The notes below the pieces were generated by a model that did not search any database, was not told where the DNA came from, and saw nothing but the letters and a program-made list of their open reading frames with translations. A DNA stretch of 64,000 nt from an uncultured Gammaproteobacteria bacterium. Lineage in GTDB: Bacteria; Patescibacteriota; Patescibacteriia; UBA2591; CAYTBZ01. The stretch is taken from NCBI GenBank assembly GCA_964436275.1, contig CAYTBZ010000002.1, positions 13,660-77,659 of the forward strand. Reading direction: 5' to 3'. Below, piece after piece: positions 1 to 64,000 of this stretch (positions are counted from its first letter, which is position 1; every line of letters starts with the position of its first letter). Made by a program: the position numbers and the translations under genes.

Positions 1-1
1 A

Positions 2-640
2 TTAAGTAAAAATCGGGGGGCGTCGGCTGCTCGTAATTTTGGCTTGAAAAAAGCGCGTGGTCAATTAATTGCTTATTTAGATAGTGATAATGTTTGGCAT
101 CCTGAATTTTTGGAGGTGATGAAGCAGGCTTTTGAAAAATATCCTAAAAAGATATTGATTTTTTGTAAAAAAAATTATCGCCTGACTTTGATTGATGAAA
201 AAGGAAAGGAAAAGCGAATTCGAGATGAATTGACTGGCCATAAGAAATATTTTGATTTAAAGAGATTATGGCACCGCCGGATTATAATTGATACTAATAC
301 AATGTGTCATCGAAAGAAAGAGATTGTAAAATTAGGCGGTTGGGATGAAAAGATAAAATTTTGGGAGGATTGGGAATTGACTTTGAGAATTAGTAAAAAA
401 TATCCTCAAGGTTTTCTTTATCTAAACCGGGCGATGATTGATTATGAGCAGAAAATAGATTTACGTAATTCTGATAAACTTTTTTCTTTCTGGGAGAGAG
501 AAGAGAAAAAAATTTTTCAAAAACATAAAGGGCACCCTTTATTAGAAGGACAAAGTTGGTTCCCTCCTCAAAGAGGCAATAAATCAACTTTAGGAGTAAT
601 TGAGTACTTAAGAGAAAAATATAAATCTTTTCAAAAATAA
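2..640 (+). CDS. Glycosyltransferase family 2, partial (5' end outside window)
   Basis: In-frame upstream translation reads NRGASAARNFGLKKARGQLIAYLDSDN, a GT2 fold with a DxD motif. The ORF runs to the stop at 640. Confidence 0.6.
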   Translation, partial: LSKNRGASAARNFGLKKARGQLIAYLDSDNVWHPEFLEVMKQAFEKYPKKILIFCKKNYRLTLIDEKGKEKRIRDELTGHKKYFDLKRLWHRRIIIDTNTMCHRKKEIVKLGGWDEKIKFWEDWELTLRISKKYPQGFLYLNRAMIDYEQKIDLRNSDKLFSFWEREEKKIFQKHKGHPLLEGQSWFPPQRGNKSTLGVIEYLREKYKSFQK

Positions 641-669
641 ACTTTATCAAATAGATTATTTTTTAACTT

Positions 670-690
670 CCGGATTTCATCCGGTTTTTT
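670..690 (+). terminator. Rho-independent terminator (CCGGAT-ttc-ATCCGG followed by T6)
   Basis: Perfect 6-bp stem with a 3-nt loop, followed by TTTTTT, directly after the GT2 gene stop. Confidence 0.6.
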
Positions 691-698
691 ATTTACCC

Positions 699-727
699 TT
701 GACTTTTATCGAAAAATATGATATTAT
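699..727 (+). promoter_or_regulatory. Sigma70-like promoter TTGACT-17-TATTAT with TG extension
   Basis: TTGACT at 699-704, a 17-nt spacer ending in TGA, and TATTAT at 722-727. It lies about 50 nt upstream of the ORF at 779, which has an AAAGGAG RBS. Confidence 0.5.
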
Positions 728-778
728 TAAATTAGGTAAGATCTTTAAAACTTAAACTCTAAAAAGAAAGGAGAGAAA

Positions 779-1348
779 ATGAAAACTTTGTTAGAAATAT
801 TAGTAATAGGAGTAATGATAGTAAGCGCTGTTTTTGGCCAAACAGAGACACAAGAAGAAGCAGTTAAGCGATTTCTTGAGAATCATCATATTGATAATAA
901 TTTTCTGGGAGTTGATGAATTTCTTCATCAGCCTCCAGGAGCACCGATTCTACCCTTTCTGGTTAACCAAGATTATCAATTGCCTTTTAGCCCCGGTTTT
1001 GGTTTGGTCAAGTCAGAGGGTTTAAAAGTCAGCATGAGAGTTAGGATCAAGTCAACAGAAGTTTTTCTTAATCCAGAAGCTGCTGCTATCGCAGTTAAAA
1101 CAATGGATGAAAAAAAGAATGGTCTCGGGTTTAAATTGTTTTTTTCCTTTAATGAGGTAGCGCCGGCTTTTGCCATGGAAATGATTCTTGATTCAGAGGC
1201 GAATACTTTAATCGGTACAGGAGTGGGTTCAGATTTCCAAGGTTTCTTTTTTATGAAGAGGTGGAAAACTAAAAACGGAGAATTCCGACTTGCAGCGACT
1301 TTTCCTCCTAATTCAATTTCTTTTTCCTATGCCCTTGCTTTAAAATAA
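779..1348 (+). CDS. Hypothetical secreted protein (N-terminal signal peptide)
   Basis: 189-aa ORF with an AAAGGAG RBS at -8. Hydrophobic N-terminus (LLEILVIGVMIVSAVFG). No recognisable domain. Confidence 0.5.
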   Translation: MKTLLEILVIGVMIVSAVFGQTETQEEAVKRFLENHHIDNNFLGVDEFLHQPPGAPILPFLVNQDYQLPFSPGFGLVKSEGLKVSMRVRIKSTEVFLNPEAAAIAVKTMDEKKNGLGFKLFFSFNEVAPAFAMEMILDSEANTLIGTGVGSDFQGFFFMKRWKTKNGEFRLAATFPPNSISFSYALALK

Positions 1349-1360
1349 TAATTTTGTTAA

Positions 1361-1384
1361 AGCCCGCTTTTGCGGGCTTTTTTC
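1361..1384 (+). terminator. Rho-independent terminator (AGCCCGC-tttt-GCGGGCT followed by T-run)
   Basis: 7-bp GC-rich stem plus a U-run, 13 nt after the stop at 1348. Confidence 0.7.
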
Positions 1385-1420
1385 TTGTTTAAAATTATTT
1401 GTTTTGTTATTATTTTAGAA

Positions 1421-1636
1421 ATGAAGAAAAGAATTACAGAAAAAACAATTTTAGCCGAAGTTTTAAGGATTGAGGGGAGTAAAGAAATTTTAGAAAAATA
1501 TAATGTCCCTTGCCTTTTTTGTCCTTTTGCTCTTTTAGAAGCAAATAATTTAACTCTTGGTCAAATTGCTGAAATGTATGAATTAAATTTATCTGGGTTG
1601 TTAAAAGAATTAAATCAACTGAAAAAGAAAAAATAA
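1421..1636 (+). CDS. Small DUF1858-like protein (putative disulfide oxidoreductase domain)
   Basis: MKKRITEKTILAEVLRIEGSKEILEKYNVPCLFCPF...IAEMYELN resembles DUF1858. The ORF-track start at 1370 (TTG) overlaps the terminator hairpin, so the ATG at 1421 is preferred. Confidence 0.4.
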   Translation: MKKRITEKTILAEVLRIEGSKEILEKYNVPCLFCPFALLEANNLTLGQIAEMYELNLSGLLKELNQLKKKK

Positions 1637-1651
1637 TTACTTGTTTTAAAT

Positions 1652-1676
1652 AAATCTCGTTTAAAAACGAGATTTA
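1652..1676. terminator. Bidirectional terminator (AAATCTCGT-loop-ACGAGATTT), A-run before and T-run after
   Basis: Perfect 9-bp inverted repeat between the convergent ORF 1421..1636 (+) and rpmB (-). Confidence 0.6.
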
Positions 1677-1719
1677 TTTGTCTTTAGATTCTTAATATGT
1701 TAAAATTTTTAGAAATAAT

Positions 1720-1899
1720 TTAAATCTTCCCTTGTTTGACCAAGGTTCTTAAACATCTAGTACAAATAGTTATTTTCTTTCCCTGAATAATTTTTGTCTG
1801 AAGATTTAAATGTTGCTTTCGTTTTGTTGCCCTCATTGAATGACTTCTTTTTACTGAAGAAAGGGCTGTTCTTCCACAAATAGCACATTTACGAGACAT
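1720..1899 (-). CDS. rpmB: 50S ribosomal protein L28 (zinc-ribbon C+ form)
   Basis: The reverse-strand translation is MSRKCAICGRTALSSVKRSHSMRATKRKQHLNLQTKIIQGKKITICTRCLRTLVKQGKI, matching the L28 signature (MSRxC...GxxxxSHS...TKRxxxxNLQ). It has a CxxC...CxxC pattern. It is absent from the supplied ORF track (59 aa). Confidence 0.85.
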   Translation of the reverse strand: MSRKCAICGRTALSSVKRSHSMRATKRKQHLNLQTKIIQGKKITICTRCLRTLVKQGKI

Positions 1900-1968
1900 A
1901 GTTGAGTAATTAAATTTAAAATATAATTATCAATAACTTAGCAAAAAAGAAAAAATAAATCAAGAGAA

Positions 1969-2589
1969 ATGGGGATTGAGTTAATTTTTATTATTTTAAT
2001 TTTTCTTTTTTCAGTTATAATTCATGAGGTCTCTCATGGCTTAGCAGCTGATGCTTTAGGTGATCCAACGCCTCGTTTGGCAGGTCGTCTTTCTCTTAAT
2101 CCCTTACGTCATTTAGATCCCTTTGGCTCAGTTTTACTTCCTCTTTTGTTGATCTTTAGCGGAAGCAGGTTTGTTTTTGGTTGGGCAAAGCCAGTTCCAA
2201 TTAATCCTCTATATTTAAGAGATAAAAAGTATGGTCCAGCCAAGGTTGCTTTAGCCGGACCAGGAGCAAATTTACTGCTTGCTTTTATTTTTGGTTTATT
2301 CCTTCGTTTTTCTATCCACTGGTTCCCTCATTTAACCCGTTTCTATCTTTTCTTAAGCTACATTGTTTATATTAATATCCTTTTGGCTGTTTTTAATCTT
2401 ATACCTCTGCCTCCTCTTGATGGTTCGCATATTCTTTTTGCTTTTTTGCCATCTTCAACTCTTAAAATTTTTCTTCAAAAATACGGAATTTTTATTTTAG
2501 TTTTATTTATTTTTTTCGGTTTCCCTTTTATTTTACCTATTGTTTTTTCTATTTATAAACTTTTTGTCGGCTCTCCAATAATTTTTTAG
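1969..2589 (+). CDS. Site-2 protease-like M50 family membrane zinc metalloprotease
   Basis: HEVSHG (HExxH) motif in a polytopic membrane protein. NPLxxLDGG-like motif NLIPLPPLDGSH. Confidence 0.7.
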   Translation: MGIELIFIILIFLFSVIIHEVSHGLAADALGDPTPRLAGRLSLNPLRHLDPFGSVLLPLLLIFSGSRFVFGWAKPVPINPLYLRDKKYGPAKVALAGPGANLLLAFIFGLFLRFSIHWFPHLTRFYLFLSYIVYINILLAVFNLIPLPPLDGSHILFAFLPSSTLKIFLQKYGIFILVLFIFFGFPFILPIVFSIYKLFVGSPIIF

Positions 2590-2598
2590 TTATAATTA

Positions 2599-2627
2599 TT
2601 GACAATTTTATAAGTATTCTTTATAAT
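2599..2627 (+). promoter_or_regulatory. Consensus sigma70 promoter TTGACA-17-TATAAT of the str/S10/spc super-operon
   Basis: TTGACA at 2599-2604, an exact 17-nt spacer, and TATAAT at 2622-2627, about 50 nt upstream of rpsL. Confidence 0.7.
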
Positions 2628-2675
2628 GGGATAAACTAATTGAGAATTTTGGAAAATTATTTTATTTTTTATTTT

Positions 2676-3122
2676 ATGCCAACCATTCAACAATTAATTA
2701 GAAAAAAAAGAAAGAAAGTAAAGAAGAAACCAAAAACGCCAGTTCTAAGAAAAAACCTTAATGCTCTGAAAAGGAAAGTTTATGAAAGTAAAAAGGGCAA
2801 TCCTTTCAAAAGAGGAGTGTGTATAAAAGTAACTACAATGACTCCTAAAAAGCCAAATTCTGCTTTGAGAAAAATTGCTCGAGTTAGATTGTCTTCCGGA
2901 GAAGAAGTAACTGCTTATATTCCCGGTATTGGTCATAATCTGCAAGAGCACTCCGTAGTTTTGGTTAGGGGAGGAAGAGTTAAGGATTTACCTGGCGTTC
3001 GTTATCATATTGTTCGCGGAGTTTATGATGCTAGCGGAGTTGAAGGCAGAAAGACCAGTAGAAGTGCTTATGGAGTGAAAAAGGAAAAAACAAAAACCAA
3101 AGAAACAAAAAAAGAAGAATAA
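2676..3122 (+). CDS. rpsL: 30S ribosomal protein S12 (with Lys/Glu-rich C-terminal tail)
   Basis: [10 protein letters not shown]...PNSALRK...[18 protein letters not shown]. The ORF-track start at 2640 (TTG) was trimmed to the canonical MPTIQQL ATG. Confidence 0.95.
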
Positions 3123-3139
3123 AGAATAAAAATTAATTT

Positions 3140-3613
3140 ATGAGAGGAAAAAAGAAAATACCTGAAAGAAAAATTAATCCTGATCCTAAATATGGTCGGG
3201 TAATTATTGCAAAATTCATTAATTATATAATGAGAAGAGGTAAAAAGACAGTAGCCCAGAAAATTGTTTATCAGGCCTTTGATATTATTAAAGAAAGGAC
3301 GAAGAAAGATCCTTTAGAGGTTTTTGATTTAGCTATAAAAAATGTCTCTCCAGAAGTAGAAGTTCGCTCACGAAGGATTGGCGGTGCAAATTATCAAATA
3401 CCTATTTATACTAATGAAAAAAGACGTTTATCTTTGGCTTTTCGTTGGATAATCCAAGCAGCAAAAGCGAAGAAAGGTAAGGCAATGGCAGAAAAATTGG
3501 CTGAAGAATTAATAGAGGCATCGGAAAATCAAGGAGCAGCAGTAAAGAAAAAAGAAGAAGTTTATAAAATGGCTCAGGCAAACCGAGCTTTTGCTCATTT
3601 TGCTGGTTATTAA
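3140..3613 (+). CDS. rpsG: 30S ribosomal protein S7
   Basis: The S7 family sequence [34 protein letters not shown]. Confidence 0.95.
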
Positions 3614-3630
3614 TTTATAATTTATAGCTT

Positions 3631-5730
3631 ATGCCCAGAGAATATCCATTAGAAAAAGTTAGAAACATTGGTATCATCGCTCATATAGATGCAGGAAAAA
3701 CTACGGTCACTGAGCGAATTTTATATTATACAGGAAAAAAACACAAAATTGGTGAAGTTCATAATGGTGAGGCAGAAATGGACTGGATGGAGCAAGAAAA
3801 AGAAAGAGGAATTACTATTACTTCTGCAGCAACTACCTGTTTTTGGCCATTAGAACCTAAGGAAAGGACTCATCGGATAAATATTATTGACACACCTGGA
3901 CACATTGATTTTACTGCCGAAGTTCAACGCTCATTAAGGGTTTTAGACGGAGGGGTAGTTGTTTTTGACGGAGTAGCCGGGGTGGAACCCCAGTCAGAAA
4001 CTGTTTGGCATCAAGCGGAAAAGTTTGGTGTTCCCTTGATTTGTTTTATTAATAAAATGGATAGAATGGGGGCTGATTTTTATTATAGCCTTCAGACCAT
4101 TCATCAACGTTTGACAAAAAATGCTTATCCTATTCAACTTCCTCTTGGCCGAGAGGAAAATTTCAGGGGTATTATAGATTTATTTACTCGAGAAGCGGAA
4201 ATATATAAGGATGATATGGGTAAAGAGATTGTTCACCAAGAAGTTCCTTCTGAAATGAAAGAGGAAGTAGAAAAATATCGTCACCAATTAGTTGAAGCAA
4301 TTGTTGAGCACGATGAGAACTTATTAGAAAAATATCTGAAGGGAGAAGAAATAGAGATAAATGATTTAAAGAGAGTTTTAAGAAAAGCAACTATTGAGGG
4401 GAAAATAGTTCCAGTTCTTTGTGGTTCAGCCCTTAAAAACAAGGGAATTCAATTTTTATTAGATGCTATTGTGGATTATTTACCTTCTCCTTTAGATATC
4501 CCGCCGGCTAAAGGTATTAATCCTCAAACTAATGAAGAGGTTTTGGTAAAAGCATCTGATGACGAACCATTTTGTGCTTTGGCTTTTAAACTGATGGCTG
4601 ATCCATTTGTTGGAAATCTTTGCTATTTTCGGGTATATTCAGGAAAACTTCCTGCTGGTTCTTATGTTTTAGATACAAGTACAGGTAAAAAAGAGAGAAT
4701 CGGACGGATTTTAAGAATGCACGCCAATAAAAGAGAAGAAGTTAAAGAAATTTATGCTGGAGAGATAGCTGCAGCCGTTGGCTTGAAAGATGTTTCTACT
4801 GGTCATACTCTTTGCGACCCACAAAGACCAGTTGTTTTGGAATCAATAACTTTTCCTGAGCCAGTTATCTCTGTAGCTATAGAGCCTAAGACAAAGTCAG
4901 ACCAAGAAAAAATGGGTTTAGCTTTAACTAAACTAATGAGAGAAGACCCGACTTTTAAAGTAAAAACCGATGAAGAGACAGGACAAACAATAATTTCAGG
5001 AATGGGGGAATTACATTTAGATATCATAGTTGATAGATTAAAAAGGGAATTTAAGGTAGAAGCATTAGTTGGTAAACCGCAGGTTGCTTATAAAGAAACA
5101 ATTAAAATACCTGCTGAGGCAGAAGGGAAATATATTCATCAATCAGGAGGTCGTGGGCAATATGGCCATTGTTGGTTAAGGTTAGAACCATTAGAAAGAG
5201 GAAAGGGCTTTGAGTTTGTTGATGCAATCAAAGGAGGAATTATTCCCAAAGAATTTATTCCAGCAATTGAAAAAGGAGTGAAAGAAGCAATGGCTAATGG
5301 TATTTTAGCCGGTTATCCAGTAGTAGATGTAAAAACTACTGTTTATGATGGTTCTTATCATGAAGTGGATTCTTCAGAAATTGCTTTTAAAATTGCTGCT
5401 ATTCGCGCTTTTCAAGAAGGAGCAAAAAAAGCTAATCCAGTTCTTTTAGAGCCGATAATGAAAATAGAAGTTGTTGTTCCTGAGCAATTTTTAGGTGATG
5501 TTGTTGGTGACCTTAATTCAAGGAGAGTTAAACTAAAAGAAATAAAAGAAAGGGGACAGATGAAAGTTATTGATGGAGAGATTCCTTTAGCAGAAATGTT
5601 TGGCTATGCTACTAGCCTGAGATCATTAACTCAGGGCAGGGGTAATTATTCAATGGAATTTTCTCATTATCAAGAAGTTCCTGCTAATATTGCTGAAAAG
5701 ATTATCGGAGAAAAAACATCAGAGAAATAA
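3631..5730 (+). CDS. fusA: Elongation factor G
   Basis: AHIDAGKTT and DTPGHIDF GTPase motifs. 699 aa with the EF-G domain order. Confidence 0.95.
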
Positions 5731-5797
5731 AAGAATATTGATTTATTTTTTTGTTTATTAGATAATAAGAACAATAAATGAAAATATAAGAAAAATT

Positions 5798-6064
5798 ATG
5801 GATTCTCTAAAAGAGATAATTGAATTGCTAAAGAGAACGGGAGATAAATTTATTCTTTTAAATGAAGGGAAACCGATTGGAGTGATAATGACCTTTGAAG
5901 ATTATAATGATTTAATTTTTACCAAAAGCGGAGTATCTGACTTGACAGAAGAAGAATTGCTCAATAAAATAAACAGAGAAATTGCTATATGGAAAGCAAG
6001 TCAAGATAAAGAGAAGATTGAGAAGTTTGATCTATATAGTGGTTTTAAAAAAATTAATAACTAA
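5798..6064 (+). CDS. Hypothetical small protein inserted between fusA and tuf
   Basis: 88-aa ORF. The segment FILLNEGKPIGVIMTFEDYNDL weakly resembles the Phd/YefM antitoxin fold. No adjacent toxin. Confidence 0.35.
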   Translation: MDSLKEIIELLKRTGDKFILLNEGKPIGVIMTFEDYNDLIFTKSGVSDLTEEELLNKINREIAIWKASQDKEKIEKFDLYSGFKKINN

Positions 6065-6115
6065 CCTGAAAAATGACTGGTTATCTATAAAAGTATAACC
6101 AAAGTCATTTTCAGG
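6065..6115 (+). other. Long imperfect hairpin (about 13 bp stem, 18-nt loop) immediately upstream of tuf
   Basis: CCTGAAAAATGACTGG ... CCAAAGTCATTTTCAGG. It has no U-run after it and sits 20 nt before the tuf RBS AAAGGAG. Confidence 0.5.
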
Positions 6116-6135
6116 ATTATAAAGGAGTTAATTTT

Positions 6136-7335
6136 ATGGCAGCAAAAGAAAAATTTGAAAGAACTAAGCCCCATCTTAACATTGGGACAATTGGTCATGT
6201 AGACCACGGTAAAACTACTTTAACCGCAGCGATTTTACATATTCTTCGCTTACAGGGGAAAAGAGCAGATGAAAAGACGGTTGATGAAATTGATAATGCT
6301 CCTGAAGAAAAAGAAAGAGGAATTACCATTGCTACGGCTCACGTAGAATATGAGACAGATAAGCGTCATTATGCTCATATTGATTGTCCAGGTCATGCTG
6401 ACTATATTAAAAATATGATTACCGGTACGGCTCAGATGGATGGTGCTATCTTGGTTGTTTCTGCTGCTGATGGTCCAATGCCTCAGACAAGGGAACACAT
6501 CCTTTTAGCCCGTCAGGTAGGTGTTCCTTCTATTGTTGTTTTCCTTAATAAGGTTGATATGGTAGAAGATAAAGAATTAGTTGATTTAGTTGAAGAAGAG
6601 GTGAGAGGCCTCCTTAAAAAATACGAATATCCAGGAGATGAAATTCCAATAATCCGTGGTTCTGCCTTAAAAGCATTAGATTGTAAAGACCTTAATTGTG
6701 AAGCAGCAAAGCCGATTTTAGATTTACTAAAAGCGATTGATGACTATATTCCTGAACCAGTAAGAGATTTAGATAAGCCATTCTTGATGCCTATTGAAGA
6801 TATTTTCTCTATTGAAGGAAGAGGGACAGTAGTTACTGGAAGGATAGAAAGAGGAGTAGTCCATCTTAATGATGAAGTAGAAATTGTTGGTTTAAAACCG
6901 ACTAAAAAAACAGTGGTTACAGGTATAGAAATGTTTAAAAAAGCTTTAGACGAAGGAAGAGCCGGGGATAACGCAGGAATTCTTCTCCGTGGAATCAAAA
7001 AGGATGAAGTGGAAAGAGGACAAGTATTAGCTAAACCAGGGACAGTTACTCCTCATTCAGAATTTGAGGCAGAAGTGTATATTCTTTCTAAAGAAGAAGG
7101 CGGGCGCCATTCCCCATTTTTTAGCGGATATAAACCACAATTCTATATTCGGACCACTGATGTTACTGGAGAAATTACTTTACCTCAAGGAGTAGAAATG
7201 GTCATGCCAGGAGATACAGTAAACTTACATATAAAGTTAATTTACCCTGTTGCTTTAGAAGAAAAGCAAAGATTTGCTATTCGTGAAGGAGGTAAAACTG
7301 TTGGTGCTGGTGTAGTAACTAAGATCATTAAATAA
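6136..7335 (+). CDS. tuf: Elongation factor Tu
   Basis: [13 protein letters not shown] and DCPGHADY motifs. 399 aa. Confidence 0.97.
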
Positions 7336-7382
7336 TTTTTATAAAAAAGAAAAACAGAGAGCTGTTAAGAGAGGAAAATTAA

Positions 7383-7748
7383 ATGGAAGCAAAAAAAGAA
7401 GAAAAAAAAATAGCCGAGAATAATGAACAAGAAGAGGAATATCGGCCCCGTTTGAGGTTGAAGATTAGGGCATATGATCATAAAATTATTGATCAGTCCG
7501 TTAAGACAATAATTGAAGCAGCCAAAAAGACGGGTGCTGAAGTTGTTGGGCCTATTCCTTTACCTACTGAGAGAAAGGTATATACTGTTTTGCGTTCTAC
7601 TTTTGTCCATAAAGATTCACGTGAGCAATTTGAAAAACGAAAGCATAAACGATTAATTGATATTATTGATCCTTCTCCTAAGACAATTGAGGCAATGACT
7701 AATTTAGATTTGCCTGCAGGGGTTGACATTCAGATAAAAATGCAGTAA
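7383..7748 (+). CDS. rpsJ: 30S ribosomal protein S10 (N-terminal about 20-aa K/E extension)
   Basis: The S10 core [40 protein letters not shown]. Confidence 0.93.
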
Positions 7749-7791
7749 ATTCTTAATGTTTATTTGGTTTTTTATTTTCTTTTAATAACCC

Positions 7792-7919
7792 CCTTAGGGA
7801 AGTGTTAAAAGAAAATAATTTACCTAAGGAGATTAATCGTCTCAAGCAAAATAATTAAAAGTTAACCAGATTTTAAAAGCCGGCTTAAAAGGTGTAATCT
7901 GGTTCTTGAGTCGGCTTTT
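7792..7919 (+). promoter_or_regulatory. Structured intercistronic RNA element between rpsJ and rplC (three hairpins, two mutually exclusive)
   Basis: One hairpin pairs CCTTAGG (7792-7798) with CCTAAGG (7823-7829). A second pairs AACCAGATT (7864-7872) with AATCTGGTT (7896-7904). A third pairs AAAAGCCG (7875-7882) with CGGCTTTT (7912-7919), and its 5' arm lies in the loop of the second hairpin. Confidence 0.4.
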
Positions 7920-7956
7920 CTATTAGACATCTTTCTCTAATAAAATAAAAGAAAAA

Positions 7957-8745
7957 ATGAAATTTATTTTAGGGAAAAAAGTAAAAATGACTCAGGATTT
8001 TAGAGAAAAAGGAGAAGTTGTCCCTCTAACAGTAATTGAGGCAGGTCCTTGTTTAATTACGCAAATAAAAACCAAAGAAAAAGATGGCTATCAAGCGGTC
8101 CAAGTTGGTTTTGGTTTTAAAAAGAAATTGACTAAACCATTAAGAGGTCATCTTAAAAATTTAGGCAATTTTAGATATTTAAAAGAATTCCGCTTAAGAG
8201 ATGATGAGGATATTTCTTTATTTAAAGTTGGTTTAGAAATAAAGGTTGATCTTTTTTCTCCAGGAGACAAAGTCCAAGTTACTGGCACATCTAAAGGAAA
8301 AGGGTTTGCTGGGGTAGTTAAGAGACATGGTTTTCATGGAAGTCCGGCTTCACATGGCCATAAAGACCAATTAAGAATGCCTGGTTCTATTGGAGCAACT
8401 GATCCAGCAAGAGTGTTTAAAGGAACAAGAATGGCTGGCCGAATGGGAGGTCAAAGGGTTACTATCAAAAATTTGGAAGTTTTTAAGATTGATAAAGAAA
8501 ATAATTTACTTTATTTAAAAGGAGCAGTCCCTGGAGCAAGGGGCTCTCTTGTTTTAATAAAGGGTGAAGGAGAATTTAAATTAGAAGAGGAAAAACCAAA
8601 AGAAGAAAAACCAAAAGAGGAAAAACAAGAGGAAAAACAGGATAAGGAAAAACAGGAAGAAGAGGCAAAAGAAAAGAAAGTTGAAAAGGAAGAAACCATG
8701 AAAACAAGTGAACAGAATAGCCAAAAAGAGAAGGAGGAAAAATAA
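7957..8745 (+). CDS. rplC: 50S ribosomal protein L3 (with about 50-aa E/K-rich C-terminal extension)
   Basis: MKFILGKKVKMTQDF...GTSKGKGFAGVVKRHGF. Confidence 0.93.
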   Translation: MKFILGKKVKMTQDFREKGEVVPLTVIEAGPCLITQIKTKEKDGYQAVQVGFGFKKKLTKPLRGHLKNLGNFRYLKEFRLRDDEDISLFKVGLEIKVDLFSPGDKVQVTGTSKGKGFAGVVKRHGFHGSPASHGHKDQLRMPGSIGATDPARVFKGTRMAGRMGGQRVTIKNLEVFKIDKENNLLYLKGAVPGARGSLVLIKGEGEFKLEEEKPKEEKPKEEKQEEKQDKEKQEEEAKEKKVEKEETMKTSEQNSQKEKEEK

Positions 8746-8753
8746 AAATATCT

Positions 8754-9431
8754 ATGAAAGAAGATAATTTAAAAATCCAAGTTTATAATCAAAAAGGAGA
8801 GGTAATTGGTGAAGAGAAATTGAACCCCCAAATTTTTGGATTAAAAGTTAATCCTTATTTAATTCATCAAGTAGTAGTTGTCCAAGAAGCGAATAAAAGA
8901 CAGCCTTTGGCTCATACTAAAACCAGAGGAGAAGTAAGAGGAGGAGGAGCAAAACCTTGGCGACAGAAAGGGACAGGTCGGGCTAGAGCTGGCTCAATTC
9001 GTTCTCCGATATGGATAGGCGGAGGGGTGGTTTTCGGTCCAAGAAAAGAGAGAGTATTTAAGAAGAAAATTAATAAAAAAGCTAAACGTCTAGCTCTTTT
9101 AATGGTCCTTTCCGACCGGGTAGAAAATAAGAAGTTGCTTTTGGTAGATAAACTAGAATTAAAAGAAGGTAAAACAAAAGAAATGGTAAATATTTTAAAC
9201 AACTTTCCTTTTAAAAAAAAGAAAACCCTGATTGTTTTAGGGAAAATTGACAAGAAAATAATCAGGGCTTCAGCCAATATCCCCTTAGTTAAGACAATTT
9301 TAGCTGACAGTTTGAATGTAAAAGATATCCTTAATCATGAATTCATTTTCTTAACAAAGAACTCTTTACCAGTCATTGAATCTACTTATTTAAAAAATAA
9401 AAATAAAAAGATAAAAAAAGAAAAGAATTAA
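8754..9431 (+). CDS. rplD: 50S ribosomal protein L4
   Basis: The L4 family sequence KTRGEVRGGGAKPWRQKGTGRARAGSIRSPIWIGGGVVFGP. Confidence 0.93.
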   Translation: MKEDNLKIQVYNQKGEVIGEEKLNPQIFGLKVNPYLIHQVVVVQEANKRQPLAHTKTRGEVRGGGAKPWRQKGTGRARAGSIRSPIWIGGGVVFGPRKERVFKKKINKKAKRLALLMVLSDRVENKKLLLVDKLELKEGKTKEMVNILNNFPFKKKKTLIVLGKIDKKIIRASANIPLVKTILADSLNVKDILNHEFIFLTKNSLPVIESTYLKNKNKKIKKEKN

Positions 9432-9440
9432 GAGAGAACA

Positions 9441-9896
9441 ATGAGTATATTTAGTAAATTTAAAAAAACTAAAAGTAAGGAAGAAAAAAAGAAAGAAGGA
9501 AAAAAGGAAGAAAAGAAAATAGAAAAGGGATTGAAAGAGCAGAAAAAAGAAGAAGTTTTGCTTAAGAAAAAGAGTGAAGAGAAAAAGAGAGTAGCTGGGG
9601 TTCCGGGAGAATTATATCAGATTCTTTTACGACCTTTAGTTACAGAAAAATCCACTGATTTACAAAAGAAAAATCAATATGTTTTTGCTGTTAAATACTC
9701 GGCAAACAAAATAGAGGTCAAAAAAGCAGTAGAAAAAATTTATGGAGTAAAGGTAGAGAAGGTTAGAATTATTAAGATGCCGGGTAAAAGAGTAAGATAT
9801 GGACGTGCTCAAGGAAAGACAAAAAGATGGAAAAAAGCCATTGTTTTTTTACCAAAGGAGGAGAAAATAGATGTTTTTGGAAGTTATAAAAAATAA
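9441..9896 (+). CDS. rplW: 50S ribosomal protein L23 (K/E-rich N-terminal extension)
   Basis: The L23 core [44 protein letters not shown]. Confidence 0.9.
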
Positions 9897-9907
9897 TTTT
9901 TAAAAAA

Positions 9908-10750
9908 ATGCCAATAAAATTATATAAACCAATTACCCCAGGAAGAAGGAAAGCAAGTGTAGTAGTAAATCCGGAAATAAGCAAGAAAAGACCAGAAAAG
10001 TCATTGATAACAATAAAGAAAAAAAAGGCGGGAAGAAGTAAGGGGAAAATCACTGTAAGACATCGAGGCGGCGGTGCTAAAAGGTTTATTCGTATTATAG
10101 ACTTTAAGAGGGATAAATTTGATGTTCCAGCAAAAGTAGTTGCTTTAGAATACGACCCCAATCGTACTGCTTATATTGCTTTGCTAGAATATGAAGACAA
10201 GGAAAAAAGGTATATTATTGCTCCTGAGGGATTAAAAGTTGGAGACACTGTTCTTTCTTCAAAGAATAAGATCGAACAAAAAATCGGTAATTGTCTTCCT
10301 TTAGAACATATTTTACCTGGAACAGTTGTTCACAATATAGAACTTCAGCCAGGAAAAGGAGGAGAGATTGTTCGGGCAGCCGGCGCTGGCGCTACTTTAA
10401 TGGTCTGTGAAGGTAAATATGCTCAATTAAAATTACCCTCAGGAGAAATAAGATTAGTTCCTAAGAATTGTTTGGCAACTATTGGACAAGTAAGCAAATC
10501 AGAGCATCGTTTAAGACGTTTAGGTAAAGCAGGTCGCACTCGGCATTTAGGAATTAGGCCATCAGTAAGAGGAAAGGCAATGAGTCCGCGTGACCATCCC
10601 CATGGTGGAGGTGAAGGAGGTTGTCCGATTGGTTTAAAACATCCTAAAACTCCTTGGGGAAAACCTGCTTTAGGTGTAAAGACAAGAAAGAAGAATAAAC
10701 CATCAGATAAATTGATTCTCAAGAGAAGGAAAAAGAAAAAAAGGAAATAA
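9908..10750 (+). CDS. rplB: 50S ribosomal protein L2
   Basis: [14 protein letters not shown]...[12 protein letters not shown]. Confidence 0.95.
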
Positions 10751-10765
10751 ATAATAAAAAGAAAT

Positions 10766-11068
10766 ATGGCTAGAAGTTTAAAAAAAGGTCCATACGTTGA
10801 TGAGAAACTTTTAAAAAAGATTTCTCGACTTAAAAGAGGCGATAAGACAGTAATTAAGACTTGGTCGCGTGATTCTACTATTACTCCAGAAATGGTTGGT
10901 TTTACCATTGGTGTTTATAATGGTCGTACCCATATTCCTGTTTTCATTACCGAAGAGATGGTCGGCCACAAATTAGGCGAATTTTCTCCGACAAGGAAGT
11001 TTATTAAACATGGAGGTAAAATGCAAAGAGAGTTAGAAAAGAAAGCAGCAGCTAAAGAAAAGAAATAA
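10766..11068 (+). CDS. rpsS: 30S ribosomal protein S19
   Basis: [12 protein letters not shown]...[25 protein letters not shown]. Confidence 0.95.
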
Positions 11069-11079
11069 AGTTTAAAATT

Positions 11080-11658
11080 ATGGAAATAAAAGCAAAGGCA
11101 AAATATGTTAGAATTTCTCCACGCAAAGTAAGAGCTGTTTTAGATTTAATTAAGGGTTTAGATGTTGTTGAAGCTAGAAATCAACTGATGTTTGTTAAAA
11201 AAAGAGCGAAGGAGCCTATTTTAAAAGTTCTTGATTCGGCTATTGCTAATGCTGAAACAAATTTTAAAATTAAAAAAGATAATTTATATATAAAAAGGGC
11301 TATTGCTGAAGAAGGACCGACTTTAAAAAGGTTTCAGCCACGCGCTTTTGGTCGAGCAACGCCAATAAGAAAAAGGAGTACCCACATTCTTATCGTTTTG
11401 GAAGAAAAAGTTAAAAAAGAAAAAGAGGAGTTAGGAAAGAAAAAGAGTGAATTGAAGGCAAAAAGTTCTTCTTTACCGAAAGAAAAAGAAATAGAGAAAG
11501 TTAGCTCGCCTGAAGAAATTCCTTCAGAAGATAAGGGTAAAGCAGTTTTTGAAGAGAAAATAAAAGAAAAAGGTCGTTTAGAAGAAGGTTTAAGTAAGAT
11601 GTCCTTAAAAAGAGCAAAAGGATTTGCTAAAAGGATATTTAGAAGGAAATCAACTTAA
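11080..11658 (+). CDS. rplV: 50S ribosomal protein L22 (with about 80-aa K/E-rich C-terminal extension)
   Basis: KAKYVRISPRKVRAVLDLIKGLDVVEA... L22 core. 192 aa, versus about 110 aa typical. Confidence 0.9.
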   Translation: MEIKAKAKYVRISPRKVRAVLDLIKGLDVVEARNQLMFVKKRAKEPILKVLDSAIANAETNFKIKKDNLYIKRAIAEEGPTLKRFQPRAFGRATPIRKRSTHILIVLEEKVKKEKEELGKKKSELKAKSSSLPKEKEIEKVSSPEEIPSEDKGKAVFEEKIKEKGRLEEGLSKMSLKRAKGFAKRIFRRKST

Positions 11659-11670
11659 TATAAATAAACA

Positions 11671-12345
11671 ATGGGAAGAAAAGTTCATCCAAAAATTTTT
11701 CGAGTAAGCCAGACAACAGATTGGAATTCAAAATGGTTTGCTGATAAGAAGAAGCAGGCATCCTTGCTTAAAGAGGATGTGTTGGTTCGTGATTATTTAC
11801 GTCAAAGATTAGACAAAGTAGGTTTAGATAAAATAATAATAGAAAGGTTTACTGATAAAATAAGGATTACGATTTTTGCTGCTAGACCAGGAATGATTAT
11901 TGGACGAGGAGGCAAAGGAGTTGAGCAACTAAAAAAGGAGATAAAAGAGAAATTTTTTCAAAATAAAGACAATTTTGAATTAAATATTCAAGAGGTAAAA
12001 AACCCTTTTTTGTCAGCAGGGGTAGTTTTGGAAAATATTGTTGCTGATTTAGAAAAAAGAGTTCCTTACCGAAAAGCGATGAAAAGGGCTATTTCTCAGG
12101 TTCAAAAAGCTGGTGCTAAGGGTGTTAAAGTAATTACCTCAGGTCGGCTTGACGGAGTAGAAATTGCTCGGCAGGAAACTCTTTCTTGGGGTAAGGTGCC
12201 TGTAGGAACTCTTCGGGCAGATATTGACTATGCTCAAGGAATTGCTAGAACTATTTATGGAGTAATTGGCGTGAAAGTTTGGATATATCGAGGAGATGTT
12301 TTTAAGGAGAAAAAAGAAAAAGATAATTCCACTACTAATAAGTAA
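11671..12345 (+). CDS. rpsC: 30S ribosomal protein S3
   Basis: [12 protein letters not shown]... followed by a KH domain. Confidence 0.95.
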
Positions 12346-12350
12346 AAGTT

Positions 12351-12764
12351 ATGCTTATTCCTAAAAAAGTTAAACATAGAAAGTGGCAGAAAGGAAGAGG
12401 AAGGGGGAAAAGAAAAGCAGTACGGAAGACAAAATTAGATTTTGGTAGTATTGGTTTAAAAAGTTTAAGTTCTGCTTGGCTTAATTCTCGTCAAATTGAG
12501 GCAGCGCGTCGGGCGATTACTCATCATATTCATCGTAAAGGAAAAATATGGATAAGGATTTTTCCGGATAAACCAGTAACAAAAAAAAGTTCAGAAGTGC
12601 CTATGGGTGGAGGTAAAGGAGCAGTTGATCATTATGTAGCTGTAGTTAAACCCGGAATGATGCTATTTGAGGTAGATGGCGTTCCTTTAGAGATAGCAAA
12701 AGAAGCCCTTCGTCTTGCTTCTTATAAACTACCTGTAAAGACAAAAATAGTTATTAAGGAATAA
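12351..12764 (+). CDS. rplP: 50S ribosomal protein L16
   Basis: [11 protein letters not shown]...[21 protein letters not shown]. Confidence 0.95.
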
Positions 12765-12766
12765 AT

Positions 12767-12967
12767 ATGAAAGCCAAGGAGTTAAGAAAAAAATCAAGAA
12801 AGGAATTGCAAGCCCTATTAAACAATCTTCGTAAAGAATTGGCAGAATTAAGATTTAAAATAGCCGCTAAGCAGTTGAAGAATGTTCGGAAATTTAGAGA
12901 AGTAAGAAAAGATATTGCAAGAATTTTAACAATTATTCGAGAAAAAAAAGAAGATAATAAAAAATAA
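12767..12967 (+). CDS. rpmC: 50S ribosomal protein L29
   Basis: [30 protein letters not shown]. Confidence 0.9.
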
Positions 12968-12969
12968 TT

Positions 12970-13221
12970 ATGAAAAAAGAAGAGAAAAAAAAGAGGCGTT
13001 TTAAGGGAGTGGTTGTCAGTGATAAAATGGATAAGACCATTGTAGTTAAAGTAGAAAGATTGAAAGCGCATCCGAAATATAAAAAAAGATATAAACAAAG
13101 TAAGAAGTATAAAGTTCATGACGAAAAGAATGAATACAAAGTCGGAGATGAAATTATTTTTGAGGAATGCCGTCCTCTTTCCAAAGAGAAGAGATGGAGA
13201 GCAATTAGAAAGATAAAATAA
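12970..13221 (+). CDS. rpsQ: 30S ribosomal protein S17
   Basis: [40 protein letters not shown]. Confidence 0.92.
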
Positions 13222-13239
13222 AATTAATTATAAAAGATA

Positions 13240-13611
13240 ATGATACAACATAGGTCAATTTTAAAAGTTGCTGATAATACGGGTGCTAAAAAGATTATGT
13301 GCATTCGGGTCTTAGGTGGTTATAAAAAAAGATACGCTCGTGTAGGAGATATTATTACGGCAACTGTAAAAGAGGCACAACCGTATGGTATGGTTAAAAA
13401 AGGAGATATTGTTTATGCTGTGATTGTCCGAACCAAAAAAGAAACAAGAAGACCTGACGGTTCTTATTTACGTTTTAGCGATAACGCAGCCGTGATAATT
13501 GATAAAAAAACAAAAGAGCCGAAGGGAACAAGAATTTTTGGTCCAGTTGCTCGAGAATTAAGAGACAAAGGATTTAGTAAAATTATCTCTTTAGCTCCTG
13601 AGGTGTTATAA
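13240..13611 (+). CDS. rplN: 50S ribosomal protein L14
   Basis: [18 protein letters not shown]. Confidence 0.95.
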
Positions 13612-13615
13612 AATT

Positions 13616-13948
13616 ATGAAAATAAAAAAAGGAGATTTAGTAAAAATTTTAAAAGGTAAAGACCGCGGAAAGAAAGGGAAGGTTTTAGAAGTTTTTCCTA
13701 AAGAGAGAAAAGTTATTGTTGAGGGGATAAACCTTTTAGTTAAACATGTAAAGCCGAGAAGAGAAAGAGAAAAGGGACAAAGAATTCAGTTTCCTGCACC
13801 AATGGATGTTTCTAAAGTTATGCTGATTTGTCCTCGTTGCAATAAGCCGACTAGAGTAGGTTATAAAATTATTTATCAACAGATAGAGGGTAAGAAAAAA
13901 AGAAAGAAAGTCCGTTTATGTAAAAAATGTAAAGAAATAATTGACTAA
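13616..13948 (+). CDS. rplX: 50S ribosomal protein L24 with C-terminal CxxC...CxxC zinc-ribbon-like motif
   Basis: KOW domain (GDLVKILKGKDRGKKGKV) followed by ICPRCNKPTRVGYK...RLCKKCKE. Confidence 0.9.
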   Translation: MKIKKGDLVKILKGKDRGKKGKVLEVFPKERKVIVEGINLLVKHVKPRREREKGQRIQFPAPMDVSKVMLICPRCNKPTRVGYKIIYQQIEGKKKRKKVRLCKKCKEIID

Positions 13949-14495
13949 AAATATGAATGAATTAATTAAAAAATATAAAGAAGTAGTTGTTCCTCAGATG
14001 AAGGAGAAATTTGGTTATAAAAATGATTTGGCTGTACCAAGAATAGAAAAGGTTACTCTAAATGTCGGGATTAGTTCCAGTAATAAGGATACGCAATTTA
14101 TTAAGGCAATAGAGGAAAGTCTGACAAGTATTACTGGACAAAGACCAGTGAAGACATTAGCCAAAAAATCAATTTCTAGTTTCAAAATTAGACAAGGAAT
14201 GGTTGTTGGCTATAAAGTTACCCTGAGAGGGAAAAAGATGTATGATTTTATTTATAAATTAATTAACATTGCCTTGCCACGGGTAAGAGATTTTTGGGGA
14301 ATTTCTTTAAAAAGCGTAGATAAGCAAGGAAACCTTACTTTAGGATTTAAGGAAAATATTGTCTTTCCTGAAATTAATCCTTCAAAAGTAGAGAAATTTC
14401 ATGGCTTAGAGGTTACCATTACTACTTCTGCTAAAACAAGGGAAGAAGGCCTTACTCTTTTGAAACTTTTAGGATTTCCTTTTAAAGAAAAATAA
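13941..14495 (+). CDS. rplE: 50S ribosomal protein L5
   Basis: L5 family. Overlaps rplX by 8 nt. Confidence 0.92.
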
Positions 14496-14505
14496 ATTTA
14501 ATTTT

Positions 14506-14691
14506 ATGGCAAGAAAAGCATTAATAGTAAAAGCAAAAAAGAAACCAAAATATTCTACTCGAGTAGTTCGTCGTTGCTGGCGTTGCGGTCGCTCGCGAGG
14601 TTATATTAGAGAATATGGTTTATGTCGGATATGTTTTCGGGAATTAGCCAATCGGGGAGAGATTCCGGGCATTAAAAAAGCTTCGTGGTAA
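14506..14691 (+). CDS. rpsN: 30S ribosomal protein S14 type Z (zinc-binding)
   Basis: 61 aa. [20 protein letters not shown]. Confidence 0.93.
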
Positions 14692-14722
14692 ATTTTATTA
14701 AATAAATTAATAGATTTTTTCT

Positions 14723-15118
14723 ATGACAATAACAGACCCAATAGCCGATATGTTAACTAGAATAAGAAATGCCTTAGCTGTGCATAAGGAAGAAGTAGTT
14801 ATTCCTTATTCCCGCATAAAGTTAGAAATAGCAAAGATTTTAGAAGAAAATAATTATGTAAAGGAAGTAAGAGTAATGGATAATTACTTTAAAGAAATTT
14901 TGATTAGGTTAAAATATGAGAAGGATGGTCAGCCAGCTATTCGGTCTTTAAAGAGAATTAGTAAGCCAGGATGTCGTATTTATGTTAAAAAGGATAATCT
15001 GCCAAGAGTATTAAATGATAAAGGTATTGCTATTATCTCTACTTCTCAAGGAATAATGACCAATAGAGAAGCGAAAAGAAGAGGAATAGGAGGGGAAGTT
15101 TTATGTGAAATTTATTAA
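14723..15118 (+). CDS. rpsH: 30S ribosomal protein S8
   Basis: MTITDPIADMLTRIRNA. Confidence 0.95.
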   Translation: MTITDPIADMLTRIRNALAVHKEEVVIPYSRIKLEIAKILEENNYVKEVRVMDNYFKEILIRLKYEKDGQPAIRSLKRISKPGCRIYVKKDNLPRVLNDKGIAIISTSQGIMTNREAKRRGIGGEVLCEIY

Positions 15119-15122
15119 AATT

Positions 15123-15674
15123 ATGTCACGAATAGGCAAACAACCCATTATTTTACCAGAAGGTGTGGAAGCGGAGTTAAAGGAAGATACTTTAATAATT
15201 AAAGGTCCAAAAGGTGTTTTAGAGAGAAAACTCCTTCCTGAAGTTAAAGTTAAACAAAAGGACAATGTTTTAACTGTTGAGGTTGATAATCCAAAAGACA
15301 GAAAACAACGGGCTTTATGGGGACTTTTTCAAAGATTAATTAGTAATATGGTCAAAGGTGTGGTTTCTGGTTATGAAAAAAAGTTAGAATTAGTTGGTAT
15401 TGGTTATGGAGCAAAACTTCAAGGGAAGAAGTTAATTTTAAAAGTTGGCTTTTCTCATCCAGTGGAATTTGAAATTCCTCAGGGTATTGAAGTAAAGGTA
15501 GAAAAAAATATTATTACTCTTCAGGGTATAGACAAACAATTAGTAGGAGAAACTGCTGCCCAAATAAGAAGAATTCGGCCACCCGAACCCTATAAAGGAA
15601 AGGGAATTAAATATGTAGATGAAGTTATCAGAAGAAAAGCAGGTAAAAAGGCAGCTACTACTGGAGCCAAATAA
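15123..15674 (+). CDS. rplF: 50S ribosomal protein L6
   Basis: [15 protein letters not shown]. The ORF-track start at 15105 overlaps rpsH, so the internal ATG was chosen. Confidence 0.93.
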
Positions 15675-15691
15675 AATATAAAAATAACTTT

Positions 15692-16087
15692 ATGGGGAAA
15701 ATAAAAGCAAAATTAAAAAAAGAAGCAAGAGAAAGAAGACATCGGCGAGTAAGAGCAAAGATAAAGGGAACAGCGGAAAGACCTCGGCTTTCTGTTTTCC
15801 GTAGTTTAAAACATATTTATGCCCAATTAATTGATGATACTCAAGGCAATACTTTAGTGGCTGCTAATGATTTAGAAATAAAGAAGATTTCCCAAAAGAT
15901 AGAGAAAGGCGATTTAGATAAATTTTCAACAAAAGTTAGAAAGGCCTACTTAGTAGGACAATTATTGGCTGAAAAAGCAATAAAGAAGGGGATTAAAAAA
16001 GTCGTTTTTGACCGAGGAGGTTATAAATATCACGGAAGAGTGAAGGCCTTAGCCGAAGGGGCAAGAAAAGGAGGTTTAAAATTTTAA
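15692..16087 (+). CDS. rplR: 50S ribosomal protein L18
   Basis: [20 protein letters not shown]. Confidence 0.93.
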
Positions 16088-16098
16088 TTTTTTAAAAT

Positions 16099-16572
16099 AT
16101 GAATGGTTCAGAAGAAAAAATTCAAAGATCAATAGACAAAAAAGAAGAATTAGAACAAAGAGTGGTAGAGATTAGAAGAGTTACGAGGGTAACTGCCGGA
16201 GGGAAACAACTTTCTTTTCGTGCTTGTGTAGTCATTGGTGATAAAAAAGGCAAAGTTGGAATGGGGGTAGCCAAAGGAGCGGATGTGGCTATAGCCATAG
16301 AAAAAGCAGTAAGAAAAGCAAAAAAGAATTTAGTTGAAGTTCCTTTAATTAAAGGAACAATACCCCATCAAATTACAGAGAAGTTTAAGGCTTCCAAAGT
16401 TCTCTTAAAACCAGCGCCTAAAGGTAAAGGGATTATTGCTGGCGGACCAGTTAGGGTTGTTTTAGAATTAGCCGGATTTGAAGATGTAGTGAGTAAGATG
16501 CTTGGTTCGAATAATAAGATAAATAATATTATTGCCACTATCAACGCTTTAAAAAAGATGAAGATAAAATAA
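16099..16572 (+). CDS. rpsE: 30S ribosomal protein S5
   Basis: RVTRVTAGGKQLSFRACVVIGDKKGKVGMGVAKGADVAIAIEKA. Confidence 0.95.
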   Translation: MNGSEEKIQRSIDKKEELEQRVVEIRRVTRVTAGGKQLSFRACVVIGDKKGKVGMGVAKGADVAIAIEKAVRKAKKNLVEVPLIKGTIPHQITEKFKASKVLLKPAPKGKGIIAGGPVRVVLELAGFEDVVSKMLGSNNKINNIIATINALKKMKIK

Positions 16573-16576
16573 AAAT

Positions 16577-17020
16577 ATGCCTTTAACCTTATCCAATTTA
16601 AAACCAAAGAAAGGGTCAAAAAAAGGGAAGAAGAGAGTAGGTCGTGGAGGAAAACGAGGAACCTATTCTGGCCGTGGTCAGAAGGGTCAGCGGGCACGTT
16701 CTGGAGGAAAGAAGGGATTAAAATTAAAAGGATTTAAAAGTTTGATGCATAACATTCCAAAACTACGCGGTTTTAAGAGCAGAAAGAAAAAAATGGCTGT
16801 GATTAATCTTGAAGATTTAGAGAAGAAATTTAACCAAGGCGAAACTGTTGACCTACAAAAGCTAAAAGAGATAGGATTAATAAAGAAGAGTGAAAAAAGA
16901 GTGAAAATTTTAGCCAAAGGAAAATTGACTAAGAAGTTAACAGTAAAAGCCCATGCTTTTTCTAAATCAGCTGAAGAAGAAATAAAAAAAGCAGGGGGAG
17001 AGGTGATTAAAATAGAATAA
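16577..17020 (+). CDS. rplO: 50S ribosomal protein L15
   Basis: MPLTLSNLKPKKGSKKGKKRVGRGGKRGTYSGRGQKG. It follows rpsE with a 4-nt gap, so no rpmD is present. Confidence 0.93.
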   Translation: MPLTLSNLKPKKGSKKGKKRVGRGGKRGTYSGRGQKGQRARSGGKKGLKLKGFKSLMHNIPKLRGFKSRKKKMAVINLEDLEKKFNQGETVDLQKLKEIGLIKKSEKRVKILAKGKLTKKLTVKAHAFSKSAEEEIKKAGGEVIKIE

Positions 17021-17021
17021 G

Positions 17022-18296
17022 ATGTTAGAAAAATTAATCCAAATTTTAAAAATAAAGGAGTTAAGAAAGAAAATTTTCTTTGTTTTGGCTATGTTGCTTG
17101 TCTTTCGTTTTGCTGCTCATATCCCTGTACCCGGCGTTGACTTAAAAGCCCTTAAAGATTTTTTTAATTCTACCCAAGTTTTAGGTCTCTTAAACATACT
17201 TTCTGGCGGAGCAATGAGGAATTTTTCTATTGTTGCTTTGGGAGTTGCTCCTTATATTACTTCTTCTATTATTTTTCAACTTCTGGTTATGGTTGTTCCT
17301 AAGTTAGAAGAACTTTCTAAAGAAGGAGAAAGAGGTTATCAAATAATCAATCATTATACAAGAATTTTAACTGTTCCTTTAGCCGCTTTACAAGCTTATG
17401 GAATGATTGTGTTATTACAACGTTCAGGAAGAGGAATTATTGGAGAAATGAATTTTAGTCAAATAATTACTACAATTATAGTGATGACAGCAGGAACAAT
17501 GTTTCTGGTTTGGATAGGTGAATTAATTTCTGAGAAAAAGATTGGTAATGGAATTTCTTTAATAATTTTTGCTGGAATTGTCTCACGAATTCCGGGTATG
17601 ATCCAACAAACTCTGGTTACTTTAAACCCCAGTCAATTAACCAATATTATTGTTTTTATTGCTTTAATTCTGATTACTGTAGCTGGAATTGTTTTTATTA
17701 CTGAAGCCCAAAGGAACATTCCTGTCTCTTATGCTCGGCGGGTAAGAGGGATAAAAATTTACGGAGGAACAGATACCTATTTACCTTTAAGAGTAAATCA
17801 AGCCGGAATGATTCCGATTATTTTTGCTATTTCTGTGGTTTTGTTTCCACCTTTAATCGCTCGTTTTTTTCTTACAGCCAGGGCTTCTTGGTTAGTCGCC
17901 GCTGCTCAATTTGTTATCAATGTTTTTCAAAATAAAATAGTTTACGATTTTCTCTATTTTGCTTTTGTTATTATCTTTACTTATTTTTACACTTCAATCA
18001 TCTTTCATCCTCAGCAAATTGCCGAAAGTTTGCAAAAGCAAGGAGGGTTTATTCCAGGAATTAGACCGGGGCGTCAAACCGCCGAGTATCTAAAAAAAGT
18101 AAGTAATCGAATTATGTTAGCTGGTGCTTTGTTTTTGGGAACAGTTGCTGTTTTTCCAATTATTGTTCAAGGCGCTTTAGGTGTAACTAGTTTTGCTATT
18201 AGCGGTGCAAGTATGATTATTGTTGTTTCTGTGGTGATTGAAACTGTAAGGCAAATCAATGCTCAATTAACCATGAGAGAATACGAGGAAATATAA
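17022..18296 (+). CDS. secY: Preprotein translocase subunit SecY
   Basis: 424-aa polytopic membrane protein in the canonical position after rplO. Confidence 0.95.
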   Translation: MLEKLIQILKIKELRKKIFFVLAMLLVFRFAAHIPVPGVDLKALKDFFNSTQVLGLLNILSGGAMRNFSIVALGVAPYITSSIIFQLLVMVVPKLEELSKEGERGYQIINHYTRILTVPLAALQAYGMIVLLQRSGRGIIGEMNFSQIITTIIVMTAGTMFLVWIGELISEKKIGNGISLIIFAGIVSRIPGMIQQTLVTLNPSQLTNIIVFIALILITVAGIVFITEAQRNIPVSYARRVRGIKIYGGTDTYLPLRVNQAGMIPIIFAISVVLFPPLIARFFLTARASWLVAAAQFVINVFQNKIVYDFLYFAFVIIFTYFYTSIIFHPQQIAESLQKQGGFIPGIRPGRQTAEYLKKVSNRIMLAGALFLGTVAVFPIIVQGALGVTSFAISGASMIIVVSVVIETVRQINAQLTMREYEEI

Positions 18297-18329
18297 ACTG
18301 TTCCTAATGGTCTTTAGTTTTTTATTATA

Positions 18330-18350
18330 AAGCCCTTCTGGGCTTTTTTA
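18330..18350 (+). terminator. Rho-independent terminator after secY (AAGCCC-ttct-GGGCTT followed by T6)
   Basis: Stem, loop and U-run located 34 nt past the secY stop. Confidence 0.65.
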
Positions 18351-18366
18351 CTTTTAGAATAATTGA

Positions 18367-18375
18367 TGATAAAAT
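18367..18375 (+). promoter_or_regulatory. Extended -10 promoter TGATAAAAT placed 6 nt before the adk ATG (leaderless transcript predicted)
   Basis: TGnTAAAAT at 18367-18375, 6 nt, then the ATG at 18382. No SD sequence. Confidence 0.5.
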
Positions 18376-18381
18376 AAAAAA

Positions 18382-19044
18382 ATGAGTAAAAATAGTAAAA
18401 AATTAAGAATTGTCTTGCTTGGAGCCCCGAGTTCTGGCAAGGGTACTCAAGCCGAACTTCTCTCTCAAAAACTTGGTTTGAAACATTTAGCCAGTGGCGA
18501 TATTTTTCGTCAAGAAGTGAAAAAGAAAAGTGAATTAGGGAAAGCAATAGAAGATTATTTAAAAAAAGGTAAGTTAGTCCCTGATGAATTAGTTAATAAA
18601 GTAATAATTTCAAAAATTAGAAAGACAAAGAAGGGGATAATTTTGGATGGCTATCCGCGGGATTTAACTCAAGCAAAATTTTTAGAAAAAAATTTTCCCA
18701 CTGATTTAGTTTTGGAAATAAAAATTTCAAATAAAGAGGCGCTAAAGAGAATTACTGGCCGACGAGTTTGTTCTTATTGCGGAGCAGTTTATCATTTAAA
18801 ATATAAACCACCGAAAAAGAAAGGAATTTGCGATATTTGTGGTCATAAATTAGTCCAGAGAGACGATGATAGAAGGGAAATAGCAGAAAAAAGATTGAAA
18901 CTCTATCATCAGACAATAAAGCCAATAACTAAATTTTATAAGAGAGAAGATAAACTTTTTATCATTAATGGAGAGCAATCTATTAAAAAAGTTTTTCAAG
19001 ATATTTTAAAGATTGTCTTGAGAAAGAAAGATGAAAAGAAATAA
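18382..19044 (+). CDS. adk: Adenylate kinase (Zn-lid type)
   Basis: P-loop GAPSSGKGTQ, ILDGYPRD, and a lid CSYCG...CDICG. Confidence 0.9.
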   Translation: MSKNSKKLRIVLLGAPSSGKGTQAELLSQKLGLKHLASGDIFRQEVKKKSELGKAIEDYLKKGKLVPDELVNKVIISKIRKTKKGIILDGYPRDLTQAKFLEKNFPTDLVLEIKISNKEALKRITGRRVCSYCGAVYHLKYKPPKKKGICDICGHKLVQRDDDRREIAEKRLKLYHQTIKPITKFYKREDKLFIINGEQSIKKVFQDILKIVLRKKDEKK

Positions 19045-19699
19045 TTTTAACATTATTCTAATTGGACCACCCGGAGCGGGTAAGGGTACTCAAGCTAATC
19101 TTTTGAAGGACAAATATAATTTAGAGCATCTTGAACCGGGAGATATGTTGCGAGAAATCATTCAGCGACAAGGAAGATTAGGAAAAAAAATTTCTCGGAT
19201 AGTTAATCAGGGAAAATTGGTTCCGACTTTTTTAATAATGAATTTAATTAAATTAAGAATTCAATCAATAAGGGAGGATCAAGGTATTATTTTTGACGGA
19301 AGTCCAAGAAGGTTACGGGAGGCAATTTTTTTGGAAAAATTATTAAAAAAATTTTCACGAAAGATTAACTATGTTTTTTATCTAAAAGTAAGCGAAGAGG
19401 AAAGTATAAAAAGATTATTAAGAAGAAGGACCTGCCAAAAATGCGACCGGACTTTTACTATTGGTAGAGATATTTCTCCAGAAGAGAAATATTGTCCTCT
19501 TTGCGGAGGAAAACTTTACCAGAGAAAAGATGATACTCTGCCAAAAATTAAAAAAAGATGGAAAGTTTATTTAAAAGAAACACTGCCGGTGGTCAAATAC
19601 TTTTCTCAAAAGAAGAAAATTTTTTATCAGATAGATGGAGAGCAATCAATTGAAAAAGTTTTTATTGATATCACTGGTATTATTGAAAAAATTAGTTAA
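19031..19699 (+). CDS. Adenylate kinase paralog (second tandem copy, Zn-lid type)
   Basis: GPPGAGKGTQ, GDMLR, and a lid CQKCD...CPLCG. Overlaps the first adk by 14 nt. Confidence 0.85.
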   Translation: MKRNNFNIILIGPPGAGKGTQANLLKDKYNLEHLEPGDMLREIIQRQGRLGKKISRIVNQGKLVPTFLIMNLIKLRIQSIREDQGIIFDGSPRRLREAIFLEKLLKKFSRKINYVFYLKVSEEESIKRLLRRRTCQKCDRTFTIGRDISPEEKYCPLCGGKLYQRKDDTLPKIKKRWKVYLKETLPVVKYFSQKKKIFYQIDGEQSIEKVFIDITGIIEKIS

Positions 19700-19709
19700 T
19701 TGAGGGTTT

Positions 19710-20471
19710 ATGGGTATAATTATTAAAACTTCTTCAGAAATTGCTCTTCTTCAAAAAGGAGGTTTAATTTTAGGAAGAATTCTACAAAAAGTCGCTCAGA
19801 GAGTAAAACCAGGAATCTCTACTTTAGAATTAGATATTTTAGCCGAAAACTTAATCAAACAAGAAGGAGGGGAGCCGAGTTTTAAAGGATATCGAGGGTT
19901 TCCGGCAACTCTTTGTACTTCAGTTAATGAGGAGGTCGTTCATGGCATTCCTTCGGCTGAGAGAATATTAAAAGAAGGAGATATTATTGATTTGGATATA
20001 GGCATGAAATATCAAGGTCTTTTTACTGATATGTCTATGACAGTTGGTGTTGGCAAAATTGACCAAAAAGCCAGAGAATTAATTGAAGTTACTTATCAGG
20101 CCTTGCTTAAGGGTATTGCTCAGGTTGCTCCGGGAAAATATACAGGTGATATAGGTTTTGCTATTCAGAATTTTGTTGAAAAAAGGGGCTTTTCTGTGGT
20201 AAGAGAATTAGTTGGTCACGGAGTAGGGAAGAAAGTTCATGAGGAGCCTGATATTCCCAATTACGGTAAAAAGGGAGAGGGGGTAAAATTAAGAAAGGGA
20301 ATGGTTATAGCCATTGAGCCAATGGTTAATCAAGGAGATTGGCGAATAATCATTAAGGATAATGGCTGGACAGCTGTTACAGCTGATCATTCACTTTCTG
20401 CCCATTTTGAACAAACAGTAGCCGTAACTGAAAAAGGTTATCAAATTTTAACTCCATTGTTTTTCCCTTAA
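19710..20471 (+). CDS. map: Methionine aminopeptidase type I
   Basis: 253-aa pita-bread fold with the metal ligands D..D..H..E..E, in the canonical position after adk. Confidence 0.92.
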   Translation: MGIIIKTSSEIALLQKGGLILGRILQKVAQRVKPGISTLELDILAENLIKQEGGEPSFKGYRGFPATLCTSVNEEVVHGIPSAERILKEGDIIDLDIGMKYQGLFTDMSMTVGVGKIDQKARELIEVTYQALLKGIAQVAPGKYTGDIGFAIQNFVEKRGFSVVRELVGHGVGKKVHEEPDIPNYGKKGEGVKLRKGMVIAIEPMVNQGDWRIIIKDNGWTAVTADHSLSAHFEQTVAVTEKGYQILTPLFFP

Positions 20472-20479
20472 TTCTTTCT

Positions 20480-20872
20480 ATGTCTAAAAGGATTTTAGCT
20501 GTTGATTATGGAGAAAAATTTATTGGCTTTGCTTTATCTGATAGAAGAAAAAAAATTGCTTTTCCTTATAAGATTGTTCAAAATAAAGGCAAGGAGTGTT
20601 TTTTAGAAGAAATAAGAAAAATTTGTCAAAAAGAAAAAATTGAAAAAATTATTTTTGGGTTGCCTATAGGCCTTTCAGGCAGAGAAACAAAACAAACGCA
20701 AAGGGTAAAAGTATTAGTTAACTATTTAAGCAAAAAAATAAATCTTCCTATTGAGTTGGTAGATGAAAGAATGAGTAGTAAAATTGTTCAGAAAACATTT
20801 TCTAAAAAGAGGAAAAGAATAGACAATTTATCAGCAACAATTATTTTGCAAAGTTATTTAGAAAAATATTAA
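20480..20872 (+). CDS. ruvX: YqgF/RuvX putative Holliday junction resolvase / pre-16S rRNA nuclease
   Basis: ILAVDYGEKFIGFALSD in a 130-aa RNase H-like fold. Confidence 0.8.
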   Translation: MSKRILAVDYGEKFIGFALSDRRKKIAFPYKIVQNKGKECFLEEIRKICQKEKIEKIIFGLPIGLSGRETKQTQRVKVLVNYLSKKINLPIELVDERMSSKIVQKTFSKKRKRIDNLSATIILQSYLEKY

Positions 20873-20874
20873 TT

Positions 20875-21984
20875 ATGATTTATCTTCTTATCTTTATCTG
20901 TTCAACAATTCTTTCTTTTTTTCTTACTTTTTTAGTTAAGAATTTTGCTCAAAAAAGAAAAATACTTGATTATCCCGAAAGAGCGCCCCAAAGAAAAATT
21001 CATACTCGTCCTATTCCCTTATTAGGCGGTTTGGCTATCTTTTTCTCTTTTTTTATCATTTTGTTTATTCTTGGTCTTGTTAGGCCTTCTCTTTTTCAGG
21101 CTATTCCTCTAAAAAAAATTTTAGGAATATTTGTCGGAAGTATTTTTATTATGGTCGGAGGTTATTTAGATGACAAGTATAATCTCAAGCCCTCACAACA
21201 GATAATTTGGCCTATTTTGGCTGTTTTGACGGTGATTGCTGCTGGAATTGGAGTTGATTACGTAACTAATCCTTTTGGCGGAGTGATTCATTTAGATAAA
21301 TATAAATTTTTTCTTTTTTCTTTTCGGGGTATTCCTTATTATTTTACTTTATTTGCTGATATTTTTACCTTTGTTTGGTTAATGACAATTATTTACGCTA
21401 CTAAATTTTTGGATGGTTTAGACGGCTTAGTTTCTGGTTTAGGAGTAATTGGTGGGGTTATTATTGCTTTTCTTTGTCTTTTTACCAAATTTTTTCAACC
21501 AGAAGTTGCTCTTATTTCTTTAATTTTTTCCGGTGCTTGTTTGGGCTTTTTATTTCTTAATTTTCATCCAGCCAAGATATTTTTAGGAGAAGGGGGCTCG
21601 GTTTTTTGTGGTTTTATTCTAGGCAATTTAGCTATAATTTCTGGCGGAAAAATTGCTACTGCTCTTTTAGTTTTGGCTATCCCTATTTTAGATTTAATTT
21701 GGGTTATTATAAGGCGGATTTTTAAAGAAAAAAAAGCCCCTTGGTTAGCCGACAAAAAACATCTCCATTTTCGTTTATTAGATTTCGGTCTTTCTCATCG
21801 TCAGGCAGTTCTTTTTCTTTATTTGATTGCTTTATTTTTTGGTTTATTAACTCTTTTTTTAAAAAGTTGGCAAAAACTTATTACTCTTTTAGTTTTAATT
21901 TGTCTTGTTTTTTTCCTTTTTTGGCTAATCAATCATTCTCTAAAAAATAAAAATAAACAGATTTCTAATAAAAAGGCACCTTAA
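20875..21984 (+). CDS. Glycosyltransferase family 4 (MraY/WecA family) UDP-HexNAc:undecaprenyl-phosphate sugar-1-phosphate transferase, WecA/TagO-like
   Basis: DYPERAPQRKIHTRPIPLLGGLAIF and FLDGLDGL motifs in a polytopic membrane protein. Confidence 0.8.
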   Translation: MIYLLIFICSTILSFFLTFLVKNFAQKRKILDYPERAPQRKIHTRPIPLLGGLAIFFSFFIILFILGLVRPSLFQAIPLKKILGIFVGSIFIMVGGYLDDKYNLKPSQQIIWPILAVLTVIAAGIGVDYVTNPFGGVIHLDKYKFFLFSFRGIPYYFTLFADIFTFVWLMTIIYATKFLDGLDGLVSGLGVIGGVIIAFLCLFTKFFQPEVALISLIFSGACLGFLFLNFHPAKIFLGEGGSVFCGFILGNLAIISGGKIATALLVLAIPILDLIWVIIRRIFKEKKAPWLADKKHLHFRLLDFGLSHRQAVLFLYLIALFFGLLTLFLKSWQKLITLLVLICLVFFLFWLINHSLKNKNKQISNKKAP

Positions 21985-21992
21985 TGGTGCCT
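21974..21992. terminator. Bidirectional hairpin AGGCACC-ttaat-GGTGCCT between convergent genes
   Basis: Perfect 7-bp stem spanning the stop of the + gene. The minus-strand gene ends at 22000. Confidence 0.55.
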
Positions 21993-21999
21993 CTTAGTT

Positions 22000-22362
22000 T
22001 TATTTCTTATTTTTTAATTTTTCATAGCCTCGTTGATAGGCCCTTGCTTCCTCTTCTGAAGGAACTTTTAATCTAATGAGTTCTTCTTTAATTTGTTCTA
22101 CCTCTTCAACTGTGGCATTGTTGGCTACTGCCTCCTCGTATTGCTTTAATACCTCTTTCTGTTCTTTAGAAAGTTTTTCCTCCATTTTTCCTCCTTTTTG
22201 AATTAACTCTCTTTTTATCTTTTCAGTGAACTCAATAAGGAAATTCGCTGGCATACCCGTTTTAGCGAGTTTTCTTTTCCATTTACATTCTTCCACTTTG
22301 TCGTTTCTGATTATTGCTTCTGTAAGTTTAATGAGCAATCTCTGTTGGTTCCGGTTTAGCAT
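22000..22362 (-). CDS. Hypothetical protein
   Basis: 120-aa ORF with a strong RBS (AAGGAGGG) upstream on the minus strand. No recognisable domain. Confidence 0.5.
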   Translation of the reverse strand: MLNRNQQRLLIKLTEAIIRNDKVEECKWKRKLAKTGMPANFLIEFTEKIKRELIQKGGKMEEKLSKEQKEVLKQYEEAVANNATVEEVEQIKEELIRLKVPSEEEARAYQRGYEKLKNKK

Positions 22363-22432
22363 TTTCCCTCCTTTTCCTTTTAAGGTTTAACTTTAATCTA
22401 CCTTTTTGTTAAATTTATCAAATAAAAATTTT

Positions 22433-22471
22433 CTGTCAATCATTGACAGTTTTTGGATAATTATTTAAAAT
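22433..22471. promoter_or_regulatory. Divergent promoters built on the palindrome CTGTCAAT-C-ATTGACAG; plus-strand TTGACA-17-TAAAAT for rplU
   Basis: Palindrome at 22433-22449. Plus-strand -35 TTGACA at 22443-22448 and -10 TAAAAT at 22466-22471. Minus-strand TTGACA-16-TAAATT for the gene at 22000..22362. Confidence 0.55.
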
Positions 22472-22499
22472 TTTATCATTAAAACCTAATTTAATTTTT

Positions 22500-22823
22500 A
22501 TGAAAATTGCTGTTATTAAAACTGGAGGAAAACAGTATTTAGTCAAAAAAGGCGATGTTGTTAAAATTGAGAAGATAAAGAACAAAAAAGAAGGTGAAGA
22601 GCTTGAAATCAAAGAAGTTTTACTAATAAGTGATGAGAAAGGAGAGAAATTTCAGATAGGAACTCCTTTTATTTCCGGAGCAAAAGTGTTGGTTAAGATA
22701 ATCGAAGAAGGGCGCGATAAGAAAATTAAAGTAGTTAAATATCGTCCAAAAACGCGGTATAGCAAGGTCCAGGGGCACCGCCAGAATTATATGAAAATCC
22801 AAATTAAAGACATTATTGTTTAA
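22500..22823 (+). CDS. rplU: 50S ribosomal protein L21
   Basis: MKIAVIKTGGKQYLVKKGDVVKIEK...KYRPKTRYSKVQGHRQNYMKIQI. Confidence 0.9.
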   Translation: MKIAVIKTGGKQYLVKKGDVVKIEKIKNKKEGEELEIKEVLLISDEKGEKFQIGTPFISGAKVLVKIIEEGRDKKIKVVKYRPKTRYSKVQGHRQNYMKIQIKDIIV

Positions 22824-22844
22824 AGATAATTCTTTAATAAAAAT

Positions 22845-22872
22845 GGTCCTCAAATGAGGACCTTTATTTTTT
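22845..22872. terminator. Bidirectional rho-independent terminator GGTCCTC-aaat-GAGGACC followed by T-run
   Basis: Perfect 7-bp stem. A U-run follows on the + side and an A-run precedes it for the - side. Confidence 0.7.
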
Positions 22873-23107
22873 AATTATTTTCGCTGATGATTTTTATTTT
22901 CTCCTTTCTCCTTTCCTCTTCTGCTTTTTTCTCAGCAATTTTAGATGCTTCATCTGCTCGGAAAAAGTAATAGCAATAAAAGACAAGGCCAAAACCGACC
23001 CAGAAAACTACTTGTCCTGTTAAAAGAGCAAGGATTTCAAAAGTCAGAGTAAGGATGAGTAGAATGAGATAATATTTTTCCTTATCTCTTTTACCTTTTT
23101 TGGACAA
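22871..23107 (-). CDS. Small membrane protein (hypothetical)
   Basis: 78 aa. RBS AAGGAGG. Two predicted TM helices and an E/K-rich tail. Confidence 0.5.
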   Translation of the reverse strand: MSKKGKRDKEKYYLILLILTLTFEILALLTGQVVFWVGFGLVFYCYYFFRADEASKIAEKKAEEERRKEKIKIISENN

Positions 23108-23125
23108 TTTTACCTCCTTCTTAGT

Positions 23126-23740
23126 TTAAAGAACCTTTTTTCTTTCTTTTATTGCATTAGTTAAAGTAACCGGATCAGCGTATTCTAAACTTCCGCCCAA
23201 AGGCAAACCGCGGGCTAAACGGGTAAATTTTATTTTATTTTTATATTTTTTAAAAATTTTTAACAAATAAAGAATTGTCGTCTCACCAGCCATATCAGGA
23301 TTAAAAGCAAAGACAATTTCTTTGATGGCAGGCCTGCTTTTTTCTATTCGAGAAATCAATTTTTTAAGTCGTAATTTATTCAAATTCCTATTTTTTAGGG
23401 GATCAACAACTCCTCCTAAAACAAAATAAACACCTTTATATTCTCCAGTTTTTTCTATGGCTAAAAGTTCCTGAGGGCTGCTGACTAAGCAGATAGTGGA
23501 ATGGTCTCTCTTGCTGTCATTGCAGATAGGACAGGGTTTCTTTTCTACATAATTAAAACAAAGAGGACAAAGAGAAATTTTTGATTCAAGTTCTTTCAAA
23601 AGCGCTATTAATTTTTCTCTTGTTTCCTTTGGTTGTTCTAATAAGTAAAAAACAAATCGTTCAGCACCTTTTTGTCCGATATTAGGGAATTTAGTAAATT
23701 CAGCAATTAATTTTTGGATAGTTTTAGGATAAGTAACCAT
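23126..23740 (-). CDS. recR: Recombination protein RecR
   Basis: CPLCFNYVEKKPCPIC zinc finger plus a Toprim domain. Confidence 0.9.
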   Translation of the reverse strand: MVTYPKTIQKLIAEFTKFPNIGQKGAERFVFYLLEQPKETREKLIALLKELESKISLCPLCFNYVEKKPCPICNDSKRDHSTICLVSSPQELLAIEKTGEYKGVYFVLGGVVDPLKNRNLNKLRLKKLISRIEKSRPAIKEIVFAFNPDMAGETTILYLLKIFKKYKNKIKFTRLARGLPLGGSLEYADPVTLTNAIKERKKVL

Positions 23741-23745
23741 TTGTT

Positions 23746-25122
23746 TTATTTTTCAATACTTTCTGTCTCAGTTATTCTTTTTTCTAAATTTTTAAAACTT
23801 ACTTTTTCTGTATCAAAATAAAGTTGGATAACTCCAGTAGGACCATTTCGATGCTTAGCAATATAGATATCTGCAATATGTTTTTTCTCTGTATTTGGTT
23901 TATACATTTCCTCACGGTAAATAAAGAGAACAATGTCAGCATCTTGTTCAATTGAACCTGATTCTCTTAAGTCGGCTAATTTTGGAATTGGGGGGTTGCG
24001 CGATTCTACAGCCCGGGAAAGTTGAGAAACAGCCAAGACAGGGATATTTAACTCTCTGGCAATAGCCTTTAAAGCGCGTGATATTTGCGAAACTTCTTGA
24101 ACTCGGCTTTCCGAACTTCTTTTTTGCCCACTTTCCATTAATTGAAGGTAATCAACTATAAGGAGGCCAAGACCATGTTCAGCTTGGAGTCGTCTTGCTT
24201 TTGTTCTAATTTCCATTACATTAGCCGTGGCTGAGTCATCGATATAAATTGGGGCTTCAGAGAGAATACCCATTGCTTGGCCAATTTTAGTAAAGTCATT
24301 AACTTCTCCTTTATCAGAAAGATGACCAGTTCTCATTTTCCAAAGATCAACATCTGCTTGAGCACAAAGTAAGCGGTCAACTATTGATTCTTTAGACATT
24401 TCTAAACTAAAAATGCCTACAGGTATTTTAGAATTAACAGCAACTTGGCGAGCAATATCCAGGGCTAAACTACTTTTTCCCATTGAAGGGCGAGCGGCTA
24501 AAACAATAAGATCAGATTTTTGTAAACCGGCTAATTTATTATCTAAATCAATAAAATAAGTAGGAATTCCTCTTAATTTACCCGATTGTTTATGTAATTC
24601 GTCTATTCTATCAAAGGTCTCTGTAAGAACATTTTTAATTGAGACAAAAGATTGTTTTAAAAAGCGTTGTGAAACACTAAATAATTTTTGTTCTGCTTGG
24701 TCAAGAATTTTTGCCAAATCTTCAGTTTCTTGATAACCTAAATTAGTAATTTCTCCGGAGATTTGAATTAACTTTCGGAGCGTTGCTTTTTTTTGAACTA
24801 TTTGAGCATAAGAGAGAACATTACTTGCTGTAGGAACAGCATTGGCTAAACTTGCTAAATAACTTCTTCCTCCGATTAATTCTAACTGTCCCTTTTCTTT
24901 TAAACGGTTACTTAAACTGACAATGTCAACAGGTTCTCTTTTTTCATAAAGTTCAAGCATTGCTTCAAAAATTATTTGATGAGTATCTTTATAGAAATCC
25001 TCTGGTTTAATGATATCAGCGACACTGATAATGGCATCCTTATCAATTAAAAGCGCTCCAAGAACAGAGCGCTCTGCTTCAATATTTTGAGGAGGTAATT
25101 TTTCTATAGAATTTTCAGGCAT
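23746..25122 (-). CDS. dnaB: Replicative DNA helicase DnaB
   Basis: N-terminal ERSVLGALL, Walker A AARPSMGKSSLA, and a RecA-like C-terminus. Confidence 0.93.
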   Translation of the reverse strand: MPENSIEKLPPQNIEAERSVLGALLIDKDAIISVADIIKPEDFYKDTHQIIFEAMLELYEKREPVDIVSLSNRLKEKGQLELIGGRSYLASLANAVPTASNVLSYAQIVQKKATLRKLIQISGEITNLGYQETEDLAKILDQAEQKLFSVSQRFLKQSFVSIKNVLTETFDRIDELHKQSGKLRGIPTYFIDLDNKLAGLQKSDLIVLAARPSMGKSSLALDIARQVAVNSKIPVGIFSLEMSKESIVDRLLCAQADVDLWKMRTGHLSDKGEVNDFTKIGQAMGILSEAPIYIDDSATANVMEIRTKARRLQAEHGLGLLIVDYLQLMESGQKRSSESRVQEVSQISRALKAIARELNIPVLAVSQLSRAVESRNPPIPKLADLRESGSIEQDADIVLFIYREEMYKPNTEKKHIADIYIAKHRNGPTGVIQLYFDTEKVSFKNLEKRITETESIEK

Positions 25123-25257
25123 TTTTCTTTTTTATTTATTCTGGTATATCTTATCTTAATGATAAAATTTTATCAAGAGGAGTTTTACACAAATTGTCCA
25201 CTTTACCTATTGTTTTTTTAAAAAGGATTTAATATAATTTATTTAAACTTTGTCTAA

Positions 25258-25328
25258 GCCCCCGTAGCTCAATGGTAGAGCAGTGGCCTTTTAAGCCATT
25301 GATTAGGGTTCGATTCCCTACGGGGGTA
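25258..25328 (+). tRNA. tRNA-Lys (anticodon UUU)
   Basis: Cloverleaf with a GCCCCCG acceptor arm (G1·U pair), D arm GCTC/GAGC, anticodon arm GTGGC-cTTTTaa-GCCAT and a TTCGATT T-loop. No encoded CCA. Confidence 0.85.
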
Positions 25329-25335
25329 TTTTTTA

Positions 25336-25344
25336 TGATATAAT
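25336..25344 (+). promoter_or_regulatory. Extended -10 TGATATAAT placed 6 nt before the ATPase ATG (leaderless)
   Basis: TGATATAAT at 25336-25344, then ATAAAT, then the ATG at 25351. Confidence 0.45.
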
Positions 25345-25350
25345 ATAAAT

Positions 25351-28038
25351 ATGAATAAAAAATATTTATGGTACAATTTATCAGTAAAAAAGGTTTTGGA
25401 AATTCTAAAAACTAATGAGCAGGGTCTTTCTGATGAGGAAGCAAAGAAAAGGATAGCCAAGTTTGGACCAAATAAAATTCTTAGAGAAAAACCAATAGCC
25501 AAAAGCAAGATTTTTTTAAATCAATTTAGAAGTCCATTGGTTTATATTCTGTTCTTTGCTGGAATTATCTCTCTTATTTTAGGTGAAAATACTGATTCTT
25601 TTATTATTTTCTTAGCTTTGATTGTTAATGCCATTTTTGGTTTTTGGCAAGAAAATAAAAGTAGTCAAACATTAGAAAAACTTAAACATTTCTTAAAGAC
25701 AAAAATTACTGTCTTAAGAGAAGGGAAGTTAAAAGAAGTTTGGCAGGAGGAGATTGTTCCTGGTGATATCATAGTTTTTTATTCAGGGAACAAAATTCCT
25801 GCTGATATTCGTTTGATAGAAAGTCACAATCTTAAAGTGAGTCAAGCCGCCTTAACAGGAGAATGGCTGGCTGTAGATAAAAATAAAAATAAAATAGCCG
25901 AAGATACTCCCTTAGCCGAGAGAAGCAATATGATTTATGCTGGTTCTCTTATTGAAAGGGGTTGGGGTAAAGGAGTAGTGGTCGCAGTAGGTCAGGAAAG
26001 TGAGCTGGGAAAGATATCCTTAATGATTCAAAAAATAAAGGATGAAAAGACGCCTCTTCAAAAAAGAATGACTCGTTTTAGCAAGACAGTAGGAATATTT
26101 TTTGTTTTTATTTGTTTGGGAATTTTTTTAGGAGGAATTTTAAGAAAAACCGATGTTTTACAAATGTTTGAAACTTCAGTAGCCATTGCTGTAGGTGGTA
26201 TTCCTGAAGCATTACCAATTACCTTGACAGTGATTTTGGCTTTAGGAATGGAGAGAATTTTAAAAAAGGGAGGGCTGATTAAACAATTATCTTCAGTAGA
26301 AACTCTTGGTTCCACTTCTGTTATTTGTTGTGATAAAACTCTTACTTTAACCGAGGGGAAAATGTCCCTTACTAAAATTTTCAGTTTAGAAGGAAGTGCA
26401 TCCATAAAAAAAGTTAATTATTTGAAAGAAAAGAAATCCTTTTTCCTTGGTTTAAAAACTGCTGCCTTAGCTAATCAGGCCTATATAGAAAATCAAGAGG
26501 GGAATATAGAAGATTGGATTATTCGTGGAAGCCCTACAGATCAAGCGCTTCTTCGTGGTCCTTTGGAAGCCGGTTTACGGTTAGAAGAATTAACTCGAGA
26601 TTTAATTTTAATAGAGAGAATTGAATTTGAACCAACCTATAAATATCAGGCAGCGCTTTATCAAATTAAAGGGAAAGAAAATAAGTTTATTCTTTTTATT
26701 AGTGGAGAACCAGAAAAACTTTTAAGGTTGAGTAAAAATGTAGTTTATTCAAAGGGGGAGAAGAAGATTAAGGAGAAAGAGAAGCATTATTTTCAAAGAA
26801 AAATTACTGATTTAAGCAATCAGGGTTTAAGAATAGTTGGTTTGGCTTATAAAAAAATATCCTCATCTTCTTTGTCTGGCTTTTCTTCAGATAAAATAAG
26901 ATTATTAGTTAAAGATTTAACTTTTGTTGGACTTGTTTCTTTGGCAGATCCTTTAAGAAAGGGTGTCAAAGAGTCAATTAAGCTTTGTCAAGAGGCAGGG
27001 CTTACTTTAGTGATTGCTACTGGCGACCATAAGAACACAACTAGAGCTTTAGCTAGAGAACTTAATTATAAAGTAAAAGATAATGAAATACTTACAGGAG
27101 AACAATTAGATAAACTTTCAGATAAAGATTTATTAAGAATTGTCTCTAAAATAAAAATTTATGCCCGACTTGAGCCTCGTCATAAGATGAGAATTGTCTC
27201 TGCTTGGCAAAAGAAAGGTAAGGTTATTGCTATGACAGGAGATGGAATAAACGATGCTCCAGCCATTAAAAAGGCAGATATTGGCTTAGCGCTCGGTTCA
27301 GGAACCGAAGTTGCTAAAGAAGCTGCTGATCTTGTTCTTCTCAATGATAGTTTTTCTACGATTGTTCAAACAATAAAAGAGGGAAGAGTGATTATTGATA
27401 ATATCAGAAAATCAATTGCTTATGTTTTATCAGATTCCTTAACTTCAGTTGTTTTAGTTGGTTTTGCTCGAGTTATTTTTGGTTGGCCCCTTCCTATTCT
27501 TCCTGCCCAAATTCTTTGGAATAATTTTATAGAAGATACCTTGCCTAATCTCTCTTATGCTTTTGAACCGGCTGAAGGAGATGTAATGAAAAGGAAACCA
27601 GAACCGCCTCATCATTCTATTTTTACTAAAGAAATGAAGACGCTTATTTTCATTACTGGTTTAATTGATCAGTTTATCGCCTTATTTTTCTTTTGGGTTC
27701 TTTGGGGGTATTTAGGTCTTGGTTTGGACTATGTTAGAACAATGGTTTTCGGTCTTATTTCCTTGGATACGGCTTTTGTTATTTTTTCTTATAAAAATCT
27801 TCGTAAAAACATTTGGCAGATAAATCCTTTTTCCAATAAATTTCTCAATATTTCTTCTTTATTAGTTTTTGTTTTCTTCGCTTTGGCTGTTTATCTTCCT
27901 TTTTTACAAAAGGTCTTGCATACGGTGCCTCTTTTATTGAAGGATTGGCTAATTTTAATTATTTTTTCCTTAATAAGTGCTGGTCTTATTGAAATTACTA
28001 AATATTATTTTATTTCCCGACATTGTACAGAAGATTAG
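25351..28038 (+). CDS. P2-type cation-transporting ATPase (Ca2+/Mg2+-ATPase-like) with non-canonical catalytic motifs
   Basis: PEALP, TGDHKN and TGDGINDAPAIKKADIG motifs are present. The phosphorylation motif reads CCDKTLTLTEG (canonical DKTGT) and the A-domain motif reads TGEW (canonical TGES). Confidence 0.8.
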   Translation: MNKKYLWYNLSVKKVLEILKTNEQGLSDEEAKKRIAKFGPNKILREKPIAKSKIFLNQFRSPLVYILFFAGIISLILGENTDSFIIFLALIVNAIFGFWQENKSSQTLEKLKHFLKTKITVLREGKLKEVWQEEIVPGDIIVFYSGNKIPADIRLIESHNLKVSQAALTGEWLAVDKNKNKIAEDTPLAERSNMIYAGSLIERGWGKGVVVAVGQESELGKISLMIQKIKDEKTPLQKRMTRFSKTVGIFFVFICLGIFLGGILRKTDVLQMFETSVAIAVGGIPEALPITLTVILALGMERILKKGGLIKQLSSVETLGSTSVICCDKTLTLTEGKMSLTKIFSLEGSASIKKVNYLKEKKSFFLGLKTAALANQAYIENQEGNIEDWIIRGSPTDQALLRGPLEAGLRLEELTRDLILIERIEFEPTYKYQAALYQIKGKENKFILFISGEPEKLLRLSKNVVYSKGEKKIKEKEKHYFQRKITDLSNQGLRIVGLAYKKISSSSLSGFSSDKIRLLVKDLTFVGLVSLADPLRKGVKESIKLCQEAGLTLVIATGDHKNTTRALARELNYKVKDNEILTGEQLDKLSDKDLLRIVSKIKIYARLEPRHKMRIVSAWQKKGKVIAMTGDGINDAPAIKKADIGLALGSGTEVAKEAADLVLLNDSFSTIVQTIKEGRVIIDNIRKSIAYVLSDSLTSVVLVGFARVIFGWPLPILPAQILWNNFIEDTLPNLSYAFEPAEGDVMKRKPEPPHHSIFTKEMKTLIFITGLIDQFIALFFFWVLWGYLGLGLDYVRTMVFGLISLDTAFVIFSYKNLRKNIWQINPFSNKFLNISSLLVFVFFALAVYLPFLQKVLHTVPLLLKDWLILIIFSLISAGLIEITKYYFISRHCTED

Positions 28039-28075
28039 TTTTTATTTTTTGGTTTAAAAAATTGTGCTATAATTA

Positions 28076-28291
28076 ATGGCTAAAAGAAATTTTAAATTTT
28101 TCTATCTCCTTTCCTTAGCTTTACAATTAGGTTTTTTTATCGTCATTCCCTTGATAGGATTTTTGTTTCTGGGAATTTTTCTAGATAAAAAATTATCAAC
28201 TTCTCCTTTATTTACAATAATTTTATTTATTTTTGGTCTTAACTTTTTTAAGGGTCTGAACAATCGAGTAGTTATTTTAATTAAGGAATAG
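28076..28291 (+). CDS. Small 2-TM membrane protein (hypothetical)
   Basis: 71-aa hydrophobic ORF between the ATPase and the exchanger. Confidence 0.4.
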   Translation: MAKRNFKFFYLLSLALQLGFFIVIPLIGFLFLGIFLDKKLSTSPLFTIILFIFGLNFFKGLNNRVVILIKE

Positions 28292-28294
28292 CCA

Positions 28295-29257
28295 ATGAGT
28301 ATAATTTTTATTTTTCAAATTCTTTTTTTTGTATTTTTTTGTTTCTTGTTAATTAAAAGCGCTTCTTTATTAATTAAAAGCGTTTCTAAAATTGCTGTTG
28401 CTTTTCACTTAACTGAATTTACCTTAAGTTTCCTTTTGGTTGCTTTTGCTACTTCTTTACCTGAACTTTTTGTTGGGATAAGTTCAGCAATCAATCAGAA
28501 ACCGCTTTTTTCTTTGGGTAATGTTTTGGGTTCTAATATTGCTGTTGTTACCTTAATTATTGGTTTAGCCGCTCTTTTCAGTCGGGGAATTAAAATAAAA
28601 AGTTTAATTATCCAAGAAAATCTTCTTTACTTTATTTTTATTCCTTTTTTTTCTCTCTTGATGTTTTTAGATGGAAGATTAACTCGTTTAGAAGGGGGGA
28701 TACTTTTGGTTCTCTTCTTTTTTTATTGTTTAGAACTATATTCTCGGGGAAGATCGTTTCGCAAAATTTTAGAAGAAGATAAAAAGAAAAATAAGAAAAG
28801 AATTCTTAGAGAATTTATATATTTCATTGTTGAAGTTGCTTTACTTCTGATTAGCGCCCATTTTATAGTTCTTTTAGGTGTTAGAATTGCTAAACAGATA
28901 AATATTCCCTTACTACTATTTAGTTTATTTTTTGTTGCTTTAGGGACAAGTTTACCTGAATTAATCTTTCAATTGAAAGCGGCAAGAAGCGGACATGAAG
29001 AGATGACCCTTGGTGATGTATCAGGATCAATAGTAATTAATTCTTCATTGGTTTTAGGGGTAACCGCTTTGATTAAGCCAATTATTCTGACTGATACCTC
29101 TCATTTTACTTTTAGTGCCATATTTATGATGGTTTCTCTTCTTTTATTTACTGTTTTTACTCGAACGAAAAAAGAATTGTCCTCTTGGGAAGGACTTTTT
29201 TTAATCTTCTTTTATCTTGTTTTTGTCTTCATTGAATTTTTAAAAGGAAAAATTTAA
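28295..29257 (+). CDS. CaCA family Na+/Ca2+ exchanger (YrbG-like)
   Basis: Two alpha-repeat motifs, GNVLGSNIAVV and GDVSGSIVINSSLVLG, in a 320-aa protein with about 10 TM helices. Confidence 0.8.
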   Translation: MSIIFIFQILFFVFFCFLLIKSASLLIKSVSKIAVAFHLTEFTLSFLLVAFATSLPELFVGISSAINQKPLFSLGNVLGSNIAVVTLIIGLAALFSRGIKIKSLIIQENLLYFIFIPFFSLLMFLDGRLTRLEGGILLVLFFFYCLELYSRGRSFRKILEEDKKKNKKRILREFIYFIVEVALLLISAHFIVLLGVRIAKQINIPLLLFSLFFVALGTSLPELIFQLKAARSGHEEMTLGDVSGSIVINSSLVLGVTALIKPIILTDTSHFTFSAIFMMVSLLLFTVFTRTKKELSSWEGLFLIFFYLVFVFIEFLKGKI

Positions 29258-29274
29258 TTTTATTTGGTAGTTTG

Positions 29275-29303
29275 TCTAAATTTTAGTAATGCGGTATAAT
29301 TTT
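29275..29303 (+). promoter_or_regulatory. Promoter TTGTCT-17-TATAAT upstream of asnS
   Basis: -35 at 29275-29280, an exact 17-nt spacer, and TATAAT at 29298-29303. Confidence 0.5.
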
Positions 29304-29321
29304 TTTAGATAAAAAAGGATT

Positions 29322-30614
29322 ATGAAGATATTTATTAAAGATATTGCTCAATTTAAAGGCAAAAAAGTCACTCTTTGTGGTTGGATATTTAATTTTCGTT
29401 CCTCAGGGGGAATTTATTTCCTCCAGATAAGAGACGGCTCGGGATTTATTCAGGCAGTTGTAGATAGAAGTAAGGTGGAGAAAAAGACATGGGAAATTTG
29501 TCAAAAAATTAGTTTAGAAACATCAGCAGTTATTGAAGGGAAGGTTAGTCAACATCCAACTAAAAAGGAAATTTTTGAAATCCAGGTTGAGAAAATTAAA
29601 ATTATTCAAATTGCTGATAGATATCCTCTTGGAAAAAAATCACATGGCCCAGAATTTTTACTAGACCATCGACATTTATGGCTGCGTTCTAAAAGACAAT
29701 GGGCAATTCAAAAAATTCGCTATACATTAATTAAGGCAACCTATCAATGGTTGACCAATCATTACTTTATTAAAATAGATGCTCCAATTCTCACGCCAAT
29801 CGCTTGTGAAGGGACAACCACTTTATTTGGTTTGAAATACTTTGATTTGGGTAAGGCCTATCTTTCTCAATCTGGCCAACTTTACCTAGAGGCAGCTATT
29901 TTTGCCCATAATCGTGTTTTTGATTTTGGTCCAGTTTTCCGAGCAGAAAAATCAAAGACAAGAAGGCACTTAACAGAATTTTGGATGATGGATGCTGAAA
30001 TGGCTTTTGTCGAACATCAGGAGAATATGAAATTTCAGGAAAAATTGATTGTCTATCTAGTTAAAGAAGTTTTAAAAAATAACCAGAAAGAATTAGAAAT
30101 TTTGGAAAGAGATATTGAACCATTAAAGAAAATCAAACCGCCGTTTCCTAGGATTACTTATCAGGAAGCAATTGAAAAATTAAAGAAAAAAGGAGTAAAA
30201 ATAAAATACGGAGATGATTTTGGGGGAGACGAAGAGACCATTCTTTCTCAACTTTATGATAGACCATTATTTATAGAAAAATATCCGGCAAAATTAAAAG
30301 CATTTTATATGAAGCCAGACCCTAAGGATAAAAAGTTAGTTTTAAATGATGATTTATTAGCCCCTGAAGGATACGGAGAAATAATTGGCGGTTCTCAACG
30401 CGAAGAGGATTATCAAAACTTATTAAAACGTTTAAAAGAAAATAATTTGTCTCCTAAAGAATTTCAGTGGTATTTAGATTTAAGAAAATACGGCTCTGTT
30501 CCTCATTCAGGTTTTGGCTATGGTTTAGAAAGAATAGTTGCTTGGCTTTGCGGATTAAAACATGTAAGAGAAGCCATACCTTTTCCAAGATTGCTTAATC
30601 GCTTAAGACCATAA
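29322..30614 (+). CDS. asnS: Asparaginyl-tRNA synthetase (class IIb)
   Basis: Motif 2 FRAEKSKTRRHLTEFWMMDAEMAF and motif 3 GFGYGLERIVAWLCG. 430 aa ending in ...RP. Confidence 0.8.
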   Translation: MKIFIKDIAQFKGKKVTLCGWIFNFRSSGGIYFLQIRDGSGFIQAVVDRSKVEKKTWEICQKISLETSAVIEGKVSQHPTKKEIFEIQVEKIKIIQIADRYPLGKKSHGPEFLLDHRHLWLRSKRQWAIQKIRYTLIKATYQWLTNHYFIKIDAPILTPIACEGTTTLFGLKYFDLGKAYLSQSGQLYLEAAIFAHNRVFDFGPVFRAEKSKTRRHLTEFWMMDAEMAFVEHQENMKFQEKLIVYLVKEVLKNNQKELEILERDIEPLKKIKPPFPRITYQEAIEKLKKKGVKIKYGDDFGGDEETILSQLYDRPLFIEKYPAKLKAFYMKPDPKDKKLVLNDDLLAPEGYGEIIGGSQREEDYQNLLKRLKENNLSPKEFQWYLDLRKYGSVPHSGFGYGLERIVAWLCGLKHVREAIPFPRLLNRLRP

Positions 30615-30622
30615 TTATATCT

Positions 30623-32011
30623 ATGACTCGGACAAAAATTATTGACACAGTCAAAAAAATCAATGAAAAGGTTCTTCTTAAGGGCTGGGTTCATTCATAT
30701 CGCGATAAAGGGAAGATTATCTTTTTTGAATTAAGGGATGTAAGCGGAATTCTTCAATGTGTTGTTTGGCACGAAGACAAGGAGGTTTTTTCTTCGGCAA
30801 AGAAAATAGGCGTAGAGGATGTTCTTGAGGTTGTAGGAAAAGTGAATCAGCGACCCAAGAATCAAGTTAAAAAAGAGAAAGCCACGGGTATGTTGGAGAT
30901 AATTGTAGAAAAAATTAAAGTTATCAATAAAGCAAAAACATTACCTTTTGAAATCAATAAAGATAAGTTTAAAGAAAAGGTAAAAGAGGAGTTACGTTTA
31001 AAATATCGCTATTTAGATTTACGCCGGCCGAAAATGAAAGAAAAATTGATTTTCCGCCATCGTTTGATAAAATTTATCCGTGATTTTTTTGATCAAAAAG
31101 GGTTTTACGAAATTGAAACACCAATTTTAACTAAATCCACGCCAGAAGGAGCCCGAGATTATTTAGTTCCCTCAAGATTACATCCCGGTAAATTTTATGC
31201 TCTTCCTCAGTCTCCTCAACAATATAAGCAATTATTAATGGTTGCTGGAATAGAAAACTATTTTCAAATTGCTCGTTGCTTTCGTGATGAAGATCCACGC
31301 TCTGACCGTCAACCAGAATTTACTCAATTAGATATGGAGATGAGTTTCTGTCAGCAGAAAGATATCTTGAAGATAAGTGAAGAATTGTTAACAAAAATAG
31401 TAGAGAAGCTTTCGGATTGTCATTTAACCTTTAAACCATTTAAACGGTTGACCTATCAAGAAGCAATAAAAAAGTATGGTACAGATAAGCCAGATTTAAG
31501 AAAAGATAAAAATGACCCTAAAGAATTGGCTTTTGTTTGGATTTTAGATTGGCCCTTATTTTCTTGGGATAAAGAAAGAAAGAGATGGGACCCTTGTCAT
31601 CATATTTTCACCGCTCCTCAAGAGAAAGATATTCCTTTATTAGAAAAAAATCCGGCTAAAGTCCATTCCTGGCAACACGATTTAGTTTGTAATGGTTATG
31701 AAATAGGAGGAGGAAGTTTAAGAATTCATCAGCCTGACTTGCAAAAGAAAATTTTTAAATTAGTAGGAATTTCAGAAAAGGAAGCGGAAAAGAAGTTTGG
31801 TCATTTATTAGAAGCATTTTCTTATGGAGCCCCGCCTCACGGAGGAATTGCCTTTGGTTTAGATAGATTTTTAATGATTTTGACTGGAGAAACTAATATC
31901 CGTGAAGTTATTCCCTTTCCTAAAACAACTGATGCTCGTGATCCTTTGATGGACTCTCCAAGTGAAGTAGATAAAAAACAACTTAAAGAACTTCATTTAA
32001 AAATTAATTAA
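30623..32011 (+). CDS. aspS: Aspartyl-tRNA synthetase, bacterial-type but lacking the GAD insertion domain
   Basis: FYALPQSPQQYKQLLM, FRDEDPRSDRQPEFTQLDMEMSF and TDKPDLR are followed directly by ...FVWILDWPLF. 462 aa, versus about 590 aa typical. Confidence 0.8.
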   Translation: MTRTKIIDTVKKINEKVLLKGWVHSYRDKGKIIFFELRDVSGILQCVVWHEDKEVFSSAKKIGVEDVLEVVGKVNQRPKNQVKKEKATGMLEIIVEKIKVINKAKTLPFEINKDKFKEKVKEELRLKYRYLDLRRPKMKEKLIFRHRLIKFIRDFFDQKGFYEIETPILTKSTPEGARDYLVPSRLHPGKFYALPQSPQQYKQLLMVAGIENYFQIARCFRDEDPRSDRQPEFTQLDMEMSFCQQKDILKISEELLTKIVEKLSDCHLTFKPFKRLTYQEAIKKYGTDKPDLRKDKNDPKELAFVWILDWPLFSWDKERKRWDPCHHIFTAPQEKDIPLLEKNPAKVHSWQHDLVCNGYEIGGGSLRIHQPDLQKKIFKLVGISEKEAEKKFGHLLEAFSYGAPPHGGIAFGLDRFLMILTGETNIREVIPFPKTTDARDPLMDSPSEVDKKQLKELHLKIN

Positions 32012-32017
32012 AAGCAA

Positions 32018-32683
32018 ATGGAAATAACCTTAGCACGAATCAATAGTGACCCGAGAATCAATGAATTTATTCGCCAAACAGAAAAAGCCCTTAAAGTTCA
32101 GGGATTTACTGAACATGGTTTTCGGCATGCTAATTTGGTTGCTTCTCGTGCTCGGACAGTGGCTCAAATGATTGGTCTTTCCAAAAAAGAGCAAGAGCTT
32201 GCTGCTGTAGCTGGTTATTGTCATGATATGGCAAATTTTTTGGGGAGAACCCATCATCATTACTGGGGCGCCTTACTTTTTGGCCAACTTTATTTAAAGG
32301 ATAATAATCCTAAAGATGTTGCTTTAGTTATGCAGGCAATTGCTAATCATGATAAGGAAGAGATGAAATTATCTAATCCTATTTCTGCTGTTTTGGTTTT
32401 AGCCGATAAGTCAGATGTTCATCGGGAAAGAGTTTCCCAGGTTTCTGCTTCAAGATTAAAGGTGGATATTCATAATCGAGTTAATTACGCAACGATTGCG
32501 AGTAAGTTAGGTATTGATAAAAAAACAAAAGAAATAAAACTTTCCCTAAAAATTGATACAAAAATTGTTCCGATAATGGAATATTTTGAGATATTTACTC
32601 AAAGAATGGTTTATTGTCGGAAAGCAGCAGAATATCTTGGTTACAAATTTACTTTAGAGATAAACAAATTTAAACTTTTGTAA
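32018..32683 (+). CDS. HD-domain phosphohydrolase
   Basis: HGFRHANLV ... CHDMANF H/HD metal-binding motifs. Confidence 0.65.
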   Translation: MEITLARINSDPRINEFIRQTEKALKVQGFTEHGFRHANLVASRARTVAQMIGLSKKEQELAAVAGYCHDMANFLGRTHHHYWGALLFGQLYLKDNNPKDVALVMQAIANHDKEEMKLSNPISAVLVLADKSDVHRERVSQVSASRLKVDIHNRVNYATIASKLGIDKKTKEIKLSLKIDTKIVPIMEYFEIFTQRMVYCRKAAEYLGYKFTLEINKFKLL

Positions 32684-32688
32684 TCAAA

Positions 32689-33009
32689 ATGTATTTATCA
32701 AAACTTCAGCAATATATCTTGTTAGAATTATATTTTTCCCGAAGGAAAAAATATCCTAAAAATGATTTAAAGAGTTATTATCAGCGACAGAATAAAAAAT
32801 TGAAAGAAAAAAATAAACAGAGCATTATTACTCGGAGTATAGAGAGATTAATAAAGAAAGGATTATTAGTTGGTTATGGTGAGAGGACGCCGGAAAAGTG
32901 GTATATTCAAGAGATAAAGTTAACTAAAAAGGGAAAAGAAGTGGTTAAAGAACTTCTAAAAAATTATGGTCGATTGCCTTTTAAAATAAAGAGAAAGAAA
33001 AATAAATAA
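32689..33009 (+). CDS. Small basic protein, possible winged-helix DNA-binding
   Basis: 106 aa and lysine-rich. Helix-turn-helix-like segment ITRSIERLIKKGLLVGYG. Confidence 0.35.
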   Translation: MYLSKLQQYILLELYFSRRKKYPKNDLKSYYQRQNKKLKEKNKQSIITRSIERLIKKGLLVGYGERTPEKWYIQEIKLTKKGKEVVKELLKNYGRLPFKIKRKKNK

Positions 33010-33019
33010 TTTAATTTAT

Positions 33020-33643
33020 TTGCCTATGGTTAAAAAGAAGAAAAAAGCGTCTCAAAAAAAATCTAAAAAAAGAAAAGTTAGTTCTTTAAAAAAGAAGGCA
33101 AAAGCCAAAAAGGGAACTTCATTAAAGAAAAGAAAAGTTAAATCTACTTCAAAAAAGAAGAAAATTAAAGTTCCTCGAGCGAAAATCCCAGCTAAATTAT
33201 TAAGGATATTGGAAAGCAATAAGATTAGGTATAAAATTATTCCTCATAAGGTTGTTTTTACTGCTTATGATTTGGCTCAAACATTGAAGATAGATTTAAA
33301 GAGAGTAACAAAAACACTTGTTCTAAAAACTGATAAAGGATATTGCTTAGCTGTTTTGCCTGGTAATTTAAAACTTGATTTGAATAAGTTTAAAAAATTG
33401 TTTAAGTTTAAAAAAGTAAGTATGGTCCCGGAAAAAGAAATGGTAAAGAAGTTTAAAATTAAACCAGGCGCAATAACACCCTTTGCTTCTCTTTATAAAA
33501 TTCCTCTTTATTTAGAGAAGAAAATAGCTATTTTAGATAAATGTTTGTTCCAATCAGGGAGTTTTCAAGAATCAATAGAGATGAGGGTAAAGGATTTTAT
33601 CAAATTAGAAAATCCTTTTCTTGGTTCTTTTGGTAAGAAATAA
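33020..33643 (+). CDS. YbaK/ProX-like aminoacyl-tRNA deacylase with about 60-aa polylysine N-terminal tail
   Basis: Core TLVLKTDKGYCLAVLPGNLKLDLNK...PGAITPF. The N-terminus is KKKKKASQKKSKKRKVSSLKKKAKAKKG... Confidence 0.65.
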   Translation: MPMVKKKKKASQKKSKKRKVSSLKKKAKAKKGTSLKKRKVKSTSKKKKIKVPRAKIPAKLLRILESNKIRYKIIPHKVVFTAYDLAQTLKIDLKRVTKTLVLKTDKGYCLAVLPGNLKLDLNKFKKLFKFKKVSMVPEKEMVKKFKIKPGAITPFASLYKIPLYLEKKIAILDKCLFQSGSFQESIEMRVKDFIKLENPFLGSFGKK

Positions 33644-33646
33644 TTT

Positions 33647-34357
33647 ATGGAAGAGTATTCAATAAAATTGGAACAATTTGAAGGTCCTCTTCCTTTACTT
33701 TTAGAACTGATTGAAAAGGAAAAGTTAGACATTAGTAATATCTCTTTAGCCAAGGTTGCTGACCAATGCATTGCTTATTTAGAAAGACAAGAGTTTTCTG
33801 ACCCGCGCTTATTGGCTGATTTTTTAGTAGTTGTAGCAAAATTAATTTTAATTAAGTCAAAGTTATTTATTCCTCTTTTAGAAACAGAGTTAGATGAAGA
33901 GGATTTAGGAATTAGTTTAGAAAAGCAATTAAAGATATTTCAGAGATATTATCTTGCTTCTAAGAAAATAAAACAAATAATTGCTCAAAAACATTTTTCT
34001 TTTCCTCGCCAAAACCCTATTATTGTTGAAGGTTTCTATCCGCCAAAAGGTATAAATAAAGAGATTTTGTCCAGAACCTTGAATGAATTAATTACCCAAA
34101 TAGAGCCAGTCGTTAAAATTCCTCATAAGACGATTAAAAGAATTATTTCTCTTCAAGAGAAGATTAAACAGATAAAAAAAATAATTTTAGAGAAACAGAC
34201 AATAGAGTTTAGATATCTAATTAAATCTAATTCTCTTTCAGAGATTATTGTTACTTTTCTTGCGGTTTTAGAACTTACCAAAGAAAAATCAATTGTCCCT
34301 ATCCAAAATAATCTTTTTGAAGAAATAAAAATTAGTTCTTATGACGGAAAAGAATGA
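33647..34357 (+). CDS. scpA: Segregation and condensation protein A
   Basis: QFEGPLPLLLELIEKEKLDISNISLAKVADQ. Confidence 0.8.
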   Translation: MEEYSIKLEQFEGPLPLLLELIEKEKLDISNISLAKVADQCIAYLERQEFSDPRLLADFLVVVAKLILIKSKLFIPLLETELDEEDLGISLEKQLKIFQRYYLASKKIKQIIAQKHFSFPRQNPIIVEGFYPPKGINKEILSRTLNELITQIEPVVKIPHKTIKRIISLQEKIKQIKKIILEKQTIEFRYLIKSNSLSEIIVTFLAVLELTKEKSIVPIQNNLFEEIKISSYDGKE

Positions 34358-34901
34358 TTTAAACAAACTAAAGTCATTAATTGAGAGTTTACTCTTTATT
34401 TCTTCCCATCCTCTTTCTTTATCTCAGTTAACTCGTTTAGTCAAGAATGACCAAAAAGAGGTAGAAAAGGCATTAGAAGAATTAACTGAAGATTATAATA
34501 AGAACCAGCGGGGGATAAAGATTATCCAAAATAATAATAAATTTCAAATGGTGACCAATCCGGAAAATTCTTCGCTCATTCAAAAATTTCTCAAAGAAGA
34601 AAGGAGCGGTGAATTGACTCCTGCTTCTTTAGAAACATTATCGGTTTTAAGTTATTGCGGACCAATGACCAAATATGAATTAGAGCAGATAAGAGGCGTG
34701 AATTGTAGTTTAATCTTAAGAAATCTAATGATAAAGGGTTTAGTGGAAGTCCAGTCAAAGAATGAAGAAGGGCTCCCCCTTTATGATATAACTTTTGATT
34801 TTTTGCATTATTTAGGTCTTAACAGAAGGGAAGAATTGCCTGATTATGAGAAATTACATCGTCATCAGATTTTAGAAGAATTAATAAATAATCAAAATTG
34901 A
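34341..34901 (+). CDS. scpB: Segregation and condensation protein B
   Basis: LIESLLFISSHPLSLSQL winged helix. Overlaps scpA. Confidence 0.8.
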   Translation: MTEKNDLNKLKSLIESLLFISSHPLSLSQLTRLVKNDQKEVEKALEELTEDYNKNQRGIKIIQNNNKFQMVTNPENSSLIQKFLKEERSGELTPASLETLSVLSYCGPMTKYELEQIRGVNCSLILRNLMIKGLVEVQSKNEEGLPLYDITFDFLHYLGLNRREELPDYEKLHRHQILEELINNQN

Positions 34902-34954
34902 CTTTTTATCTCATTCTCTTATAATATAAATATAAGAAATTTTAGTTTAAAATT

Positions 34955-35260
34955 ATGGACCAATTAAGTAAAGAATTAAAGGAACTTCTATTGAAATTTC
35001 CTCTCTTTGCCAATTTGAAGAAAAAACGTTTGTATTTATCAAATTTAGACAGATTAGGAAAGAGAGAAAGCAAAGATCTGATTAAGAAGTTAAGGCAAAT
35101 AATTAAGGAAAGAGACAGGAAGCTTTTAGCTCTTCGCGAAAAATGGGAAAATTTTATGCTTCGAGAGAAAAAGAAAATTCTTAATCTGATTAGAAAAAGA
35201 ATTGAGGAGCAGTCAAACAAAAAACTGAAAGAACTAAGAGAAAAGTTAAAAGAAATTTAA
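34955..35260 (+). CDS. Hypothetical coiled-coil K/E/R-rich protein
   Basis: 101-aa ORF on the operon strand. The antisense ORF at 34942..35220 was rejected. Confidence 0.35.
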   Translation: MDQLSKELKELLLKFPLFANLKKKRLYLSNLDRLGKRESKDLIKKLRQIIKERDRKLLALREKWENFMLREKKKILNLIRKRIEEQSNKKLKELREKLKEI

Positions 35261-35303
35261 TAATTTATTTTATTATTGAATAATTTATTAATTTTCTTTA
35301 ATT

Positions 35304-36482
35304 ATGCTAAAAGAATCAAATTTAATTTTAAGAGAAAAAGAGAAAAAGGAAGAAAAAGAAGAGAAATATCTTCCTCTTTCTCCAAAAGAAGAAATAGAGG
35401 AGGGAATTAAGGATTTAGAAGAAATAACGAGAGGAAATAAAGAGGAAGTTATTAATTTAGATGAGGCAAGAAAAATTACTCGCGAAACAATAGGAATGGC
35501 AGAGGAAATAGAAAAAGATGCTGAAAGAATTGAAGAAGCAGCAGAAGTTAAATTAGAAAGGGTCTTAGAAGATATTCTTCTTCAAAACAAGAAAGAAAGA
35601 AAAAATTGGTTAAAAATAGCAATGAAAACAGCTGATAAGTTTTTGAAGAGAACGAGAACCAAATTTGAAAAATTAGTACCGCCTAATCGTTTAAAAGAGA
35701 TAGAACGGTCTTTAGCGCGAAAGGTTAAAACACTTTTAATCTTAGCCATTGCTTTAGAAAGTATTCCAGCAGGAGCCAGTGGGGGAGAAAAGAAACAGAC
35801 AGAAAAAGCAGACAGTTTGGCTTTAGCCACCACCGCAGAAGTTCTTTCTCATAGTGATAAAGATACAACTACCTTAGCCACTCAAGAGGCCTTGGAAAAA
35901 GGAGTAATTACTCAAAAAGAATTAGAAAAGTATAAAACACCATCAGCTAAAGAAGAGGGAAAAGTTGAATTGAATTTTAAATACCCTGAAGACGCTGAAG
36001 GAATAAAAAAGTTTATTAAAAAATTAGCTTCTACTGATTATCAAAATGATACCTTAGGACTTTCTTTTGACTTAGAATTTTTAACAGAAAAAGTAAATTA
36101 TTATAACCAGAAGCATCCAGATGATAAGATAAATTTAGCTCAAGCCACAGAATCATTGCCTGAGGAGACAAAAGATTTGATAAAAGAATATCTATCTAAA
36201 GAGTTCCATGATGTTTTAAACGAGACATTAGAAGATTTTAGAAGTGATTTTAAGTCACGCCGTCTTCCTCGGGGGAAGAAAAATATCATCCGTCTTTTCT
36301 GGGCGATGAGGGCTCAGGCTAAACAAGGGAAATGGGATAAGATTATTCAGCTTTGGGAGAAAAGAGTTGATTATTATCCGCCAGTGTATCGAGAACAGCG
36401 ATATTGGGATGAGTATAACCATAAGTTAGAGCAATTAGAATATGAAATATCTTTAATCAAGACGTTCCTTGTTTCTGGGTAA
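35304..36482 (+). CDS. Hypothetical protein (E/K-rich N-terminus, unknown C-terminal domain)
   Basis: 392-aa ORF with no recognisable motifs. Confidence 0.5.
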   Translation: MLKESNLILREKEKKEEKEEKYLPLSPKEEIEEGIKDLEEITRGNKEEVINLDEARKITRETIGMAEEIEKDAERIEEAAEVKLERVLEDILLQNKKERKNWLKIAMKTADKFLKRTRTKFEKLVPPNRLKEIERSLARKVKTLLILAIALESIPAGASGGEKKQTEKADSLALATTAEVLSHSDKDTTTLATQEALEKGVITQKELEKYKTPSAKEEGKVELNFKYPEDAEGIKKFIKKLASTDYQNDTLGLSFDLEFLTEKVNYYNQKHPDDKINLAQATESLPEETKDLIKEYLSKEFHDVLNETLEDFRSDFKSRRLPRGKKNIIRLFWAMRAQAKQGKWDKIIQLWEKRVDYYPPVYREQRYWDEYNHKLEQLEYEISLIKTFLVSG

Positions 36483-36506
36483 AGTAAACTAATATTTTAA
36501 AAAATA

Positions 36507-36540
36507 AAAACAAGAGAATCTTTCTCTTGTTTTTATTTTT
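36507..36540. terminator. Bidirectional terminator CAAGAGA-loop-TCTCTTG flanked by A-run and T-run
   Basis: Lies between the convergent ORF at 35304..36482 and rpmA. Confidence 0.65.
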
Positions 36541-36550
36541 TATCTTCTCC

Positions 36551-36847
36551 TTATTTCTTTTTCTTTTCCTTTAAAGGGACAACCCTGACGAAGGTGGTTA
36601 GTTTTTTTTGCCCATTAAATCTTTTTCTTTTTTTCTTATAAAATTCAACTTTACCATCTATTAAGGCAAAAAGAGTATCATCTTTTCCTCTTTTAACATT
36701 TTCTCCGGGATGATACTTGGTTCCTCGTTGGCGGACAATAATTGCTCCGGCTTTTGCGAATTGTCCGCCAAACAATTTGACTCCCAATCTCTGTGATTGT
36801 GAGTCCCGACCCAATTTTGTTGAACCTCCTGCTTTTTTGTGAGCCAT
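36551..36847 (-). CDS. rpmA: 50S ribosomal protein L27
   Basis: [29 protein letters not shown]. Confidence 0.92.
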
Positions 36848-36934
36848 ATTCTTTTTTAATACTTTTTATTGTTTTCTATTTTATCCTTTTCTTTTAAAAA
36901 AGTCAATTCTTTTCTGGAAAAAACCTTATCTTTA

Positions 36935-36943
36935 TGATAAAAT
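36935..36943 (+). promoter_or_regulatory. Extended -10 TGATAAAAT placed 6 nt before the ATG at 36950 (leaderless)
   Basis: Same architecture as the adk promoter. Confidence 0.45.
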
Positions 36944-36949
36944 GTCCTT

Positions 36950-37327
36950 ATGAAACTCTCAAATTTAATTAAGAGATTATTTAGAACAAAACAGCATTAT
37001 TTTTGGCAGGATAAACTCATTTTCTTTCCTGGTATCATAAGTATTATTTTGAATTTTTTTATTTGGCTTTTTCTAATAATCCGGGTAAAATCGCTAAATC
37101 AAATTATACCACTTCATTACAATATTTATTATGGAGTAGATTTTATTGGGCCAAAGACAGAATTATTTAAAATTAATTTATTGGCTTTATTAATTCTTTT
37201 TATCAATTTATTTCTTGCTTTTAAAATATATAAATACGAAAGAATAAATAGTTATTTTCTTCTATTTGCCTCTCTTTTAAGTCAATTAATTTTCTTAATA
37301 TTTTTTATTTCCATTGTTAATCTTTAA
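36950..37327 (+). CDS. Hypothetical membrane protein upstream of mraY
   Basis: 125 aa with 3 predicted TM helices. Confidence 0.45.
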   Translation: MKLSNLIKRLFRTKQHYFWQDKLIFFPGIISIILNFFIWLFLIIRVKSLNQIIPLHYNIYYGVDFIGPKTELFKINLLALLILFINLFLAFKIYKYERINSYFLLFASLLSQLIFLIFFISIVNL

Positions 37328-37329
37328 AA

Positions 37330-38376
37330 ATGGACTATTTTCCAGTAATAAAAATTTTATTTTTTTCTGCTTTAGCTTTTGTCATTACTATTGCCTGGAC
37401 ACCCATTTTAACGCATTTTTTATATAAGTATAAATTAGGTAAAAGAATTCGCAATGATGGAACAACTCCGATTTTTTCCAAATTACATCAGAAAAAAGCA
37501 GGCACTCCAACAATGGGTGGATTATTAGTTTGGGTGACTACTCTTATTCTAACACTAATTTTCTTTTTTTTGCCGCAATTTTTCCCTCTTCCTTTATTCA
37601 AAAAATTAAACTTTTTAACTCGTTCGCAGACACTTCTCCCTTTAGGCGCTTTAGTTGCTTCGGCTTTAGTAGGTTTAGTTGATGACATCCTCAATATTCG
37701 GGGTATTGGCGCTAAAGGCGGGGGATTGAGGATTCGACATCGTCTTTTGCTTTATTCTTTGATAGCTTTAATTGGCGCCCTTTGGTTCTACTATAAATTG
37801 GATTGGGATTTAATCCATCTACCCTTTTTAGGAAATTATCAACTTGGTTTTTGGTATATTCCTGTTTTTATCTTTATTATTGTAGCTACAAGTTTTTCCG
37901 TTAATGAAACTGATGGTTTAGATGGGTTAGCTGGTGGTGTTTTACTTTTTTCCTTCGCTGCTTTTGCTGCGATTGCTTATTTAAAAGGTAGGTTCGATTT
38001 GGCTACCTTTTGTGGAGTAATCAGTGGTTCTCTCGCTGCTTTTCTTTGGTTTAATATTTATCCAGCTCGTTTTTTTATGGGAGATACAGGTTCAATGTCT
38101 TTAGGAGTAACCTTGGGTATCGTTGCCTTATTAACAAATTCAGCTTTTCTTTTGCCAATTATTGGTTTGATTTTAGTCCTAGAATCTCTTTCAGTTATTA
38201 TTCAGATATTTTCCAAGAAGTTTTTTAAGAAAAAAGTTTTTCTTTCCTCTCCTCTCCATCATCATTTTGAGGCAAAAGGATGGCCGGAGCCAAAAATAGT
38301 AATGCGTTTTTGGGTTATCTCAGGAATCTCAGGTATTATTGGTTTAATTATCGCTTTATTAGATAAAACTCTTTAG
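37330..38376 (+). CDS. mraY: Phospho-N-acetylmuramoyl-pentapeptide transferase
   Basis: KAGTPTMGGLLVW and DGLDGLAGG motifs, followed by ftsW and murG. Confidence 0.88.
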   Translation: MDYFPVIKILFFSALAFVITIAWTPILTHFLYKYKLGKRIRNDGTTPIFSKLHQKKAGTPTMGGLLVWVTTLILTLIFFFLPQFFPLPLFKKLNFLTRSQTLLPLGALVASALVGLVDDILNIRGIGAKGGGLRIRHRLLLYSLIALIGALWFYYKLDWDLIHLPFLGNYQLGFWYIPVFIFIIVATSFSVNETDGLDGLAGGVLLFSFAAFAAIAYLKGRFDLATFCGVISGSLAAFLWFNIYPARFFMGDTGSMSLGVTLGIVALLTNSAFLLPIIGLILVLESLSVIIQIFSKKFFKKKVFLSSPLHHHFEAKGWPEPKIVMRFWVISGISGIIGLIIALLDKTL

Positions 38377-38397
38377 AAAATTATAATTTTCAATAAT

Positions 38398-39498
38398 ATG
38401 CGTTTTTCTTCTCATGCTCCTGATCGTTTTTTAATCTTCACTATTGGTTCTCTCTTGCTTATTGGCTTGTTTATGCTTGCTTCGGCAAGTCCTATTATTT
38501 CTTACACTAAATTTCACCATCCTTACCATTTTCTTTTCCATCAGATTACCTTTGGTCTTTTGCCGGGAATTTTCCTTTTTTTTATTGGGTATAAAACTGA
38601 TTATCATTTTTGGAGAAAGATTTCCTTCTTTTTTCTTTTATTAACCATTTTCCTTTTGGGAGCAGTTTTTATTCCAGGAATAGGTGCTTCTTTTGGTCGG
38701 GCTAGAAGTTGGATTAAATTAGGTAATTTTTCTTTCCAGCCAAGTGAGTTAGTTAAATTAAGCTTAATTTTCTATTTGTCTGCTCTTCTTTCAAAGACGG
38801 AGAAAAAAATTAAAGATATAAAATATGGTCTATTGCCTTTTCTTTTACTAATAGGTTTAATTTTTTTTCTACTTTATTCTCAACCCGATTTGGGAACTCT
38901 TTCTATTATTATTGCCACCTCTTTAATTATTTATTTTGTCTCCGGTGGAAAATTAACACATATTTTAGGAATAATACTCAGTGGTCTGCTGGTTGTCTCT
39001 TTTTTATTAAAAAAGTCGTCTTATCAAATGATGAGAATTAAAGTGTTTTTAAATCCAGATGCTTATCCTAAATTAAGTTATCATCTTCGTCAGGCTCTTT
39101 TATCTATTGGCTCCGGCGGTCTTTTTGGTTTGGGGTTAGGGGAGTCAAGGGGAAAATTTGCTTATGTGCCCGAAGCATATAGTGATTCTATTTTTTCTGT
39201 GATTGCTGAAGAATTAGGTTTTTTCTTTTCTCTATTCTTAGTTTTTTTATTTGTTTTCTTTGCTCTTCGAGGTCTAAGAATAGCCAAAAGATCACCGGAT
39301 AAATTTGGACAATTGTTAGCAGTAGGAATTGTCTCCTGGATAACTGTTCAAGCATTTGTTAATATTATGTCAATGATTAATTTAGTTCCTATGACCGGAG
39401 TTCCTTTGCCCTTGATAAGTTATGGTGGGTCAGCATTAGCCGTTTCTCTCTTTGCTTTAGGGATTCTTTTAAATCTTTCTAAATATACACGAGAGTAA
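38398..39498 (+). CDS. ftsW: SEDS-family peptidoglycan glycosyltransferase FtsW/RodA
   Basis: 366-aa polytopic protein with a SEDS-like sequence (QPSELVKLSLIFYLS...) between mraY and murG. Confidence 0.8.
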   Translation: MRFSSHAPDRFLIFTIGSLLLIGLFMLASASPIISYTKFHHPYHFLFHQITFGLLPGIFLFFIGYKTDYHFWRKISFFFLLLTIFLLGAVFIPGIGASFGRARSWIKLGNFSFQPSELVKLSLIFYLSALLSKTEKKIKDIKYGLLPFLLLIGLIFFLLYSQPDLGTLSIIIATSLIIYFVSGGKLTHILGIILSGLLVVSFLLKKSSYQMMRIKVFLNPDAYPKLSYHLRQALLSIGSGGLFGLGLGESRGKFAYVPEAYSDSIFSVIAEELGFFFSLFLVFLFVFFALRGLRIAKRSPDKFGQLLAVGIVSWITVQAFVNIMSMINLVPMTGVPLPLISYGGSALAVSLFALGILLNLSKYTRE

Positions 39499-39509
39499 TA
39501 TTTTTTATT

Positions 39510-40586
39510 ATGAAAATAGTTTTTGCTGGAGGAGGGACCTTTGGTTCAGTAATTCCTCTTTTAGCATTAGCAGAAAAAATTAAAGAAGAAACTTCTAAAG
39601 ATTCTTGTGAATTTCTTTGGTTAGGTACAAGAACCGGGCCGGAAAAATTTTTGATTAAAAATTATCAAATAAAATTTCAACCAATTTTTTCCGGAAAGTT
39701 TAGACGTTATTTTAGTTTTAAAAATATTTTAGATATTTTTAAAATTTTTATAGGATTTTTTCAATCTTTCTTTATTCTTCAGAAGTTTAAACCTGATGTT
39801 ATTGTCTCTGCTGGAGGATTTGTATCCTTTCCTGTCGTTATAGCCGGTTGGTGTTTAAAAATTCCCGCTCTTATTCATCAGCAAGATATTGTTCCTAGTT
39901 TAACTAATAAACTTTTATCCCCATTTGCTCAAAAAATAACTGTTGTTTTCGAGAAATCATTAAAGGATTTTCCCAGAAAAAAAACTATTTTAATAGGCAA
40001 CCCAGTGCGTCAAGAGATTTTTCAGGGTAAGAAAGAAAGGGCAATTTCCGGATTCCAATTAGAAAAAGATTTGCCAGTCATTTTGATTATTGGTGGAGGA
40101 ACTGGAGCTTTAAGAATAAATCAATTGGTTGTTCAGTCACTTCCTGAATTGGTTAAGTTTTGTCAGATTATTCATTTGACCGGAGGTAAATTAAAAAAAG
40201 AAGGATTAACTAAGTTTTCCCGTTATCATTCTTATGATTTTTTAACTGATAGAATGAAAGATGCTTTAGCTGCCGCTGATTTAGTTATTAGTCGGGCCGG
40301 TCTTTCTACATTAACCGAACTTTCTTTTTCGGGAAAACCAACTATTCTTATTCCTATTTCTAATTCTCATCAGGAGAAAAACGCCCAATATTTTCAAGAA
40401 AGGGGAGCAGCAGTTGTTTTACCTGAAAAAAATCTTACTCCAGACAAGTTTGTTGAAGAAATAAGAAAGATATTATTTGACCAGTCAAAATTAAATGAAT
40501 TATCAGAAAGGATTAAAACAATGATAAAATCAGGAGCAGAAGATAGAATGATTAAAATTATTTTTTCTTTAATCAAAAATGATTAA
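39510..40586 (+). CDS. murG: UDP-GlcNAc:undecaprenyl-PP-MurNAc-pentapeptide GlcNAc transferase
   Basis: GT28 fold (MKIVFAGGGTFGSVIPLLALA) in the dcw context. Confidence 0.85.
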   Translation: MKIVFAGGGTFGSVIPLLALAEKIKEETSKDSCEFLWLGTRTGPEKFLIKNYQIKFQPIFSGKFRRYFSFKNILDIFKIFIGFFQSFFILQKFKPDVIVSAGGFVSFPVVIAGWCLKIPALIHQQDIVPSLTNKLLSPFAQKITVVFEKSLKDFPRKKTILIGNPVRQEIFQGKKERAISGFQLEKDLPVILIIGGGTGALRINQLVVQSLPELVKFCQIIHLTGGKLKKEGLTKFSRYHSYDFLTDRMKDALAAADLVISRAGLSTLTELSFSGKPTILIPISNSHQEKNAQYFQERGAAVVLPEKNLTPDKFVEEIRKILFDQSKLNELSERIKTMIKSGAEDRMIKIIFSLIKND

Positions 40587-41334
40587 GAAAAAGGATTCAA
40601 GAATCTATTTAGGAACTTCTGGTTGGATTTATGCTCATTGGTCAGGTATTTTTTACCCTTCAGAAATTTCTCAAAATAAATGGTTAGAATATTACACTCA
40701 ATATTTTGATACTGTAGAATTAAATTCTTCTTTTTACCATTTACCAAAAGAAAAGACGTTTATTAACTGGCGAAAAAGGACACCGCCTAATTTTTTATTT
40801 TCCTTAAAAGCAAGTCGTTACATTACCCATATTAAAAAGCTAAGAGAGACAAAAGATGCTTGGAAGAAATTCATTAAAAACGCTCAACTACTTAAAGAAA
40901 AGTTAGGACCTATTCTTTTTCAACTGCCTCCTTATTTAAAGATTGATTTAGAAGTTTTAGAGAAATTTTTAAAAACTCTTCCTCCAAAATATCGATATGT
41001 TTTTGAGCCAAGAAATAAAACCTGGTATTCTCCCTCAGTTTACCAATTATTTAAAAAATTTAATGTTAGTTTATGTATTTCTTCTACCCCGAATTATCCA
41101 TCAGCAGAGGTGATAACTTCAGATTTTCTTTATTTAAGATTACATGGAAGCAAAGAGTTATATAGTTCAAAATACACAACGAAAGAATTAACTTTTTTTG
41201 CTAAAAAAATTAAAAAATGGATAAAAAGTGGCTTGGATGTTTACGTTTATTTCGACAATGATGCTTTCGGTTATGCGGTTGAAAATGCTTTAGAATTAAA
41301 AGGTTTGCTTAAAGATTTTTTTGACCGAAAATAA
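40579..41334 (+). CDS. DUF72 (YecE-like) family protein
   Basis: YLGTSGWIYAHWSGIFYP is the DUF72 signature. Confidence 0.7.
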   Translation: MIKKKDSRIYLGTSGWIYAHWSGIFYPSEISQNKWLEYYTQYFDTVELNSSFYHLPKEKTFINWRKRTPPNFLFSLKASRYITHIKKLRETKDAWKKFIKNAQLLKEKLGPILFQLPPYLKIDLEVLEKFLKTLPPKYRYVFEPRNKTWYSPSVYQLFKKFNVSLCISSTPNYPSAEVITSDFLYLRLHGSKELYSSKYTTKELTFFAKKIKKWIKSGLDVYVYFDNDAFGYAVENALELKGLLKDFFDRK

Positions 41335-41361
41335 TTTTTTTGTTATTCTAAAATTGGATTT

Positions 41362-42399
41362 ATGGGAAAAACAAAATTTTTTTGGCCAATCATTGGTCAT
41401 AAAAATATTATAAATTATTTAGAAAGTTCTCTAAAAAGAGGAAGGTTAAGTCATGCTTATTTATTCACTGGTCCTTCAGGAGTAGGGAAGACAATTGTGG
41501 CTAATTATTTTATCAAATCTCTTTTTTGCTTAAATAAAGAAAAGATTCCTTGTGAAAGATGTTTGTCTTGTCAGCAAATAGAGAAAGGAATTCACCCTGA
41601 TGTGATTTATTTAAAAAAAGAAAAAGAAAGAAAAGATATTACTATTGGTCAAATTCGTCAATTACAAAAATTTCTTTCTTTATCTCGATTATCTGGTAGC
41701 TATAAAGTTGCTTTAATTCAAGAGGCAGAACTTCTAAATAAAGAGGCAGCAAATTCTTTGTTAAAAACTATTGAAGAGCCAGCAGAAAAAGTGATAATTA
41801 TTTTAATCACCCAAGACATACATCGGATTGTTCCTACAATTGTCTCTCGTTGTCAAGTTATTCGTTTTTATCCCGTTTCTTCAAAAGAAATAGTTAAATT
41901 TTTAGAGAAAAAATATTCTTTAAAAAAGGGAGAGGCAGTCAATTTAGCTAATTTTTCTGGGGGGAGACCGGGGAAAATTATTTCTCTTTTAAATGAAGAA
42001 AGTGATTTTAAAAACTATCAAGAATTAATTGGCAGTTTTCTCAATCTTTTTGAAGAAGATTTGAGAGGACGATTAAAAACGATAAAAGAAATCAGAAGAA
42101 AAGATTTTCTTAATTCTAAGGAAATAAGCAGCCAATTTTTAGAAAAGCAGACCTTTTTTAAAGAAACAGTATCTTTTCTTATAGAGATAATTCGTGATTT
42201 AATTTTAATAAAACTGGATTTATCTTCTTTGCTAAAAAATTATTTTCTTAAAAGCAGATTGAAAAAAGTGGCTGAAAGCTATTCTTTAAAAGGTCTTATT
42301 AACTTACTAAGAGAGACCGAAAAGACAGGAGAATATTTAGAAATGAATGTTAATCCATCCTTGGCAATAGAAAATTTATTACTTAATTTTCAAAAATGA
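41362..42399 (+). CDS. holB: DNA polymerase III delta-prime subunit-like AAA+ clamp-loader protein
   Basis: GPSGVGKT Walker A, a CxxC..C module and the SRCQ sensor. 345 aa. Confidence 0.6.
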   Translation: MGKTKFFWPIIGHKNIINYLESSLKRGRLSHAYLFTGPSGVGKTIVANYFIKSLFCLNKEKIPCERCLSCQQIEKGIHPDVIYLKKEKERKDITIGQIRQLQKFLSLSRLSGSYKVALIQEAELLNKEAANSLLKTIEEPAEKVIIILITQDIHRIVPTIVSRCQVIRFYPVSSKEIVKFLEKKYSLKKGEAVNLANFSGGRPGKIISLLNEESDFKNYQELIGSFLNLFEEDLRGRLKTIKEIRRKDFLNSKEISSQFLEKQTFFKETVSFLIEIIRDLILIKLDLSSLLKNYFLKSRLKKVAESYSLKGLINLLRETEKTGEYLEMNVNPSLAIENLLLNFQK

Positions 42400-43475
42400 A
42401 AAAAAATTTACTTTTATTTATCAGTTTTCTTTTAATTCTTCCTCTAATCGGAGGGAGTTGTTTGGAAATTAAGATAAGAACGGGTAAAGCCGATGGAGGG
42501 GTATTTAAATCAGTAGATAAGGGAGAAACTTGGGAGCAAAAGGTTTTTGTTCGTCAGATAAAAAAGAAGAAAGTAGAAACTATTGGTTATGTTAATGTTT
42601 ATAAATTACGTTTTGACCCACAAAATAGCCAGACAGTTTACTTAGCCAGTCGTGAGGACGGACTTTATGTTACTTACAATGGCGGCGATAAATGGTATTA
42701 TCTTTCTCCTTTTAAAGGAAGAATAGATGATGTAGTTGTCCATCCTAAAAGTCGTAATATTATTTATCTTGCCCGAGGAAACAAAATTTATAAAACTACT
42801 AATGGAGGCGAAAGTTGGGGTAATGTTTATTTAGAATCATTGCCTAATCGGAGGATAAATTGTTTAGCAATTGATTCTTATGATCCAAAGAAGGTTTATG
42901 CTGGTATTTCTGATGGAAGATTGATTAGAAGTGTTGATGCTGGAGAAAGTTGGGAGGCCATTGCTAATTTTAAAGATAATATCGCTCAAATTTTGATTAA
43001 TAAAAATGATACGAGGATTATTTATGTAGCCACCTCTTCTACTGGAATATATAGAACAGCCGATAGAGGGAACACATGGCAAAATATAACCGTCAATGAC
43101 AAACGAGAAGATTTAAGGGAATTTCCCGGTATAAGAGAATTTAGAGCAGCTGTCTTTGATCAAACTAAATTTGATTCTTTAGTAATTGCTACCCGTTATG
43201 GTTTGTTAAGAACAGATAATGGAGGGAAAAGTTGGCAGGCATATAAATTACTTACCTTACCCGGAACAATATTAATTAATTCTTTAGCGGTTAATCCTAA
43301 AAATAATCAAGAAATTTACTATATTACTAATCACACTCTTTTTAAAACTGATGATGGAGGAGAAAATTGGGTAACTCGTGCTTTACCTACTTCAAGAATT
43401 GGTTGTGCCTTACTTGTTAATCCAGAACACCCTCAAATTCTTTTCTTAGGAGTGTATAAACCTAAAAAGAAATAA
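42396..43475 (+). CDS. BNR/Asp-box repeat beta-propeller lipoprotein
   Basis: Seven S/TxDxGxxW repeats (SVDKGETW, TYNGGDKW, TTNGGESW, SVDAGESW, TADRGNTW, TDNGGKSW, TDDGGENW). Signal peptide with a GGSC lipobox-like site. Confidence 0.7.
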   Translation: MKKNLLLFISFLLILPLIGGSCLEIKIRTGKADGGVFKSVDKGETWEQKVFVRQIKKKKVETIGYVNVYKLRFDPQNSQTVYLASREDGLYVTYNGGDKWYYLSPFKGRIDDVVVHPKSRNIIYLARGNKIYKTTNGGESWGNVYLESLPNRRINCLAIDSYDPKKVYAGISDGRLIRSVDAGESWEAIANFKDNIAQILINKNDTRIIYVATSSTGIYRTADRGNTWQNITVNDKREDLREFPGIREFRAAVFDQTKFDSLVIATRYGLLRTDNGGKSWQAYKLLTLPGTILINSLAVNPKNNQEIYYITNHTLFKTDDGGENWVTRALPTSRIGCALLVNPEHPQILFLGVYKPKKK

Positions 43476-43496
43476 TTTATTATTAATAAAATATTT

Positions 43497-44507
43497 ATGG
43501 CAATAAGAATTGCTGTTAATGGCTTTGGCCGTATAGGCCGTCAAACAGTTAATATCATTTTTAATAAGCATCCTGAATTAGAATTAGTAGCTATTAACGA
43601 TTTAACTGATAACCAAACGCTGGCTCATTTATTTAAATATGATTCTCTTTATGGTCGTTATCCCGGAGAAGTGAGGGCAGAAAAGGATTATTTAATCATT
43701 GATGGTAAAAAGATTTTTGCTTTGTCAGAACGGGAACCAAGCAAATTACCTTGGAAAAAATTAGGCGTAGAAATAGTCATTGAAAGTACTGGTGTTTTTC
43801 GCACTTATGAACTTGCTCATCAGCACATTGAAGCAGGAGCAAAAAAAGTTATTATTTCCGCGCCGGGTAAGGGAAAAAGAGAAATTCCTGTTTTTGTTTT
43901 AGGGGTTAATGAGGATAAATATCGTCCTGAAGATATGGATGTGATTTGTATGGCTTCCTGCACAACTAATTGTTTAGCACCTATCTTAAAGGTTTTGATG
44001 GAAGAATTTGGTATAGAAAGGGCTTTTATGAGTACAGTTCATAGTTATACTAATGACCAGAAGTTATTAGACCTTCCTCATCATGATTTAAGACGGGCAA
44101 GAGCGGCTGCTCTCTCTATTATTCCAACAACAACCGGAGCAGCTACTGCAGCAGCCAAGACACTTCCTGAATTGTTGGGTAAAATAGATGGTATCTCTTT
44201 ACGGGTGCCTACCCCAGTAGTTTCCATTGTTGATTTAACTGTTCTCTTAAAAAGAGAAACGACAAAAGAAGAAGTAAATGATTGTTTTAAAAGAGCAGAA
44301 AAAGGGAAGTTAAAAGGAATTTTAGGAACATCAGAGGTCCCTCTTGTTTCAGTAGATTATCGCAAAGATCCTCGTTCTTCAATTGTTGACTTATCCTTAA
44401 CGATGGTTAATAAAAATCTAGTTAAAATTTGTTCTTGGTATGATAATGAATGGGGTTATTCTAATCGCTTGGCTGAATTTACCTCTTTTGTTGGCAAGAA
44501 ATTATAA
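43497..44507 (+). CDS. gap: Glyceraldehyde-3-phosphate dehydrogenase
   Basis: NGFGRIGR and SCTTNCLAP. Confidence 0.93.
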   Translation: MAIRIAVNGFGRIGRQTVNIIFNKHPELELVAINDLTDNQTLAHLFKYDSLYGRYPGEVRAEKDYLIIDGKKIFALSEREPSKLPWKKLGVEIVIESTGVFRTYELAHQHIEAGAKKVIISAPGKGKREIPVFVLGVNEDKYRPEDMDVICMASCTTNCLAPILKVLMEEFGIERAFMSTVHSYTNDQKLLDLPHHDLRRARAAALSIIPTTTGAATAAAKTLPELLGKIDGISLRVPTPVVSIVDLTVLLKRETTKEEVNDCFKRAEKGKLKGILGTSEVPLVSVDYRKDPRSSIVDLSLTMVNKNLVKICSWYDNEWGYSNRLAEFTSFVGKKL

Positions 44508-44534
44508 AAATAGTTATTCTGGTAAAAAATAATA

Positions 44535-44576
44535 AACCCCTATCATAGATAGGGGTTTTTGTTTTTAATTTTTTTT
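44535..44576. terminator. Bidirectional terminator AACCCCTAT-catag-ATAGGGGTT followed by T-runs
   Basis: 9-bp stem after gap. Shared with the convergent small ORF. Confidence 0.7.
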
Positions 44577-44699
44577 GCTCGCTTGCTTAGGGGGTTTACT
44601 AAGAGAAAAGAGTAGAATTATAAGAGAGAACCCACTAACACTTATAGCAACGCTTAAGCCAGTCACTATAGCCAGACCTTTAATTCCTGTTAAAATCAT
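44565..44699 (-). CDS. 44-aa hydrophobic small protein (unannotated), strongly expressed by prediction
   Basis: MILTGIKGLAIVTGLSVAISVSGFSLIILLFSLSKPPKQASKKN. RBS GGAGG 5 nt upstream of the ATG, plus a consensus promoter. Confidence 0.5.
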   Translation of the reverse strand: MILTGIKGLAIVTGLSVAISVSGFSLIILLFSLSKPPKQASKKN

Positions 44700-44726
44700 C
44701 TTTTCCTCCTTCTCTAAGTTTATTTT

Positions 44727-44755
44727 ATTATAACATAAAATTATTTTAATGTCAA
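44727..44755 (-). promoter_or_regulatory. Consensus sigma70 promoter TTGACA-17-TATAAT (minus strand) for the 44-aa ORF
   Basis: The reverse complement reads TTGACA ttaaaataattttatgt TATAAT. -35 at 44750-44755 and -10 at 44727-44732. Confidence 0.6.
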
Positions 44756-44772
44756 GAGAGAATCTAACTCAT

Positions 44773-44803
44773 TAAAAAAATCCCGTCATTGACGGGATTT
44801 TAA
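44773..44803 (-). terminator. Terminator ATCCCGTC-att-GACGGGAT with flanking A/T runs, downstream of the minus-strand lipoprotein gene
   Basis: Perfect 8-bp stem. Confidence 0.65.
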
Positions 44804-44804
44804 T

Positions 44805-45188
44805 TTAATTGTTTTCTTCAGAAGGCGGATAAACAGGTACAGGCAGGGTATAATCAGCAATAACAGTAACTTTTTTTATCTCACTATAATAAATATGAGT
44901 TTCTGTCCTTAAACTATCAATAATAATTTTTTTCTCTAATATCTGGTATTCGTATTCTTTTCCTCCTTGCCCTTGAATAGTGCAGGGAAGATGATAAATA
45001 TCGCCCTGAAAGAGAATTTTTAAAGAGTCATATTCAGAATAATGGACTGGATAGAAATATAACCAACCAGGACTATCATCAAACAACCAAGGCGGATATG
45101 GTTCACCTTGTTGCTCGCAGCCAAGAAGAAATAGAAGTGATATCAGGAAAATTATTGATAAAAGAACGACAAAAAAATGTTTTTTCAT
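44805..45188 (-). CDS. Hypothetical lipoprotein
   Basis: Signal peptide with an LLGC lipobox. RBS AGGAGGG. Confidence 0.55.
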   Translation of the reverse strand: MKKHFFVVLLSIIFLISLLFLLGCEQQGEPYPPWLFDDSPGWLYFYPVHYSEYDSLKILFQGDIYHLPCTIQGQGGKEYEYQILEKKIIIDSLRTETHIYYSEIKKVTVIADYTLPVPVYPPSEENN

Positions 45189-45325
45189 TTTTCCCTCCTA
45201 TTTTTTGGAGTTATATATTAATAAAATATAAGAAAAAGTCAAGTCCAATTATTTGGCAGTGGGCTTAGTTAGTGATAGGTATCATAGTTTATATTATTCA
45301 AAAGGGTGCGAGCGTTTAAAAATTT

Positions 45326-45334
45326 TGTTATAAT
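45326..45334 (+). promoter_or_regulatory. Extended -10 TGTTATAAT placed 7 nt before the argS ATG (leaderless)
   Basis: TGTTATAAT at 45326-45334 and the ATG at 45342. No SD sequence. Confidence 0.45.
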
Positions 45335-45341
45335 TAAAACG

Positions 45342-47210
45342 ATGGCTTATCAAACAGAGAAAATTATTTATACTCTTTCCCAAGATATAAAGAAAATAGT
45401 AGAAACTTTTTATCCTAATTATTCTTGGGAGGATTTTGATTTTTCTTTGACTCAGCCGCCAAGAAAAGAGATGGGGGACTTTTCTTTTGCTTGTTTTAAT
45501 TTGGCTCAAAGAGTAGGGGGAAAACCTGAAGAGATTGCCAGAGTTTTGGCTGAAAAAATTAAGTCATCAAAATTTTTAGAAAGAGTTAATAACGTAGGTC
45601 CTTATTTAAATTTATTTTTAAAAAGGAATATTTTCTTTTCTTTTCTCCTTAAAGATATTTTAAGAAATGGGGAAAGTTATGGGAAAATAAAACTTGGTCA
45701 AGAAAAAATAATGGTTGAATATTCTTCTCCGAATACTAATAAGCCACTTCATTTAGGTCATTTACGAAACGATGTTTTAGGTATGGCTATAAGTAATTTA
45801 TTGGAGAACAGAGGATATAAAGTTATTCGAGCGAATTTAATTAATGACCGTGGAATTCATTTAGGCAAAGTAATGGTCGCCTATCAAATGGCTAAAGAAA
45901 AGAAATGGTTGAGAGCAAGTAAATTATTAGAGCAGAAAATAAAAGGCGACCACTTAGTCGGTAACCTATATGTATTTTTTGAAAAAAAATTAAACGAAGA
46001 GAAGAAAAAATTTTTAAAGAATAAAGGGATTATTTGGGATAAATTAACTAAGACAGAGAAAAAGGAAGTGGAATTAGAGTTCTTTAAAGAATCAAAACTT
46101 TATCAAAAAGCGCAGGAAATGTTAGATAAATGGGAAAAAGGAGACAAAAAAATAAGAAATTTAGCAAAAAAAATCAACCAACTTGCCTTATCTGGCTTAA
46201 AAGAAACTTACCAGAGAACAAAAACTAAGTTTGATAAATGGTATTTTGAAAGCAAAATTTATCAATTAGGTAAAAAAATAATTTACCAGGCATTAAAGAA
46301 AGGGTTATGTTATAAGAATGAAGAGGGAGCAATAGAGATTGATTTAGAAAAATATAATTTGGGAAAGAAAATTCTTGTTCGAAAAGACGGTACCTCGGTC
46401 TATATCACCCAAGACATTGGCTTGGCTAAGAAGAAATTTGATGATTACAATTTGACAAAGTCAATTTATATTGTAGCTAACGAGCAGGACTATCATTTTA
46501 AATTATTATTTAAAATTTTAGAAATTCTAGGTTATTCCTTTGCTAAAAAATGTTATCATCTTTCCTATGGAATGGTTTATTTGCCTGAAGGGAAAATGAA
46601 GTCCCGGGAAGGGAAAGTGGTTGAGGCTGACGAATTGTTGGATAAAATGCACAATTTAGCCAAAAGAGAAATTTTGAAAAGAGAGCAAAAAATTTCTTCT
46701 CAAGAATTAGAAAAAAGAGCAGAAAAAATTGGTCAGGCAGCAATTAAATTTTACTTATTGAATGTTTCTCCTAGTCAAGATATTTTTTTCCTTCCGGAAA
46801 AGTCAATTTCCTTTGACGGGGATAGCGGGCCATATCTTCAATATACTTTTGCTCGAATTAAAAGTATTTTTAGAAAGGGTAAAATAAAAAATTCATTCTT
46901 TTCTTCTCCTATTAAGAAAAATAAATTAAACAAAATAAGTTTAAAAGAGGAAGAATGGGAATTGACTAAATTGATTTACTCTTTTCCCGAGGTAGTAAGA
47001 AAGGCAGCAGATAATTATGCACCAAATTTAGTTACTGAATATCTTTTAAAATTAGCCGCCTGTTTTAACCGATTTTATCAAAAATATCCTGTTTTAAAAG
47101 CGCCTAATCAAGAAGAAAGAGAAATACGTCTTTATTTGATTAAGGGTGTAGAAATTGTTTTAAAAAGGAGTTTTCAATTACTTAATATTGACCTTTGTTC
47201 TAAAATGTGA
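45342..47210 (+). CDS. argS: Arginyl-tRNA synthetase
   Basis: HIGH-type motif PLHLGHLRN. The ORF-track start at 45306 was trimmed to MAYQTEKII. Confidence 0.85.
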   Translation: MAYQTEKIIYTLSQDIKKIVETFYPNYSWEDFDFSLTQPPRKEMGDFSFACFNLAQRVGGKPEEIARVLAEKIKSSKFLERVNNVGPYLNLFLKRNIFFSFLLKDILRNGESYGKIKLGQEKIMVEYSSPNTNKPLHLGHLRNDVLGMAISNLLENRGYKVIRANLINDRGIHLGKVMVAYQMAKEKKWLRASKLLEQKIKGDHLVGNLYVFFEKKLNEEKKKFLKNKGIIWDKLTKTEKKEVELEFFKESKLYQKAQEMLDKWEKGDKKIRNLAKKINQLALSGLKETYQRTKTKFDKWYFESKIYQLGKKIIYQALKKGLCYKNEEGAIEIDLEKYNLGKKILVRKDGTSVYITQDIGLAKKKFDDYNLTKSIYIVANEQDYHFKLLFKILEILGYSFAKKCYHLSYGMVYLPEGKMKSREGKVVEADELLDKMHNLAKREILKREQKISSQELEKRAEKIGQAAIKFYLLNVSPSQDIFFLPEKSISFDGDSGPYLQYTFARIKSIFRKGKIKNSFFSSPIKKNKLNKISLKEEEWELTKLIYSFPEVVRKAADNYAPNLVTEYLLKLAACFNRFYQKYPVLKAPNQEEREIRLYLIKGVEIVLKRSFQLLNIDLCSKM

Positions 47211-47233
47211 TATAATTAAATGATTTAAAAACT

Positions 47234-47902
47234 ATGAAAAAAATTATCTTAATTTTTCTTGTTTTTATCTTAAGCGTTTTTCTTTCAGGATGTCTAAAAC
47301 AAGAAGAATCATCTTTTTCTTTAAATCAAAATAAAATGTTTAAGCAAAAAGAAGAAAACTTAGTTTCCAAAACAAAGAGTGAAGAGAAACCAATTTTATT
47401 TATTCTTGCTCCAAAGAATTTTCGTTGGGAAGAATACTATGAGACAAGAAAAGTTTTAGAAGAAGGAGGAAAAAAAATAGAGATAGCCAGTCTGAATAAG
47501 GGATTTTTGAAAGGGTATCCTCAAGGAGAAGCAAAAGCTGATTTGACTTTAGAAGAAGTTAAGGTAGGGGATTATCAAGCAATCGTTTTTATTGGTGGTA
47601 GTGGAGCAGTAGTTTATCAAGACAATTCTCGCGCTTTAGAAATTGCTCAGGAAGCGGTTAGAGAAAACAAGGTTTTAGCAGCTATCTGTATTGCCCCGAC
47701 TATTTTAGCCAAAGCCGGTGTTTTGAAGGGGAAAAAGGCAACTGTTTGGTCAAGTTCTTTTGACAAGAGTCCTATTAAAATTCTTCAAGAGAACGGTGCT
47801 TTTTATTTAGATGAAAAGGTAGTGAAAGACGGAAAAATTATTACGGCTAATGGGCCGGCAACTGCTTTAGAATTTGGTCAAACAATTTTATCTACTCTTT
47901 AA
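47234..47902 (+). CDS. DJ-1/PfpI family protein with lipoprotein signal peptide
   Basis: Nucleophile elbow AICIAP and an LSGC lipobox. Confidence 0.7.
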   Translation: MKKIILIFLVFILSVFLSGCLKQEESSFSLNQNKMFKQKEENLVSKTKSEEKPILFILAPKNFRWEEYYETRKVLEEGGKKIEIASLNKGFLKGYPQGEAKADLTLEEVKVGDYQAIVFIGGSGAVVYQDNSRALEIAQEAVRENKVLAAICIAPTILAKAGVLKGKKATVWSSSFDKSPIKILQENGAFYLDEKVVKDGKIITANGPATALEFGQTILSTL

Positions 47903-47916
47903 TTAAGAATATTATT

Positions 47917-50235
47917 ATGATGTTTGAAAAGGGTTATCATCACCCCTGGGTTCAACCAGAGTCTTCCAAAGAAGAAAAAGGAGAGAAGAAAAGAGAAGAA
48001 GAAAAAAACAAAAAAGAGGAGGATAGTTTAGATTTTGTCTATAAAGAATTAGAGAGATTAGTTAAAGATAATAGATTAAAGACAGAAAGAGAAGATTTAG
48101 AAAAGAGAACCGGCTTTAAAGCCGAAGATATTTTAGAAAACTTAAAATTATTAAAAGAAAATCCTTCTAAAGAAAAATTGAAGGATATTTCTTTTTTAGA
48201 ATCGTTTAATTTTTTAAATAACCTTCTTTTTATAAGGGAAAATCAAATAAAGACATTAGAAAGAATAGGCGTGGTTTCTAAGATTGATGAAAAGGCATTA
48301 AAAAAATTTCCTCTGCTTAAGAAATATTTGGCTGATTTTCCTAAAATTAAAGAAAAACTTATAGGACAATTAGAGAGTCGCGAGATAAAAATAGAAGAAG
48401 ATGAATCTTTTGAAGAAGTTTTGAAAAAGTTTCCTGAATTAAGACAAGAAATTAAAAAATCATCGGATTTTCAGGAATTGTTAAATATGCCTGTTGGGTT
48501 AAAGCATAATTTAATAGAATTTTTAAAATATAAATTAGAATTGTCAAAATTCTTTAGATTTAAAATAAGAACCAAAAAACTTAGAGAATCTTTAGAGGCG
48601 TTAGAAAAGAAAGCCGGGCTGGATAAAGTTTCTCTTTCAGAAGAATATATAAAAGAATATGAGAAAAAATTAAAAGAAAAGATTGAGAAAAAATCAGCAT
48701 TAATTAAAGAAAAGGAAAAAGAAGAGATAAAGAAAATGGAAGAAACATTAGAGGAAATGAGAAGGATAGAAAAAGAAGGGTTGAGCGAAGAGGAAATTTA
48801 TAAAGTTCTTGAAAGTTTGAGAGAAAAAGAAAAAGAAGAAGAAATCAAAAATCAAAAAAGAAAGGAAGAGCCGGGTTTTAAATGGTCTAAAACTGAAGAA
48901 GGAATTAAAGAAAAGGAAAAAGAAGAAATAAAGAAAATGGAAGAAGCGTTAGGGGAAATGATAAGGAAAGAAAGAAAGGAAATCAAAAGTAAAAAAAGAA
49001 AAGAAGAGGCAGGTTTTAAATTGCCTAAGAAAACTCGTTTTTATCCAAAAAGGAAAGGAAGGGGAGTGAAAACAAGAGAAAATTTAGATTCTCTATATCA
49101 AGAAGAAAATCGGACAAAAAAATTTGAAGCAATTCTAAACAAAGAGAAAATAGAATTTGCCTTGCAGCAAGTTTCTTATGATAAAAAGAAAAAGATTTCC
49201 TATACCAATCTTGACGGTCGCTGTGTTTTAGGAATGCTTAAAAGGGCAAATATAGATATTAGTTCCTTAAAATTTTTACCCCCAGAAGAAATAAAAAACA
49301 AAAAAATTCTTAGTTCAGAATTAGTTTATCAAAAATTGATAGAACTTGGTTATTTATCTAAAGAAAAAGTATTAGATAAAATTATTGACTTGGTTAAGAA
49401 AATCAAAAATGAGAGTTACCCTTATTTTAAAAAACCAGAATTTTGGCAGAATAGTTATCGGACAATTTTGGGCTTAGAGAGATTTATAAAATTTGATGAT
49501 TTATATAAATTTTTTCAAGAAGGAAAAAAGGAAACGGACATCCTCTCTGAAGAAGAATTAAAGAAATTCCATCTACTAAAAGCAAGTCGAGAACAGAAGA
49601 AAAATATTGAACATAATGAGAAAGAATTAGAAAAAATTAAGAAAAATGGTTTTCTTGTTCCTACTCGTTTTGGTGATGTCATCATTGATTTGGGAGGGAA
49701 ATTAAGAGGAGGGCAAATAATGGCTAGGGCTTATGGATATGGCGGATACTGCCTTTATAATCCTCGAAATCAGAGTTATTTTATTCGGATATTTAATAAA
49801 GAAATTGATTTTAAATTAAAGCAAGGTAATTTAATTAAAGAAAAAGGTATTTTAATGAAAGCACCGGATGGAAAGAGATTGAAAGTAAAACTAAGAGATA
49901 TCATTGAAAAATTAACCAGTAAAAAATACGAACCAGAAAAAGAGTTAAAAAAATATTTAGAAGAAGAGAAAAAATTAGATGATTATCTTCAAAAAGAAGA
50001 GAAGAGAATTTATGATATTTCTTCTAATGCGATAAAAAAAGAGAAAACAAAAGATATTTATAAAATAATGGGTATTGTTGACCATTTAGGAAATTCAAAA
50101 GTTGCCTATCTTTTGGAAGGTGAGGAAATAAAAAAGGATATGCTTTATCAAGTAAAAATTGTCTATGATTCCGCTCCGGGTAAAGATAAAGGGTATTGGG
50201 TTTTGGAAATTATAGGTTCAAAAGAAATTAAATGA
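47917..50235 (+). CDS. Large hypothetical K/E-rich coiled-coil protein with internal imperfect 67-aa repeat
   Basis: 772 aa. The repeat IKEKEKEEIKKMEE(T/A)L.EM occurs at about 48703 and 48904. The stop overlaps the pgk start (ATGA). Confidence 0.5.
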   Translation: MMFEKGYHHPWVQPESSKEEKGEKKREEEKNKKEEDSLDFVYKELERLVKDNRLKTEREDLEKRTGFKAEDILENLKLLKENPSKEKLKDISFLESFNFLNNLLFIRENQIKTLERIGVVSKIDEKALKKFPLLKKYLADFPKIKEKLIGQLESREIKIEEDESFEEVLKKFPELRQEIKKSSDFQELLNMPVGLKHNLIEFLKYKLELSKFFRFKIRTKKLRESLEALEKKAGLDKVSLSEEYIKEYEKKLKEKIEKKSALIKEKEKEEIKKMEETLEEMRRIEKEGLSEEEIYKVLESLREKEKEEEIKNQKRKEEPGFKWSKTEEGIKEKEKEEIKKMEEALGEMIRKERKEIKSKKRKEEAGFKLPKKTRFYPKRKGRGVKTRENLDSLYQEENRTKKFEAILNKEKIEFALQQVSYDKKKKISYTNLDGRCVLGMLKRANIDISSLKFLPPEEIKNKKILSSELVYQKLIELGYLSKEKVLDKIIDLVKKIKNESYPYFKKPEFWQNSYRTILGLERFIKFDDLYKFFQEGKKETDILSEEELKKFHLLKASREQKKNIEHNEKELEKIKKNGFLVPTRFGDVIIDLGGKLRGGQIMARAYGYGGYCLYNPRNQSYFIRIFNKEIDFKLKQGNLIKEKGILMKAPDGKRLKVKLRDIIEKLTSKKYEPEKELKKYLEEEKKLDDYLQKEEKRIYDISSNAIKKEKTKDIYKIMGIVDHLGNSKVAYLLEGEEIKKDMLYQVKIVYDSAPGKDKGYWVLEIIGSKEIK

Positions 50236-51401
50236 TAAAAATAAGAACAATAGAAAAAGAAAAAAATTTGTTCGGAAAGACAGTTATTCTTCGCAATGAC
50301 TTTAATCTTCCCTTAAAAAGCGGGCGAATAGTTAGTAATTATAAAATTATCAGGTCTTTAAAGACATTTAATTTTTTATTAAAGAAAAAGACAAAGATAA
50401 TTAGCATAAGCCATTTAGGGCGGCCTCAGGGAAAAAGGGTAGATAAATTAAGTTTAAAGCCGGTTGCTAAAGAATTAAGTCGTTGCTTAAAAAGAAAAGT
50501 TTATTTTATTAATGATTGTTTAGGAGATAAAGTTTTTCAACGGGTGAATCATTTAAAAAGGGGAGACATTTTAGTTCTGGAAAATCTTCGTTTTTATCCA
50601 GGAGAAGAAAAAAATAATAAAATCTTTTCTCGTCAATTGGCTTCTTTGGGCGAAATTTATGTTAATGATGCTTTTGCTGTATCTCATCGTTCTCATGCCT
50701 CTGTAGTCGGGATTACTAAATATCTTCCAAGTTTTGCCGGATTTCTTTTAAAAGAAGAAATTGATAATCTTTCAAAAATTCTTAGACCAAAACATTTTGC
50801 CTTAGCTATTATTGGTGGAGCGAAGATATCTACCAAAATTAAAGTTATTCAAAATTTAGCCAAAAAATTTGATGAAATTTTATTAGGCGGTGCTTTAGCT
50901 AATAATATTTTTTTTGACCGAGGATATTCTATTGGTCGTTCTTTAGTTGAAAAGAATTATTCTTTTAAATTAAATAAAAAAACTTGGGGGAAAATAGTTT
51001 TACCTAAAGATGTTTGGGTGTTAGATAAAAATAGCCATAAGGTTAAGAGAAGAATAGAGGAGGTTAAAGAGAAAGATGTAATCTTAGATATAGGCCCAGA
51101 GACAAAAGAAATTTTCAAAGGAGAAATAAGAAAGGCAAGAACCATTGTTTGGAATGGACCCTTGGGCTATTTTGAAAATAAAAAGTTTGCTCAAGGCACA
51201 AAAGAAATAATAGATGAACTTTTAAAGAACAAAAAAGCCACTGTTGTTATTGGTGGCGGAGAAACAGTGGCTGCTCTTTCTTTGTTTAATTCTTTTAAAT
51301 CAGTTATGCCCAAGCATCTTTTTGTTTCTACTGGTGGAGGAGCAATGCTTGAATTTTTAGAAGGAAAGATTTTGCCCGGTATAAAGCCACTTTGCCTTTA
51401 A
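50232..51401 (+). CDS. pgk: Phosphoglycerate kinase
   Basis: RNDFNLPL N-terminal region and GGGA C-terminal hinge motifs. 389 aa. Confidence 0.9.
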   Translation: MIKIRTIEKEKNLFGKTVILRNDFNLPLKSGRIVSNYKIIRSLKTFNFLLKKKTKIISISHLGRPQGKRVDKLSLKPVAKELSRCLKRKVYFINDCLGDKVFQRVNHLKRGDILVLENLRFYPGEEKNNKIFSRQLASLGEIYVNDAFAVSHRSHASVVGITKYLPSFAGFLLKEEIDNLSKILRPKHFALAIIGGAKISTKIKVIQNLAKKFDEILLGGALANNIFFDRGYSIGRSLVEKNYSFKLNKKTWGKIVLPKDVWVLDKNSHKVKRRIEEVKEKDVILDIGPETKEIFKGEIRKARTIVWNGPLGYFENKKFAQGTKEIIDELLKNKKATVVIGGGETVAALSLFNSFKSVMPKHLFVSTGGGAMLEFLEGKILPGIKPLCL

Positions 51402-52831
51402 TTATTTTTTTGTATTTTCTGTCCATTAGGCGTATCTTCTACTTTCCAACCTAATTCCTCTATTTTTTTTCTTAATTCATCTGATTTTTCCCATTCTTTA
51501 TTTTTTCTTGCCTCTTCTCTTTGTCGGAGAAGTTTTTTTATTTTGTTGGGAATTTTAGTTTTTTCTTTAAGTACTTTTTTGAAATTAAGACCAAGAACTT
51601 CGTCAATTTTCAAGAAGAATTTTTTTACTTCTTTAGCCGACTTTCCTTTTACTCCTAACTTATTTATCTGATGGACAAAATCAAAAATTGAACTTAAAGC
51701 AGGAGAAATATTTAAATCATCATCTAATGACTTTTCAAAATTTTCTTTTGTCTTTTTTATTATTTCTTTTACTAACTTTATCTTTGATTGGCTTTTTTCT
51801 TTTAATTTAGACCATCTCTTTATATTTTTAATAAATTCATCTAATTTTTTTATCGAAAGTTCGGCTCCTTCTAATCCTTGAAAAGTAAAATTTAATTGTT
51901 GCCGGTAATGGGTGCTTAAAAGAAGGTAACGAATAGCCCGCGGCGAATATCCTTTTTTAATAAGGTCTCTTAAAGTATAGAAATTGCCTAAAGATTTAGA
52001 CATTTTTTCTCCTTCAACAATTAAATGTTTTACATGAAGCCAATAATTTACAAATTTTTTTCCTGTGGCTCCTTCTGATTGAGCAATTTCACATTCATGA
52101 TGGGGAAATTTATTATCTTCTCCGCCAGTATGAATATCAAATGTTTCTCCTAAATATTTCATTGACATAGCTGAACATTCTAAGTGCCATCCGGGGTAAC
52201 CATGATTATTCCAGGGACTTTTCCAGAACATAATATGTTTTGGGTCATAGATCCAAAGAGCGAAATCCCAGGGATTTCTCTTTTCTGGATTAACTTCTAC
52301 TCTTTTTCCTGCCTGAAGTTTCTCCAAGGTATTTCCAGAGAGTTGGCCATAATTTTTGAATTTAGTTACATCAAAGTATACTGAACCGTTGACTACATAA
52401 GCATATCCGTTTTTTATAAGTTTTTTTACCAAAGCAATCATTTCTTTGATGTGTTCTGTTGCTCGGGGATATTTCCACGCTTTTTTGATGTTTACTCTTT
52501 TTATATCCTCAAAGAATGCTTGTTCGTAAAACCGAGCAATTTCTTTTGGGCTTTTTTTCTCTATTTTTGCTTCTTTTTCTAATTTATCCTCTCCTCTCTC
52601 AGCATCAGCAACCATATGACCTACATCAGTTATGTTCATTACCTGTTTTACTTTATATCCTTTAAATTCTAAGTATCTTCTTAATAAATCAGCAAAAAGA
52701 AAAGCCCTTAAATTGCCCAAATGAATATAATTATAAACAGTCGGTCCGCAGTTATACATACGAACCTCTTTTTTTCTAATTGGTTTAAAAATTTCTTTTT
52801 TTCTGGTAAGAGAATTAAATAATTTAAGCAT
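51398..52831 (-). CDS. cysS: Cysteinyl-tRNA synthetase
   Basis: CGPTVYNYIHLGN (HIGH) and KMSKSLGN. Confidence 0.93.
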   Translation of the reverse strand: MLKLFNSLTRKKEIFKPIRKKEVRMYNCGPTVYNYIHLGNLRAFLFADLLRRYLEFKGYKVKQVMNITDVGHMVADAERGEDKLEKEAKIEKKSPKEIARFYEQAFFEDIKRVNIKKAWKYPRATEHIKEMIALVKKLIKNGYAYVVNGSVYFDVTKFKNYGQLSGNTLEKLQAGKRVEVNPEKRNPWDFALWIYDPKHIMFWKSPWNNHGYPGWHLECSAMSMKYLGETFDIHTGGEDNKFPHHECEIAQSEGATGKKFVNYWLHVKHLIVEGEKMSKSLGNFYTLRDLIKKGYSPRAIRYLLLSTHYRQQLNFTFQGLEGAELSIKKLDEFIKNIKRWSKLKEKSQSKIKLVKEIIKKTKENFEKSLDDDLNISPALSSIFDFVHQINKLGVKGKSAKEVKKFFLKIDEVLGLNFKKVLKEKTKIPNKIKKLLRQREEARKNKEWEKSDELRKKIEELGWKVEDTPNGQKIQKNN

Positions 52832-52842
52832 TAATAATCAAT

Positions 52843-53769
52843 TTAAATCCATCTTTTCATCTTAAAGAAGATAGCCATAACAATAGTCATTGAACTCATT
52901 ATTAAAATAATATACCAAAAACCATGAGGGTTATTTACCAAAGGAGTAACTACTGTATTCATTCCAAAAATACCGGCAACTAAAGTTAAAGGGAAGACAA
53001 TTACTGAAAAAACGGTTAGAGTTTTCATAATTTCATTTAATCTTAGAGAGACAAGCGATTCATTGGTATTGTAAAGTGCTTCAATGCTTTCTTTATAAGT
53101 TTCTAGGTCGTCCCAGATTTCTTTAAGGTGGGCAATAAGATTATGGAAATAAATATTGATTTGAGCCACAGAAAAAAATTGAGGGGCTTTTTGGAGAAGT
53201 TTTTCAATTACTCCTTTGTGCGCTTGCATTGCCCGACGAAAATTTATGATGTTACGACGAATACTTAAAACATCAATAACCGTCTCTTCGTATCTTCCGT
53301 TAAAAATTTGATTTTCTAAATCATTGATATCTAAACTAATATGATTAAGCATAGGAAAGCAATAATTAAGAAGTCGGTTGAGGATTTCGTAAATAAGAAT
53401 TCCCGGATTGCCAATCAGGTATTTTGCTCTTATTTTCTCGTCTTTACTACATAAATCAATAAATTCTTTCAAAGGCGGAAGCCTATCTTCATGAACTAAA
53501 ATAAGCGTGTTTTCATTTACAAAAATGTCTATTTCTGAGGCCTTGATTTCTTTTTTGCTTCTTTCATAAAAGGGGAATTGGAAGATCATAAAGAGATATT
53601 CTGGATGAGCAACCAATTTTGCTCTTTGAAGAGGAGGAAGACAATCTTTTAAATCAAGTTCATTAAGAAAATGGAATCTTTTTTTAAGATAATTAATCTC
53701 TTTTTTCCGAGGATTTGTTAGAATAACCCAAGTTAAATTTTTGCTTTTAATTTCTTTAATTTTTCTCAT
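52843..53769 (-). CDS. corA: CorA family Mg2+/Co2+ transporter
   Basis: GMN motif (IFGMNTV) and two C-terminal TM helices. Confidence 0.85.
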   Translation of the reverse strand: MRKIKEIKSKNLTWVILTNPRKKEINYLKKRFHFLNELDLKDCLPPLQRAKLVAHPEYLFMIFQFPFYERSKKEIKASEIDIFVNENTLILVHEDRLPPLKEFIDLCSKDEKIRAKYLIGNPGILIYEILNRLLNYCFPMLNHISLDINDLENQIFNGRYEETVIDVLSIRRNIINFRRAMQAHKGVIEKLLQKAPQFFSVAQINIYFHNLIAHLKEIWDDLETYKESIEALYNTNESLVSLRLNEIMKTLTVFSVIVFPLTLVAGIFGMNTVVTPLVNNPHGFWYIILIMSSMTIVMAIFFKMKRWI

Positions 53770-53898
53770 AAAAATTTATTAAATAAAATTTCTCTCAGGA
53801 TTTATTTTTATTATAACACAAAGGGAAATTAAAGAGAATAAGGGAAACTTGCTTTAAATTAGGGGATTTTGTAAGATAAAAAAGATATTAATAATATT

Positions 53899-56800
53899 AT
53901 GAGTGAATTAGAAAAAATAAATTCAGAAGTTCAATCAATTTTGGACCAGCTTAATAAAGAACAAAAAGAAGCGGTTACTCATCAGCATGGTCCTTTATTA
54001 ATTATTGCTGGTGCTGGCACAGGGAAAACAACGGTTATTACACGAAGAATCGCCTGGTTAATTTTATCTGGTTTAGCCGCTTCTGATGAGATTTTAGCAG
54101 TAACTTTTACCGACAAAGCAGCTGGTGAAATGGAGGAAAGAGTAGATAAATTACTCCCTTATGGTTATTTAGATCTATGGATTTCTACTTTTCATTCTTT
54201 TTGTGAAAGAATCCTTCATGACCACGCGATAGAAGTGGGCTTGCCAGATAATTTTAAACTTTTAAATCAAATTGATCAGGCAATGCTTATTAGAGAGAAC
54301 CTTGACCGGTTTGATTTAGATTATTATAAACCATTAGGTAATCCTACTCGTTTTATTCAATCTTTGGTAAAACATTTTTCCCGATGTAAGGATGAAATTG
54401 TAAGTCCTGAAGATTATTTTAAACTTGTTGAGAAAAAAGAACTTTCACAAGATTCCGCTCTCTCCAATGGTTTAATGAAAGAAGAAATTCTTCGTTTAAA
54501 AGAGATTGCCCGTGCTTATCACACTTATCAGCAACTTCTCTTAGAAAACAATGCTTTAGATTTTGGTGATTTAATAAATTATACTTTAAAAAAACTTTTT
54601 CGTGAAAGGCCATTAATTTTAGAAAAGTATCGTCAGAAATTTAAATATATTTTAGTAGATGAATTTCAAGATACTAATTATGCCCAATATGAATTAATTA
54701 AATTATTAAGTCAGCCAAACAATAATTTAACTGTCTGTTTTGATGATGACCAGTCAATTTATAAATTTAGAGGCGCCTCAGTAAGTAATGTTCTTCAATT
54801 TAATAAAGATTTTCCTCAGAGCAAAAAGGTTTGTTTAATTAAAAATTATCGTTCTTATCAAAACATTTTAGATTTAGCTTATAATTTTATCCAATTAAAT
54901 AACCCTAATCGTTTAGAGTGGCAATTGACAAACTCTTCATTAAAAGAAAAAATTAGCAATTTTAGCAAAAGACTTATTGCTCAAAAAGAAGGCAAGGGAG
55001 AGATTAAAGTTTTTCATTTAAAAACTCAAGAAGAAGAAGCAGAGAAAGTTGCTGAAAAAATTATTGAATTAAAAAATAAGGATAAAGAAGCTAGTTGGAA
55101 TGATTTTACCGTCTTAGTTAGGGCTAATAATTATGCTGATGTTTTTATCCAAGCATTTTCAAAAGTAGGAATTCCTTATCAATTTCTTGCCTCAGTTGGC
55201 CTTTATAAAAAACCAGTTATTTTAGATATATTAGCTTATTTAAAATTGTTGGATAATTATCACGAAAGCGCTGCCCTTTATCGAATTTTAAATTCTCCAG
55301 TTTTTGCCTTAAAGCAACAAGATTTAAGCAGTTTAAGTTATTGGGCTAATCGCAAAGGTTGGTCATTGTATGAGACCTTAGAAAAATCTAATTCTCTTCA
55401 AGGAATTTCTTCAGATGGACTTAATAAAATTAATCGTCTCTTAGGTTTAATTCAAAAGCATAGTCAGCAGGCAAGAGAAGAAAATGTTGGTCGGGTTATT
55501 CTTTCTTTTTTAGAAGATTCTGGTTATTTAAAACTACTCTCTCGAGCCGAGAGTCAGGAAATGGTTGATAATATTGACTGGCTTAATCAGTTCTTCAAAA
55601 AGGTAGAAGAATTTGAAAGAACAAGTGAAGATAAATCATTAAAAAGTTTTCAAGAAATGATTGAATTGGCTAGAGATGCTGGTGATTTAGGGACAATGAA
55701 GCCATCTTTAGCAGAAGAAGGACCGGAAACAGTGAAAATACTTACTATACATGGGGCTAAGGGATTAGAATTTAAATATGTTTTTGTTGTAAGTTTAGTT
55801 GACCGGCGTTTTCCCAGTATAGAAAGAAAGGAGCAAATTGAATTACCTGAGGAGTTGATAAAAGAAATTGTTCCTGAAGGAGATATCCATCTTCAGGAAG
55901 AAAGACGTTTGTTTTATGTAGCAATGACACGAGCTAAAGATGGTTTATTCTTTACTTGGGCTGACGATTATGGGGGCGTTCGCAAAAAAAGACCTTCTCG
56001 TTTTCTAATGGAATTGGGATTAGTTGAAAAGAAAGAAGGGGAAGAAATAAAAGAAAAAGAAGAAAAAAAAGAGAAAATTTCTTTAGTAGAAGAGTTTAGA
56101 AGAAGAAAGAGTTATTTTACTAGTCCTTGGCTTAATAACAAGGATTGGCTTTTAAAACTGCCGGCAAAATTTAGTTTTACCCAATTGAAGGCCTTTGAAA
56201 CCTGTCCTTTACAATATAAATTTCAGCATATTCTTCATATTCCTGTTAGAGGAAAATGGACCTTTAGTTTTGGTAAATCAATGCACGCTACTCTCCAAAA
56301 ATTTTTTCAGAGAATAATGGAAGCGAGTAGGAAGAAACAAGTAAATTTATTTAATGAGAAAGAAGAACAAACTACCCCTAACTCTTTAGAGAAAATACCT
56401 GTTTCTTTGGAAGAACTCTTAAAAATTTATGAGGAAAGCTGGATAGAAGATTGGTATTTAGATAAAGAACATCAGAAGAAATATCAAGATAAAGGAAGGA
56501 AAATCTTAAAGGAGTTTTATAAAAAATTGGAAAAAGAAGGTTTGCCAAAAGTAAGGTTTCTTGAATTAGGTTTTAATTTTAAATTAGGAGATTATACTAT
56601 TAAAGGAGTAATGGACAGGGTAGATGAACTTTCTCCCGGTCAGTTAGAAATTATTGATTACAAAACTGGTCAAAGTAAGGCAGGAAAGACCTTGTCTTTA
56701 GATGATAAAGAACAATTATTAATTTACCAAATGGCTGCTGAGGAAATTTTTCGGGAAAAGCCAGTAAAATTAACTTTTTATTATTTAGATGATAATAACT

Positions 56801-56961
56801 CTGTTTCTTTTTTAGGAAAAAAAGAAGAAATAGAAGCGCTTAAAAAGAAGATTATTAAAACAATTGAAGAGATAAAAAAAGGCGAGTTTTCTCCTTCTCC
56901 TAGTCCTTTTAAGTGTAAACATTGTGATTTTAAAGATATTTGTGAATTTCGAGCTATTTAA
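53899..56961 (+). CDS. UvrD/PcrA-like superfamily-1 helicase fused to a C-terminal Cas4/AddB-type PD-(D/E)XK nuclease with 4-Cys Fe-S cluster
   Basis: Helicase motif I AGAGTGKT and further SF1 motifs. The C-terminus has ...TCPLQYKF..., GVMDRVDE...EIIDYKTG and CKHCDFKDIC. Confidence 0.8.
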   Translation: MSELEKINSEVQSILDQLNKEQKEAVTHQHGPLLIIAGAGTGKTTVITRRIAWLILSGLAASDEILAVTFTDKAAGEMEERVDKLLPYGYLDLWISTFHSFCERILHDHAIEVGLPDNFKLLNQIDQAMLIRENLDRFDLDYYKPLGNPTRFIQSLVKHFSRCKDEIVSPEDYFKLVEKKELSQDSALSNGLMKEEILRLKEIARAYHTYQQLLLENNALDFGDLINYTLKKLFRERPLILEKYRQKFKYILVDEFQDTNYAQYELIKLLSQPNNNLTVCFDDDQSIYKFRGASVSNVLQFNKDFPQSKKVCLIKNYRSYQNILDLAYNFIQLNNPNRLEWQLTNSSLKEKISNFSKRLIAQKEGKGEIKVFHLKTQEEEAEKVAEKIIELKNKDKEASWNDFTVLVRANNYADVFIQAFSKVGIPYQFLASVGLYKKPVILDILAYLKLLDNYHESAALYRILNSPVFALKQQDLSSLSYWANRKGWSLYETLEKSNSLQGISSDGLNKINRLLGLIQKHSQQAREENVGRVILSFLEDSGYLKLLSRAESQEMVDNIDWLNQFFKKVEEFERTSEDKSLKSFQEMIELARDAGDLGTMKPSLAEEGPETVKILTIHGAKGLEFKYVFVVSLVDRRFPSIERKEQIELPEELIKEIVPEGDIHLQEERRLFYVAMTRAKDGLFFTWADDYGGVRKKRPSRFLMELGLVEKKEGEEIKEKEEKKEKISLVEEFRRRKSYFTSPWLNNKDWLLKLPAKFSFTQLKAFETCPLQYKFQHILHIPVRGKWTFSFGKSMHATLQKFFQRIMEASRKKQVNLFNEKEEQTTPNSLEKIPVSLEELLKIYEESWIEDWYLDKEHQKKYQDKGRKILKEFYKKLEKEGLPKVRFLELGFNFKLGDYTIKGVMDRVDELSPGQLEIIDYKTGQSKAGKTLSLDDKEQLLIYQMAAEEIFREKPVKLTFYYLDDNNSVSFLGKKEEIEALKKKIIKTIEEIKKGEFSPSPSPFKCKHCDFKDICEFRAI

Positions 56962-56971
56962 TATAAAATAA

Positions 56972-57265
56972 ATGTTTAGGTCAATAAAAGAAATTTTGCC
57001 TCGCTCTTTAAAAAGGGCGAAAATTCAGAATAAAATCCAAGCAGGTTTGGCTCTAGCTAAGTTTAGGCAAATAGTGGAGGATAATTTTGGCGCAGAAACA
57101 AAAAGTAAGTTTAAACCGCTTTACCTTAAAGACGGCTTTTTAGTTATTGCTTGTTTAGAAGATAATCTGGTTAGAAAAATAAAAAAGAGAGAGAAGGAGA
57201 TTATAAACAAAATAAATGAACAGATAAATAGCGACCTAGTTAAAAAATTAAAATTTTTAAATTGA
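56972..57265 (+). CDS. DUF721/DciA-like protein (possible ancestral helicase loader)
   Basis: 97 aa. The sequence LPRSLKRAKIQNKIQAGLALAKFRQIV...YLKDGFLVIACLEDNLVRKIKK matches the DUF721 pattern. Confidence 0.45.
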   Translation: MFRSIKEILPRSLKRAKIQNKIQAGLALAKFRQIVEDNFGAETKSKFKPLYLKDGFLVIACLEDNLVRKIKKREKEIINKINEQINSDLVKKLKFLN

Positions 57266-57329
57266 GATTTTAGAAAAAATTTGTTATGATTATATAAAAT
57301 TGGATTCTTATTAAATTTAAAGAAGGTTT

Positions 57330-57719
57330 ATGAGTTTAAAGCAGTATTTAACTTTAATGAGTATAGCTTTTATTCTTTGCTGGCTTTCTTTTTTTATGGT
57401 AATTTTTTTCATAAACCCTCAGGAGGCTGGCTTTCTTGGTTTTTTTCTCTTCTATTTAAGTTTATTTCTTGCTTTAACTGATACTTTTGCTTTGGCTGGG
57501 TTTTTTCTGAGAATATGGCTTTTAGACAGGCCAATTTTTACTCAAGTAATTGTTTCTTTTCGGCAAGCGATTTGGTTTTCTCTTTTTGTTGTTTTTTGTC
57601 TCATTTTACAAAGTAAAAGATTATTGAATTTATGGGTTATTATTCTTTTAATTTTATTTCTTTCTTTTATTGAATCTCTTTTTAAACAAAGAAATCAGTT
57701 GAAAGGGAAAAAGGGTTAA
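57330..57719 (+). CDS. Hypothetical membrane protein
   Basis: 129 aa with 4 predicted TM helices. Confidence 0.45.
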   Translation: MSLKQYLTLMSIAFILCWLSFFMVIFFINPQEAGFLGFFLFYLSLFLALTDTFALAGFFLRIWLLDRPIFTQVIVSFRQAIWFSLFVVFCLILQSKRLLNLWVIILLILFLSFIESLFKQRNQLKGKKG

Positions 57720-57724
57720 TTTTT

Positions 57725-58765
57725 ATGAAAGATAAATTAAAAAAAATTAAAGATGAATTCTTAAAAAGAATAAAAGAATGTTCTTCTCTTGATGATTTAG
57801 AAAAAATAGAAAAGGATTATTTAGGGAGAAAGAGAGGCAAAATAACTTTACTTTTTAAAAAATTAAAAACTCTTCCACCAGAAGAACGACCATCAGTTGG
57901 GGCTCTATTAAATCAGGTTAAAAAAGAAATTAAAGAAAGGATAGAAAAAAGCCGTTTTCAATTAAGAGACAGAGAAAAGGAAAAATTATCTTTTGATATT
58001 ACTCTGCCCGGAAAGAAGATAGAACTTGGACACCTCCATCCTATTACTCAATTTTTAGAAAAAGTTATTGATGTTTTCCTTTCTTTGGGGTTTGAAGTAG
58101 TTGAAGGCAGGGAGATAGAGACAGAAAAATATAATTTTGATTTATTGAATATTCCTTCAGAACATCCAGCAAGGGATGTTTGGGATACTTTTTATTTAAA
58201 GCAATATCATCAGGAGAAAATAAAAGGAGAGGGCAAACTTCTTTTAAGGACGCATACTTCGCCAATGCAGATTAGAGCAATGGAAAAGAGAAAGCCGCCG
58301 GTTCGATTAATTATTCCCGGTCGCGTTTTTCGCCATGAAGCAACTGACCCGGGACACGAGACTACTTTTTATCAATGTGAAGGTTTAGTTATTGATAAAG
58401 AAATAAAAGTAACTGATTTAATCGGTACTTTAAAGATTGTTTTAGAGAGAATTTTCAAAAAAAAGATAAGAATAAGAGTGAGACCTTCTTATTATCCTTT
58501 TGTTGAGCCGGGTTTAGATATTGATATGCAATGTTTAATTTGCGGAGGTAAAGGATGTTCAGTATGTAAGCAAACTGGCTGGTTGGAAATGCTTGGTTCA
58601 GGAATGGTTCATCCTCAAGTTTTAAAAAATATGGGATTAAGTCCAGAAAAATATTCTGGTTTTGCTTTTGGAATGGGTATTGATAGAATGATGATGTTTT
58701 ATTATGGGGTTAATGATGTTCGTTTATCTTATAGTGGAGATTTAAGATTTATTAATCAATTCTAA
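57725..58765 (+). CDS. pheS: Phenylalanyl-tRNA synthetase alpha subunit
   Basis: Class II motifs: motif 2 FRHEATDPGHETTFYQCEG and motif 3 GFAFGMGIDRMMM. Confidence 0.93.
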   Translation: MKDKLKKIKDEFLKRIKECSSLDDLEKIEKDYLGRKRGKITLLFKKLKTLPPEERPSVGALLNQVKKEIKERIEKSRFQLRDREKEKLSFDITLPGKKIELGHLHPITQFLEKVIDVFLSLGFEVVEGREIETEKYNFDLLNIPSEHPARDVWDTFYLKQYHQEKIKGEGKLLLRTHTSPMQIRAMEKRKPPVRLIIPGRVFRHEATDPGHETTFYQCEGLVIDKEIKVTDLIGTLKIVLERIFKKKIRIRVRPSYYPFVEPGLDIDMQCLICGGKGCSVCKQTGWLEMLGSGMVHPQVLKNMGLSPEKYSGFAFGMGIDRMMMFYYGVNDVRLSYSGDLRFINQF

Positions 58766-58794
58766 TGAGAATAAAAGTCTAATGAGAATAAAAG
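58761..58794 (+). repeat. Perfect 17-bp tandem duplication (TCTAATGAGAATAAAAG x2) spanning the pheS stop
   Basis: Copy 1 at 58761-58777 and copy 2 at 58778-58794. Confidence 0.9.
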
Positions 58795-59207
58795 GAGAAA
58801 AAATAGAAGAAGAAAAAGAAGATTGGGAAATCTTGAGAAAAAAACTAGAGGAAATGGACGGCGAGGATCCACACTGGCAACTTATTGATATGAATGTTTT
58901 AGAAAAAGAAGAAATAGAATTGATTGAAGAAATATATAAACTTTTGGTTCAAAGCGAGGAAATTAGTCAAGAAGCAGTCAAGAATGCCGAGGAGGAGATT
59001 AATAATTATCGGAAAAGAATTAATGAATTTTGTAAGGAGAATCCAGAAATTTGTCAAAGAGCAAAAAATTATCTTGCTGACCGTTTAAATGAATGTAAAG
59101 ACAGGAGGATTCGTATGATAATTACTAAATTTAATTTAGCCGCTTTTCTCTTAAATAAACTTTTAAGAAAATATTTTGAAAGACAAATAAAAAGGAGAAA
59201 AGAATAA
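58782..59207 (+). CDS. Hypothetical acidic coiled-coil protein inserted between pheS and pheT
   Basis: 141-aa ORF with an uncertain start (an alternative ATG at 58854). The stop overlaps the pheT ATG. Confidence 0.35.
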   Translation: MRIKGEKIEEEKEDWEILRKKLEEMDGEDPHWQLIDMNVLEKEEIELIEEIYKLLVQSEEISQEAVKNAEEEINNYRKRINEFCKENPEICQRAKNYLADRLNECKDRRIRMIITKFNLAAFLLNKLLRKYFERQIKRRKE

Positions 59208-62008
59208 TGCTAGTTTCTTATAATTGGCTTAAAAAATTTGTTGAAATTAAGCTATCTCCGGAAAAATTAGCCGAAAAATTAACCCTTCTTGGTTTAGAAG
59301 TGGAAAAGGTTGTTTATCCAGGAAAAGGAATTCAGAAAATAGTAGTAGGAAGAATTATAGAGATTAAAAAACACCCTCAAGCAGATAGATTACAGGTTGT
59401 TAAAGTGGATATAGGCAAGAAAGTCATTAATGTTGTTTGCGGTGCTTTTAATATTAAAAAGGGAGATAAAGTGCCGGTTGCTTTACCCGGGGCTGTTCTT
59501 TCTGGCAAATTTAATAAATTAGTTATTCAAAAAGCTAAATTTAGAGGAGTAGAATCAGAAGGAATGCTTTGTGCTGAAGATGAGTTGGGTATTGGTGATG
59601 ACCACTCAGGTATCTATCTTTTAGACAAAGGAGCAAAAATTGGAGCAGATATTCGTGAGGTTTTAGAATTGAAAAACGAGGCAGTTTTTGAATTAGATAT
59701 TCCTGCCAATCGTGCTGATTGTTGGTCTCATTTAGGTGTTGCTCGGGAAATTGCTGCTTTACTGGGTAAGGAATTAAAAAACAAAGAAATTGTTAAATTA
59801 AATAGAGATAATTTCCAAAGAATTTTAAAAAATAATCCCGGAAGCAAAAAAATTCCTTCTTTGGAGGTTGAAATAAAGGATAAAAATTTTTGCCCTAAAT
59901 ATACAGCCAGAGTGATTAGAAAAGTAAAAATTAAGGAATCTCCTTCTTGGCTAAAAAATAAACTTCTTTCCCTTGGTTTAAGACCGATTAATAATGTAGT
60001 TGATATTACTAATTACTTAATGTTAGAATTGGGCCAGCCGCTTCATGCTTTTGATGGAGAAAAAGTAGATAAGGGTAGAAAAAGTAAAAAAATTATTGTA
60101 AGAAAGGCGAGAAGAGGAGAAAAAATACTTACTTTAGATGGTAAATTAAGAGAATTAGATAATTCTATTTATCTTATTGCTGACAGCCAACGTCCTTTGG
60201 CTATTGCCGGAATAATCGGAGGAGAGGAAAGTGAAATTACTCATCAGACAAAAGAGATTATTTTAGAATCTGCCCAGTTTAATCCTCTTCTTATTCGTCG
60301 TGCTTCGAGGAAGTTAGGATTACGCACTGAAAGTTCAGCGCGTTTTGAAAGAGGGGTTGATTGGAATATGACAGAAACAGCTTTAGAGAGGGCAACAGAA
60401 ATGATAGAAAAGATAGCCCAAGGCAAGCCAGTTAAGGAGAGAATATATTTAAGCGATAAGCCAATCTATTTACGCCGAGTAATAAAACTTCCTTTAAATT
60501 TTGTTTCTAAATTATTAGGTATAAAGATAGAAAAGAAGAGAATAAAAAAGATTTTACTTTCTTTGGGATTTAATGTTGCTGAGTTTATCCCTTCTTCTCT
60601 TTCTCCTTATGAGGCGAAAAATATTTTAATTAAGGAAGCAAAAAAGGTTCTTGGCAAAAAATATAAATATGGAGCCAAAGAAAATGAGGCACCGAACTAT
60701 TTTGATTGTTCATTGTTAGCCAAGTATCTTTATAGTAAACTCGGTTTTAAGATTCCTCGTTCTTCTATTGAACAAATTGAATTAGGGGAAAGAGTAGGTT
60801 TAAAAAAACTCCAGCCCGGCGATTTAATTTTTACTAGGGGAAATAGTCATTTTCATTATTCTGTCCATTATCCAAAAGGAGTAAGTCATTTAGGTATTTA
60901 TTTGGGAAAAGATAAAGTAATCCATGCTAACGGAGATAAGAAGAATGGCCGCTTAGGAGTGGTGGAACAAACACTTAAAGAGTTTTTAAGGGACAAAGAA
61001 TTTATAGAAGCGCGCAGAATAATTGGTCAAAAAGATGCTAAAGAGATGTTAATTGTTACTGTTCCTTCTTGGAGAGAGGATATTCGTCTTCCGATTGATT
61101 TAGTTGAAGAAATTGGACGAATTTTTGACTATAATAAAATGAAGCCCTCCCAGTTAATTACTTCTCTTAAACTTCAAAAGCCGAATGAGAGAATTATCTT
61201 AAAAAATAAATTAAGACACTTATTAATCTCTTCAGGTTTTAATGAAGTTTACAATTATTCTTTTCAAAAAGAAGGAAACGAAAAAGAGAATATTTTAGTT
61301 ATTAATCCCTTAAACCCCAATCAACGCTATTTAAGAAGAAGTTTGCTTTTCCATCTTTTTGAAAATATTCAGGAAAACCTAAAGAGATTTAATAAAGTGA
61401 AGGTCTTTGAAATTGGCCGAGTTTATTTTCCTCAAAAAGATAATCTGCCTAAGGAAGAGGAAAAAGTTGCTTTTGCTTTTGGTGCAGTTAATAAAAAGTT
61501 AGAAGAAAAGTTTTTCTTAATAAAAGGAACTTTCTCCTTAATTTTTGACCGTCTTGGCTTAAATCAGGAAAAAATAGTATATCAGAAAAGGGATAAGGAT
61601 ATAGTAATTAAGTTAGAAAAAAAAGAAATAGGGAAAATAGTTTTTTCTGATGATTTAGTTGGTGGAGAATTAGATTTTAATCTTTTATTAAAAAATAAAA
61701 AAGAAAAAAGTTTTCATCCGTTTTCTCCTTATCCAAGTATCCGAAGGGATTTGGCTATCTTAGTAAAAAAGGATATTTTCTATCAAGAAATAGAGAAAAC
61801 AATAAAAGAAGTTAGTCCCTTAATCAAGAAAATAGAATTATTTGATGTTTTTGAAAGTGAAAAATTGGGGAAAGATAAAAGAAGTTTGGCTTTTCATTTG
61901 GATTTTCAAGCCAGCGACCGAACTTTAACCACTGAAGAAGGAGAAAGAATTTTTAAAAAAATAGTTGATAAATTAAGAAATAAATTTGGCGCGGAATTAA
62001 GAGGATAA
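59207..62008 (+). CDS. pheT: Phenylalanyl-tRNA synthetase beta subunit carrying an inserted NlpC/P60 cysteine-peptidase domain
   Basis: Carries the tRNA-binding N-terminal domain, the B3/B4 editing domain, a split B5 domain (LGFNVAEF ... LIVTVPSWREDIRLPIDLVEEIGRIFDY) and a C-terminal domain. 933 aa, versus about 800 aa typical. The insert at about 60587-61048 has the motifs YKYGA...FDCS...PGDLIF...SHLGIYLG...IHA. Confidence 0.9.
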   Translation: MLVSYNWLKKFVEIKLSPEKLAEKLTLLGLEVEKVVYPGKGIQKIVVGRIIEIKKHPQADRLQVVKVDIGKKVINVVCGAFNIKKGDKVPVALPGAVLSGKFNKLVIQKAKFRGVESEGMLCAEDELGIGDDHSGIYLLDKGAKIGADIREVLELKNEAVFELDIPANRADCWSHLGVAREIAALLGKELKNKEIVKLNRDNFQRILKNNPGSKKIPSLEVEIKDKNFCPKYTARVIRKVKIKESPSWLKNKLLSLGLRPINNVVDITNYLMLELGQPLHAFDGEKVDKGRKSKKIIVRKARRGEKILTLDGKLRELDNSIYLIADSQRPLAIAGIIGGEESEITHQTKEIILESAQFNPLLIRRASRKLGLRTESSARFERGVDWNMTETALERATEMIEKIAQGKPVKERIYLSDKPIYLRRVIKLPLNFVSKLLGIKIEKKRIKKILLSLGFNVAEFIPSSLSPYEAKNILIKEAKKVLGKKYKYGAKENEAPNYFDCSLLAKYLYSKLGFKIPRSSIEQIELGERVGLKKLQPGDLIFTRGNSHFHYSVHYPKGVSHLGIYLGKDKVIHANGDKKNGRLGVVEQTLKEFLRDKEFIEARRIIGQKDAKEMLIVTVPSWREDIRLPIDLVEEIGRIFDYNKMKPSQLITSLKLQKPNERIILKNKLRHLLISSGFNEVYNYSFQKEGNEKENILVINPLNPNQRYLRRSLLFHLFENIQENLKRFNKVKVFEIGRVYFPQKDNLPKEEEKVAFAFGAVNKKLEEKFFLIKGTFSLIFDRLGLNQEKIVYQKRDKDIVIKLEKKEIGKIVFSDDLVGGELDFNLLLKNKKEKSFHPFSPYPSIRRDLAILVKKDIFYQEIEKTIKEVSPLIKKIELFDVFESEKLGKDKRSLAFHLDFQASDRTLTTEEGERIFKKIVDKLRNKFGAELRG

Positions 62009-62039
62009 GATAAAAAGAGATAAATTATTTTTTCTGAAA

Positions 62040-62065
62040 AAAGAAGGGAAATCCCTTCTTTTTTC
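62040..62065 (+). terminator. Rho-independent terminator GAAGGGA-aa-TCCCTTC followed by T7
   Basis: Located 32 nt after the pheT stop. Confidence 0.7.
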
Positions 62066-62086
62066 CTTGTCTTTTTTTGGTTTTTT

Positions 62087-62095
62087 TGATAAAAT
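62087..62095 (+). promoter_or_regulatory. Extended -10 TGATAAAAT upstream of gyrB
   Basis: TGATAAAAT lies 24 nt before the ATG at 62119. No SD sequence. Confidence 0.4.
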
Positions 62096-62100
62096 AATAA

Positions 62101-64000
<1,900 letters not shown>

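Follow-up and report, generated by a model that had tools for sequence, protein, structure and literature searches.

The classic bacterial leaderless mRNA is that of phage lambda cI, which is transcribed from PRM starting on the A of the AUG; its translation depends on this 5′-terminal AUG, and only one gene, a regulated gene of the phage, is involved. The promoters of Mycoplasma depend on a -10 box, plain or extended, and have a poor -35. A Pribnow box located 6–8 nt from the start codon is the defining signal of the leaderless "group C" genomes (PMC6028130), the members of which include Actinobacteria and Deinococcus-Thermus. In GeneMarkS-2 group C species such as Mycobacterium tuberculosis and Deinococcus deserti the -10 element (TANNNT) lies before the first genes of operons, the genes that carry it have no Shine-Dalgarno (SD) sequence, and leadered genes are found in the same genome (PMC6028130, PMC4007540). 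Nearly all group C genomes with genetic code 11 have a high GC content (MetaGeneMark-2 preprint). In a set of 49 bacteria with mapped starts, transcription begins most often at the seventh base past the -10 hexamer (PMC12641261). In the Bacteroidetes, designated "group B", an A/T-rich motif (e.g., TAAAAA) lies a few nt upstream of start codons, along with little use of SD sequences (PMC6028130).

Our best reading of the DNA described here is that the known group C architecture occurs in a new host, a low-GC (32%) Patescibacterium that uses genetic code 11, under which its open reading frames are intact. The host is a tiny-genome member of the Patescibacteria/CPR of the ABY1 type. These bacteria are mostly uncultured, and transcription and translation initiation in them are almost uncharted; in the searchable literature we found no paper addressing leaderless or SD-dependent initiation in CPR, Patescibacteria or Saccharibacteria, only incidental mentions. 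We analyzed a stretch of 64 kb (the window, to which all coordinates refer), which was scored on both strands against dinucleotide-preserving shuffles. Counts at the operon level were made on a reconstructed contig of 81 kb with 38–39 operon-first and 53 internal genes. A single gene of the sigma-70 family was seen, at the end of the contig; it has a weak region 3 match and may not encode the primary sigma factor.

A search for TGNTANAAT with an ATG 6 or 7 nt downstream yielded four matches in the window and no others, and all four are true starts of operon-first genes (Table 1). The sequence-only reading had pointed out these same four genes, and its coordinates and spacers for them were all confirmed. 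Three of the products were identified by Pfam (ADK, E1-E2/cation ATPase and ArgRS). The fourth, a protein of 125 aa, has no Pfam family, and its gene directly precedes an mraY-type Glycos_transf_4 gene. A scan of the window with Rfam for leader RNAs (T-box, r-protein leaders, riboswitches) gave tRNA-Lys as its sole match.

Table 1. Boxes, genes and neighboring elements at the four sites, with additional candidates and leadered comparators.
Feature	Position	Strand	Remarks
Intrinsic terminator after secY	18329..18352	+	Stem AAAGCCC/GGGCTTT and T-run; ends ~15 nt before the adk box
adk1 weak -35, TTTACT	18347-18352	+	4/6 match, 17-nt spacing
adk1 extended -10 box, TGATAAAAT	18367-18375	+	6 nt, then ATG 18382
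adk1 CDS, 220 aa	18382..19044	+	Transcription predicted to start at the ATG, seventh base past the hexamer
tRNA-Lys(UUU)	25258..25328	+	Directly upstream of the ATPase gene; T-arm/acceptor stem and T-run terminator-like
P-type ATPase extended -10 box, TGATATAAT	25336-25344	+	Starts 8 nt past tRNA-Lys; 6 nt, then ATG 25351
P-type cation ATPase CDS, 895 aa	25351..28038	+	ATG 25351 is the predicted transcription start
125-aa gene/mraY operon extended -10 box, TGATAAAAT	36935-36943	+	6 nt, then ATG 36950
125-aa membrane protein CDS	36950..37327	+	Heads the mraY-ftsW-murG cluster; transcription predicted to start at the ATG
argS extended -10 box, TGTTATAAT	45326-45334	+	7 nt, then ATG 45342
argS CDS, 622 aa	45342..47210	+	Predicted start G 45341 or A 45342, giving a 0–1 nt leader
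Additional candidate, TGTTATTAT	1405..1423	+	7 nt, then ATG 1421 (71-aa ORF, 1421-1636)
Additional weaker candidate, TAAAAT (no TG)	41349..41364	+	7 nt, then ATG 41362
Palindrome, TGATAAAATTTTATCA	25160..25175	.	Two overlapping back-to-back extended -10 boxes
Leadered, SD-led comparator, perfect TTGACA-17-TGTTATAAT	44727..44735	-	26 nt before ATG 44700
Leadered comparator, TTGACC-17-TGATATAAT	47208..47216	+	17 nt before ATG 47234 (DJ-1/PfpI); overlaps the argS stop codon
Leadered comparator, TGTTATAAT	53810..53818	-	40 nt before corA ATG 53769; no SD
Leadered comparator, TGATAAAAT	62087..62095	+	23 nt before gyrB ATG 62119

The start codons of the four genes are correctly assigned. The Pfam domains begin at residues 7–12, the database gene calls agree, and the N-terminus of ArgS aligns with those of 20 homologs. 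In three of the four genes the annotated start codon is further supported by an in-frame stop inside the box itself (TAA at 18370 for adk1, TGA at 25336 for the ATPase and TAA at 36938 for the 125-aa gene). For argS, a start at the upstream in-frame GTG 45306 was ruled out by the alignment of homolog N-termini. All four starts are ATG, which is uninformative for leaderless translation as 90 of 91 genes use this codon. Over their first 42 nt, the four coding regions did not differ from other genes in minimum free energy.

At all four sites a TG is found one base upstream of TAnAAT, at -15/-14, and the -35 is weak or absent. The sequence-only reading had found no recognizable -35 at any of them. 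This is close to correct: upstream of the ATPase and argS genes no -35 match was found, and the best matches, at adk and the gene at 36950, are hexamers agreeing at four of six positions with 17-nt spacing (TTTACT and TGGAAA, respectively). The sites thus resemble the extended -10 ("TGn") promoters of E. coli and Gram-positive bacteria, where TG offsets a weak or absent -35. Those promoters are uninformative on leader length, whereas here the distance from box to ATG is fixed at 6–7 nt. None of the four genes has an SD sequence; this earlier observation is true but trivial, since the box occupies the space of the SD. The box at 36935-36943 is divergent from rpmA (L27), which has its own promoter (TTGACT-17-TAAAAT) and a leader of ∼24 nt.

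The enrichment check suggested by the sequence-only reading gave a positive result. The four occurrences in the window compare with ∼0.43 expected from dinucleotide shuffles: three were observed against 0.22 expected for the 6-nt spacer, with none of 100 shuffles reaching three, and one against 0.21 for the 7-nt spacer. On the 81-kb contig the strict box with a spacer of 6–7 nt precedes 4 of 39 operon-first genes, while composition-matched shuffled upstream regions gave a mean of 0.034 and none of 20,000 reached four. A chance juxtaposition of TA-rich hexamers and starts, in a genome of 32% GC whose intergenic regions are compressed, is therefore very improbable. Chance matches do occur. Relaxed -10 matches number ∼1–2 per spacer bin among 38 upstream regions, since the genome is AT-rich, and one strict match, at window coordinate -903 (outside the window), lies inside an FtsX gene and is clearly coincidental. 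Single strict matches are also found at ORF starts in unrelated phyla. These control loci came from a scan of a genome collection with the ArgS alignment, the most conserved peptides of which matched Spirochaetes, Bacteroidetes and DPANN archaea rather than relatives, and they were used as negative controls only. Their density is ∼5 per Mb; at 49 per Mb, that of the strict match here is ∼10-fold higher. Chance would also have to place all four matches on operon-first genes and make the geometry recur at orthologs, as described below.

The element TGNTANAAT is over-represented overall, with 40 copies against 18.5 ± 3.7 expected, and is the general -10 element of this genome. Outside the four sites it is mostly located 17–107 nt from starts, sometimes with a perfect TTGACA at 17 nt (Table 1). 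The copy upstream of gyrB had already been recognized in the sequence-only reading and was confirmed, with the gyrB ATG now placed. The same reading described a perfect palindrome upstream of dnaB; the palindrome is there, although at 25160-25175 and not at 25158-25173. Its box on the minus strand precedes the dnaB ATG 25122 by 44 nt, and that on the plus strand faces tRNA-Lys. A palindromic pair of this kind, together with the 13 occurrences of the exact 9-mer TGATAAAAT (3.1 expected), could suggest that TGATAAAAT is the operator half-site of a dimeric regulator, the position of which over the start codon would serve repression and not transcription initiation. We consider this hardly credible: only a single site is palindromic and is explained equally well by two overlapping divergent -10 boxes, the sites vary at the N positions exactly as TGnTAnAAT would (TGATATAAT, TGTTATAAT), and elsewhere the same box has perfect TTGACA-17 partners.

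Two further starts have a box at 7 nt, and we list them as additional candidates. The database gene call for the 71-aa ORF begins at TTG 1370, within the upstream terminator hairpin. The gene starting at ATG 41362 is DNA pol III delta′-like and is separated from the preceding gene by 27 nt. Among the comparators, ATG 44700 belongs to an uncalled small ORF with a GAAGGAGG SD.

Within 60 nt of operon-first starts, ten strict boxes were found, with spacers of 2, 6, 6, 6, 7, 23, 26, 30, 40 and 44 nt; the box of DJ-1 at 17 nt is not among them because this gene, with a gap of 23, was counted as internal. The probability that at least four of the ten fall in the two expected bins is 3.8e-4 (binomial). 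The spacers are bimodal, with a peak at 6–7 nt and no strict box at 8–16 nt (small numbers), as would be expected from a mixture of leaderless and leadered transcripts. The box at 28065-28073, just 2 nt from the ATG of an AtpI-like gene, does not fit the leaderless model. The strict box precedes 4 of 38 operon-first but none of the 53 internal genes (Fisher P = 0.028, small numbers), and for the relaxed box the counts are 7 of 38 and 2 of 53 (P = 0.031). The absence of the strict box before internal operon genes indicates a promoter rather than a ribosome-binding site. A non-SD A/T-rich ribosome-binding site comparable to that of group B was rejected on the same grounds: the group B motif precedes all genes, internal ones included, whereas the box here precedes none of the 53 and is also found far upstream of leadered genes.

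These data also bear on whether leadered transcripts from upstream dominate at the four genes, arising from read-through of the secY terminator (adk), co-transcription with tRNA-Lys (ATPase) or farther promoters (the other two). The AT-rich box would then serve as an unstructured enhancer of translation, of S1 or non-SD type and likened to the group B motifs of Bacteroidetes, or be inert. SD cores precede 12 of 92 genes, which is not above the 15% background, so some SD-independent leadered initiation must exist in this organism, and A-rich sequence is found upstream of most starts. In addition, only 22 nt separate the tRNA from the ATPase ATG, and the terminator before adk is merely a moderate one, with seven pairs. 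Still, we regard this explanation as unlikely. Internal genes also need to recruit ribosomes and yet lack the strict box, the TG and the exact hexamer are promoter features that recur 17–107 nt from other starts, the spacer is fixed instead of spread, and the box follows the ATG in orthologs with shifted N-termini. The closeness of the adk terminator and of the tRNA to the respective boxes leaves no space for a further promoter or leader. Nevertheless, adk and the ATPase gene might also be transcribed with a leader, by read-through from secY or the tRNA, respectively.

The spacers of 6, 6, 6 and 7 nt all fall within the 6–8 nt of group C, and with a spacer of 6 nt the A of the ATG is the seventh base after the hexamer. 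That this geometry would put the transcription start at or next to the A of the start codon was the central claim of the sequence-only reading, and it is supported by the enrichment, the restriction to operon-first genes, the spacing and the orthologs. We think it probable that the four boxes are extended -10 promoters giving rise to leaderless mRNAs with a leader of 0–1 nt. In the proposed mechanism, the boxes would act as sigma-70-type extended -10 promoters of the form TGnTAnAAT with little or no -35, from which RNA polymerase would start on the A of the ATG, or for argS possibly on the G one base earlier. For adk, the P-type ATPase, argS and the operon of the 125-aa gene and mraY, the predicted mRNAs would have a 5′ UTR of 0–1 nt. 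Translation of such mRNAs would have to be leaderless, with a ribosome carrying initiator tRNA binding the 5′-terminal AUG and making no SD contact.

Initiation from these promoters might also be offset by a few bases, yielding a leader of 2–5 nt or a start inside the first codons with use of a downstream codon. The argS spacer is 7 nt, the adk spacers in relatives are longer, and the distance from the -10 to the start is more variable in the one CPR species whose starts have been mapped (PMC12641261); transcripts of D. deserti that carry one or a few nucleotides at the 5′ end behave in the same way as leaderless ones (PMC4007540). An offset is nonetheless improbable in our view, as the discriminator has the canonical length of 6 nt, followed by a purine at the seventh base, at three of the four sites, and no downstream start alternative keeps the conserved N-terminal domains.

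Loci of relatives were obtained singly through exact-protein look-ups. The organism is present in ERZ27248139, ERZ27248458, ERZ27248120, SRR7051295, SRR7051285 and JGI 3300021492. Around adk, contigs of the same species from other samples are identical and hence uninformative. For the 125-aa gene, one relative (L090) has an ortholog with 37% identity (E = 8e-12) that is divergent from rpmA and preceded by TGATATAAT and a 7-nt spacer, and a second lineage (L098-L100) has one with 35% identity before mraY, preceded by TGATAATAT and a 6-nt spacer. Their N-termini are shorter than that of the 125-aa protein, by 14 and 9 residues, respectively, with the spacing of 6–7 nt kept, which implies that the box has moved together with the ATG. 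The fmt gene of L090 likewise carries TGATATAAT 7 nt before its ATG. In another relative (L097) the geometry is not kept, the best box being 12 nt from the ATG, and at adk in the closest relatives TATAAT is found 8 and 9 nt from the start. The arrangement is not clade-wide: in the syntenic relative L096, which has a GC content of 46% and clear TGCTATAAT promoters, every recognizable promoter is leadered (∼10 operon-first upstream regions, inspected by eye).

It is only tentatively, and with more doubt than conviction, that we entertain leaderless extended -10 initiation with near-absent SD use as a lineage-wide, selectively maintained strategy in an ABY1-type sub-clade. Such a reading is allowed by the box tracking the start codon across orthologs that are 35–39% identical, and is weakened by the syntenic relative in which all recognizable promoters are leadered. 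The strategy might be linked to the reduced ribosomes and minimal translation apparatus of ABY1-type Patescibacteria.

The sequence-only reading had proposed that the organism mixes two initiation modes. SD-led genes, namely tuf and several minus-strand ORFs, were indeed confirmed, and stand next to the putative leaderless ones. As SD use is rare overall, most genes are neither SD-led nor leaderless, and there are three classes instead of two. On the best reading these are the predicted leaderless genes, a small set with strong SD sequences, and the majority, which have no SD and are leadered or internal.

Compared with group C, the genome studied here shares the position of the -10 before first operon genes, the absence of SD at these genes and the coexistence with leadered genes. 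It differs in its low GC content and phylum, in that the box is a full extended -10 and not the minimal TANNNT, and in that its non-leaderless genes mostly lack SD sequences. The predicted share of operon-first genes with the arrangement is also smaller, from about 10% with the strict box to 18% with the relaxed one among 38–39 starts on 81 kb, whereas 25–50% of operons are typical of group C. The low-GC group C genomes of Mycoplasma (code 4) are similar in GC content, in having a reduced genome and in predicted leaderless transcription, but belong to a different phylum, do not use code 11 and have a higher predicted leaderless fraction of 30–60% (MetaGeneMark-2 preprint). Unlike the lambda cI case, the arrangement here recurs across housekeeping genes. 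The advance is incremental, since both the phenomenon and its inference from sequence are already established in other phyla.

Taken together, all in-silico tests, those suggested earlier as well as those added here, favor a putative promoter located at the start codon. The four sites are compact, well-defined candidate promoters for work on these organisms, and a rule relating promoter and ATG improves start calling in metagenome-assembled genomes of CPR bacteria, as illustrated by the TTG at 1370 that lies in a terminator and by the rejected GTG extension of argS. If the leaderless reading is true, about one in 6–10 operons of this organism, with adk, argS and the mraY cell-wall operon among them, would produce leaderless mRNAs, and these operons along with the SD-less majority would point to an initiation repertoire unlike that of model bacteria. 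Should the strategy prove to be lineage-wide, the sub-clade would be the first group of low-GC, code-11 bacteria in which a substantial part of the transcriptome is leaderless.

The sequence-only reading had placed an extended -10 box 6–7 nt before the ATG of four genes, adk, a P-type ATPase gene, a 125-aa protein gene and argS. All four sites read exactly as claimed (see table), and a regular-expression scan of both strands of the window for the strict box, TGNTANAAT, followed by N6 or N7 and ATG found them to be the only matches. The comparison with shuffled sequence proposed in that reading confirmed the enrichment, as dinucleotide-preserving shuffles gave means of 0.22 (N6) and 0.21 (N7) matches per window. 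Pfam confirmed the ADK, E1-E2/cation ATPase and ArgRS identities and assigned no family to the 125-aa protein, whose gene heads a cluster with a mraY-type Glycos_transf_4 gene, ftsW and murG.

The box itself contains an in-frame stop (TAA or TGA) at adk, the ATPase gene and the 125-aa gene, so an upstream start is impossible. Pfam domain onsets at residues 12, 7 and 12 make a downstream start implausible. For argS, an in-frame GTG 12 codons upstream was rejected as start because in an alignment with 20 homologues the N-termini fall within a few residues of ATG 45342; the database gene call is likewise 622 aa.

Boxes and starts of genes with a -10 box upstream (window coordinates)
Feature	Location and strand	Box	Spacer or distance to start	Start	Remarks
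adk	18367-18375	TGATAAAAT	AAAAAA	ATG 18382	
P-type ATPase	25336-25344	TGATATAAT	ATAAAT	ATG 25351	
125-aa protein gene	36935-36943	TGATAAAAT	GTCCTT	ATG 36950	directly before mraY-type gene
argS	45326-45334	TGTTATAAT	TAAAACG	ATG 45342	
relaxed-box start		TGTTATTAT	N7	ATG 1421	
relaxed-box start				ATG 41362	
relaxed-box start				ATG 67258	beyond window
DJ-1			17 nt		with TTGACC-17
gyrB			23 nt		
corA			40 nt		
dnaB			44 nt		
SD-led ORF			107 nt		
uncalled small ORF	44563-44700 (-)		26 nt		~45 aa, predicted membrane peptide; GAAGGAGG SD (GGAGG); perfect TTGACA-17-TGTTATAAT promoter at 44727-44755; flanked by two terminators

The window sits within a 118-kb metagenome contig (ena:ERZ27248139:k141_40013), and database records supplied gene calls and lengthened the sequence analysed to 81.2 kb, on which 91 genes are called. 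Window and ENA contig differ at 2620 (T vs C), a base lying 2 nt 5′ of the TATAAT that precedes rpsL (S12), and at 21846. Genes with an upstream gap >25 nt were defined as operon-first (GeneMarkS-2 rule; 39 genes). Four of these 39 carry the strict box at spacer 6–7, against a mean of 0.034 in shuffled 60-nt upstream regions, and 0 of 20,000 trials reached four. The ten strict boxes ≤60 nt from operon-first starts have spacers of 2, 6, 6, 6, 7, 23, 26, 30, 40 and 44 (binomial P = 3.8e-4 for the two bins expected beforehand, spacers 6–7). Against these numbers, a chance juxtaposition of box and ATG is very unlikely. No strict box precedes any of the 53 internal genes (Fisher P = 0.028), and absence from internal genes separates a promoter signal (group C genomes of GeneMarkS-2) from a non-SD ribosome-binding motif (group B; PMC6028130). 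When the box is relaxed to any hexamer that matches TATAAT at five or more of its six positions, it is found at spacer 6–7 before 7/38 operon-first vs 2/53 internal genes.

A gene call at 1370-1636 (+) begins at TTG 1370, within the upstream gene's terminator hairpin; a start at ATG 1421 (71 aa) is more plausible. At window coordinate -903, on the extension, a fifth strict match falls within the FtsX gene; it encodes GIGIMNIM and was dismissed as coincidence. The TGCTATAAT at 28065-28078, just 2 nt before the ATG of an AtpI-like gene (PF09527), leaves too little distance for a leaderless start; it may be chance or the promoter of something else.

With a 6-nt spacer the A of the ATG is the seventh base after the hexamer, which is the modal start position in 49 bacteria whose transcription starts have been mapped (PMC12641261). 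At argS this base is G 45341, predicting a leader of one nucleotide; Deinococcus deserti mRNAs that carry one or a few 5′ nucleotides act like leaderless ones (PMC4007540). The best-supported explanation, which we regard as probable, is that the four boxes act as extended -10 promoters from which transcription begins at the start codon, giving leaderless mRNAs that would be translated from a 5′-terminal AUG. Given this geometry, initiation offset by a few bases is improbable. Only ~15 nt separate the end of a terminator (18329-18346 plus T-run) from the adk box, and only 8 nt separate tRNA-Lys from the ATPase box, which leaves no room for a further promoter at either site. The alternative that transcription begins farther upstream and yields leadered mRNAs, the box serving as an A/T-rich enhancer of translation, is in our view unlikely. 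An Rfam search of the window found no leader RNAs.

There are 40 copies of TGNTANAAT where 18.5 ± 3.7 are expected, and 13 of exact TGATAAAAT where 3.1 are. Further operon-first genes also carry the box, at the usual promoter distances, and the promoter consensus of the genome is therefore canonical, the focal promoters being of the extended -10, weak -35 kind. That the box is an operator half-site instead is scarcely credible. Between dnaB (-) and tRNA-Lys (+), a perfect 16-nt palindrome, TGATAAAATTTTATCA (25160-25175), consists of two extended -10 boxes on opposite strands with a 2-nt overlap and looks like a symmetric bidirectional promoter; tRNA-Lys has a nearer TATAAT at about 25233. A sigma-70-family gene beyond the window (L088:22004-22802 in the contig extension, window ~71210-72008) begins directly at region 1.2, without region 1.1, and has a weak region 3 match. 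In an alignment by eye with the E. coli protein, its region 3.0 reads PPYILN in place of PVHMIE, the E. coli residues that contact the extended -10 TG. The gene may not encode the primary sigma.

SD cores of at least 4 nt precede 6/39 operon-first and 6/53 internal genes (12/92 in total), not above the 15% background from random 17-mers, and besides tuf only a few small or hypothetical ORFs have a strong GGAGG, those at 779, 22362(-) and 45188(-) and the small one whose start is at 44700(-). Initiation in this genome seems for the most part SD-independent. The two modes of initiation proposed earlier should therefore become three, namely rare strong SD, an SD-less majority, leadered or internal, and predicted leaderless.

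The best SecY matches have 79% identity, followed by Kuenen-, Magasanik-, Falkow- and Buchananbacteria at ~64–68%, and the top ArgS identity is 52%; by these matches the host is a Patescibacterium (CPR) of ABY1 type. GC content is 32% and ORFs are intact under code 11.

Homologues of the 125-aa gene, which is divergent from rpmA and lies upstream of mraY, occur in other Patescibacteria. One (L090; 37% identity, E = 8e-12), likewise divergent from rpmA, has TGATATAAT-N7-ATG, and another (L098-L100; 35%), likewise before mraY, has TGATAATAT-N6-ATG. Their N-termini are 14 and 9 residues shorter, respectively, so the box has shifted along with the start codon, our strongest argument for selection on the juxtaposition itself. 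No single rival, be it upstream leader, chance, operator or offset, covers the operon-first restriction, the fixed spacer and this orthologue tracking together. Promoters at the start codon remain our preferred reading. L090 fmt also has TGATATAAT-N7-ATG. A third homologue (L097; 39%) does not keep the geometry, its best box being at 12 nt. The adk genes of the closest relatives (SecY 79% and 70%) have TATAAT at 8 and 9 nt, predicting a very short leader and not leaderless mRNAs. In a syntenic relative (L096; SecY 69%, 46% GC), promoters of TGCTATAAT/TGCTAAAAT type are very clear, and all that were recognisable in ~10 operon-first upstream regions inspected by eye lie ~21–37 nt from start codons; leaderless geometry is thus patchy within the clade. 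Strict matches at ORF starts number 49 per Mb in this contig, 19 in the fetched Patescibacteria loci and ~5 in 1.2 Mb of unrelated phyla. Single TGNTANAAT-N6/7-ATG sites in control loci from Treponema and other Spirochaetes, Bacteroidales and Emticicia (L027:356, L029:2900(-), L032:13249, L059:18849, L066:3187, L009:10159) read as genuine, isolated cases of leaderless genes; the phyla concerned are, to our knowledge, not known for them.

Tandem adenylate-kinase paralogues (18382-19699, 14-nt overlap) also occur in L096, and adk is single in two close relatives, L093 and L095. There the secY-adk spacers are long, at 606 nt (L093:1470-2075) and 333 nt (L095:11273-11605) against 85 nt in the window, and contain no called gene; they could hold a small ORF or non-coding RNA. 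The window also contains two tandem class-II (tRNA-synt_2, Asp/Asn/Lys-type) aminoacyl-tRNA synthetase paralogues (29322-32011) and, in the str operon region, a PhdYeFM-type antitoxin-like gene (5798-6064) inserted between fusA and tuf.

The architecture at the four genes is that of GeneMarkS-2 group C, which comprises 1028/4769 bacteria, mostly Actinobacteria and Deinococcus-Thermus (PMC6028130). Nearly all group C genomes with code 11 are high-GC, and the low-GC examples are Mycoplasma, which use code 4 (MetaGeneMark-2 preprint), so a 32% GC, code-11 Patescibacterium is an unusual host. The searchable literature yielded no paper connecting leaderless mRNAs or SD usage to CPR/Patescibacteria. 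The leaderless architecture itself is already known; the addition proposed here is a new host, a Patescibacterium.
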